The position numbers and the translations under genes are program-made. Shown piece by piece: positions 1-64,000 of a DNA stretch of 64,000 bases. The notes beneath the pieces were generated by a model. That model was given only the letters and a program-made list of their open reading frames with translations, had not been told where the DNA came from and did not search any database. Within the stretch, counting starts at the first letter, position 1. Each line of letters opens with the position of its first letter. Source of the stretch: Octopus vulgaris (Eukaryota); the NCBI GenBank assembly GCA_951406725.2, contig OX597837.1, positions 19,716,001-19,780,000 of the forward strand, written 5' to 3'.

Positions 1-119
1 TCAGAGCTCATACTGCTTTATTACCGATTCTATGCAGGAGGAAGACATTCTTCAGTTCCTCTCAAACTTATTCTTTGGTTAAGATGCTTTAGGCTCGCTC
101 AATCGGGCCACTATTTCTG

Positions 120-360
120 TTCTCAGCTATTTTTCAACATATTCACTTGAAAGAAGTACTTATTACTATCTGTCAAATAGCTAGAACCATCGGATATAAT
201 TTGAAGCTTTTAGGCCCATGTCGTGTCGGCTAACTGCACATGATCCCAACGCGCGTCTAAAATACCATTCCAGTCTCCCATTAGTACCGCAGAGCGAATC
301 TTTCCAGATAAAGCTCCTAGATGCCTGGAGAAAATTTCCTGCCCAGTCCTGCGCAGACCA
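120..360 (-). mobile_element. Decayed L1/Tx1-type LINE fragment, APE endonuclease region
   Basis: Minus-strand translation ...GQEIFSRHLGALSGKIRSAVLMGDWNGILDARWD resembles the APE motif GD(F/W)NxxLD; stops follow. Confidence 0.55.
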
Positions 361-761
361 TTTTGGTCGAAGTGAAAGAATATGGTGACTGTAACCCCTG
401 ATTAGGCAATCGTAAAATCTGTGATGTACCTGTATATGTATCTGTATGCATATGTATGTGTGTATACATATATATACATACATATATACATGCATATATA
501 TAAATATACATACATATGTATGTATGTATTTATATATGCATATAGGTGCCTATATACGTATATATATATATATATATATATATAAATACAATGTATACAA
601 ATATAGATATATGTATATGTGTGTGTGTAATAATGTCGCAAGGATATATAAATTTTCAAGAGAACGTGAAATAATGTTTTCAGCTTTCTTGTTTTCCTGT
701 CTAAAAGGGGTTTTCTATCAACCCAACACTTATCATTTATAGCTTTCTATATTTCGAGATC

Positions 762-801
<40 letters not shown>

Positions 802-1414
802 TGCATGTGTATGTTTTGAAAGTACGTATGTAAATGCATACACACACAGAGATATACTCTTGCGTTTTCAAGTAAGAGAGAAGCCCTCAGCACAAAAGTA
901 CGTTTGTTTATTAGAGTCTTTAAATCACACTGTATTAGCAATAAGTGTTCCACAGCGACTACTTATGATTGCGTAACTATCACAGACACACTCGCAAAAG
1001 TGTGGGTTTATGTATATCCACAAATACATACATACATTATATATATATATATATATATAAATATATCACACGTATGTATGTGTGTATGTATATATGTGCA
1101 CACACACACACTTATATACACATGTATACTCACGTATACATATACATGCATAGGTACATAATTTGGTTGTTGCATATATATATGTATAGGTATGTATATA
1201 TGTGTGTGTGTGTGTGCTTGTGTGTGTGTATTCATTACGTCTGTAGAATTTGTAAATGAGAGGGAGAGCAATAGAAAGCAAAGATAATTAAAGAATGCAA
1301 GACAAAACAACCTCCCTCTCCTCCTCATCTTGCTTCTCAAACCCTCTCCTGCCCTCCCTCCACCACTACCCACAAATTATCCCCTCACCCCCAACTACTC
1401 ATCTGATGTTAACG

Positions 1415-1489
<75 letters not shown>

Positions 1490-1702
1490 CAATAATAATA
1501 ATAAGTGGGCGTGGTGTGTGGGGGTGTAATTGTGAGTGGTATGTGTGTGAGGGTGTGTGTGTGTGTGGATAATTCTATGGGCGTTCGTTCCCATGGAAAC
1601 CTCGTGGCAGGATTGATGACTAAATGTGTCCAGAAATAGAAAAGTCTTATGGTTTTCATTTCGATCGTGGAAAGACACAGTTGGTAGGGCAAAGTCAACG
1701 TC

Positions 1703-1704
<2 letters not shown>

Positions 1705-1771
<67 letters not shown>

Positions 1772-1896
1772 CTTTTCTGCTGAAGTAATAATAACAATAA
1801 TGATGATAATAATAATAATGATAATAACAATAATGATGATGATGATGATGATGATGATGATTATGATGATGATGGTGGTGGTGGTGGTGGTGATGT

Positions 1897-1930
<34 letters not shown>

Positions 1931-1990
1931 GGTGATGATGATGATAATAATAATAGTAATACTAATAATAAAAACAACGACAACAGCAAA

Positions 1991-2056
<66 letters not shown>
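1705..2056. repeat. Compound trinucleotide microsatellite (AAT)n-(GAT)n-(GGT)n-(ACT)n; representative of dozens of SSR tracts in the window
   Basis: Directly visible; explains the poly-I/M/V/T ORFs. Confidence 0.97.
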
Positions 2057-2209
2057 ATTAATAGCAATAAGAACAAGATCAGCATCAAGAACACATCACA
2101 CACATAAATATCCCATATATGTATTTGTGTTCTAATATATGCAGACAACACACGTACACACACGCACACATACATATGCACTTACCTATATATGTATATA
2201 TGTATTTAC

Positions 2210-2253
<44 letters not shown>

Positions 2254-2393
2254 ACACACCTCTGTACATACCTACTCATGTATATATATATATACACACA
2301 CACATATATACATATACAGATACGTTTATGTATATATATATACATGTGTGTGCATGTGTGTGTATGTATATATATATGTGTGGGTGTGTGTGC

Positions 2394-2464
<71 letters not shown>

Positions 2465-3662
2465 TGTATGTGTGTAGCATGATATCTAGCATTATATTGC
2501 AGATTACACAAAGAGAGCAAATCAAATTCGGATATCCATAGCCTCCATTACATTGCAGACGACACTTTATAAATAAATTTCATTCTTCTTGCTTCTATAA
2601 AATAGCATACGATATTTACGGTGTACTTCTCATTCTTATAGCTGTCATTACGTTGTAGACGACTCTTATGGAGTAAATATAATTTGTACACTTCAGAGAC
2701 GGTACCTGCAGGCAACTTGAAATTATTACTTTTCTTTTAAATCAAACCAATAATTTTTAATGGATTTAATCAGTAGCATTAAAAAGATTTTCTTGAGATA
2801 ATTATATATATTCATTAAAGGTTAAATGAAATGAAAATCATTGTATTAATTAGAACTGAAGAAACGTATGACGTCATCAAACTTTAACAGCCAGCTTTGT
2901 TTCGAAATGAACAGAATCATTTCATTCCTGATATTGTAGTATTAAGTAGTGAAGAGAAATGTGTTACCCGGGATAAAACGGCAATCTATTTCAGTGAACA
3001 TTCTCAATAAAACGTCCTCGTCATATACGGGTGAGATGAAACGAGTAAGTGCTGAATTTCTGTATGCAAATATCTAGGTGAATGATATGAGTGAAGGGAA
3101 ATGGAGGCACAAAATTCCCTCACGAATCTGTCCCACAAAACCGCGGAATTAAGTCGTAAATACAATATCTGTAGCGTAGGCTTTCACCGAAAGTTTCGAT
3201 TTCTTTTCGTATTGCTAAGGGGCAATTTTTGAAAAAAATTGAGGTGATATAATCTGGATTTTAGAATCGCATCACCACGGATTCGGGATGCGTTATAAAA
3301 GATCATTTATATAAAGTCGCCGTTACATCTATCTGCTGTTGAATCAGAGTCTTAGGAGATAAAGTCCCGAAAAGAAAAGACAACTGAACAAACAAAAAAA
3401 AAAACAAGAGATCAATATTTTGCATGTAAACACGGGAGTAAAGGGTAGGAAGATGGTCAAAATACGAAGCTCTAAATATTAGCAGCAGACAGCCGTGCAG
3501 TGGTACGACATATAGTCCGAGTAGACGAAAGCCTTCTTTTTAAGAGGAAAAAATGTAGTTGGAAGAGTGGTTAAGTTTTAGAGACTTGTGTTTGTTGTAA
3601 CCAACGGTGTGTGTGCATGTATAAAGACATAATTAAAAACAATACTATACACCCACGTATAT

Positions 3663-3747
<85 letters not shown>

Positions 3748-3923
3748 CAAAATAGCCTAATGGTGTGAATTTTCTAAATTTCCTTTAGGGAAAAACAGTT
3801 TTCACACTAAATTCCAATTTAATCGAAATCTACGTGATCTGAAGCATATTTGTGGAAAAGAAATATTTAATTTTCTCAAGGTTATGAAGAAGCAAATCTT
3901 TGGGGCACAATTGTGTAGATATG

Positions 3924-3990
<67 letters not shown>

Positions 3991-5733
3991 CTCTGTAAAA
4001 ATGTATGTGTGTGTATATATCTGTATCTTTCTGTATGCATTTATACATGTATAAGTTTTAGACGATATTAGAATAATGGAATAAAAGTCAGTTATAATAA
4101 GAGATCTCCCAAAAATCTCTTTCCTTAATTTCTAACTACTGCTTCTGGCATACATATTTACGCAATTTTTATTTTGAAGTATTAAAAAAATTATTTGGAA
4201 ATTATAAATTGAAACGAATGGTAGATTCAGACTTAAAGCTACGAATTAAAAAAGAGGTTCGTGGCTTCATAGGAATAAGCGTGGAAAACTGCATCAAGAT
4301 AACCGATTTCCAGATTTTTACTTCCTTTTAAAAAATGTAGATTTTGTGAATGAAACAATCGAGATCCTGATTAAGAAATGAATGGGCATCTGAATTTAAC
4401 ATCATCACCTTCGAAATATGGCAACTTTTCAGATTATTTTATGTCAGTTTAAAAAAGGGGTTGATTTTGTGACTCAAACTAACTAGATCTAAGTACAGTG
4501 AATACCATCCTTTACAATTTGCTACTCATATGAAGTACATATGTATTTCAACAATTTCTATCAAATACACTCTCTTTCTTGAGTAGAAAAATACTCTTCT
4601 CGGCTGACAATAACTTATATGTCAGATTTTTGTACAAGTTCCAGCTGTTTTGATAAGGGAAAACGGAAAGGTTTGAAGTGATTTCATCGGCGTTTACTTG
4701 TACCAAAGAGCACTCTTTCGGTAGACAACACGTTGATCTCATAAGTGTCACGCGGTGGAAATAAACGCAATTACCAAACTTTCAATTCGTTATTTCGTTT
4801 TTTCTTGCATTTCAATGTGTACATCTGTACTCCTTATTGCGTACAAACGCATATGTAAAACGACGTCCTTTATTTTTAATCATTATCTGCTGATATCAAA
4901 ATAAGTAGTATACTGAAAAATAAAAATATTTGGGGGGGGGGGAGGATTTCTGACTACAAGGGTCAAAATGGGTTGAGAACCTTTGCTCTAAATCGTTACT
5001 AATTCTCTACTGGACCAGTGGAATCACCACTCTAGCGAGAATTGTTCCTTTGCTTTACTATATTGAATTCAGATGCACCTGTGAACAAATGGATGCATCA
5101 AAACTGATGTTCTCTGCATCGGATATTAGACCTAATCTGCATAGAAGCAGTGAAATCAAAGATGATCGATGCCACTGTTGACACTTGCAATTCGAAAACA
5201 ATAAATGTTTAGAAGACGAATTCCCACCTCGGTATTCAACCAAGACATATTTTCCTCAAATAAGCAGAGAGGTTTTTGATGAGAAAAAAAAAGAGGAAGA
5301 TTTGCCAAGGCCTTCTTCACACATAACATTTTCCATATCTCAATGTTTCCTTTAACAATGAATACCAGTGATATATTGAGGAAACCAAATTGCCTGCAAG
5401 ATATTGGCGTTGCATCTCGTCCAAATAACTCGTTATTATAAACCATGATAGCGTTCAATAGGGGAATTGATTACATTTTTGTCGCTGTGTGCTTCGGTAC
5501 AATGTGAAAGCAATTTGTCCCGATCAATAATGGAATCGGTAGCGATGTCTGCCATCACCCAGTGTTTCAGTCACGTATTCCTCGTTGGACAATTTTGGCA
5601 ACCTGACAATAGATATACACATACATACATATATGCTTAGATGAATATCCATACATACAAACACATATGCGTGTGCGAACACACTCACGTACACATACAT
5701 TTGTGTGTATATAGAAGTATATAAGCATATAAC

Positions 5734-5768
<35 letters not shown>

Positions 5769-5864
5769 GTACTTATGTACATATATCTATGTTTGCATAT
5801 GTGAGTGTGATTATCTGTACGCATGTATATATATCGATATGTACACACAGACACAGATATATGC

Positions 5865-5915
<51 letters not shown>

Positions 5916-5925
5916 TATACACACG

Positions 5926-5962
<37 letters not shown>

Positions 5963-6967
5963 GCATGTGTATATGCATACATGTACACACGTATATTCAT
6001 ACAATAACAAAATTGTTATATACATATAGTGTATCTCTCCTTGTATATGTATGTATGTGAGTGTGTATATGAGTGTGTGTATGTGTGTGTACATATACGA
6101 AGGACGTGTATATTCACATATACTTATGTAGATATAACCACATGAGAATTATTTCTGTGAATACAGCGTATAATTGGTCCACACCAACATACACACGCAA
6201 ACACAGATATTTAAACACACATGAGAACACGGATATACGCACATGTACACACACACATACAAACACACATGTATATACATGTATGGAGCTGTGTATATTT
6301 AGGTACCTAGAGCCAACTATATCCATGCGCATATACACACTTATGATAAATGCGCATATATTTGCAATTGGATGTGTATAATTTCAGATTCGCACACGTG
6401 CACGCGCGCGCGGTGCACACACTCATATTTGCATACATACCCCTACGCATACATACATGGGTGTACAGGGGTGTACATGTGTTTATCTGTCTATATGTAT
6501 ATACGTCTGTGTTTGCATGTGTGAGTATGGATATCTCAAATTTCAGACTTACACACACACACACACACACACATACACACACACATACACACACACATAC
6601 ACATACACACCAATCACACCATACACACACACACACAGCATACACAAACATATATGTGCGTACACACACGCACGCACACAGACAAACACAAACCACGCAC
6701 ACATGGCCTAGCAAGACAATTATATCCCCACCTGCACCACCACATACTGAAGTAGTATCCCCTGTTTTGTACCTGTCCAAGATCTACTGCACTTCCTTTT
6801 CACCAATTCCGTCTACAAACATTGCAATGTCGGTGCAGTGCCAATAGCGCCTGCAAGTCATTTGCACCGATCTTGCAGCGTTCGCTTCCAACACCTCACT
6901 CATACACAACAAAATTTTATTACAACAGGAAAAACAATTTATAAATAATGAACTATATATCCCTATG

Positions 6968-7015
<48 letters not shown>

Positions 7016-7106
7016 TCATTCTTTCTTTTTTCTTCCTTTCTTTCTTAGCTTCTTTCTATCTCTATGCATATGTGTGTGTATAAGTATGGTATATAAAGAC
7101 AAATAG

Positions 7107-7157
<51 letters not shown>

Positions 7158-7163
7158 TATATG

Positions 7164-7201
<38 letters not shown>

Positions 7202-7268
7202 AATGTGTGTGTATATATATATACCGATAGATACATAGATATGTTGATAAAAACATAGACAGAGGAAG

Positions 7269-7317
<49 letters not shown>

Positions 7318-7594
7318 GAGTGAGAAAGATTAGCAGGCACTATTAATACTATAATCATTTGGGAAAAAGTTATTCAATCTATTGTTAACCGGAGTTTCAC
7401 ATATGCATATATAATTATAAACTCTGAACAGACATTGCTGGCTCTTTCGTTTCAGAAACAAGTATGTATGTATGTATGTATGTATGTATGTATGTATGTA
7501 TGTATGTATGTATGTATGTATGTATGCATGTATGTATGTATGTATGTATGTATGTACGTATGTATGTATATATAAACATACATACGTATATATG

Positions 7595-7646
<52 letters not shown>

Positions 7647-7890
7647 CATACACATGTATATGTATATATATAAAGGTAAATCGAAAATAAAAACAGAAAC
7701 AAAAACAAAAAAATCAATAGGACGTACAAAGGGAATGTATTAGGTTGACAGTTTAAAATAGAAAAAAGTGGCTGTGTTTGACGACGTTTCGAGCATCGCT
7801 CTTCGCCAAAGAGCGGAAAGAGAAAAGATCCGGAGTGGAGGAAAAGAATAGTCGATGAAAAACACTTAAGTGCTAACATGGTTGAAGTGT

Positions 7891-8016
<126 letters not shown>

Positions 8017-8239
8017 ACATGCACATTTATATCTAAATCTATAAAACAGTCCTTGGACGAAAGTTGTATGCACATTTTGCTTTGACGGTTAACGGCGGCC
8101 AAACCGAGGCTATAAAGATGTGATTGCTATGGCAAAAAGAGTGATTTTTAATCTCTCAATAACGACGATTGATAGCTTCATCTCTCTGTCACTCTTTCTC
8201 TCACCACCTCTCTCACTGTACGTCTGTCTGTATCTATAG

Positions 8240-8970
8240 AGAGAAAGCGTTGACAGCCGCAAAAGTTTAAATATTCCCGCCATAGGTCTTTTAGAGCGGT
8301 GAATTATTATCGCCCCACCATGGGGGAGAGATGGAAGCCCGCAGGAGCTAAATCTGACGAATATGGCAGGTGCAGAAGCGATACCATGTTCTTTTCGGCG
8401 AGAAACCCACGAGTGAGAAAAGCTTAATTATAGGATACATTGTCGTCGGAAAGAATCCAATTCTTCGCACCCCACAGATCAATCGCTTACGTCCTCCCTC
8501 AAACGTTTCAAAGCGTCGCCATAGAAATTTTGATTAACGTTCAGGCTCTTGGCGGCGTATTTTCGATGCATAATATGGCGGATGTCGAAAAAGACGATGA
8601 GCATGCTCTTGACTGAGCCGCGGCTTGGTCGAGCCTTCTTCTCTCGCGAAGATGAAGGGCTCTTCCCTTGTGATGACCGCTGCTTTGTCTCAGAGTCGTA
8701 TCCGAAACATCCTTAATGTCTCTGTAGCAAATTTCCCAAATTTAACCCATTGACTCTTTGTTCCTGCCCATGACAAAATCGCATACTACAGCAATACACG
8801 TGATCTCCAAAGCCCAAATTTCCCCAAATTGCGAAGTATTAACAGGGATTGTCATTCGGCACACTGCCTCATGAAGGTCACTGCTAGTATTGCTTGGGCA
8901 TGCAATCGTGTGCTGCCATCTGTTTGCGCGCTGCAGAAATAGTACGGGAACTTTCTGATACCACCTTGTA
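8240..8970 (-). mobile_element. Internally deleted, decayed mariner transposon
   Basis: Minus strand: terminal TA-CAAGGTGGTATCAGAAAGTTCCCG at 8970; N-terminal EQRVN..KFATETLRMF is fused directly to GYDSETKQRSSQGKSPSS..VKSMLIVFFDIR; later LPYSSDLAPAGFHL (YSPDLAP motif). Confidence 0.8.
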
Positions 8971-9147
8971 TATATATTCGTTTGTTCTTTATTCTTTTAC
9001 TTGTTCTAGTCAATTGACTGCGCCAATGCTGGAACACCACCTTAAGCAGGGTTTAACCAAACAAATCGACTCCATGACTAATTTTCTCGGTCTCTTGGTC
9101 GAACCGCTAGATAACGGAGACGTAAACACATCAACATCGCTTGTATA

Positions 9148-9187
<40 letters not shown>

Positions 9188-9258
9188 CTCTCAGTGTCGG
9201 TCAAGCACCTATCTATTGACTGAGAAGGGAGATCAACCTCCCTACAGCAAGTGAGGAG

Positions 9259-9306
9259 TGCCATATCATCGATGATTTCGGATTGAATTAATCCTCATTA
9301 GAGACA
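9259..9306 (-). ncRNA. Degenerate type I hammerhead ribozyme motif (G5A)
   Basis: UGUCU CUAAUGA GGAUU-aauuc-AAUCC GAA AUCAUCGAUGAU A UGGCA; 5-bp stem II and perfectly palindromic stem III. Confidence 0.6.
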
Positions 9307-9531
9307 AGCAATGTTGGTGCTAATCTGCACCCTTAATCACTTTAATGACGTTTGACCCTGTGCCTTTTCGTTTTTAAATTGCTAATAGCCACTTTAACAA
9401 TTAGAGTAAACAAGAGATACAGAGTCAGGCAGAAACAAGGAAAATGCCCCTTGTATTTGAATATTATGTAAATATTCTTTTAAAAAACTTTTCTTTTAAT
9501 TTTTCCAAAATTTAATTGTCTTCCATACTTA

Positions 9532-9567
9532 CAGTTGAAAAAGTCTCAATGACTGAAACCGATACTG
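9532..9567 (+). ncRNA. Minimal type I hammerhead-like motif with U3-A8 core
   Basis: CAG UUGAAAA AGUC-ucaau-GACU GAAA CCGA UA CUG. Confidence 0.5.
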
Positions 9568-9616
9568 AAATGTTTTTCATAAAATTATTTTAGCATTTTC
9601 TACCTTGACTTTTTTC

Positions 9617-9652
<36 letters not shown>

Positions 9653-9656
9653 AATA

Positions 9657-10051
9657 TTCTTTTACTCTTTTGCTTGTTTCAGTCATTTGACTGCGGCCAT
9701 GCTGGAGCACCGCCTTTAGTCGAATCAAATCGACCCCAGGACTTATTCTTTGTAAGCGTAGTACTTATTCTATCGGTCTGTTTTGCCGAGCCGCTAAGTT
9801 TCGGGGACCTAAACACCAGCATTGGTTGTCAAGCGATGTTGGGAGGACAAACACAGATATACAACATATACACACACATGCATATATATATATACACATA
9901 TACGATGGGCTTCTTTCATTTTCCGTCTACCAAATCCACTCACAAGGCTTTGGTCGGCCCAAAGCTATAATAGGAGACACTTGCCGAAGGTGCTACGAAG
10001 TGGGAATGAACCCGGACCCATGTGGTTAGTAAACAACCTACTAACCACACA
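9657..10051 (-). mobile_element. tRNA-headed cephalopod-type SINE (family A) with internal CA/TA microsatellite
   Basis: Head gtgtggttagtaggttgtt...gggttcattcccact with A/B-box-like motifs; tail ...gactgaaacaagcaaaagagtaaa; high similarity to the copy at 46331-46756. Confidence 0.85.
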
Positions 10052-10730
10052 CTAATATATAATTATAAAATTATGTTAAAGGGTGTGGATGAACCCCACA
10101 ACACGCTAGAAATAGACGCCAAATGGCTCTAAAAAACACATCTACACTCCTTTAGTACAGGTTGTAAGCGGGCAGATGAATAAATGAATAAAAAAATTTT
10201 TTATGGTTAATTATAAATCGATCTCTGACTTAGGGTTGTAAAACTCCTTGCTGTCATTAGTACAATACGCCATAGTATATAAATGCAAATATTTATACAC
10301 AACCATACGAACAAATATATCCACGCGATTATATTCATACATTTACATGTATACACTAGTTAAATCTAATTTATTCATCTCAACCAGGTACTTTTAAGAT
10401 CAAAATAATATCGCAGTGGATGTAATTTGATCAAAGGTAAAAATATATATTTATACAAAATTATGGATATAATCATTTTAATGATTTTATCACGCTGCCA
10501 GCGTGCAATGAAACCATACAGGTAACAATTTATACTAATATATAATTATATAATATTATATTAAAGGGTGCGGATAAACACCAGGAGTCTATTTCTAGCG
10601 TGTTGGTGAGGTTTATCCACAACCTTTAATATAATTAAATATTAGTTTAAATTGTTTTATTACACGCTGGCCACTTGATAAAAATATTTATAATAGTTTT
10701 ATCCTTAATTTTGTATAAATTCATACTTTA
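10051..10730. mobile_element. Partial-tandem plus inverted repeat module, Penelope pLTR-like
   Basis: 10051-10100 is repeated directly at about 10534-10583; about 10433-10583 is inverted at about 10604-10730 (diverged). Confidence 0.55.
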
Positions 10731-10926
10731 CTCGAAAGAATCGATCCTAGTACATTTTTTAAATCTGGTAACTTATCTCATCGGTCTCTTTCCTCGAACT
10801 GCCATTTTACAGAGACATAAACATACCAACGCCGGATGTCAATAGGTGGGGGGTTACAAACATAGACACAAAGACAAACACACACACATGTATATATATT
10901 GTGTATATATATATATATTAGTTATA

Positions 10927-11451
10927 AAATGAGATAGGGGTTGAAAATTCAACCCACCATGGGATAACATATATCCAATATACTGCTAGACTGGTACCCA
11001 ATAAGACTAATACATAAATGTTAAAAATTGCCAAGCAATTAGTCCATCTACTGTATTATATGGGCAAAGGTAAAAATATTACCGTAAATTAATTCTACAA
11101 AATTAGAAAATGGAGAAACATACTTAAATCAATCAAACATCAACCAACAGATGATACCCAATCAATACTTTATTACACCATTACATATCAGTAAAGGCAT
11201 TATACAAAATATATTGTAAATATAATTAAACAAGGAAATAGAAATATAAAATATAAAATATAATATGTAATTATAATTACATATTATATTTTATATTTTA
11301 TATTTCTTTTTCCTTGTCTAATTATATTTACAATATATTTTGTATAATGCCTTTACTGATATGTAATGGTGTAATAAAGTATTGATTGGGTATCATCTGT
11401 TGGTTGATGTTTGATTGATTTAAGTATGTTTCTCCATTTTCTAATTTTGTA
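10927..11451. mobile_element. Penelope-like terminal module ending in a 356-bp spacerless palindrome; same family as 42634-43069
   Basis: Both loci start gagataggggttg..ccatgggataacatatatccaatatactgctag; arms 11096-11273 / 11274-11451; flanked by (TA)n. Confidence 0.7.
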
Positions 11452-11476
11452 TATATATATATATATATATATATAG

Positions 11477-11800
11477 GGTCTTTTAAGCAGTTGACTTAGT
11501 GGGTTTAACATTACATTTCTTGACAAAACCTTGCTTGCTTGCAAATCTCACCCTCCTCTTATTTTTTAGGTAAATAGTGAAGTGATTCGACAACCGAAAA
11601 TCATGGAACAACTGAATCATTTTGCCATTGTTGTTTTGGCGCGCACCGGGCACATTGCCAATATAATTGTTAAGTAGTCGAAACATCCAAAAGCAACAGT
11701 TTATTATGTGCATAAGCGATTTAAAGAAGGAACGATTGATAGAAAAAAACACAAGGCACGAAGGGATTCCAAGCGCAATCCAAAGTTTCTCGCTGGTCTC
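11477..11800 (+). mobile_element. 5' fragment of a Tc1/mariner-superfamily element (maT/DD37D-like N-terminal HTH)
   Basis: From ATG 11603: MEQLNHFAIVVLARTGHIANIIVK*SKHPKATVYYVHKRFKEGTIDRKKHKARRDSKRNPKFLAGL; the element begins right after (TA)n. Confidence 0.6.
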
Positions 11801-11804
11801 GGAT

Positions 11805-12898
11805 GCTCGACTCGAAAAATTGATCCAACCAAGCTCTCAATTCTGCATCAGTATTGAACGAAAGTTCGCGTAGAGCATTTGAAAGAGATCGAAAGAGGTG
11901 GAAATCCGTGAGACCAAATCAGGAGATTACATCTGGTATGGCAGCGCTTCCCAGCCATGCATGTGAATAGTTTCCTTGGTCATATTGGCGATATGAAGGC
12001 GGGCGTTGTCTTGCAGCAGAAAACTCCATGCTGATGATTAGGTCTTTTCTCTTGAATAGCCATGTTGAGTCGTTCTATCTGTTGAACATAGAGTTCCGCG
12101 TTGACCGTTTGGTTCCGTTCAAGCAATTCATAATGGATAATCCCTTCCCAGTCCCGCCATACACACAACATCGTTTTACGCGGATGAAGATCTTGTTTAC
12201 CGGGACAAAGCCATTCATTACGCTGCTTCATATTAATGTAAAGGCACCATTTTTCGTCGCCAGTAACGATTCGTTAACGAAATCGTTGCTTGTGTCCATG
12301 AGTTGAGCGGTTACGAGCAAGCAAACCTGCGGAGATTGTGACGCGTTGATTTTTGTTGTTGTCACCTAAAGCATGCGGAACCCATGCTCCATACTTCTGA
12401 ACCTTTCCCATCGAGTGAAGATGCTTCTCTATAGCAGTATGGGAGCATTCCATTTACTCTGCCAGTTTCCTTGTTATTTGACGAGAATGCTTGTACAAAA
12501 GTTGGTTTAATCTCTTTTCATCGATCTCAACCGGACGGCCAGAAGGACCTGCGTCTTTGAGGTCAAAATTTCCATTTTTGAACTTGGCATACCAATCACG
12601 AGCGGTCCTTTCAGCTATGGCACCCTCTCCATACACAGCACAAATGTCGCGAGCAGCTTTTGCGGCCTTAGAAGCTTGATTAAAAGCAAAAAGGTGTCGA
12701 AAATGCTCGTTTTTCTTAACTTGACATTCCATTTTAAACAAAAATTAACTAAAAATAACGAGAAAAAAGAAAAAAAATAGATTCCAAAATAATTCAAAAA
12801 TAGAATTCTCGTAAAAAATAGATTCCAAAATTTAAAAACGCTATAAATTCCCGAATGAAAAAAAAAAAAAAACTGCGGGAATTTAGTTGCCAACCCAA
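11805..12898 (-). mobile_element. Mariner transposon (mellifera-like), 3'-truncated, frameshifted transposase
   Basis: TIR TTGGGTTGGCAACTAAATTCCCGCAG with TA at 12899-12900; MECQVKKNEHFRH.., WVPHAL, VTGDEKW, MLCVWRDWEGIIHYELL, SPDL..DFHLFRSL. Confidence 0.93.
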
Positions 12899-13076
12899 TA
12901 CATTCCATTAGCACGGGTTGAAAGCGAAGAAATTGAACAAAGACGTTTTTAACATAAGGGTTAACCCGTGCTAATGTAGTTATTAGAGTCATTCTTTAGT
13001 ATGTGGAGCTATTTCTTTGTGCCCTTTTTATAATTATATTTAAATAATTATATACTTGTATTAATTGTTACCTATA

Positions 13077-13239
13077 GTCGCAGGAGTGGTTGTGGTAAAA
13101 AGATTACTTCCCAACCTAATGCTCCCTGGTTCAGTCCGGCTGCGTGGTACCTTGAGCAAGTGTCTTCTACTATAGCTTTGGGCCGACCAAAGCCTTGTGA
13201 GTGGATTTGGTAGACGGAAAATGAAAGAAGCCCGTCGTA

Positions 13240-13301
<62 letters not shown>

Positions 13302-13374
13302 TGTGTGTGTATATGTTGTGTATCTGTGTTTGTCCTCCCATTTGGTAGACAGAAACTGAAAGAAACTCGTCGTG

Positions 13375-13413
<39 letters not shown>

Positions 13414-13480
13414 GTATTTGTTATTTGTGTCTGTGTTTGTCCCCACCACCATCGATTGACAACCGATGTTGGTGTGTTTA
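13077..13480 (+). mobile_element. SINE family A copy with internal partial duplication, 3' truncated
   Basis: caggagtggttgtggtaa...caagtgtcttctactatagc...gagtggatttggtagacggaaa; the tttggtagac..gtgtttgtcc segment occurs twice. Confidence 0.8.
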
Positions 13481-13560
13481 TAAAATATTATAATGATTTT
13501 ATCCTTAATCACAAATATATATATGTATATATATATATATATATATCGTATATATATATC

Positions 13561-13613
<53 letters not shown>

Positions 13614-13614
<1 letters not shown>

Positions 13615-13996
13615 TAGCAGTATCGCCCGGCGTTGCTCAGGTTTGTAAGGGAAATAACTATAAAGCATTTTTAGAGAGTTATAGCCAAAAAATAGCAAAA
13701 AAATGGAAAAAAAATATGGTAAATTTTTTTTTGAGATTTAAAAAGGTGGAGTTGCGTCCCCTAGACAGTTTGTGGTTCGTGTTTCTAATTCTCGACCCCA
13801 TGTCGAATTTATCGATTTTTTCAGAACTGGGGGAACTTTTCAAAATTTTCGCTGCGTTAGTTTTGAATTATGACATTGGGCTATGTGTGTATCAAGTTTC
13901 ATCAGAATCGGTTGAAAGCCGTGGTCAGGGTGAGGGTACAAGCAAACAGACACACAGAAACACGCACAGACAAACTGCCGTTTATATATATAGAGA
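13614..13996 (-). mobile_element. Non-autonomous Helitron (383 bp)
   Basis: Minus strand starts A|TCTCTATATATATAAAC and ends CCTGAGCAACGCCGGG (hairpin)-CGATACTG-CTAG|T; 5'-TC, 3'-CTAG, A-T target, no TSD. Confidence 0.8.
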
Positions 13997-14777
13997 TATA
14001 TATACATATATATATACATATATGTATGTAAACACACACACACATAATGCTAGCAATGGTTACCAATAGAGGTGATTACCAGTAGTCTTAAGGGGATGTG
14101 AAACAATTATACACGTAAATATATTTGAGAGATGTCTACGTTTGTTTTTAAGATAATAACAAAGCAAACACCGCGAAGGCCATATATATTATTGTTGGGC
14201 ATCTTACAGGTAATATTTGTATAATATTTCATCTTAAAGTGTTGCGATTGTTCGACAATGCGTACTTATAAACACTGTAGCTGATTCGGTGAACAACACA
14301 GATCTTTTAAGTGTATTTCATTTCTTAGTATTCCGCTCAGCCAATAATGGCTAGATTAAAACAAGTACTAATGAGCCAATAGCATCTGGATAAAAAACAA
14401 ACACATACTCTATTACAGCATTCTTTTGTAGGAAGTGAACGCTAATTTTCTCCATTAATTAAACTAGAGTCGTGGCGAGATTACTGATTCATATTTATAG
14501 CACCATGAAATAAGATATCGCCGTAGCTTACTACAATATTGGTATATAAACACTTAAAGATGATTATTTTTGGCCCCCCAAAGACCAATCAGCCGTTCGT
14601 CTAGGCACTGGCGTGTCTGTGTGGTAAGGAGTTTGCTTCCCTACCACATGGTTCAGGGTTCAAGTCCTACTGAGTGACATCTTAGACAAGTGCCTTTTGC
14701 TATAGCCTCGGGCCGACCAAATCCTCATGACTTTACATGGAAGATGGAAACTGAAAATAGTCCTTCGTATATATGTA

Positions 14778-16059
14778 TTGGGTTGTTCGGAAAGTTCGTG
14801 CCGATTTTTAAAGGAAAGAAAAAGGTCAATAAATACTTGCCATTACATTTTTAATCAACCAAGTATGTGCCATTTTGTTGCACAATGCATCTCCATCTTT
14901 CCTTTAACTTGAAAATACCCTCTTCCCAGAATTGAGGTGGTTTCAGGATCGCAAAGAATTCATCAAGATATCTTTTTACGTCATCCAAGGAATTGAAATT
15001 TTTACCATTAAGACTATTCTGCAGAGACCTGAATAAGTGGAAATCTGAAAGAGCAATATCTGGTGAATATGGAGGGTGGGGTAACACATCCGAGCCGAGC
15101 TGCAGCAATTTTTGTCTGGTTCCCAAAGAAACGTGTGGTATTGCATTATCATGTTGGAAAACAACACCCTTCCTGTTGGCCAATTCTGGACGTTTCTCTT
15201 GAATTGCTGCTTTTAACTTGTCCAGTTGTGTGCAGTATTTCTCAGAATTAATTCTCTGGTTACTTGGGAGAAGCTCATAGTACAGAATTGATTTCCAATC
15301 GCACCAGACACAAAGCAAGATTTTTTAGGGAGAAGACCCACTTTTGTGGTGGCTAAGGGTGGCTCATGTCGCTTACTCCAGGATCGCTTTCTCTGAACCC
15401 TTCGGTAGATAATCCATTCCTCATCATCTGTCACAATTTGTTTAAAAAAGGCGCATTTTCATTCCGTTTATAAAGCGAATCACAGATGGAAATGCGATCC
15501 AAAAGATTCTCACACAGCTCCTGTGGTACCCAAACATCATAGCGATTTGTGTACCCAAGCTTTACCAGGTGCTCACGAACGACGGATTTTGATAGGTTGA
15601 GGCTTTCTGCCAATTCTCGGGTTGTGCAATGTGGGTTATTCTCAATTAATGACTTGATTTGGTCATCATCTGTAGTGGATGGTCTGCCTGATCACTCTTT
15701 ATCAATAAGGCTACATTCTCCAGTTCGGAACCTTGCGAACCGCTTCCGTACAGTTCTTTCGGATAAAGAAACATCACCGTAAACTGCACATATTTCTTTG
15801 GTTGCTTGTGAGACATTTTTCCCTTTACAGAAAAAGAAAAGCATCGAGTGCCGAAAATGAACTTTCTTATCTTCCGTTTTAAAGGGTTACAGAATTAACA
15901 CAGGTTATAGGAACATAAACCTTCTTCCAGGAAAAGTTAGCTTAAACTGTGCTCTGAATGGAGGTGTAGTCAAATCCTATTTTATGGACTCAACCATGTT
16001 CTAAAATAAGTTGAAATGCAAGCTACTATAAATCGGCAAGAACTTTCAGGACAACCCAA
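14778..16059 (-). mobile_element. Full-length mariner transposon (1282 bp), DD34D
   Basis: About 30-bp TIRs TTGGGTTGTTCGGAAAGTTCGTGCCGATTT / TTGGGTTGTCCTGAAAGTTCTTGCCGATTT; TA TSD at 14776-77 and 16060-61. Confidence 0.96.
14851..15877 (-). pseudogene. Mariner transposase pseudogene
   Basis: Probable start mutated to ACG (EDKKVHFRH follows); WVPQEL, TDDEEW, QHDNA..YSPDIALSD with 34 residues between D2 and D3; several frameshifts. Confidence 0.93.
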
Positions 16060-16265
16060 TATATACCTGTGTGTGTGCGCGTACGTGTGTGTGTGTGTGT
16101 GTGTCCTTGTGTCTGTGTTCCCCCCCCCCCACCACCACCGCTTGCAACTGGTGTTGATGAACGTAGCGCTTCGGCAAAGAGAAATGGAATAAGTACAAGG
16201 CTTACAAAGAAAAATAACTAAGGTCGATTCATTGGACTAAAACATATATATATACATACACACAC

Positions 16266-16300
<35 letters not shown>

Positions 16301-16312
16301 CATATGCATATG

Positions 16313-16391
<79 letters not shown>

Positions 16392-17638
16392 TTATCCTTT
16401 CACTTTCCGTGTGCTACGGTCAGCGCAAGATTATAGTACAAGATTGAATCTTGAGCCGCGTGGTTGGGTAGCAAAAGTTTTACCACACAAGCACAATAGA
16501 TCAATAATATGTAATTTCTAGATTTTATGTGTTATTGTGTGGTACCTAACAGTGTAGCTAAGAACAAACGTATCAGCTCAATCTGCACATTATACACCAT
16601 CTGATGCTACGCTCTATACACACCACACTACGAATTATATACATCTCCAATACGATTTATCATACGTACTACTTCTAATTTTAATCTTGATTTTGGCGAG
16701 TAATGCTTTTTCTTTCTTTTGCAATGGACACCAGCACCAGGTTGGTATTCGTTACAGCTAAGTAGACTGCGTTCACGTAAAATGACCCCAACGAAAAACA
16801 CCTTAGCTCTACATGCATTCTTTTATAGAATGACACCTTTCCCTGCAGAGTATCTATGGCTACTTTATTGATTAGGAAAATGCAAAACCGAAATTTACTG
16901 CCAAAATTCAGTAGACGTAAATAAATTATAAAAGCAGACGGGGATTAACCGATAAACAATTTTAAATCTAGAAATGAAAGAAGATTTTATCAGTGATGAT
17001 AATCGCCACTTCCTTCTCTTTTTCCTCTTCCTCCCCCTCTTCCTCTGCCTTAAGTGTCTCGCCAACCGAAGATAAGGTAGCATAATTTGCTGTACTGTTG
17101 ATGACGGATACTGTGGCAGAAACTTGTGTACACAGCCGTCTCTAGACAATCAGAATATTCTTTTGTTAATGACATAGTAATTGTGGAAAATTCTTTATTC
17201 TTTGAGATTATCTCCTCTTCTAGTTTAGGGCTGCTATCAATTGCCACGAAGCGATTGATCTACCCTCTCCCAAAGTGTCAATAGTTTCTGTTTTAATGAA
17301 TGAAGAATGCATCTTGTATGCTATTTATTATATCCTATTCGTCATTGTTGTTGAAATATATGCCACTGGCACTGTGTTATTTTTCTGCACTCAATTTCGG
17401 TGTGTGTGTGTGTGTGTGTGTGTGTGAGAGGATAATGATGATGATAATGATGATGATGATGATGATATGATATATATTTATTTATCCCTCTCTCTATGTA
17501 TATCTATTTTGTTTACAAAAATACAGGAGGTGTATTCACATAAATATATATATATGATTGTGATTTTTGTAAGACATATAGAGGAGTGTATGTGCATGCT
17601 TTGTGTATATGTACACCTGTGTATGTGTATGTTCGTAT

Positions 17639-17676
<38 letters not shown>

Positions 17677-17708
17677 GTATATATATGTATATATATATAT
17701 ATATGTAC

Positions 17709-17752
<44 letters not shown>

Positions 17753-18922
17753 TATATATATACATACATACATATATATGTATATATATATATATAGTTT
17801 TGTAGAGACTAACATTGATATTCTAGTGGGCCAACACATATATTTAATTAATGTAATTCAAAGCCAGTAGCGAAGAATAAATCAATTAACTTTAATGAAT
17901 ATGGCCGTGTCAAGAGAGATCACTCCGAAATCCCAGTTAATTAAAACATCAATGCCGGGGTGCATGCAGGAGAGAGCAATTCTGATCCTTATTACGCGTG
18001 TTCAAAGCTACAAACAAGTTTCGGCATTATTGCTCCTTTTCAGTGATGTGTTCTATTACTAACCATCTGGTACAAGATCCTGGAAAATAAAACAGTAACG
18101 AATTTAAATAATAAAACGCATTTACTTCTTACATAACTTATAATAATGATTGATGAATATCTCAGGGGTGCCTTCTGTATAAAAAGACATAGTTAAGTAA
18201 GAGTAAAATAGCTTAAAGTAGTGTGCTTTGTATTACATATAGTTTCAGTAGTGGGTGATGTATACACTCATACATACGTACATACATATGCCCACATATT
18301 TATACATATACGCAGACATAAATACATATATAGGCATATATATACATACACTCCCGCCCACACACACATATGCTCACACCCATATCCACTTACGCTGTTT
18401 TCTTTTCCCCAGAATAACCCGATATATTATCTTAAAATAGTGTCTTTCTCCCATCTGTAAATATACCTACCTATGTACATAAATATGTATATATGTATGT
18501 ATGTAAGTATGTATGTATGTATGTATGTACGTATGTACGTATGTACGTATGTATGTATCTATCTATCTATGTTTGCCTTCTATTTACATGCACACGCATG
18601 CACACATATACACACACACATCCATTCATATTGATTGGAACTCTCCAAACTCAAAACAACCATCTATTTTATGGAAGCATTCTATATTTTCTCCCATCAA
18701 TACAGCTATATATATTTTTTTACCAAATATACTGCTTGTAGTATTTCTTCTTACACAATACATTATATTATATTATGTTACATACACACACACACACACA
18801 CACGCATATATGCGCTTATATACATACACATTAAGGTACACACACACAAATATATATATATATATATGTATATATATGTATATAGGAGAGTATTGTAGTT
18901 CGCTTGAAAAATTGTATATATA

Positions 18923-18955
<33 letters not shown>

Positions 18956-19021
18956 ATGTGTGTGTGTATGTATTTATATATGTATGTATATATCTATATA
19001 TATATGCACATATAACTTATA

Positions 19022-19054
<33 letters not shown>

Positions 19055-19086
19055 ATATATACATATATACATATATATATTCATAT

Positions 19087-19150
<64 letters not shown>

Positions 19151-19170
19151 TATATATATATGATATATAT

Positions 19171-19222
<52 letters not shown>

Positions 19223-19225
19223 TAT

Positions 19226-19262
<37 letters not shown>

Positions 19263-19644
19263 TATATTCCTTCATGTATACATACTCAGTAATTCCTCCC
19301 ATCAATAAAACTATTTATTTTATTTATAAATACACGTACTGTCTATATTTTATTACTTCCATCTTCTTCCCATTTTCTCTGGTGTACTTTAAAAAAAATT
19401 CAGTTTATTTCTTAATTTCTTCTTTCTTTTTTTTTTTTATAATTACCACCCTCTATTTTTTCCTCCCGTACGCTTTTTTATCATTAATTCTGTCTCTTAT
19501 TCGAATACATATTCACACCATCAGTCAGTCGATCTGTCTGTCTGTCTATCATTAACGGTCACGAATGCATACCTATAAATATACGTATGCAGTCGCATAC
19601 ATATTCTGACAATTGCACGCGCACACAAACATACACACACATAC

Positions 19645-19731
<87 letters not shown>

Positions 19732-19770
19732 GCTTTCTATCTATTTATACATATATATATATATCTACGC

Positions 19771-19825
<55 letters not shown>

Positions 19826-19956
19826 AGTGTGTGTGTGTGTGTCTCCACGCAAACTTTCACACACACGTACCTAGATGTAAGTACGTATTTATATATATGT
19901 TTGTATAATGTATATGCCTGCATATATGTATGTACGTATTTATGTATGGATATTTA

Positions 19957-19987
<31 letters not shown>

Positions 19988-20404
19988 GCGTACATGTATA
20001 CATATCTCGGCTCGTACACACGAAAAGACACACTACATATACGTACTCACACGCAGACACAGTCACACACACACACGCGCGCATGCACGCACACACGCAT
20101 ACACACTAACACACGGTAGCATTTGTGTGAGTACATAAATCTATGCAATTTATAGTTAATACTTTCCCAAAATATATGTATAGGTGTAAACACACAAAAA
20201 ATAACTCGAGTACATATATATATATATATATATATATATTCTTTTTTTTCTTCATCGTATTCTTCTCTATCGAAATATCTTAATATGTCGTCTGCTCTCC
20301 ACAAATTAACAACACTCTGTTCGTGTGGATACTACAATGTCGGAGTGAATATACGTACATATACATACGTACATACATACACACATACATACATAAATAC
20401 ATAC

Positions 20405-20441
<37 letters not shown>

Positions 20442-20825
20442 CAAACATATATATGTATATATATATATGTATATATATATGTGTGTGTGTGTGTGTGCGT
20501 GCGTGTGTTTGTATATTTTTGTTTGTGTGTGTGAGGGGGGAATATTTATATCTATGTATGTATGAATATATACGGAAACATTTACAAATGCATGCTGATG
20601 TATATATGTATATATGTATACGTATGTATGTATGTATGTATGTATGTATGTATGTATGTATGTATGTATGTATGCATGTATGTATGTATGTATCTAAGCA
20701 TGTATGTGTGCAGACATATACACACGCATATATATATATATTTGTGTGTGTATACATATATCTATATATAGATATAAATATATGTATGTGTGTGTGTACA
20801 TAAATTTAAGTATGTATACCTAAGC

Positions 20826-20877
<52 letters not shown>

Positions 20878-20959
20878 GAAGTAGTTATAAGAAAGAAGGC
20901 AAAATATGGTATGGTGAGAGGGAGAGGGAGAGAAATAGTGAAGAATGTGTGTGCGTGTA

Positions 20960-21092
<133 letters not shown>

Positions 21093-21352
21093 CCCTTCCC
21101 CACCCACCTGAAGAACTTCTTGCATTGATGACGTATCAGGTGGTTCTGAAATATAATTCCAACAACATCTACAACAAAACACACCAAATTCCGAATGTCT
21201 TATTTTTTTTCGCAAGTGACAAAATTATCTTGTTCCGACTCGCAATGTGAAATAAAAAAAAAAACTCTGTACATACATAAATACATACATACATACATAT
21301 GTATGTATATGTATTTATATAATATATGTATGCAGACGTGTGTGTATATATA

Positions 21353-21396
<44 letters not shown>

Positions 21397-21413
21397 TTTG
21401 CATATGAGTTTAC

Positions 21414-21456
<43 letters not shown>

Positions 21457-21610
21457 TCATATATAGGTATGTATGTACATATGTATGTACCTATGTATGT
21501 ATGTAAGTAGGTATGTATGTATCTATACACATATTTCGCCATCATTATGATAATGATAACAACGGTGCTGCTGCTGCTGCCTGCTGATGGTGACAATGTT
21601 GTTGTTGTTT

Positions 21611-21660
<50 letters not shown>

Positions 21661-22202
21661 GGTGGTGGTGGTGGTGGTGGTGGTGGTAGTGGTGGTGGTG
21701 ATGACGACGACACCAACGACACTTATGATGGTTACGATGACGATGATGGTGACGATAATGGTCGTATATGTCTAGACATGGTGAAATCTACCATCTATCA
21801 CATATAAGCGAATTATTAGATTAGCAGGATGAAATTTACTTCGGGAGGCCATCTGCAAGAAGAAATAATAGCTAAGCCAAAACTAAAATATTTCAGCAAC
21901 CGTTACTAATGGAATTCGTTCAATAATTTCCATCCGAAGAGTAGAGTTTTTGAAAGATTATAATACCTTAAACGCTGGATTGGCTGCTTGGGGAATGGTT
22001 TGTTTCCCATGGTTCCCGGTTCAATCTCACTGCGTGGCCCCTTGTTCAAGTGTCTTCTACAGTAGCCCTGGTCTAACGAAAGCTTTTCTTCTTCATTCCT
22101 TTCTTATTATTATCACAAATAATCTCTTCTAATTTTCACTTATTTGCTTTCTTTATGTCAATAATGAATAACGCTTCATTATTATTATTATTTTCCGATT
22201 GT

Positions 22203-22425
22203 AAGGCGGCGAGCTGGCTGAATTATTAGCACGCTGGACGAAGTGGTTAACGGTATTTCATCCGCTGCTACGTCTAAGTTCAAATTCCGCCAATGTCGCT
22301 TTTACCTTTTATCCTTTCGGGGCCGATAAACTGAGTACCAGTGAAAGATTGGGCTCGGTGTAATCAATTTATCCCCTTCGCCAAAATTTCAGGCCTTGTG
22401 TCTATTGTAGAAAGGATTATTATTA
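22203..22425 (+). mobile_element. tRNA-headed SINE family B with (ATT)n tail
   Basis: aaggcggcgagctggc..gttcaaattccgcc..ggccttgtg..agaaaggattattatt; homologous copies at 29933, 32036, 32831 and 35483. Confidence 0.82.
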
Positions 22426-22429
22426 TCCG

Positions 22430-22590
22430 ATTGATTTGCATTTTATTTCATCTCCGATCCGAGTCTCAACCAGGGTACTAAGGCATGTCTATATTAGATG
22501 TAGAGAAACTTCCTGAGAATGTCGGCGGTTGACGTCAACACAACTTTTTGAGTCTCATAAATTGTTGGTTTCCCAGGAATCTGATGAAAA
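22430..22590 (-). mobile_element. Short 3'-end fragment of a Dong/R4-type LINE
   Basis: Minus translation KPTIYETQKVVLTSTADILRKFLYI* parallels QKIVLLECAHILRRVLSMR* of the element at 35840-37637; followed by a TAA tail. Confidence 0.55.
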
Positions 22591-22607
22591 AGAATTCATT
22601 ATTATTA

Positions 22608-22645
<38 letters not shown>

Positions 22646-22820
22646 GAGTGAGAGAGCAGTGCATGCCATCAAAGTGACACTGTTGTAAAATATACGACGC
22701 CCAATATATCCACAATGACTACCCGTCTAATAATGGTACACCAGGCACATGCATCACAACCATAAGTGCGCGACATGGTGATCTCATATCAAATAAACAG
22801 TGCATGACCTTGCAGGTGGC
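22646..22820 (-). mobile_element. 3' part of non-coding retroposon family C with (TAA)n tail
   Basis: Diverged reverse complement of about 32495-32660. Confidence 0.7.
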
Positions 22821-22998
22821 CATCCCGCTCAAAAGGTCCCTTTGGAGATCGATAAAATAAGTACCAGTTGAACACTTGGGTCAATGCAATCGACGTACCC
22901 GCTCCTTCGCAGTTGCTGGCCTTGTGCCAAGATTTGGTACCATTGTTATATATAAGGGTTGATGTTGGTAGTGGAGGTTCAAAACCGTATAATACATT

Positions 22999-23034
<36 letters not shown>

Positions 23035-24352
23035 CACATCGCTCTGCGTCATTCCGTCTATAAATTATTGAAGGAACGTTTTACTTTGAAAGAATATATA
23101 AATTGTTAAAAAAAAAACAGAATGTTTAAAACTTGACATCGACCGAAATAAATAAACCGGTCTCTGAAAAAAAAAATTATGACATTTATGGTGAAGGACC
23201 AAACTTTACTCAATTCCTGAAAATAAAATAGAAAAACTCCGAAAATACGCTCTTATTTTGCATGCATATTTTATAAGTCATTACTCTTGTTGTATAGGAT
23301 CACCATCTTGCAGTCATTACGACACTGTTTCCTTCCTTCGTTCCTTCCTTTTCAGGACATCAGCTTTCTGGTTTTCCCCCACCACACTGCTCATAGCTTT
23401 CTCATGAAGTTTCAGGAAAAATATTAATGGCATCAATCTCACCAATCACAGAGGGTTTACAAAGGCCTTGGGGTACAGCTTCTCCTTTCCACACCCAGAA
23501 AATAAAAATAAAAATTCACTCTGCAATATCGAATTTACCACAGAGTATTCCTAAAATATACGGAAGAAAAAACTGAGCGTTCTCAAGATGATACATTCTC
23601 AAAGAATCCTATCCCTTTCCCCCACCTCTGCCATCTTAAATCAAAATAGAACGCAAGGAAGAAGGAATAGATAACTAAAACTCAATGAATGCGAGGTAAA
23701 CAGAAATATAAAAAACAAACATAGCGTAAGTATTCTTGTAGACGTAAAACGATGCCAAGCAAAGTAAGTCACAACGTAGAATAAAACCGAAACTACGAAC
23801 AATTGCAGAATCCTAACCTCCAACCATGGAACCCTAACCAATAAAAAAACAAAACTAGAACAACACAAAGAAGAATATAAGTAGAAAGGAATATGAGGAA
23901 GATTTATGAATTGGAAATTCTGAACATGACTGATAAATGATGGGAATTATTAAAAGATTTAAAAGAGTAAAATATAGTTCTATGGACCAACGAAATCACT
24001 ACGTAAAAGTAGACAGAGCGGTGGAATAAAAACAGCCACAAAAGGCAAAACCCTGGCCATCACAAACTAAATAAAAGGAGACACGAACATCAATATTACG
24101 AGCTTAAATAAAAAAAAAGAAATTAAGCATTTCCTCAGAGAATATCAAAACCCAAGTAAACTGCAAGAAAAACAAAACACAAAAATGTCAGAAAATTAAA
24201 GAAAGGATCTGGCAGTCTTTAATGGAATCAATAACGAAATAATGCAAACGATGAAAAGGAGAATAAATAAGAGAAAAATACTGTAAAAATATAAGAACAA
24301 AAGAAGTAGAACCCGAAATCAAAGGACGCTTGAAACCAGAAACCCTCTAACC

Positions 24353-24653
24353 CAGTGGTTATCAACCATTTTTTATCAATGGGCCCTTTTCATTATTATT
24401 TTATTCTAGTGGAATCCCATTTCCATTCGATGTTGAAAACCTACTTTTATAGAGACCTCTTTCAAAATCCATGTGTAAGTTGAGCCATGTAAAATGCTAG
24501 AGAAAGAAACCTATTTCGTGCAAAAATATTTCTGAGCAACGTTTTATCACGGACCCATAAGATACTATTGCGGACCCAATTTACTCTTTTGCTTGTGTAG
24601 ACACCCCCATCATCGCAACCAAACCTTATATGGACCCTGGTTAAGAACCACTG
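24353..24653. mobile_element. hAT (Charlie/Buster-like) MITE, 301 bp
   Basis: TIRs CAGTGGTTATCAACC / GGTTAAGAACCACTG; 8-bp TSD ctctaacc / ctataccc (6/8); relatives at about 38334-38652 and 61520-61771. Confidence 0.8.
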
Positions 24654-26009
24654 CTATACCCAAAACGATCTCCCTCGCTACCCTCCGGGGCTACGCCTTT
24701 TCCATTTTTCCATATTGTGAGAGGCAAGATTCTCTGTTAATAGATACTTCATTTAACTAAAACTAAGTCCTCATTGAAATTAGTATCTGAATAAACTCCA
24801 CCACTTCCAGATAATTTTATTAAGAAGAAGTTAGAAGTAAAAAAGGAAATAGAAGTAGGAATCTTGGAAGGGAAGTCTTGAGAGCAAGGGAGTCATTATA
24901 GACTGACCAAGACAACGTGAATAGCGCCTGAATATTCCGCAGGATGCCATAGCAACGCAACATATAACTGAGACATTACAGAAAGCAAACAACTGGAAGG
25001 TTTGATGAGATCCTACACCTCTGGTCGAAATATTTTCCAGAGACGCAGAAGGCGCTAGTAGGGAGGTTTCAGAAGCTACTGCCGTGTCTGAGACTCCATT
25101 TATACGTAGTTCCACCATCGCCATCACCACAACCACCATCACTGCTACTGTCACCGCCATTATCACCACCACCAGAACCAACCCCTCACCAAATTCACTA
25201 CCACAACCGCCACCAACACCACTCCCATCAATGTAGATTTTACATCGGAATGACTTCCTGTTCGGTGAACTGCCTTACACGGCTGGGGAGCTCTACCTAC
25301 CCTGCAGTTGCTGAAATGCTGTCGAAAAGGGCACTGAGCCACTTGAGGAACTTCACTCCCTTATTTGCTTTCAAAATTGAATCCCCTAGCCGTTTCCTTT
25401 CCCAAGGTACTCACGAGGCAGTGAAGGTGTCTTTCTATAACATTCGAATTAATCCTCGGCTGGGACCCTGACTTCGGGTCAGGGTTGGCCTGAGAACAGC
25501 AGTTGCTAAGAGGTGGTTCCACACTCTTCAAAACCCTGGGGCTCCTGAACCAGCTCCTCACTATCAGATGCAGTTTTATAATCATACTCAGAAACATATA
25601 TACTCCCCTACTTACTCTCCCTTAATTAATTCTAATCAAGTAAAAACTTAAGAGTTGTCGCTTCTACCGTTAATCATTTAGATAATGATTTTCTCATTAT
25701 TACCGGTATAATTAAAATTAATGAAAATGTCTTAGTTTATTACGTCATTAAGTATGATAACAACACAAAGACTGTTTCAGGTAGGTGACAGTAGATATTA
25801 ATAGATCTCACACCAATACTCTCTCTCTTTGACAATACACAGCAGCTTCTGTAGAGACTTCTCCCTCGCTGTGATAAACATCAGTCTTAAGCGCTAAACA
25901 CTTGTCTTCTTATCTCACAGACAGCTTAATCTGATGTACTCACTTGGTCGCAATTTTATTTCACTATACTCCTATCAACGTGCGCTATACTTACTCTTTA
26001 TATTTTATC

Positions 26010-26541
26010 GTTTATCTTTTACCTGTTTCAGTCACGGACTGCGTCCATGCTGGGGCACCGCTTTGAAAGGCCTTAGTCGAATAAGGCGACCCCAGTTTTT
26101 TTTTTGTATCTTTTTTTTTTTAATCTAGCACTCATTCTATTGGTCTAATTTGTCGAGCCGCTTACGGCGACGCAAACAAACCAATACCGGTTGTCAAGCC
26201 GTGTGGTGTCAGGAGAACAGATACCAGGACACACACACACACACACACATACTGGCATTCTGTCGCTTACGACGGTGAGGGTTCCAGTTGATCCGATCAA
26301 TGGAACGGCTTTGCTCGTGAATTTAATGTGCAAGTGATACTCTATGTGACACTAAATGTGAGTAGGCTGCTCCTTTGAATTACAAGTATTACTCACTTTT
26401 GCCAGCTGAGTGGAATGGAACAACATGAAATAAAACGTCTTGTTCAAGGATACAACGCGCCGCCGGGAATCGAACGCACGACCTTACGAATGTTCCAACC
26501 ACTTAGCCAAGTACCTTCACTACATGCACAAACACATACAC

Positions 26542-26576
<35 letters not shown>

Positions 26577-26760
26577 CTCACATACACACACGCACGCACA
26601 CACACGGGATTCCACATAGGTTCCGCCTACCAAATTCATTTGCAAGGCTTTAGTTAGTCCAGGCCCATAGTGGAAGATACTTGCCCTATGTGCTGTGCAA
26701 TGGGACTGAACCTGAAACCACATGGATGCAAAGAGAGCTTTTTAACAACATAGTCAAGCC
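26010..26760 (-). mobile_element. SINE family A copy with an additional repeat inserted in its internal microsatellite
   Basis: 3' part at 26010-26250, head at about 26600-26760, unrelated SINE-like sequence at about 26255-26520. Confidence 0.65.
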
Positions 26761-27274
26761 CCGCCTATACCAATCTATTTGCAACATATTCAGTATACTT
26801 CCGGTGTCTTCTGGAAGTGAGTAGATTGTCCGTGCTGTATCGTAATCTATTGGCCATTCTCTTACGGCTTTGCCAGTAGACCCCTTTTATTACGAGTGTA
26901 TTGGCTAATTGTGAAGGCGCATGGTTCAATGGTTGGAGCTTCGAGCTCACAAACATAATTTAGTAATCCCTTGGATAACATCGGTGGCGTGGAGAGGAGA
27001 GGTTGTTATGCATGCACGACTGCTGGTCTTTCACGAACAACCTTTCCCCAGGCTTGTGTCTCGGATGGTAACTTTCTAGGTGCAATGCCATGGTCATTCA
27101 TGACCAGAAAGGGTCCTTACAGTTTTTGCGTTTTATTCGTTATCCTCATTTGAATGGAATGTATTCAATCTGCGTACTCCCAACGTACTTCGTTCATACA
27201 ATACTTACTTCCAAAAACCTGTGTTTGGGTAATGTGTGTATGTGTGTGTATATGTGTGTGGCTATGTGTCTGTG

Positions 27275-27355
<81 letters not shown>

Positions 27356-27360
27356 CTATT

Positions 27361-27916
27361 AATTAGGGTATACGAGAGATACCACCACGCTGAAATAGCA
27401 GTCAAAACCTGACCCTAAAGCCACCTTAAGTGTTCATATAGCGCTAGGAGAGTAGACAGATACAAAATAAACTAGCAAAAAAATTTTACTGGATAATTCC
27501 AGATTCTGGATTTCTGGATTTGCATAAGACATGCTCTGCCTTCTTCAGGGGAATACACTCAGATAGCACATAAATACAAATATATATATACAGAACATAC
27601 GTTATACTTACTTATATGTAACGCGTTCGTATACATACATATAAATATGCACGTTATATATATATATATATATAATATAATATATATATATATATATTGT
27701 ATTTATGTGCTATCTGAGTGTATTCCCCTGAAAAAGGCAGAGCATCTCTTATGCAAATCCAGAAATCCAGAATCTGGAATTATCCAGTAAAATTTTTTTT
27801 GCTAGTTTATTTTGTATCTGTCTACTCTCCTAGCGCTATATGAACACTTAAGGTGGCTTTAGGGTCAGGTTTCGACTGCTATTTCAGCGTGGTGGTATCT
27901 CTCGGATACCCTAATT
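27361..27916. repeat. Long inverted repeat, about 219-bp arms around a TA-rich spacer
   Basis: 27361-27579 is the reverse complement of 27697-27916 with a few substitutions and one indel. Confidence 0.93.
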
Positions 27917-27997
27917 TATAGATTTAAATAATTATTACCTTTGTAAGGTTTTTAATTCCCATGCTAGCTACTTGATAATATCGATATTTAAATATCG

Positions 27998-28087
<90 letters not shown>

Positions 28088-28549
28088 TTGTGTGTGTACA
28101 GTGGAAAATGTTTCTCGCTAAAATTAATATTAAGCAAATAAAGATATGCATACACATCAACGAATACACAAGTAAATTATACATGGAAACATACCTGCAA
28201 TTAAGAGAATACTGAAAGTGTCATGCAGTGGGATTGAACCCGGAACCATGAGGTTGGGAAACAAGCTTCATCCCACACAACCATAAACAGTAATAAAATA
28301 TACACACATGTGTTCTGCATGACATGCACACTAACCAGAGCAAGCTTATCCACGCTCATACACGTATATGTACAGCATGCATACGCATATGCACCTAGGA
28401 ACCGAACCTATTCATGTAACCTTAAACCCCAAGAAGTGCCTTGACTTAAAGAAAAGAGCTTTGCCACTTTGTTAGCGACCGGCTTCAATTCTGCAAGGAA
28501 ATGAATTTTAGATAAATCCCAAAGTAGCATATATACATACATATGTATG

Positions 28550-28593
<44 letters not shown>

Positions 28594-28739
28594 CACATGA
28601 AGCATGTGAGCAAATATACACAAATATTCACACTGGCCACACGTACATTCCCCCCACACACACATAAATAGATAGATCCTACTTACCTTTATGATGCGTG
28701 TATGTGCATATTCATGTATACATATATGTATTAAACTAA

Positions 28740-28785
<46 letters not shown>

Positions 28786-28977
28786 GTATGAATACATACA
28801 TACATGTATACACACACACATACGTACGTATACATGCGTAGATATTTGCGAGTACTTATATTGTCTACTTGTAGTGTTTATATGTGTGTCTTTGTTTCAG
28901 CGTACGTAGATATTTGCATATATGTAATGCAGTCATTTTGTGTATAAGTATGTTATATTGATACATAACACACACAA

Positions 28978-29017
<40 letters not shown>

Positions 29018-29144
29018 GTAGGTATGTATATATTCAATGATGCAAAGTTATATATTAATGTATACGTATATACACACAGGACTGATTTTGTGCGCGTGTG
29101 TGTATAAAATGTCTGAATATGTGCGTGTATCCGCATGTGTGTTT

Positions 29145-29231
<87 letters not shown>

Positions 29232-29355
29232 TGCGTATATGTCCACAATAATCCTCTCAGGTAATCTTCTTGGACAAAACTAAATCTATTCATAATCGCA
29301 AATCACATCAAGGCTTCCCGTAACATGTATATATACATAGCCACACACGCGCTCA

Positions 29356-29392
<37 letters not shown>

Positions 29393-29587
29393 ACACATAT
29401 GTATATGAGGAATAGCTATGTAGAGAAAGAGAGAGAGAGGGGGAGAGGGAGAGAGAGTAAGACGGGGAGGAGAGACGTTCGTATAACCACACATAAACAC
29501 ATACTACAGAGTGACGTAGCAAGCATTAATTTAAGTTTGCATGCATATTGATTTGGGTAGACATGTTTATACACACACACATACGTG

Positions 29588-29618
<31 letters not shown>

Positions 29619-29723
29619 TGTATGTATGTATGTATGTATGTATACGTTCCCATGTCTACATAAAATTTGAAAAATTTTCTATGCAGATGTGTAAAGCGAA
29701 ATATAATAAAAGTACAAACATAC

Positions 29724-29758
<35 letters not shown>

Positions 29759-29932
29759 CGTATATAGTTATGTATGTTTCTGTACACACACACACACATT
29801 CACACTCACACACACACACATGGACACGCGCGCGCATACACATATATCTATATTATACAGGATTCTAACATAAAGTTTGCTTATATATGGATGTGGAAGT
29901 ATGTATGTATGCGTGATAAAATGACTATAAAT

Positions 29933-30143
29933 AAGATGGCGAGCTGACAGAATCGTTAGCTCACCGGACGAAATGCTCAGCGGTATTTTGTCCGTCCTTA
30001 CGTTCTGGGTTCAAATTACACCGACTTTGCCTTTCATACTTTCAGGGGTTGGTAAAATAAGTATCAGTTAAGCACTGGGGTTTATGTCATCGACTTGTCA
30101 CCTTCTTCCAACTTGCTGGCCTTGTGGCAAAAGTTGAAACCAA
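29933..30143 (+). mobile_element. SINE family B
   Basis: aagatggcgagctgacagaatcgttagc..gggttcaaatt..ggccttgtggcaaaagttgaaacc. Confidence 0.8.
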
Positions 30144-30467
30144 TAAGGGGAATCTGTACATGACTTGTATTCTTGTACCGTGTGTCTTCTGCGCTACCGA
30201 TTGTCCTTTGTTTTTATTTGAAGATCCTGTTCCCCATTGGCATTATGTAGATTATAATAGGAAGTTAATTAATTATATATATTGGTATGGCGAATAGGAA
30301 AAAATATTGTGCCTGCTATGGTCTATGGTCGAATCTAGAAAATCATTTACGTCGCCTTTCTCTCCATTTTGAAGCGCCTCAAGTTTTATGCAAACCTTCA
30401 CTCAAAATATATAAACTACCCTTGTAATGTACACCTTATCTGATGATCCCGTGGCAAATAAAGGGAA

Positions 30468-30740
<273 letters not shown>

Positions 30741-31647
30741 TTGAACATTGCAGCCGAGGAGTTAAGCAAAATATGTATGGTGATGTCAGGGAATGAAAAT
30801 AAGGAGAAAGATAAGTTGTTTAACAATCGCATAACATTTCGGGAAAAATTTTCCTTTTCAAATAAAAGAAAGAAAATAATCAAAGAGTTTGGAGGAAAGT
30901 CTTGTTATTAACTGGTCATTTCTGTTATTGTCTGTAAAGGATTTGACACTCAGAATAAGGAAGTGGCGGAATATAAAGAAATATAAACGAAATACGCAAA
31001 AACAAAAGCAAAAAAACAATTTTACATAGAGTAAAAGTGTGAGATTAACAATAACGACAAAGACACATTAAAAATAGATAATTATACGATAATTATAAGT
31101 ATCACTAATTGTAGATAGGTGCAAGACACATCACTTTTTCAGATTTGATGACTAGGCATGACTTCTGTACTTTCTAGGAAGAAAGAAATCAATATTTCAA
31201 TTATTAGCCAAAGCTTCTTTCAACTGCTCCTTTGAAAGCATATTGAAAGCACCACCACGTTTTGTTAAGCAGTAGCATGCCGCGCTCCTTACCCCTTTTC
31301 ATCGACAAAGTCCTCAGGTAATGAGGTAAAAGATTCCGTGACATAACTGTCCCCAAGTTTTTTTTTTTCTGAATTACATTTGCGGGGGCAACATGTTGTC
31401 ATTTTTACTCTTTTCATTATGGGTTGACGTGTTTTGAATTATTTACATATTTATTCATTGTCTGCCAGTGTAATGCAAAATGTCTGTCTTCGTTTGTTTG
31501 TTTGCTTGTCGTGTTTGCCAAAGTAATATTTTTTAAACAATTCATGCTCGTGATTACAAAGTATTTGAAGACCTTAAAATTCTTGGAGGCGTATAAGCCA
31601 GACGAAAAAGAAGACGACTTATTACACACGTAATCGAATATTTACAA

Positions 31648-31678
<31 letters not shown>

Positions 31679-32035
31679 TGTATGTATATATATGCATGTA
31701 TGTATGTATATATACTTACATTCATATATAAGCACATATATGTAAATATATACACATTCCTACAAACATATATACATATATACACATATACACATACATA
31801 CATACATATTTATGTTTTTACGGATACACACACACATGCATATACCCAGCGAGTGACCTTATTCTCTCACACTTACGTAAAAGAAGTAGACACTCAAATG
31901 TTTCAATAACATTGCTTTTTATTTTTATTTTTTACTTTTTCGTTTAGTTAAAATATGTATACAGACCCTCCGAGTTCTCCACAAAGCCATCTCTGAACGG
32001 AAACCAAAGCAACAACAACAAAAACAATTATAATA

Positions 32036-32239
32036 CTTTCATATTTTGACGCAAGATTAGCAGTTCTGAGGCGCCGGGAAGTCGATTATATCGGCACCAG
32101 TGCTTAACTGTTTACTGTCCCCGTAAGGATAAAAGGCAAAGTCGACTTCAACAGAATTTGAACATAGAACATAAAGATAGACAAAATGCCACTAAACATT
32201 TTGCCTGGCGGGGAAACGATTCTATCAGCTCACCGTCTT
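32036..32239 (-). mobile_element. SINE family B (diverged)
   Basis: Reverse complement of the family B pattern seen at 22203 and 32831. Confidence 0.72.
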
Positions 32240-32269
32240 CATAATAATAATAATGATGATAATAGACGT

Positions 32270-32660
32270 TAACAGTTGAGCATATCCCTTGGTGGCTGAC
32301 GATATGTGCATCTCTGATCACGAGCAGAAGTAGTGGGGAAGCATCATAGCCATCCGTCGAGAGGGATTCTTTGGGGTTTGGATAATTCACCTCTGGAAAC
32401 ATGGGTGTTTCGTTGAACATCCTTAAACAACCTTTATTCAGGGACCTTTTGTGTGGGACGAGCTACTCCATCCGAAGAAAATTCTATCTGGGCCCCACCT
32501 ACAAGGTCATGCGCGGTTCATTTTGATTTAAGGTCAAATTGTCGTGCAGGTATGGTTCTGGTGCATGGACCTGGTGTACCCTTATCAGACGGGTTGTCCT
32601 GATGGGTATACTGGGCTTTTACCCCAATGTCACTTTCATAGCATGCGCTACTCTCTTACT
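32270..32660 (+). mobile_element. Non-coding retroposon family C, about 390 bp, (TAA)n tail
   Basis: Flanked by TAA repeats on both sides; second copy at 22646-22820 with the same 3' end. Confidence 0.7.
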
Positions 32661-32758
32661 AATAATAATAATAATAATAATAATGATAATAATAATAATA
32701 ATAATAATAACAACAATTATTATTATCATCATTATTATTATTATTATTATCATTATTA

Positions 32759-32830
<72 letters not shown>

Positions 32831-32831
<1 letters not shown>

Positions 32832-33024
32832 AGGCGGTTAGCTGGCAGAATGCTTAGCAGTATTTCGTCTGCCGTTACGTTATGAGTTCAAATTCCGCCG
32901 AGGTCGACTTTGTTTTCATCCTTTCGAGGTCGATAAATCAAGTACCACTTGAATACTAAGGTCAATGTGATCAACTGTCCCTCTCCCCACAAAATACAGG
33001 CCTTGTGCCTATAGTAAAAAGGGC
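32831..33024 (+). mobile_element. SINE family B embedded in an (ATT)n array
   Basis: aaggcggttagctggcagaa..gagttcaaattccgccgaggtcgac..ggccttgtgcctatagtaaaaaggg. Confidence 0.85.
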
Positions 33025-33099
<75 letters not shown>

Positions 33100-33639
33100 C
33101 ATTATTATTATAACAACAACAACAGCAAAAGCAACAACAACAACAACATTAACAAAAACTTTTATAACATAATGTGGTTATAATTTTTCAGAAAGGCACT
33201 AAACACGAAACATTCTAAAGTAAAAAAAAAAATCAAACAAAAAAAGCAGTCATATTACAATGAGTGGAAATATATTCAAAACTTCTTGGATGATAAAAAT
33301 GATTCAAAGCATCCAATATTCATACTAAAAGAAGGGTAGTCTTAACACAAAACCCAGTTATTTCTTCAGTTTGCTTTTAGACTATTACAACGGGAAATTA
33401 GTTTTGAGCCATTCAGGAACAATAAATTACTCCTTCCTGTACATCGTTAAGAAGATTTACTCAGTTTTATTTCTGTAGCTTCAGTTCTTGCTTGAAAAGT
33501 TGTTGTCAATAATGGCTTTCAGTTTTGGCACAAGGCCAGCAAGTTCGGGGGAAGTTCGATTACATCAACTCCAGTGCTGAACTGATACTTATTTTATCGA
33601 CCCCTTGAAAAGCAAAGGGATGTCCAAGGTAAATTAATA

Positions 33640-34790
33640 TTTAAAGCTAAACTAAATGCTAAAAGCAACGTAATAAGTGTTAACTCAGGTAATTCGCGTA
33701 ATAAGTTATGATTTTCTTTATTGAAAGTTAAATAAATTTGTAAGAATATATAGAAAACAAAGAACATGATGTCTGTTTTAGAACTAAACCATCTAAAAGT
33801 TATACAAGCTGAAAGTTATATTTACAACATAAGCAGAGGTCATAGAAGTCCTCTGCAACTATAAGACTATTATAGATTATCTACAATATGTCTAAAAAAG
33901 AATTTTAAAAAACTATCTCGATATAAAAATATGGAAATAGAGTTATATGGTGATTGAAAACAGAAACAATCCCCATTATATTAGGTAGCTCGAGAATGAT
34001 AAAAAGAAATGCATTGCAAAAAATATCTCGTAATAAATACGGAGAAATTAGTACAAACAGTTTTAGAAAATATGAACGCAACGAAAATCTGTTGTTCTAA
34101 AAACTGGTTTATTGTCCCGGTAGATAATTGTGTTGTCATTTTAAAGTACTTAAGCATTTGTCTACATAATTTTTTGTATGTCGGATCTGTACTGACAATT
34201 GTCAGTATTTTTTCTTTGTTTGTTTGTTTTAGACAAATGTATAATAAGGTCTGCTTTTCGGTTTTCTTTCCGTATCTTTGAAGTGTTGTTGACACAAAGT
34301 TTTGACAAATAAAGAGAACTGCTTAAGGATAATAGGCGAGTGGATTAAGAAAAAAGCATGCCCAGTTGGAAAAAGAAATGTTCCAGACTCAATAAACGGA
34401 CTAGCTTAGAAACAACACCTGAAGCCGTTTAGAGAGGATATATTAATGCAAACGTTTCATCGAAAACACACCTAAATTAGAATGGTCAAAGAAACAATTA
34501 TTTTTATAAACATCTGAGAAAAATATAATGAAAACCTGTTTTACGTGTTCACATGACAAATACGACTAACATCCTAGACTGATGTGTTTTTGATCGCGAC
34601 TCAAAACAAAAGCCTTACAACAAAAACCTATCAAAAACAAAAAACATATAATGAAGCCATAAGTGCAGAATTTGAGGGAATTGTGGAGGCCAAATCGATC
34701 AAATTGTTTTCAACAACCCAAGTCTTAAACAATGACTATGATAAAATTGGAAATTTCCATACACTGGAAATTTGGCCAGATTTATAGAAT
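33640..34790 (+). mobile_element. Heavily decayed Dong/R4-type LINE remnant
   Basis: Patches such as LNAKSNVISVN, FLIATQNKSLTTKTYQK and IHWKF parallel ELNAAHKIKAIN, FIIAAQDQSLVTRAYH and IHWEI of the younger copy downstream. Confidence 0.5.
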
Positions 34791-35288
34791 AACAGACAAA
34801 CAAATCAACAGATGTAGCCAGTATATGATTGGTTGACCTGTTTAAAATAGCTGTCAAATCTCGCTCACATCACACCGTCTAACAAAAGAATATGTTGGAT
34901 AGTATGGTTTCGTGTTCCTTGGGCACAAATGAAAGAAACAGGACGGTAGCGGCCAGAACGCCTTTGACCATAGGTATTCTCGATCAGGGATAAGCTGATA
35001 TTAAATTACATAAACAACGAAAACACTTACAAAAGAGTCTGTACAAATATACATGAGTAAATGGCTTTGTAAACCACGCGAGCACAAAATTCCGAAACGT
35101 TGATGATAATATCGATGTTGTTGATGATGATGATGGTCTATGATTTACTCATAACACCAACAAGTGTTAGTCGAGTGTATCCAGTTTATTACTGGTACTG
35201 ATGCAATCTGTTACCACATTTCATAGACTGCAGAAGGTTGAAAAACAATGTTCATCTCAGAAGGACTTGGATTCAGAACAGAGAGAGT

Positions 35289-35697
<409 letters not shown>

Positions 35698-35735
35698 GAA
35701 TAATAATAACAATAACAATAACAATGATGATGATG

Positions 35736-37780
<2,045 letters not shown>

Positions 37781-38333
37781 GTGATTATGATGAAATCAAT
37801 TTCCCAGTTAAAAAAATGTTATTAAGTGAAAAAAATGTCTGATGCGATACTTCATATATCTCTGCATCAGATAGTGCAACTTAACTGCACACCAGCATCT
37901 TATAGCTGCAACGGATGAAAAAGTTATATGCATTAATTAGGAGGTCATAGCTAGTCAGCTAAAATAACCGCAAAGGCAAAAGCTCTCTACATCCGGATGG
38001 CTCTTAAGAAAGCCGGAAATGTGTCAGGCAATATTTAGATGGGTGAACACACAATCAGTTGACGGATGAGATGCTATTCGGTGGAGACTGTCAGGGCTGG
38101 AGGTGACAGCAGCAGTTGGGAAAGATGAGGATGGTGTGTATAAGATGAAGAATGGAAGTATGTGTGTTTGACCGGTTGTTTGATTGTTTCTATGTATCAA
38201 TGTATGTGGTGTATGTGTGTGCGTATGTGTGTGTATTTGTGCGTATGAATGTGTATTTGTGTGCGAGAGAGGGAGAGAGAGAGAGAGAGAGAGAGTATGT
38301 GTGTGAAGGGCTTGTAGTGATAGCAAAATGAAC

Positions 38334-38652
38334 TAGTGGGATCCATATAAGATTTTTGGGGTCCACACAACAACATAGTAAACTGGGGATCCACAATAAT
38401 ATTTTAAGGGCCCCTGAAAAAATTTTGCTTTAGATGTATGTATTGCTATTTATTGCAAGAAATAGTTAGGTTTCTTTCTTTTACATTGTACATAGTTCAA
38501 CCTGCTCAAGGTAATGTGTGGAAAGCAAAATAGGAAATTTGAAAGAAGTTTCTATAAAACTAATTTTTAAATATCGAATGGCTATGGGGCTCCTACAAAA
38601 TAAAATAGTAATCAAAGGGGTCCATAGGTGAAAAAAATGGTTGGAACTCCTG
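38334..38652. mobile_element. hAT-type MITE relative (partial)
   Basis: Ends ggttggaactcctg followed by atttagat; internal ggggtcca repeats are complementary to those in 24353-24653. Confidence 0.6.
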
Positions 38653-38792
38653 ATTTAGATGGAGGTGCTGTGGTAGTGGTAGTGGATATGTTGAGCTACA
38701 TTTTATTACAATGGTGGCTGTTGTCACGATGACTTATGTACACAGAGATTGATGCGCGCACACACACACATATACACCCCCCATATATATAT

Positions 38793-38854
<62 letters not shown>

Positions 38855-39339
38855 GGTAATTGTAAACAGGGCAAATTTTAGCCATTTCTCTGCAGACTGA
38901 AAATATGCTGAACAACCTTAATCGATTTTCGAGCCTTATTGGTTTCTCCACAGAGGCGTCCACATATATACCATGTATATACTGCGACTTCTTTCAGTTT
39001 CCCTCAAACAAATACTTTCACGGGTCTATAGTAGAAGTCACTTGCCCAAGGTGTTGTGCAGTGGAACTGAAAGCAGGACTATATGGTTGGAGAGCAAGCT
39101 TCTAACCACACAATGGTGCCGGATCAGTTCAAACATAAAGGTGAATAGTCCGATTTATAGAGTATACGCCTTAAATATCTTATAAACGTAAACGAATTTA
39201 ACAATCAATATCTATTAACCTGAAATGTGAAAAAGGTGTTTGATTTCTTGGTTATTTGTCTCATTTGGGGATGGGAACGGTTTAAGGGGGCGATAGATGG
39301 GGTCAGATTGGCGCCAAAATTTAGACTGGGGGTAAACTT

Positions 39340-39808
39340 AAATATAAAGACACTCCCAGGGGAAGAATGTACTTCCCACCCTAGCATAGACTAGTCATTA
39401 GTGACTTTATACTTGAGGCCAAAAGGATGCCAAGACATAGACCAATCCAGAAAAGAAGGATTTGGAAGCTAAAGAACCCGTCACATGTTCAGAGATTTAG
39501 GGACATCCTCATCAAGAAATTTGATGAGAGAGAGGAGGAGCTACAAATTTCGGATATAGAGGGTAACTGGAAATTCCTAAAGGCCAGCTTATTGAGTGCC
39601 ATAGACCAAATCTGCAGATGGTGCAAAGTCCCTTCCAGACCTAGAATAATGCGGGGGTAGAATAATACAGTAGAGAGCAAAAAAACAGGCCTGGAAAGCC
39701 TGGAAGAGACGGGGTAGAAATGAACTGTACTAGATAGCCAGAAGGGAAGCTGGGCAACAGGTATACATAGCCAAGGGAGAAGCAGAAAATAAGTTTGCCA
39801 ATGTTGCT
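39340..39808 (+). mobile_element. RTE-type LINE internal fragment (end of APE domain plus linker)
   Basis: IKTLPGEECTS..HRLVISDF..KRRIWKLKNP..IEGNWKFLK..KKQAWKAWK. Confidence 0.72.
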
Positions 39809-41489
39809 TAAAGAATAAATTCTTTTCTTCCATTCTCTGACATAGAAGGAAGGAATTTTTCAAAGATAACTTATTTTTAACGTGACATTTAAATAAGTGC
39901 AGTGTATGAATATATATTCTTTGGACAGTGTCGTTTGGGGAAAATGAATAAGAATATATGTGTGTGAAAGACAGAAGGGGAGGGAGAAAGAGAAAGAGAG
40001 AAAGAAGGGGAGAAAGAGAGGGAAAGAAATTAAAGAGAAAATGGAGGAGAACCGACAGAGCTCGGCTAGGAGACAGCACACTATCACGCACTTTTAATCT
40101 ACTATCATTTCATTAAAACTACCAACCTTTCAATATATCTGTTATACTGCAAGGCGCCTTCACTGAGGGACGTGTAGTATTTTCGTTTAGGAAGAAATGC
40201 TTCAGTAAATATTTTTTAAAAGCGTTTGCTACAGATGTGAATACTTATACGTTATATATCGCTTTGCATGTTTCATATACATAAGAGAAATGCATGTCTG
40301 TAATGACAGTCTAATCAGTGTGTACCTCAAGAAAGAGGTGGGGAATGAATTTACGTTAACTGCAAATGAATTGAAGACGTTTAGGCAGAAAAACTTAGCA
40401 ATCGAAAATAGAAGACAAGTAACTTATGAAAGGCTATAAGTGCTGCTTCATGATTAAGATGGGATTTATGTGCTAAACACTGTATGTTAAAAATAAAACA
40501 ATTTTTGGTTCCTAAAATTGCTATTATAATTGGTTTATCGCATTAAGCATGGATATGTGTACATTGATGTTAGACATTAAAAAAAAAGAACAACTAGAGT
40601 TAGATAAATGTATGAAAAATTATGACTGCGTTTATTAGATAATATGAAGGAGCTGGAGTTAAATAAGGTAAGCAAATGTAAGATAGCATCTATTTATTGT
40701 ATTCAAAGAATTAAGAAAACTCAGAGTATGGAATTTCTGCAGATCATCTGGTAAAGGGGTTCGTATAGAACCCCTACACTCACCCCGCCCTCTGGACTAT
40801 GTGAATGAGAGAAAGATGATGGAAGAATTTCTGAATGGTGTTGACAACAGTATCAGGTTGCAGTAAAATGAGCTTTAAATGAACCCCGACACTTAATGAG
40901 GTTTTCAATATTGTGTTTGTTTTAATTTTTCAAAGATACAGTATAATGTTCTTTTTATTATGCTCATTTTTGTGATTGGGGTTATCATATAGTTAGTGTC
41001 ATACTTTACATCTCAGAGAAGTGTTCATAAACTACAAATAATAAAAATAAAAATTAGGATTTAGTAATTGTTTGTCTGTTGTCCTTTGTGGGATTTTGTC
41101 CTCAGTCTTTTTTTGAGCTAGGATTTTGTTCCAGGACATTTTTTGGTAAATGGAAAATAGTTTTATTTTTGATTGGGAATGTTTTAATTAAATCAGAATC
41201 GATACAACGTGGTGTAATTTGGCAAATACGTGTGTATGCAAAACTTGGGTCCAAAAGCAGTAGTTCTAATAAGGGCATGTGATACAGAGACAGGTATAAT
41301 TTCAGCATAGTAGTCGGGGTAAATACCAAGATATGAAATGATTTAACGAGTAACATAAGTATTATCAAAAGACATTATTCACTACAAAATGTGGATGGTG
41401 AAAATGTACGTATTGTATATATAAACGTATACTAACATACATGCAGACATATCATTACACACACATACACACACACATATATATATATC

Positions 41490-42465
41490 TACTCACGTAT
41501 ATATATTTATATATGCATGTATATATACATGTAGATGTAGGTACGTACATATATGTATGTATGTATGCATGTATTTTATTTATTACACTATTGTATGACT
41601 GAGTGCCCTCGCGTCGATTCGATTCGTTTCGTTTCGTTTCATCTCCTCCAAGTAAGTTTTTATATATAATTATGACGCGAAACTCTATAACCCTTTGCTT
41701 GACCTTCCCTTCCTTCCCTATCTCTCTCTCTCTCTCTCTCTCACTCCTCATCTCTCTCACAGCCGCTTGTCTTCCTCTATCTCTCTCTCTCTCACTCCTT
41801 CTCATCTCTCTCACAGCCGGGCGACTGCTTCCTTTCGCCTGCGGCCTCCTAACTGTGAACACACGTTCTTCCTGCGCTCTTAAGAATCTTTCCTCATCTA
41901 GGCCAAAAAAAGGCCCTCATTGTTTGTTTTCTTGTTTGTTTTTATTTCTTGTACTGTATATTTTTGTAATTGTATTTTTATTTTGTATTTTATTTTGTAT
42001 TTTATTTTTAAATTTTATTTGTATCGTTTTTACGTCCTGTTTTTGTCACATTTTCCCTTGTTTTTACCCCTCTGCGAAGTAATTTTATTTAATTCTTTCG
42101 CAGGAAGGGCTAGTTCGACGAGTCGTGTTCTGTCCTCACCTGCGAAACACGCTGGAGTTGAACTAGGGACAGCTGATGAAGGGGAATTTTCCTTGAGTAG
42201 TTTGTCTTGCACTCTGTTTTTTCGTTGTTAAAAAAGATCCGTTTCCATGTTTGTTTTTACGTTTTCGTTTCTCGTTGAGTTCTACGTCTATTTGTGGTGT
42301 CCTGTACTCACATATATATATTTATATATGCATGTATATATACATGTATATGTAGGTACGTACATATATGTATGTATGCATATATTTTATTTATTACACT
42401 ATTGTATGACTGAGCGCCCTCGCGTCGATTGGATTCGTTTCGTTTCGTTTCATCCCCTCCAAGTA

Positions 42466-42470
<5 letters not shown>
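41490..42470 (+). mobile_element. Penelope-like 3' module with about 170-bp direct repeats (41490-41659 and 42305-42470)
   Basis: Near-identical direct repeats each followed by TA repeats; pyrimidine-rich interior containing an HHR-like motif. Confidence 0.7.
42096..42185 (+). ncRNA. Candidate rearranged (non-circularly permuted) hammerhead ribozyme
   Basis: CGUGU-U-CUGUCC ... GAA-ACACG ... GGACAG-CUGAUGA: stems III and I are perfect and abut the core nucleotides; stem II is imperfect. Confidence 0.55.
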
Positions 42471-42513
<43 letters not shown>

Positions 42514-42572
42514 CATATATACACACATATATACATATATATATACATATATATATATACATATACATATAC

Positions 42573-42625
<53 letters not shown>

Positions 42626-42633
42626 TATATACA

Positions 42634-43065
42634 CAAATTGAGATAGGGGTTGTAAATGCAACCCTCCATGGGATAACATATATCCAATATACTGCTAGTG
42701 AAGTACCCAACAAATGTTAAGGATTGCGATGCAATCAATTCATTTACTGTATTATATGGGCAAAGGTAAAATGTGTTACCACAAATTCATAATACAAAAT
42801 AAGAAAATGGAGAAATGCATCTAAATCAAATATCAATTACCAGATAATACTCAATCACATACTTTATTAAACCACCACATAAGAAACTATAGGGTTAAAC
42901 ATAAAAAAGTAGAGCAAAACAGTGTATATAAAGGAGTGTACATAAAAAAGTGTACATAAAAGAGTAATGTTATACAATAAGTAGAATATATATAAGAGAA
43001 TATGTGATTGAGTATTATCTGGTAATTGATATTTGATTTAGATGTATTTCTCCATTTTCTTATTT

Positions 43066-43069
<4 letters not shown>
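42634..43069. mobile_element. Penelope-like terminal module with 69-bp inverted arms (42793-42861 / 43001-43069)
   Basis: Homologous to 10927-11451; flanked by (TA)n. Confidence 0.7.
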
Positions 43070-43116
<47 letters not shown>

Positions 43117-43285
43117 TAATTGTTATCGCCATATTAATATGGTATTCTTATAGATATAAGAATAATCGCTGCCGCTGGTCAGCTCCATGAAGCCACCGCC
43201 ATCAAGATAGCTATTGATACACGATCTGTATCCATTATAACCTTCGAACAAGGGAGGTCAGCCGCTTCACACTGCCAGTCCGACA

Positions 43286-43327
43286 GCTACAGACGCGTTT
43301 CGGGGTATTGCCCCTTGTCAATGTAGC
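43286..43327 (-). ncRNA. Minimal type I hammerhead ribozyme, U3-A8 variant
   Basis: GCUACA UUGACAA GGGG-caaua-CCCC GAA ACGCGU C UGUAGC; GUC cleavage triplet, palindromic stem III. Confidence 0.82.
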
Positions 43328-43649
43328 GCAGTCAGACCCGCAGGTGTCGCCACTGACGTCTCTGTTCGAAGGTTTCTATTTACCTAGTTTCAGTGGAATA
43401 CATCCACTTGTTTTCAATAATAGAAATATTAAAATTACTAAGTCTCTATAAAAGAGATTACGGCAGCGTTTACTGAAAATTAATTGTTATCTCCATATTA
43501 ATATGGCATTCTTATAGATATAAGAATAATCGCTGCCGCTGGTCAGCTCCATGAGGCCACCGCCATCAAGATAGCTATTGATACACGATCTGTATCCATT
43601 ATAACCTTCGAACAAGGGAGGTCAGCCGCTTCACACTGCCAGTCCGACA

Positions 43650-43691
43650 ACTACAGACGCGTTTCGGGGTATTGCCCCTTGTCAATGTAGC
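43650..43691 (-). ncRNA. Second copy of the minimal type I hammerhead
   Basis: Identical except that the terminal G-C of stem I becomes G-U. Confidence 0.82.
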
Positions 43692-43990
43692 GCAGTCAGA
43701 CCCGCAGGTGTCGCCACTGACGTCTCTGTTCGAAGGTTTCTATTTACCTAGTTTCAGTGGAATACATCCACTGTCGGACTGGTAGTGTGAAGCGGCTGAC
43801 TTCCCTTGTTCGAAGGTTATAATGGATACAGATCGTGTATCAATAGCTATCTTGATGGCGGTGGCCTCATGGAGTTGACCAGCGGCAGCGATTATTCTTA
43901 TATCTATAAGAATGCCATATTAATATGGCGATAACAATTAATTTCCAGTAAACGCTGCCGTAATCTCTTTTATAGAGACTTAGTATTTTA

Positions 43991-44055
<65 letters not shown>

Positions 44056-44180
44056 ATTCGAGACACAACCACTATTTTAAAACCAAACAAGGAAAGACTT
44101 AATATAATATTTTACTATAAAATTGGATTTAACCCTAAATCTGATTTTTCCCTGTAATTTTGGATTCATTCCCTAATATT

Positions 44181-44237
<57 letters not shown>

Positions 44238-44397
44238 GATATGAATTACAAGCAGCGCTAGTGGTGTAAACATTATCGCCTACACATACCTGTTCGCCGG
44301 CAGGCTGCAGTAGTGCGGTGGGGTGACATCCTCAAGGCGCCGGGTATTAAAGCACCTGAAAGTCATAGACAAGCGAGTCAGCTCACCCCAAATCCCT

Positions 44398-44460
44398 TTC
44401 AGGAGCGATAGACATCGATGTTTCGCCATTTCTGAGACTTATCAACATCATGTGCCTGAA
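44398..44460 (-). ncRNA. Type I hammerhead ribozyme, U3-A8 variant, different family
   Basis: UUCAGG..UGAUG UUGAUAA GUC-ucagaaau-GGC GAA ACAUCGAUGU C UAUCG..CCUGAA. Confidence 0.72.
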
Positions 44461-44826
44461 CCAAATCGGAAGTGAATTGAATGTATTTGTATGTATTTCA
44501 TGTTACGCTAAGAAGTGCTGCGCGGTACCAGAATGCTCGAGTTGAGTCAAATAAAACAGTATTCAAAATCATTGTTAGCGTATCCACATAAGTGGCGTCT
44601 AGACCGGTTAATTTCTACTGGCATCGAGTCGTATAAGCTGTAATGGTGACGTCAAACTAAATACTGATATTTTGATTGAACCATTTCCAGCAATATATTC
44701 ATATTTTGAATTGCTACAACTGAGGAAGATTTTGCGTATTTTCCTTTATATATTACGGAAACCAGAAATGTATATACCAAATGATTTCAAAATATCTCTA
44801 TTTTGGTTTGACTTCATTATTACAAC

Positions 44827-44907
<81 letters not shown>

Positions 44908-45005
44908 AATATACCGGAGGAAGCACATAAATGGAGGTAGAGTAATATGCTTTATCTAAAGCATCAGAAATATCACGAAGTTGTTCTCGTTCGTCGGACA
45001 GTTTC

Positions 45006-45044
45006 GTCCGACGAGCGGGAACGTGAAACTCTGAGTAACAGTTT
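45006..45044 (+). ncRNA. Hammerhead-like motif with U4C core; 5' stem I strand displaced to an adjacent inverted copy
   Basis: GU CCGACGA GCG-ggaa-CGU GAA ACUCuGAGU A ACAGUUU; minus strand 44983-45004 reads AAACUGU CCGACGA ACGAGAAC. Confidence 0.55.
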
Positions 45045-45089
45045 TGTAATATTTTTCTGCTGCTTTTATATAAGCTACATATATATATG

Positions 45090-45123
<34 letters not shown>

Positions 45124-45171
45124 TGTATGTATGTATGTATGTATGTATGTATCTATGTATGTATGTATGTG

Positions 45172-45208
<37 letters not shown>

Positions 45209-45220
45209 ACATGTATATAC

Positions 45221-45288
<68 letters not shown>

Positions 45289-45907
45289 ATATGTATATCT
45301 GTGAAGTTGTACAAAGAGATGAATGCAAACCGTGATTATTTTAAATTAATGTTTCCTAATACAGAATGGTAGCCATCTCAATAATGTATGTGTGCGTTTA
45401 TGAACTAATAGTTGTTACTGAGTGTAGTTTGTTTTACGTTAAACAAAGAGATATATTGTTGAGTTGATTGAGACTAAATTAATTGAGAATATTTAAAGAA
45501 AAATAAATTAAGAGTAACAACAGGTGGTGAAATTTAGAAACGCTATGTCGACAACAACTGGGTCTAAGCAGATGTCTTTGTTTTGATGGACGTGTGAATG
45601 TATGAAATGTAATTCTTGGACATGGATTTACATAAAACGGCGAATTAGTTACAATTGGGAACATCTGTTAATACGTGTGTAATCGATACGACTGGTGTGG
45701 ATAATCCTAATTCTTTTAAGGATTAGGATTATATGTTTTATCAAAACAAAAGAAAAAAATGTGAGACATTCAGATGTACAAATAGATGATCATTGTATAT
45801 TGATGGTATCAGCTCTCATCCACACACCAGCTTATACACGCGCGCACCGTCCGCCGTACACACACGCATAGCTGATACACACTATCTTTGACTCCCTGTG
45901 TCTCTCC

Positions 45908-45981
45908 ATTCGGCTTCTTGTGCCCGATGAGCTAGGTTTCTGAAAGAACCTGACGAAACTTTAACTCACATGGCGCCGAAT
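45908..45981 (+). ncRNA. Degenerate type I hammerhead-like motif (U4C)
   Basis: AUUCGGC..UGUGC CCGAUGA GcUAGGUUuC-ugaaa-GAACCUGaC GAAA..UCACA..GCCGAAU. Confidence 0.45.
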
Positions 45982-46292
45982 CAAACTGTTTTAAATAATA
46001 ACATATGGTACTCTTCCTAAATGTGTCGACTACCACTTTCTTCTGTTGGTGCATTCACTCGTAAAGCTAGTAACATGTCCAGGAATCCGATAGGGGGCAA
46101 TACTGAACAGTTACGGTGATTTTTACACTTTTTACCATAAAAGAGAATTTTTTGCCTCCATGGTAACTGAAGAGAATTTGGTTTTAGAAGTTAAAATAAG
46201 TCACAAACATATTTTGACTAACCAAAACTTCGCTTATGACTTAACACTGCTTGGTGCTGATACTGCTGTAATACATATATAATATACATACA

Positions 46293-46328
<36 letters not shown>

Positions 46329-46330
46329 TA

Positions 46331-46543
46331 TTACTCTTTTTACTCTTTTACTTGTTTCAGTCATTTGACTGCGGCCATGCTGGAGCACCGCCTTTAGTCG
46401 AGCAAATCGACCCCAGGACTTATTCTTTGTAAGCCCAGTACTTATTCTATCGGTCTCTTTTGCCCAACCGCTAATTGACGGGGACGTAAACACACCAGCA
46501 TCGGTTGTCAAGCAATGCTAGGGGGACAAACACAGACACACAA

Positions 46544-46624
<81 letters not shown>

Positions 46625-46756
46625 TACGACAGGCTTCTTTCAGTTTCCGTCTACCAAATCCACTCACAAGGCATTGGTCGGCCCGGGGCTATAGCAGAAG
46701 ACACTTGCCCAAGATGCCACGCAGTGGGACTGAACCCGGAACCATGTGGTTGGTAA
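46331..46756 (-). mobile_element. SINE family A, well-preserved copy
   Basis: Head ttaccaaccacatggttccgggttcagtcccactgc; internal TA/CA array; tail gactgaaacaagtaaaagagtaaaaagagta. Confidence 0.9.
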
Positions 46757-46929
46757 TAAAATTATCTTGTTCCTCCTTGTTTCTCTCCTTTTTTTTCTGT
46801 GTCCCTTTGTGTAGAAGAGCGCAGGCTCGAAACGTAGAAGACTTTTTCTAGTCCTGAGCGTTATACTAATACATCTGTTTGTTTTGTACACCACCTGTCT
46901 TCGTCTTTTGTTTTTTTTTTGTAAACTCT

Positions 46930-46985
<56 letters not shown>

Positions 46986-47027
46986 TCGTGTATTTGTTAC
47001 AGTCATTTGACCACAGCCCTGCTGGAG

Positions 47028-47058
<31 letters not shown>

Positions 47059-47069
47059 AGACACAGAAT

Positions 47070-47735
47070 CCGGGAAACCGGCCTTATAAGGCTATTGCTC
47101 GGGAAGAAATTTCATCTTCTTTCGATATACAGATGTGTGAATGTTGTCAATGAAGTTGATACATGCATCACCTGCGAGATTTGAACGGTTTATGAACGCC
47201 ACGCCAAAAAGCTAAACCGCCACCACACGAATCGTGTGAGAAAGCCATTACAAATTACCTGCCAAAATAAGATCCCAGACACGGAGGTTTTCTCTCAGGC
47301 TGATCAGCCAAGCATTTACACATTGCTGAGGTAAGGTCAAGTCAACTGTTTACAACGAACTTGAGGAAGGCTAGCGAACGCAAGGTGGATAGAAACAGCG
47401 CTTCATGGATACACCCAAAGTATACTGAAGAGCTTTATGATCAACCCCCAACACCTGGGAAACGCAAGCATAAAAACTATCTCGCTTGGTGAAGGTGTGC
47501 CAGCAGAGATGCCATCTCCTAAGTACAAACCAGGATTGCAGGAGCGCAAAGAAAATACGAAAAGCGCAAGTCAAGAGCCTCGTCTTCAGTCTCCGCAGAC
47601 CACCATCGCTTGACCGCGAGGGAGCCTTCCGAGCAACGCATCGGACAGATCGGTCACAGCCGGACACACCTTGCCTCGATCTCTTCCTCCATGATATCCT
47701 TGGTCATCGTCGACAACGACGGACGAACTAATAAT
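47070..47735 (+). mobile_element. Decayed 3' end of an RTE-clade LINE
   Basis: Patches QNKIPDTEV, LKSFMINPNTWETQA and AFRA..IGQIGHSRTH; 3' end tggtcatcgtcgacaacgacggacgaac followed by taataat. Confidence 0.68.
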
Positions 47736-47930
47736 ATGCACATACTATAAATTTAGCGAGTGATCAACTGACAACAACAATCTTATGTTGCACACCTGAC
47801 TATTCAATGGTTTCTGTTTGCGTGTATCTGTGCTGAGATGCGCTTAAATTTATTACGTATACGCGTGTATACCTACATACACACATATATACATACATGA
47901 ACACACACACACACATATATATATATAAGT

Positions 47931-47964
<34 letters not shown>

Positions 47965-48114
47965 ATATGTATATATATATATATATATATATTTATATGG
48001 ATATATATATATATGTACGTATTTGTTTATATAAATACACATGTATATGTGTGTTTGCATATATGTTCATAAATGTAAATTTGTGTATCTAACTATATAC
48101 ATATATATACATAC

Positions 48115-48162
<48 letters not shown>

Positions 48163-48318
48163 AGAGAGAGAGAGAGAGTGAGTGAGAGAGAGAGATACAT
48201 ATATATATATATATGTGTGTGTATATATATATAGACTATGTATATATGTGTATATATATAGGCTATGCACAGACATACACACGCACAACTTTGTGTATGT
48301 GTATACATGTGTGTGTGC

Positions 48319-48369
<51 letters not shown>

Positions 48370-49044
48370 CGGGCGTACGTGCTCGCGCGCGCATTCAGAT
48401 CTGTTCTCACACGAAATCCGGTGAAATTGCTCAGCAGCCCCTGTCGCAAAACTATAAGCAGAAAGACGGAAGACGGAAAACTGAAGACCTAAGCGTTGCT
48501 ACCTTTAGCTGAGAGCAACACCTGTCTTCTATGGTTCAGTGAACAGGAATCCAAATTGGTCTGTGATTCCATTACGTGCCAATTCCCCTCGTTGATCTGT
48601 CTCCAATATAGCGTAGCATGCTGATTATTTTCATGGTCGAAGCACAGATAGATAGTCGATGCCTCGTCCACCTTACGGCACTGAACTTACTCAATCAGAT
48701 TCTCTCCCCCTCACCCTTTACTGCCTCTTTTCCTTCTTTTCCCCAGTTCTTTTGTGTTGTTGTTGTCGAAAGGCTGTGTGTGTATGTGTGTGCGGACATG
48801 TGTTAAAGTATATGCGTTTGTGTCACTGAATTTGGAAATGGGGTGCAGGATTTTTATGGGATATCTTGCGATGAGCACCTGTGGTGGTGGTGGTTTTGGC
48901 GACGGCGGCAGCGACAGTGGCGGTGGAGATGGTGGTGGTGGCGGTGGTGATGGTGGTGGTGGTGGTGGTGGTGGTGGTAGCCATGATGGAGTAGTAATGG
49001 CGTTCACAGTGGTACTGTTCGTGAATTTAAAGAGAAATAAGTAG

Positions 49045-49076
<32 letters not shown>

Positions 49077-49191
49077 GAGGGAGAGAGAAAAGGGAGGAGG
49101 GAAAGAAGATGACAGTATTGCGGCTGTGATGGGTATTGATATGTGTGCATATGTGAGTGTGTATGTATATATGTACGTATGTGTGTGTGTG

Positions 49192-49239
<48 letters not shown>

Positions 49240-49306
49240 TTATCATTCAGAAATCTCTTGAATGAAACAGTTCTTCTATAAACTCCTTCTATATAATAAA
49301 TTAATT

Positions 49307-49507
<201 letters not shown>

Positions 49508-49521
49508 GATATAGATATATA

Positions 49522-49960
49522 TCTATATATATAAAACTGAGAATGTGTGTCTCTCTGTCTGTGTGAATCCCTAAAACTTGAGAACTACACAACCAATTTC
49601 ATTCGAATTTTACACTTGCCTTACTTAGAGTCCATGTAGTGTCATGGGCAAAAGATTTTTTTAACATTTTGCCTAGTGCGAGTTCATAGCAATGTCATAT
49701 CTTCTCCACTATTTCAGTATTACATGTCAAAAGTGAAATAAAAACATCTCCCTATTGTAATGTTACATGCTTTCACTTTAATACAGAAACCATTAAAGTG
49801 AAACTATTATATAACAGGGATGAACTGTAACTCGACATCCATCCATTATGCTAGAAGAAGATCCGCTATGGTCTCATATGCTACACCACTCACTGGTTTT
49901 ACATTCATATTAATCAAATTGATATTCAATTTTTCACCCTTATTATTTAATATTTAAATT
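49522..49960 (+). mobile_element. 5' part of a non-autonomous Helitron-like element
   Basis: A|TCTATATATATAAAA start followed by gtgtgtct.. and accaatttcattcgaatttt, the same organisation as the 5' end of the 13614-13996 element; no 3' CTAG seen. Confidence 0.5.
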
Positions 49961-50010
<50 letters not shown>

Positions 50011-50089
50011 TTAATACATATAGATGTATATGTATACATGTATGTATCTTTGTGTGTGTATATATATCTATATATCTATATATCTATCT

Positions 50090-50155
<66 letters not shown>

Positions 50156-50435
50156 AATTCGTAGACAAGAACTGAAACAAATCAATCGTATATATTTATG
50201 TATGTATGTATATATGTAAGTGTATGTGTGTGTCTTTGTCTCTTTGTTTCGCTTTCATCACTGCTTCACAACTGCTGTTCATTTATTTAAATCCCCATAA
50301 TTTACTGGTTTCACAAGAACAAACTAATAGAATAAGTACCAGGCTTATCAAAATGAAAAAAGCACTAGGCTGTGTCTCATATTTTTGTTTGCCCACTCAG
50401 TTGTATCTATCAATTTATCTTTGTATGTGTGTGTG

Positions 50436-50562
<127 letters not shown>

Positions 50563-52566
50563 CTCCCAAATTTTAGTAATTTCTTTTATGATCCAAAACT
50601 AAGTCAAAAGTACTGAATGGATCTTTATGAAATTTGGAAATTATATACTATGCATAAGGGCCATAATTCGCATGCCACTTCATATATTTTTGCTGGTGAT
50701 GAAATTTTAACCATAGATATTAGACACACATGAAATAATATTTATGAAATTCCATCTTCTTACAAGTTAGAAAGACCCCTCCATGGGGACTTAACACCCA
50801 CAATTTTGTCATTTTATCTAAGCAAAGACGAATATAGTTGTACTCTTGGAAGCTGTAGGGTTACCCGAGCATAAAAGATGAGCATTATTTGTAATTCAAT
50901 GGTACAACAGTGTAACAGTTTGCTTTGACATACACTTACATTGTGATTTCTGCAATGTGGTGCATAAATTGTCAAGTAAATGAGAAGCATCTTTGCCTCC
51001 ACTGATTCATTTGCAAAGTGTTGAGTAAAGTTATTTGTTTGCAGACCTCCTTTCAGTCTTTTTATTATCACTGGGTCACACATAGTCCCCAGATGGTAAC
51101 ATTGATTTCAAGGCCTTCCCAGATGAGTGACTGGTTATTCAAAGACATTTATAGATTGTAAATTTATTCTGTCCAGTTACGTATCAGTATAGTGGTCATT
51201 TGCAAACTCCACAGGTGACTCTTTTATTTCTCCTTAGCCCTCACGTCACACAGTTGTTGATGTTTATTTCAGTTGGGTCAAGCCCTTCCAGTTGCTATAG
51301 TTTCATAATACATCTTACGTCTGTGCCTGTCACCTGCATGGTGAGGAATCCTACATTGGGAATGGCAACGACTAGGGTAGGGTAGCTGACAGCTTATTGT
51401 TTTCATTCGTCTTTTGGTTTCCTGTAGCTTTGTTCTCTTTTACAAACCCAGTCAACATATATTTCCTATTTCAAGGAAATTCAAACCATAGATATAAGAC
51501 CCAAGTTTAAAAGATTCTCAACAATTCAACTTCTCTGTTTGACATTAAGACACCAACCCCCAACAGGGGCCTTAACTCTCACATTTTAGAGCTCCATGAC
51601 CTTCATTTTTCAGGAGCAAAATCCTTTTAACAGGTTCTATAAGACTGGAATTTTGAAATATGCGCATAAAAATCAATAGTATGGGATACATGTGGCACAA
51701 TTACAATTTTTTAGGGTGTGTAAAGAGGGAAATAACCCTCAGCTGCAATTTTGATGAAATTCGAAGCATAGATATTCCAGTTCATTACAGAAAATATAAC
51801 AAAAAAGTCTAATTCTTCAATTGCATGTAAAACTGGCAACGCCGGGTATCTCTGCTAGTATATATATAATTCTCTCTTATTCTTATATAGTGACTTCGAA
51901 GTTTCGGCCAGCTAAGCCTTCGTCGGACTGTATATGTATATGTATACTTACGCGCGCGCGCACACACACACACATAAATGGGAGTGGTGATGGTGGTGGT
52001 GGTGTATGGAATCAAGAGAGGAATTGGTGACAGAGGGGAAGGAGCAAGTAAGTGGATGATGGTGCCACCAGGAAAGGAAAAAAAGGGGTGCGTATGAAGA
52101 AATAGCTGTTGATTGGTTATATGGATTGATGTATAGGTGCAGTGTAATGATACGAGACACAAAGGGATCGGTAGGTAGGAACATGTACTCTAAGTTGGGA
52201 AGAAAGTATTAAGAAATATACAGGAACAGACAGAAAGATACAGGGAGGGTGAGACAGACGGAATGAGAGGCAGAGTGAAGAAAAAAGAAAAAGGAAGAAA
52301 AATAACACGGTTTTAAAATGTAGGAAGAAAACAATATGTTGAAGGTAGCAACACGGAAAACAGAATAAGCATGCATAAATTTGAAGCTGAATAAAAGCTA
52401 AGAATGTAGAAATGTCTTTGGTGATTCGAACTTCAGCTCTTCTTCAGAAAATTGGATAGAAGGAAATGTATAAAGGAAAGCAACCCTTCTATCTGTCTCA
52501 TTCACTCACCATCTCTCTCTTTCCATATACATATGCATGGGTGTGCGTGCGCGGTCCTCTGTTTGG

Positions 52567-52607
<41 letters not shown>

Positions 52608-52680
52608 TATGTGTGTATGTTTGTATGTCTGTCTGTATGTATGTAAGTATATACCTCTCTCACTCTTTCTTTCACTCTCA

Positions 52681-52724
<44 letters not shown>

Positions 52725-52799
52725 GTATGTGTGTGTGTGTGTGTGTCTGTGTGTGCGTGTATGTATGTTTATCGTCACCATTATCAGATCCCTTTACTA

Positions 52800-53225
52800 G
52801 TGCAGCCAGTTATTAGGGATGCCACTGGTCTCTGTTCTCTATCTGCCTCTCTTTCGCCCTCCCTCAACTGTGCCCTGAAGAATGGTTTCGGGCAGGGATA
52901 CATGACCGTACCAGGCAAGTTTGCGTCGTTTTCCTTGCGCCAGGAGAGGATCTTGTCTGCCAGCGTATTTGCTGACCTGCTGCCCGATGAAGCTGCTCGT
53001 TTTGTGCTCTGCATGCCGGATATGTAATACCTTTCTAAAGCACTTATTTTCAAATGTTTGGATTCTTCGCTCAATGTCAGCTGTAAGAGTCCAGTTCTCC
53101 CACCCATACAGAAGGATCGAAGTCACCAGAGACTTATACACGCTGAGTCTTGTTGGAAAACTAATGGAATTGTTTTTCCATATGTTGTTCATCTTCGTCA
53201 GGCAGCAGAGACTAAACTGAATCTT
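52800..53225 (-). mobile_element. RTE (BovB-like) LINE fragment, C-terminal to RT
   Basis: YKSLVTSILLYGWENWTL..RIQTFENKCFRKVL..RRKLAWYGHV..ILQGTVEGGRKRGR. Confidence 0.88.
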
Positions 53226-53534
53226 ATTGTTATCTGTTTTTGAGATTAGTATTAGACTACGAGCTACTTTTAGTTTCGTGCTTTGGAAGCTCAATAAACC
53301 GGCAGATTTATATATCATGACTTGTGCCTCTAAGCAAGAAAGAAGGCAGCTCCAACAGTTAGTGCTGTGGTACACATTTCCGATTGAGTAGACAAGAACA
53401 TTGCGAAATAAAGAGTGTTGCTCGAGGCCACCAAACAGCGCCCTATCTAAGAATTGGACCGACGATCGTATAAGACTCAGCCAAACACTGCAGAACTAGA
53501 CTAGACACATTTATCTATATTTTATCGTTTCTAT

Positions 53535-53714
53535 TTTACTTGTTTCAATCGTTAGACTGCGGCCGTTCTGGGGCACCGACTTGAAGAAATTTTAGTCGAA
53601 TAAATCGACCCTAGTACTTATTTTGATAAACTAGAGACTCGCACCAACACACCATCAGCTGACAAGCGGTGGGGGTGGGGGACAAACACAGACACAAAGA
53701 CACACACACACACT

Positions 53715-53756
<42 letters not shown>
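53535..53756 (-). mobile_element. SINE family A 3' half (another 3' fragment at 54065-54170)
   Basis: ttttacttgtttca..gactgcggcc..aaatcgaccctagtactta..gggacaaacacagac. Confidence 0.75.
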
Positions 53757-54048
53757 CAGGGTGAGGCAAAAGTCGTGCATCATAGGGATAATTTATTAAA
53801 AGTATATTTACACATGAAAATTTTATTCGTTAGTTATTTAATTGTTATATGTACTGTTCAAAATGGCTGACTTCCTTGTCATAAGACATTTCAATTCTGC
53901 GATTGCACGTTTTAGTAACAAGTCGGAGAGCCTCCTCTGTGATTTTACTGCATTTATTTTCAATTCCATCTTTAAGTTTCACGATATTTCTAGGGAGCGT
54001 CTGGTAAACGACTGATTTCAAATGGCCCCACAGATAAATACCCAAAGA
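53757..54048 (-). mobile_element. 3' end of a Tc1/mariner-superfamily element (rosa/DD41D-like)
   Basis: TA + CAGGGTG terminus; YLWGHLKSVVYQTLPRNIVKLKDGIENKCSKI..SHFEQYI*. Confidence 0.75.
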
Positions 54049-54168
54049 TCTAAGCTCTTTTATATTCTTTAATTCTTTTACTTGTTTCAGTCATTAGGCA
54101 GCGGCCATGCTGGAGCACCGCTTTTAGTCGAACAAATTGACCCTAGGACTTATTCTTTGTAAGCCTAC

Positions 54169-54289
<121 letters not shown>

Positions 54290-54360
54290 CAGTGATTCCA
54301 TCTGTGCGATTGGATATATACAGTTAATTCTACAAATACACACACACACACACACACACG

Positions 54361-54392
<32 letters not shown>

Positions 54393-54690
54393 TGTATGTA
54401 TGCATGCATGCATGCATGTATGTATGTATGTATGTATGTATGTATGCATGTATGTATATATGTGTGTATATTTCATTGATCTGCATTTTCTATATAACGA
54501 TATGTAACAAAAATGATACGAGATAGAGACAAATATATATATTTCTCATTCAATGGCGTATTTAATTATTAAACACACCGCATAAAATTTCCAACCATCC
54601 ACTACAATTCCTTACACGAAAATTTCTCTTTAATTATAGCTTACATAGAATTCAGGTAAGACAATTTCTCTCCAAAACCTTCCCCCATTA

Positions 54691-54759
<69 letters not shown>

Positions 54760-55045
54760 GTATGTATGCATGTATATATGTGAAATAAATAAAAGCAGAA
54801 GTAAACAACAAACAAAATAAACAAAACACCTCCTTCAAAATTAAATTTATGAAAAGAGCATGTCAACAGTATATAACCCATTGTGAGGAATATAATGTAA
54901 ACAGAAATACTTACGTAAGTACATACATACGAATGTATATGTATGTGTTTGCATGTGAATGTCTACATGCATATAATAAATATATGTGTTTGTGTGTTTG
55001 CACACACGCACACATATATATCCATATATGTGTACAAATATGTAT

Positions 55046-55123
<78 letters not shown>

Positions 55124-55498
55124 CATATATATATACCTTTATATACATATATGTCGACTCGTATATATACATATATATGCATATGCATATAGACATGTAT
55201 ATATGTGTATCTGTGTGTGCATTTATGTATACATTTGCATAAGCGCGTATATATGTACTTGCGCATATATATATATATATATATATATTGATATTAAATA
55301 TTCTTATATATCCATAGATGCATTTAATTGTATAATATATATGTGTGTGTGTGAGTGTTTGTGTGTATGTGTGTGTGTGTATAGTCAATTATATATATAA
55401 TTAATTACATATACATACACTCCACCAGAAACACATTTACACACACGCATAGACATAAATATGTGAGCTTATACATACATACACACACATACACACAC

Positions 55499-55532
<34 letters not shown>

Positions 55533-55569
55533 GTATATGTATATGTATATATATATGTATATATATATA

Positions 55570-55615
<46 letters not shown>

Positions 55616-56081
55616 TACACATACATATGTATAGATGTGCCTCAAAATATACACAGCCAAATATATAAATAATATACATTCTAGCCATGTTTAAATATAG
55701 CTTCTTTGGATGTGGCTTAATCGTTGCCTATCGTGTCAACTACATACATACAGATATACATACAAACATATATACACAAATACAAACATGCATACATATG
55801 TGAGTGTGTGTGTGTGTTTGTGTCTGTGTGTGTTTGTGCCTGTGTTTTTGTGAGTGTTTTTGTGTGTATTTATCTGTGCTTATGTTATATGTTAGTATCT
55901 AAAAATGTAGTTCAGATTGGGGTCAGAATTTAATGATGCCAACCAAAATATTGGAAATATTTTCAACAATGGAAATTTATATTGAAAGAGGACTAATTTT
56001 CAATAGACACTACTTCGAAAAGTAAATCGTTTCGATGTCGGCAGATTACCGAAAAAAAAAACACGGACATAAAAAGAAAAG

Positions 56082-56147
<66 letters not shown>

Positions 56148-56259
56148 CAATAATAAAATAGTATGAAGGTTATTATTATGACGATAATGAATATCTTTAA
56201 TATCATCACCATCACAATTATTGTTCTTATTATCATTATTATTGTTATTATTATTATAA

Positions 56260-56300
<41 letters not shown>

Positions 56301-56418
56301 CCATCCTCATCACCATCACCACCACCATCATCATCATCACCATCATCATCATCACCACCATCACCATCATCATCATCACCATCACCACCACCACCATCAT
56401 CATCATCACCATCATCAA

Positions 56419-56450
<32 letters not shown>

Positions 56451-57055
56451 ACAACATCATCGGCGTTTTTGTTGTTGTCGTTGTAATCATTATTACTGCT
56501 GTTGTTGCTGTTACTGTTGTTGTTGTTGTTGTTATTACTATTGTTAATATTATTTATCTTGTTGCATTGTTTTGTGAAAATGCTGTAATGTCTCCAGACA
56601 GTCTCTTCAAGTGGACAATAAAAACACCAGACTTTCGTTTCGTCATAAATTTTCCATTTATAGCACACAATTGTCTCTTTCCTCCTTTCTTTCTTCCCTT
56701 CTTTCTTTCTTTCGTTCTTTCTTCCCTATCCAAAATCGTCGTCTCCGTCGTCGTCGTCATCATCATCATCATCATCATTATCATCACCACCACCACCATC
56801 ATCACCAGCATCATCATCATCAACAACTTCGCCCATCTTTTCTCCATCCCTGTGCCCCATTGTCTCCCCTTCTTTTCTCTCCTTCCTCTTCTTCCTCTTC
56901 TCCTCACCTCCACCTTTTTCGCACCATTATCTCTTCCGCGCCATTTTTACCAACAAGATTATATGAATTTCCTACTTGAAAATTTCGAATTTGTAATTAA
57001 ATCCTATACTCAACAGAGCTAAGACAAATTTCTTACGTGTACATTCTTATATATG

Positions 57056-57127
<72 letters not shown>

Positions 57128-57218
57128 GTGTGTGTGTGTGTGTGTGTGCGTAATGTGTATGTATATGTGTCTACTATATCTCTTTTTATATATATGTTTG
57201 TGTGTATATATATATATG

Positions 57219-57268
<50 letters not shown>

Positions 57269-57638
57269 AGACAAGATGGTTTTGGAATCCGAGCGTCCAA
57301 GACAACAACAAATATGAAACCTTAGAATGACTGAACATTTTTTACGAAGCCTCAGGACAATATTAAACTAAAAATACGTTTTAGTGCTTCTTTCTGTGGC
57401 TTAAGTATGGTGACTAAAGCTTTCGTTGGAGCCTATGTTTCTGCTTTACATAAAAGCGTTGTGTATTCAGATTCTCATGGCTTATAGGATACAACATCAA
57501 GAGTCAATATCGAGATGAGTCAGCTGAGAGAGTGACTACGGAAGACATCTAGAAATCTTCTATGATGCATCGGTCATAACCAAATCTAGAAAAGCGCAAT
57601 GATGAAACAATTTCCAAAAATCTCAAGCGAATATGTCA

Positions 57639-57733
<95 letters not shown>

Positions 57734-57734
57734 A

Positions 57735-57783
<49 letters not shown>

Positions 57784-58101
57784 CTATCTATCTAATTCTC
57801 TATACATGTATATATGCCATCATCCAGGTTAATTTCAAACTTCCTGCCAATAGAGAAAGAGCCGGTTACTAATCTAGATCCAAGGCTCCTTCATTGGAAT
57901 TTCAGCAACATCAACAGGGTTATTTTTGCCTGTATGTGTGTATATGTGCAGTATTTGGAGTCAATGCATGTGCAGATTTCTATATTTTGTTTTATGTAGG
58001 TATTCACATGCATATAGTTCTATGTCTAAACAAGCACAAATATAAGTGATAAACTTCTGGAAAGTTTTACAGAATTTTAGTTATATATGCATGCATGTAT
58101 G

Positions 58102-58133
<32 letters not shown>

Positions 58134-58315
58134 TGTATGTATGTATGTATGTATGTATGTATGTATGTATGTATGTATGTGTGTGTATGTATGTATGGAT
58201 GTATGTATGTACACAAACATGCAGGAAGTAAATAGAAACCTTTATTTTTCAAAATCTTTTATTTAATACGCAAGGCGAACAATTGAAATGTAATCGATCG
58301 GTAGGACTACATACT

Positions 58316-58776
58316 TTAGTATTTAGTTGACATCCCCTTTGCAGTTTTTAATTCAGAAACTCTTTTTGGCATGGAACTGATGAACCTTGTGATTGTCTCT
58401 TGTGGAATTTCTGCCCCCTTTTCACGCAACAATCAAAACAATTCATCTTTAGATTTAGGTTTCTGTCGAGATTTTCGTATAGCTCTATCTAGTATGCTCC
58501 AAAGATTTTCAATTGTGTTCATGATCCCGTTTTCAGTTAGCCATTGTTGATTCCTTTACGCCGTGTGGCTTGAGCCCCATCTTCGATGAATAAAAACTCA
58601 TTTTTCGTTAAGTTATCGGGTGAATACACCGGAAGTAATCCTTGCTTAAGTATTTCGGTTTATTTTTCAGTGTTTATGGTTCCAGCACATTCGATCAGCT
58701 CAGAAAGACCATTGCTGGTGACAACTCCCCATACCATTACAGAGATACTGCCATATTTCACAGTTGGTTGGAGTTG

Positions 58777-58777
<1 letters not shown>
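58316..58777 (-). mobile_element. Decayed Tc1 (DD34E-type) transposase C-terminal fragment
   Basis: [58 protein letters not shown]. Confidence 0.82.
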
Positions 58778-58817
<40 letters not shown>

Positions 58818-58933
58818 TACTGTATTATTTAGTATAGTAATTTTTAGTACAATATTAATAATATATTTAAATTTATATTTTATTTTAGATATCTTTCATT
58901 ATTAATAGAATTACTTTATGGAGGTTCTATCTC

Positions 58934-59007
<74 letters not shown>

Positions 59008-59029
59008 GTATATATTATTTATATTATTA

Positions 59030-60543
59030 TTTAACTGAACGCCACGTATCCATTTCCAAGTTAGATTATCTTAACCTTTTTGATGCGACTCTACTCTATA
59101 CTGTTTTCTCCCCCATCCTTCTCTAATTCCCTTTTTGTCCCCTTCACCGTTTTCTATTTGTCTTTCTCCCCCTCTCTCCCATCTTCCTCTTTTCTCCCTC
59201 TTGTTGCTCACACGTGACCATCGTCAATCTTTCTTTCCCTCACGTGACCATCTTTCTCCTCTTACACGACGTTCTAAGGACTGGACGTTTTCTTTCTCTC
59301 TCTTCTATTTTTTCTCTTGTCAAAGAAAATATTTCTCCAAGCGTTCACTATTTTCCTCTCGTTCTGGTCTAACCATTCTCCATGTTTGTTGGTGGCCGGA
59401 TCCTCTACTGGATCCGGCAATCATGTCACATAATAAGCCAATACGAAGGAGTATAATTCAAAGTTTTATGCAGCTGAATTCCAGGAGTCCAATCGATGAA
59501 ATTTTTTCTTCTGAAGCTTACAGACCATGAAAAGTCATAGAATTGAAGCATTAGTGTAAACCATGCTATTCTGGTGACCTAAAGAGCCAGCTTTCTAAAT
59601 CTGCATTGATTTGTAAACGTATTGTACAATGCGTAGCATGCATATTCTCCGTTACGATAAGATCAGCAAAGGACTCCATCCGGTGGGAGATATTGTTTAA
59701 TGTATACAACATATAGTTATGCACAATCAGGTTTTAATAACCTAGTCTCTCCAAGCAATGTTCAGGCTCTAAGCATATAGCCTGTACAAGTTGCAAATCA
59801 GGTCAATAGAACAAGAGCAGCACTACGCGATAACCTAACCGAAAAGAAGAATAGCATTGGGTTATGCGTAGGTAATTTCAAAAGATGCTATGCTAATCAC
59901 CTATCTTCTTTCCGGGACATGGATAAAAGCAAAACCACTAAGTTGGCTAACCACGCATGGGATTTGAAGACCAACTTCACGTCACATACAATCAAGTGGA
60001 AGATCATAGAAAAATCCATGCCCTATGTTAATAAATTGAAAAGAAATGCAAGTTACGAGAAGCTGAAAGATCGCATATCTATTTTAGATCTAAGAATTCC
60101 ACCGTACTGCTGAATTCCAGACCAGAAATTGTCAGCAAATGCAAACATATCAACAAGTTTCCTTTGATGAACTGGAGAACACCACCCTCTCCGGACTGAG
60201 TAGCTGTATCACAGAATTTAGGCACCAATTAGCTTTATAGTTTTATGGCTTTAAAATCAAAGATATATAATTCTAATACTCTGCTTTCTTTTTTCCTTTC
60301 TTTTTCCGTTTCTTTCACCCTTCCACTTTTTGCATTCATCTTCCACTCGTTTATTCTCAAAGTTTCTTTTGTTCTATCGTCCTGATTTGCAACTTGTATA
60401 TGTCATGAGGTCAAAAGTTAGAAATGTATATTTCACTCCAAGTTAGATGCTGGTGGCATTATGGTGTGTTGCAAGTAGTTCACACACATTGGTGAAGACA
60501 AATAAAGTTTCTTGTTACACTCCGTCTTCCATATCAGTCATTT
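59030..60543 (+). mobile_element. Penelope-like element remnant with GIY-YIG endonuclease C-terminus (about 59760-60199)
   Basis: SIGLCVGNFKRCYANHLSSFR..TTKLANHAWDLK..IKWKIIEKSMPY; after a frameshift LLNSRPEIVSKCKHINKF; flanked by (TA)n. Confidence 0.75.
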
Positions 60544-60579
60544 TATATATATATATATATATACTTACACATATATGTA

Positions 60580-60665
<86 letters not shown>

Positions 60666-60708
60666 TGACTGATATGGAAGACGGAGTGTAACAAGAAACT
60701 TTATTTGT
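60498..60708. repeat. 46-bp perfect inverted repeat flanking a (TA)n tract
   Basis: 60498-60543 is the reverse complement of 60663-60708. Confidence 0.92.
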
Positions 60709-60872
60709 ATAACTTTATTTGTATAATATATTATTTGTATAACCACTCCATCAGGTCACACTAGGAGATGGGATACTCAGGTGGTAGCAGGCAGAGAGAA
60801 ACATATGAGCTTTTGAGAGTGCATTCGGAGGCTTTTTCCCAAAACAAACTAAACGTATATGTCTGTGTGTAT

Positions 60873-60930
<58 letters not shown>

Positions 60931-61519
60931 TCGTGCTAAAGTTTGTGTGGTATAGATATTCGCCATGCAGTGCCCAGCTAAATCCTAAACTTCAACACCA
61001 ACTCTTTTATCCAGAAGAGGTAGCGCTTACGTAGAAAGTTGGCTACGGGGACATTCTTCGTCGAGCAAGCATGGAAGTAGAAAAGGCAAGAGAACGAAAG
61101 TACGCATAAGGAGTGAATGTATATAGACACGTTTAAAAAGAAATGAGGGATGTCCTAATCATGTGAATCATATAATAAGGTCTAATCGACTTGTCTGTTT
61201 TGGCGTGACACGGGTTTTCAGTGATCCGTGATGCAAATCCAATAGTAAAAGAGATATGAGAGGTTGGGGAGGGTTAATTGAGAGGATAGAGGGAATAATG
61301 GGATGGATAGAGCAGGGTAGGATTGCTGAGGTGGAGTCCCTCGGTAAAAGGCGTCGGTTAAAGGCACCAAGAAAAAAATAGATATAATTGAATATAAAAA
61401 TAAGGAGGTAGGCTAGATCAAAAAGAAGCCTATGTCCAGTGATAGGGAAATAAAGAGTGAGAAATAAAAATGTGTTGGGCGGTCGATATGGAGATTCATG
61501 AAGACTCAAGTAGGTTGTC

Positions 61520-61771
61520 CAGTGGTTCTCAATGGGTGTCGATTATGACCTTTGGGGATTCACATAAGATTTTGCCGATAAAATTTATCTGCAATAAATT
61601 GGTTATACTTCTATAATACAGAAAATATTTTAACAAATTTTAAAATTCAATTCTTAATATTTAATTTTAAAACTATAATAGGATTTTTTAAACATCGAAT
61701 GGCTATTAGGGTCCACCTGAATAACATAGAGATCAAAAGGGTCCGTAAATAAGTAACGGTTGAGAAACTCA
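61520..61771. mobile_element. hAT-type MITE inserted in the probable 3' region of the second Penelope-like remnant
   Basis: CAGTGGTTCTCAA start, ggttgagaaac end; related to 24353 and 38334. Confidence 0.62.
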
Positions 61772-62149
61772 GTAAACGAAGGTGGGTCAAGAAGAGAAGT
61801 AAAAGAGAAGATAAAGAAGTTATAAAGGAGAAGCTAACGGGATATTAATAGCACCGAGAACACAGATTAGCATATTGGGGAGAGGCAGTAGATGTAGGGC
61901 GCGGTGATAAGAGAGAGAGAAGAAGGGGGAAGGACGGGAAGACTAAGTGTGGTTAAATTTAACGCTGCAAGAATGCAGTCGTTCAGGAGGAATTATTACA
62001 GTTAAGGGTTGAGCAGAGAGGGAAGTTTAATTAGTTCGATGAGAATATAAAGATTTATAGTAATGAGGAGAGAACGTTCAGTAATATTTATGGCGGCACA
62101 TGGTATTTACGTGAGAGAAGAGATTAAGGGGAGAGAAAACACTTTGTGA

Positions 62150-62500
62150 TGTCATATAGAGGGACTCACGGCAGTATATGCAACTGTGTTGTTAGTTTCT
62201 CGTATTCGGAATTCTATTACCAATTTTGGACCAGGAAACGTTTTATAGAATATCTTTAGCATTGAGGCAGTGGGTGTGTGTGGCCAGGATGGTTGACTGT
62301 TTCCTAGTAATATCTGAGAAAGCGCTCGAATGTGCAAAAAACAAAAATAAAAGAAAACAAAAAAGAAATGGCGTTTCAAGTCGACCGTTGCACCAATGTA
62401 AATTCTGGTGAAGTGAATTCATCTGCTGGTAATTGTACATTAACAACCAACCTTATCGCATAAGCAGTTGCCGATGAAAGAGCAATTAGTAGGTACTCTG
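62150..62500 (-). mobile_element. Second Penelope-like GIY-YIG remnant
   Basis: CSFIGNCLCDK..CTITS..RIYIGATVDLKRHF..HSSAFSDITRKQSTILATH..VSWSKI..CIYCRES; stops and frameshifts present. Confidence 0.68.
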
Positions 62501-62716
62501 AAGTTTGCACGGCTTCATACCGCCTGTTATCGATGCTACATTATTAATCGCGTCAGGGTCAACATAGATGGCCACCCTTGATATTGAAGATTACTGTTAC
62601 AATTGTGCAATCATCTGAATGGACTACTCACTGAATTAGCGACTAACTAGTATCACAGTGCTTCACAATAACTCTGGCGAACTTCCAGTTTCCGTCTCTT
62701 CACACAGCTTGGCTAC

Positions 62717-62794
<78 letters not shown>

Positions 62795-62970
62795 TCTGTC
62801 TCTCTTTCTCAATCTGTATTAACATACATATTCTGTCTATATCTTAGGCACGCGTGTAAATGGTTATTTATGCGGGGGTTCATCATACACCTATGTGCAT
62901 GAACATGCATACACAAAACTATGTAAACCTACATATTTCTGGGAGTGACTTTTACCCCTCAAACTATGTA

Positions 62971-63196
62971 CAGTAATCCCTCGCCATATCGCGGTTCACC
63001 TATCGCAATTTATTATTTAAGCTTACGTCGATTCCTCCGTGGTGTTCTTTTGCATTTACAATAAAACAAATATATACAAATTATAAAAATAATAAAAAAA
63101 AAAGTTATACAGTACAGTCCTCTTTCTACTTCGCGGATTTTCATCTATCGCGGGTTGGTTTGGAAATTAACACCCGCAATAGTCGAGGGATTATTG
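62971..63196. mobile_element. pogo/Tigger-type MITE, 226 bp
   Basis: TIRs CAGTAATCCCTCG / CGAGGGATTATTG; TA on both sides. Confidence 0.85.
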
Positions 63197-63585
63197 TATT
63201 CCATTTCTAAATATTTTTTCGATGTGACATTTTTCATATACATAAATGCTTTCCCAAATAAAATTATTTCACTTTTAAGCTACAAGGTGATACACAAGCA
63301 CTCAACTCTGAGTACATTTCTTATAACAGAAACAGCTGTGAGCAAATGTAGTTCATTACATAATCTCTTGTTCCCTAGTTTTATATATATAAAAACATTT
63401 TTGCATCTTCTATTCAAATCCCACTGAAAATAACTTTGTCATTCATCCCTTCCGAGTAGATAGGATGAATTACCAGTCAAGTAATGGAGATGATGTAATC
63501 GTCTTGCCTCAACTCCTCAAAATGTTGTGATTTCAAACATTTATATGGGAAACCTTGTTACCAGCCTTATAGGCCTTGGGCACGA

Positions 63586-63649
<64 letters not shown>

Positions 63650-63790
63650 TCCCTTATGTTATGGAGCAGTTACTGTCTATATCTCATTTAGAGAATTATT
63701 ATTGCTGTCGAACAGATTTTCGAAATCAGCAAATGTATTTTGCTTGAAAATCTATATATAAATATCCTGCAGAGTGGGTTGTTCGTCGAG

Positions 63791-63864
63791 GAAGCGGGGG
63801 CCTACCACACGTTGATGATAGGCAATACACCTTGAAACCTAGGTCCGTGTGTGGTTTCCGCTTC
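63791..63864 (+). ncRNA. Type I hammerhead ribozyme motif with extended stem I
   Basis: GAAGCGG..CACACG UUGAUGA uAGG-caauaca-CCUu GAA ACCUAGGU C CGUGUG..CCGCUUC. Confidence 0.72.
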
Positions 63865-64000
63865 ATCGGGGAATTATCTCCCTTTGCAGGATAAAGGACA
63901 CCGTGATGGTGTCAAGCCTATCTGGCGACGTTGATGTTCGCCTGGAGCTAAATGCAACAGTAACACCCCCACCACCCTGCCCTGTCCCTAGCCATATTCA

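Follow-up and report, generated by a model that had tools for sequence, protein, structure and literature searches.

The 64-kb stretch of Octopus vulgaris DNA analysed here (the window) contains, at 41490–46930, seven hammerhead motifs in six high-copy, mutually unrelated, ORF-less repeat families (Table 1). All seven motifs were present where the original prediction had placed them, its numbers marking motif edges, and its claim of several unrelated families of Penelope or retrozyme type was borne out, the families being high-copy. The motifs lie on both strands, and four of the seven are damaged. A relaxed type-I descriptor passed three of them on the minus strand, namely the cores at 43321 and 43685, which belong to one family, and that at 44445. 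Dinucleotide shuffles of the region gave no match in 298 of 300 cases and one match in 2 of 300. The motifs at 45008, 45924, and 46809 are damaged copies of genuine families, and that at 42124 is a rearranged hammerhead outside types I, II, and III. An Rfam search of the whole window gave zero matches at the gathering score; its weak matches were a single HH9 match (44389–44463, E 1.1) and otherwise microsatellite noise at E up to 10.

Table 1 Repeat modules, hammerhead motifs, and predicted structural elements at 41490–46930.
Feature	Position	Strand	Basis or remark
Module 1 (family A)	41490..42479	+	more-than-unit-length copy of ORF-less ~815-nt unit; ends in (TA)n at 42470
Predicted split-core hammerhead	42067..42184	+	descriptor and hand-defined block pairing
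Helix IV	42067-71/42180-84	+	predicted
Hairpin V	42072-42103	+	predicted
Stem II, upstream strand	42104-08/42139-43	+	predicted
I-II joining helix	42110-19/42157-66	+	predicted
Stem III	42124-28/42147-51	+	predicted
Predicted cut	42129/42130 (GUU)	+	position 17
Stem I	42130-35/42167-72	+	predicted
GAAA	42144-47	+	core block
CUGAUGA	42173-79	+	core block
Module 2	43113..43989	-	364-nt retrozyme-like unit; partial tandem and inverted arm (43772-43989); flanked by two (TA)n tracts
Minimal type I hammerhead, U3-A8 core UUGACAA, palindromic stem III	43286..43327	-	descriptor; intact
Second copy of the preceding hammerhead, 364 nt off	43650..43691	-	descriptor; predicted dimer partner
Module 3, type I hammerhead, U3-A8 core UUGAUAA, palindromic 5-bp stem III	44406..44450	-	older family, 80-87% identity
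Module 4, fold-back insertion, U4C core CCGACGA at 45008-14	44905..45078	+	family comparison
Module 5, core CCGAUGA at 45924-30	45915..45998	+	old family, 75-91%; stem III mismatch; 3' end without TA run
Abundant repeat without hammerhead motif, which we take to be SINE-like	46331..46757	+	adjoins module 6; similar text in flanks of many loci
Module 6, window core GUGUAGA at 46809-15	46758..46932	+	ends in (TA)n at 46933

A (TA)n run meets the sense 3′ end in five of the six modules, the exception being that at 45924, which agrees with the claim that most modules are TA-bounded. TA targeting was not supported for every family, being seen in 3/24 copies of the 44445 family and 4/24 of the 45924 family against a background of 222/4000. 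Motif count rose with (TA)n content in 120 sampled loci (rho 0.38, p 2e-5). The motif density of the region exceeded that of all 240 of 240 sampled windows, in a comparison whose library was enriched for the region's own families and whose region was picked post hoc. This density, together with the intact tandem pair in module 2, would fit a cluster maintained because its ribozymes regulate a spanning host transcript. We regard such regulation as highly improbable, since the motifs occur in both orientations and mostly damaged, a scan of 17 window frames gave mariner and reverse transcriptase matches alone, retrozymes are depleted from vertebrate introns, and TA content predicts motif density. 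Likewise, the proposed cutting of host pre-mRNA is unsupported by motifs of this orientation and state, with no host gene shown. The pile-up may instead reflect a preference for TA runs that the insertions share, each insertion renewing the run. The cluster itself, with its U3-A8 and U4C cores, is ordinary for a genome with an estimated at least 100,000 intact motifs. The region quite probably consists of six unrelated ORF-less repeats, likely inserted at TA runs by the enzymes of Penelope-like retroelements, five with type I motifs and one with a predicted self-cleaving split-core hammerhead.

Module 2 fits a non-LTR retrozyme, being an ORF-less unit within the 170–400 nt range with two type I motifs and no Penelope ORF. 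It had 1339 candidate copies, the best 40 at 98–100% identity, and tandem periods of 359–364 nt. Among the animal non-LTR retrozymes, it resembles the 350–390-bp mussel repeats (Cervera and de la Pena 2020, PMC7229834), but differs from the elements in the accessible parts of that paper and of Li et al. 2026 (bioRxiv 10.64898/2026.07.22.740005) in its U3-A8 core, dispersed short arrays, and inverted arms. Its two hammerheads would cleave as a dimer via the palindromic stem III. Modules 2 and 3 have the features of minimal Penelope-type type I motifs, namely stems I and II, a 3-8 pair, and a short palindromic stem III; modules 2–6 share with the Penelope minimal hammerheads described in PMC4209133 a short stem I, a palindromic stem III, and an optional base after A9.

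The window copies of modules 4, 5, and 6 failed the type-I descriptor. In module 4, the inversion joint leaves stem I with 2 bp and a hairpin ties up the core; the copy is predicted to be inactive, and intact relatives exist. Positions 4, 5, 7, and 8 of the module 5 family are mixed for C/T and G/A, so its ancestral core was likely CCGACGA (U4C), worn by CpG decay. The module 6 family is very abundant (21 copies in 1.2 Mb) and has the core CUGUNGA (A6U); its window copy carries C3G besides A6U and is predicted to be inactive. Should A6U prevent cutting, this family of 49,000 copies would have multiplied without ribozyme activity. Upstream of modules 3–5, the frames scanned within 1.3 kb, where short truncated copies may hide a match, gave no RT or GIY-YIG match. 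Elsewhere in the window, the motifs predicted at 7777, 9259, 9532, and 63806 were present and stood up unequally: the 63812 motif passed the type-I descriptor (U3.G8 in the window copy, CCGAUGA in sister copies), whereas the 9535 motif, with a U3-A8 core, has a mismatch in stem III, and those at 9259 (G5A) and 7777, both on the minus strand, are decayed. An intact U4C motif at 51926 (minus strand) had been overlooked.

The variant cores reported earlier, U3-A8 at 43321/43685, 44445, and 9535 and U4C at 45008 and 45924, were confirmed, and the family consensuses were not canonical: U3-A8 occurred in 17/24 copies of the 44445 family (A8 in 24/24) and CCGACGA in 22/24 copies of the 45008 family. 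Because these, like U3-A8 in the 43321/43685 family, are the majority states of their families, post-insertion decay was rejected as the origin of U3-A8 and U4C. In 1 Mb, 16 of 43 intact motifs lacked CUGANGA; plain pattern searches therefore under-count, as the original prediction had anticipated. Neither core is new: Cervera and de la Pena (2014, PMC4209133) reported U3-A8 in some 1,300 Schistosoma hits, and U4C is known from a viroid, as is A6C from a phage (Perreault 2011, PMC3088659). The passages of PMC4209133 examined do not contain U4C and A6U as majority cores of thousands-copy families, and a literature search gave no report of A6U, or of U4C as a family core, either of which may be described in Lunse 2017 (Penelope hammerhead variants). 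The core variants of the five ordinarily wired modules are mostly known. The census, with over a third of motifs non-CUGANGA and one family-wide A6U, is useful, but a smaller point than the split core of module 1.

In module 1, 41490–41668 is duplicated as 42305–42479. Its family A had 1961 first-look candidates; the 40 copies scored were 95–98% identical, and tandem (periods 804–882 nt) and inverted copies were present. The 3′ ends met (TA)n at 13 of 21 loci, and in seven of the other eight the landmark fell short of the end. In its (TA)n targets, partial tandems, and inverted 5′ copies, family A inserts like the Naiad Penelope-like elements (PMC8557442, as far as accessible). It lies outside the animal non-LTR retrozymes as described in the available parts of PMC7229834 and bioRxiv 10.64898/2026.07.22.740005, its unit being twice their 170–400 nt range and its motif not type I. 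The unit has no GIY-YIG/RT ORF of the Naiad kind, 16 family A flanking frames gave no relevant Pfam match, and no autonomous partner of family A itself was found. No Penelope-type protein matched in 148 scanned frames out of 252 flanking ones, the scanned frames coming from families other than B and D.

Attempts to read the 42124 motif as type III or type II, or to take 42173 for a worn type I, first by eye and then with descriptors, were rejected because the stems do not fit. The blocks of module 1 run in the order site, GAAA, CUGAUGA. In the predicted fold, an upstream strand closes stem II and A9 continues into an extra helix, which leaves the core open at the A9/G10.1 step. This differing wiring, missed in the original prediction, is to us the most interesting part of the region. 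The window copy retains every conserved core base; its stem II carries an A.G mismatch at 42142, where the family has T, and T was also found there across nearly all the depth of eight public runs. GUU, the predicted cleavage triplet of family A, is a weaker one. Single-strand folding, whose scope excludes pseudoknots, recovered the nested helices alone, and for the window copy it also gave a hairpin immediately 3′ of A9 that would compete with them. By eye, the internal loops of families B, D, and E appeared loop-E-like and that of G C/D-like, and the internal loop of family A showed no canonical kink-turn pattern.

We then compared pairing in one representative genomic copy from each of seven families (A–G). 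Stem I was Watson-Crick paired in 35/35 positions (permutation rank 1 of 5040), stem II with the upstream strand in 35/35 (rank 12), stem III in 25/28, or 28/28 counting G.U (rank 1), and helix IV in 19/21, with three pair types at its first position (rank 120). Swapping strands between families lowered pairing to 0.27–0.63. Pairing was thus demonstrably kept despite sequence change in stems I–IV. The core C3 U4 G5 A6 N7 G8 A9, G12 A13 A14, A15.1-U16.1, H17, and G10.1-C11.1 was present in 7/7 representatives; H17 was U, A, or C, never G, which the descriptor barred. The linker from stem I to stem II was 2–5 nt, and the joining helix was 10 bp in A, 5–9 bp in B, C, E, and F, and weakly scored in D and G. 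The descriptors used to discover families A–F did not require the upstream stem II strand, helix IV, or hairpin V, so these were not selected at discovery. Representatives had to pass the descriptor, at pass rates of 16/24, 15/30, 4/30, 17/30, and 5/10. A, B, and D have a common stem II sequence, as do C and F; the seven families therefore represent fewer than seven independent events. Since a MAFFT alignment of eight copies misplaced the site block, pairs were counted on hand-defined blocks. For families B and D, the assignments of the 3′ end were unreliable and were excluded.

The S-G-C order, the 2–5-nt S-G linker, and the I-II joining helix also fit an ordinary type SGC hammerhead (Eckert et al. 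2023, PMC10085705), in which stem II would use the bases that follow CUGAUGA, with one base inserted, and pairing with the upstream strand would be an alternative, inhibitory state. In 1.2 Mb, an SGC-order descriptor gave three matches (0 in 5 shuffles) and the split-core descriptor one (0 in 10 shuffles). The adjacent register that type SGC requires paired 25/35 positions once G.U was allowed, but only 13/35 were Watson-Crick, no position had two pair types, and its rank was 3336 of 5040; it was reduced to 2 bp in the Naiad_Ovul type and absent in family G. The same bases pair in helix IV, with the Watson-Crick count and pair types given above. With 13/35 against 35/35 for the upstream strand, we rejected type SGC, which we consider quite unlikely. 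The accessible text of Eckert et al. describes types SGC and CSG with the site-GAAA-CUGANGA order, short stem I-II linker, far-end joining helix, and core bases seen here; its premise is that CUGANGA stays joined to the neighbouring stem I and II strands. In module 1, by comparison, this block is not unbroken: the stem II strand comes from upstream, A9 runs into helix IV, and hairpin V is extra. They drew on metatranscriptomes, metagenomes, and a bacterium for their examples, and a keyword search of the accessible text and supplement found no mention of animals or transposons. The pseudoknot hammerhead (Zhan et al. 2024, PMC11300833), where accessible, likewise has an extra helix and a pseudoknot near stem II, but keeps G10.1-C11.1 directly after A9 and its core unopened. 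Outside subscription papers and bioRxiv supplements, a literature search found no split core and no permuted Naiad hammerheads.

On the split-core reading, the nested helices of the module 1 transcript (IV, V, the joining helix, and stem III) would form first. Stems I and II, which cross one another, would then pair and assemble the usual hammerhead core from CUGAUGA, GAAA, and the UH site; A9, no longer joined to G10.1 by the backbone, would be clamped beside it by helices IV and V. Cleavage after position 17 would give unit-length, possibly circular RNA, which a Naiad-type reverse transcriptase with GIY-YIG endonuclease would copy into (TA)n. The insertions of modules 1 and 2 exceed the unit length and are variably permuted, which bears on circular RNA indirectly.

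The fold may alternatively be genuine and hammerhead-derived but no longer cut, marking the RNA for binding or priming by the Naiad protein. We found no tested precedent for an opened core, minimal Penelope hammerheads cleave poorly in vitro, and family A showed no sharp 5′-end pile-up at the predicted cut: one of 17 loci starts exactly there and one at +6, while the remaining partial copies either begin between +5 and +14 (five distinct) or are spread over the range −200 to +137. This test rests on family A, the output for families E and G being swamped by microsatellite matches. Contigs of the public runs placed on the region showed neither joints nor clear start sites; some loose contig ends begin near 42130 and are too mixed to use. 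Against a loss of cutting, seven families whose stems vary freely all retain every catalytic base and obey the UH rule. Family A copies point the same way, with changed cells of 1/312 in the core, 17/960 in the stems, and 98/2270 in the 3′ flank, a weak test, as the copies are best hits. We hold a non-cutting fold to be rather unlikely and retain the predicted self-cleaving one.

Family E copies read, by eye, like the last 130 nt of Naiad_Ovul in the accessible supplement of Craig et al. 2021 (PMC8557442), which ties the split-core fold to an autonomous, (TA)n-targeting Naiad. Module 1 differs from Naiad_Ovul in having no ORF, and has the fold but no long sequence in common with it. The fold is likewise readable by eye at the 3′ end of the published Octopus Naiad consensuses; in that supplement seven records appeared split-core and eight, mostly nematode, type CSG. 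Craig et al. reported Naiads without a canonical hammerhead, and Naiad_Ovul carries the flag 'HHR_half_core'. From the predicted fold, we hold with moderate confidence that Naiads and their ORF-less passengers carry an active hammerhead in a seventh wiring beyond the six of the published three-block scheme, its catalytic strand being interrupted after A9 and two additional helices clamping A9 and G10.1 together again. This wiring, along with the type CSG of nematode Naiads, would be the clade's 'missing' ribozyme and add at least ten thousand uncounted ribozymes in this genome. Should module 1 cut, a break in the hammerhead core would be tolerated where the current permutation scheme sees none possible, and the search for and engineering of such ribozymes should change. 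Cutting would also answer an open point on Naiads, which were thought to spread without hammerheads, a supposed absence that had served as an argument for hammerheads being dispensable passengers.

Since Rfam returned no curated match in the window, we wrote our own descriptors, for which dinucleotide shuffles and a sample of 120 10-kb stretches, spaced evenly through the 2.8-Gb host genome, served as controls. This genome is rich in microsatellites. The original prediction had placed a dense cluster of at least seven hammerhead motifs from six unrelated repeat modules at 41490–46930. Inspection of this region bore out their places, and the relaxed type I descriptor accepted three motifs there (43321, 43685, and 44445), compared with none in 298 of 300 dinucleotide shuffles and one in each of the other two. 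Over the first megabase sampled, this descriptor found 43 motifs versus 3–5 in each of three shuffles, which scales to an estimated ca. 100,000 intact type I motifs genome-wide. The cores of these 43 motifs were CUGANGA (27), U4C (9), U3-A8 (5, about two per Mb being the chance level), and others (2). When worn copies were included by homology, the region held six motifs of five families (module 5 was not in the library), whereas no more than four motifs or four families occurred in any of 240 equally sized sample windows, a comparison tilted toward the region because four of its families entered the library via targeted searches. Motif number correlated with (TA)n content in the sampled stretches (rho 0.38, p 2e-5), and the (TA)n share was 6.5% in the region versus 2.6% in the sample.

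The original prediction also described most modules as bounded by TA microsatellites. At the family level, (TA)4 followed the 3′ end at 16 of 28 loci of module 2 (motifs 43321/43685) and 20 of 24 of module 4 (45008), but at only 3 of 24 of module 3 (44445) and 4 of 24 of module 5 (45924), the background being 222 of 4000 random places. Module 1 (42124) had a (TA)n 3′ ending at 13 of 21 scored loci. Two more repeats lie between TA runs, and neither shows a hammerhead in its retained parts. The intact type I hammerhead in the table, missing from the original prediction, has a base inserted after A9 and a palindromic stem III.

Table Further repeats and motifs in the window.
Feature	Position (strand)	Basis
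Fragments of a mariner transposase and of a reverse transcriptase	14854-15324 (-), 35876-37422 (+)	Pfam
Repeat inserted between TA runs, internal inverted duplication	42632-43067	
Repeat inserted between TA runs	44056-44175	
Type I hammerhead, U4C core	51885-51935 (-)	
LINE- and Penelope-type remnants	52842-53495 (-), 59781-60113 (+)	Appearance by eye; no Pfam match

The 364-nt unit of module 2 is young (1339 first-look candidates), and its copies form partial tandems with inverted arms and variable ends; 37 of 38 intact motifs of its cluster carried U3-A8 with U4. The older module 3 family had a U3-A8 majority (exact in 17/24 copies, A8 in 24/24). CCGACGA was found in 22 of 24 copies of the module 4 family, whose copy in the window is missing stem I because of an inversion joint there. 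Module 5 copies were mixed between C and T at positions 4 and 7 and between G and A at positions 5 and 8, a pattern suggesting CpG decay from CCGACGA. The module 6 family (46809; ~49,000 copies by extrapolation) had an A6U core, with U at position 6 in all 16 copies counted in the sample (including L187, L224, L332, and L338), and its window copy is additionally C3G. Families sister to module 6 keep A6. According to the sections consulted, U3-A8 has already been published for Penelope hammerheads (PMC4209133), as have U4C for a viroid and A6C for a phage (PMC3088659). No report of an A6U core was found in the literature searched, whose coverage lacked one key paper on hammerhead variants. The cluster is genuine, as are its variant cores, but neither is out of the ordinary. 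Elsewhere, L132:2300-3800 carries a seven-unit type I hammerhead array (~360 nt each, canonical core) related to the family of the motif at 63806, and many type I families have a very long stem II of 30–60 nt (L116, L137, L140, L156, L161, L184, and L223).

The proposal that these motifs could cut any host pre-mRNA spanning the region was not supported. No host exon was found among the 17 window frames examined, the matches being to mariner and reverse transcriptase only, and the window possibly lies inside a long host intron. Judged from sequence, cleavage seems feasible only for module 2 (the tandem pair) and module 3 in the region, and both of these are on the (-) strand. The module 2 copy at L014:748-1158 has an exon of a copper type II monooxygenase gene as a same-strand neighbour, only a few hundred bases away; because of this placement, the copy is probably sense-oriented within an intron.

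Module 1 is a ~815-nt unit without an ORF (1961 candidates), and its copies include more-than-unit, tandem, and inverted insertions. Its hammerhead parts run in the order cleavage site, GAAA, CUGAUGA, which circular permutation cannot give. When the order of the parts was left free in the descriptor, relatives emerged whose stems I and III differ completely in sequence; taking module 1 as family A, expansion gave 2185, 2019, 1796, and 1713 candidates for families B, C, D, and E, respectively. A type SGC reading, one of the non-circularly permuted block orders, was rejected for these families: stem II is weak, with 13/35 Watson–Crick pairs in the SGC register across seven family representatives and no second pair type. 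A strand upstream of all other parts pairs far better as the stem II partner. The bases 3′ of A9 pair with a strand still further upstream (helix IV), enclosing hairpin V. This predicted arrangement, in which the hammerhead core is opened between A9 and G10.1, is referred to here as the split core.

Among seven representatives, picked among descriptor matches from seven related families, Watson–Crick pairing was 35/35 in stem I, 35/35 in upstream stem II (with up to four pair types at one position), 25/28 in stem III, and 19/21 in helix IV; the descriptors that found families A–F did not require upstream stem II or helices IV and V. Split-core descriptor pass rates were 4/30 to 17/30, and 16/24. 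The window copy of module 1 has a single stem II mismatch at 42142 and on this basis is likely impaired as a hammerhead; across eight public runs, almost none of the depth carries the mismatch base. Family G (L267:2634-2759 (-) and L164) is a further split-core family, its internal loop being C/D-like, and one copy in the L008 flank starts close to the predicted cut. No published report of split-core wiring was found in the literature searched.

According to the sections consulted of Craig 2021 (PMC8557442), Naiads target (TA)n and lack canonical hammerheads, and core halves lie 35–50 nt apart in eight Naiad cases. The split-core fold is readable in its supplement in the tails of Naiad_Ovul and the preceding record (Naiad_Obim by order), and family E copies in the octopus genome match the final 130 nt of the Naiad_Ovul consensus tail by eye, differing at few places. 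Within the first 60 of 81 CGAAAC places of the supplement and one further search, where line breaks hide some motifs, seven records were split-core by eye, eight, among them Naiad-2_Nbra and Naiad-3_Nbra, were type CSG with block C unbroken, and many Naiad records showed neither fold. Nematode and other Naiad tails in supplement parts 13–16 are, by eye, textbook type CSG with a helix closing block C; in the sections of Eckert 2023 (PMC10085705) consulted, type CSG is published from only two sequences. Because truncation sets in within ~350 nt at each of the ten family E loci, the link of family E to an ORF rests on the published Naiad_Ovul consensus. At L348:2073-2994, broken Penelope-type RT frames lie downstream of a family E copy as a separate insertion.

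The anatomy and copy structure of module 1 and the covariation among its related families were observed, and a folding path is predicted for its RNA, which would be cleaved after position 17. Such cleavage would yield unit-length or circular RNA, which might be copied by Naiad proteins. In a small, biased set of 17 family A loci, one 5′ end started exactly at the predicted cut, a handful lay 5–14 nt downstream, and the remainder were scattered. The chief value of the region lies in module 1 and its predicted hammerhead wiring.
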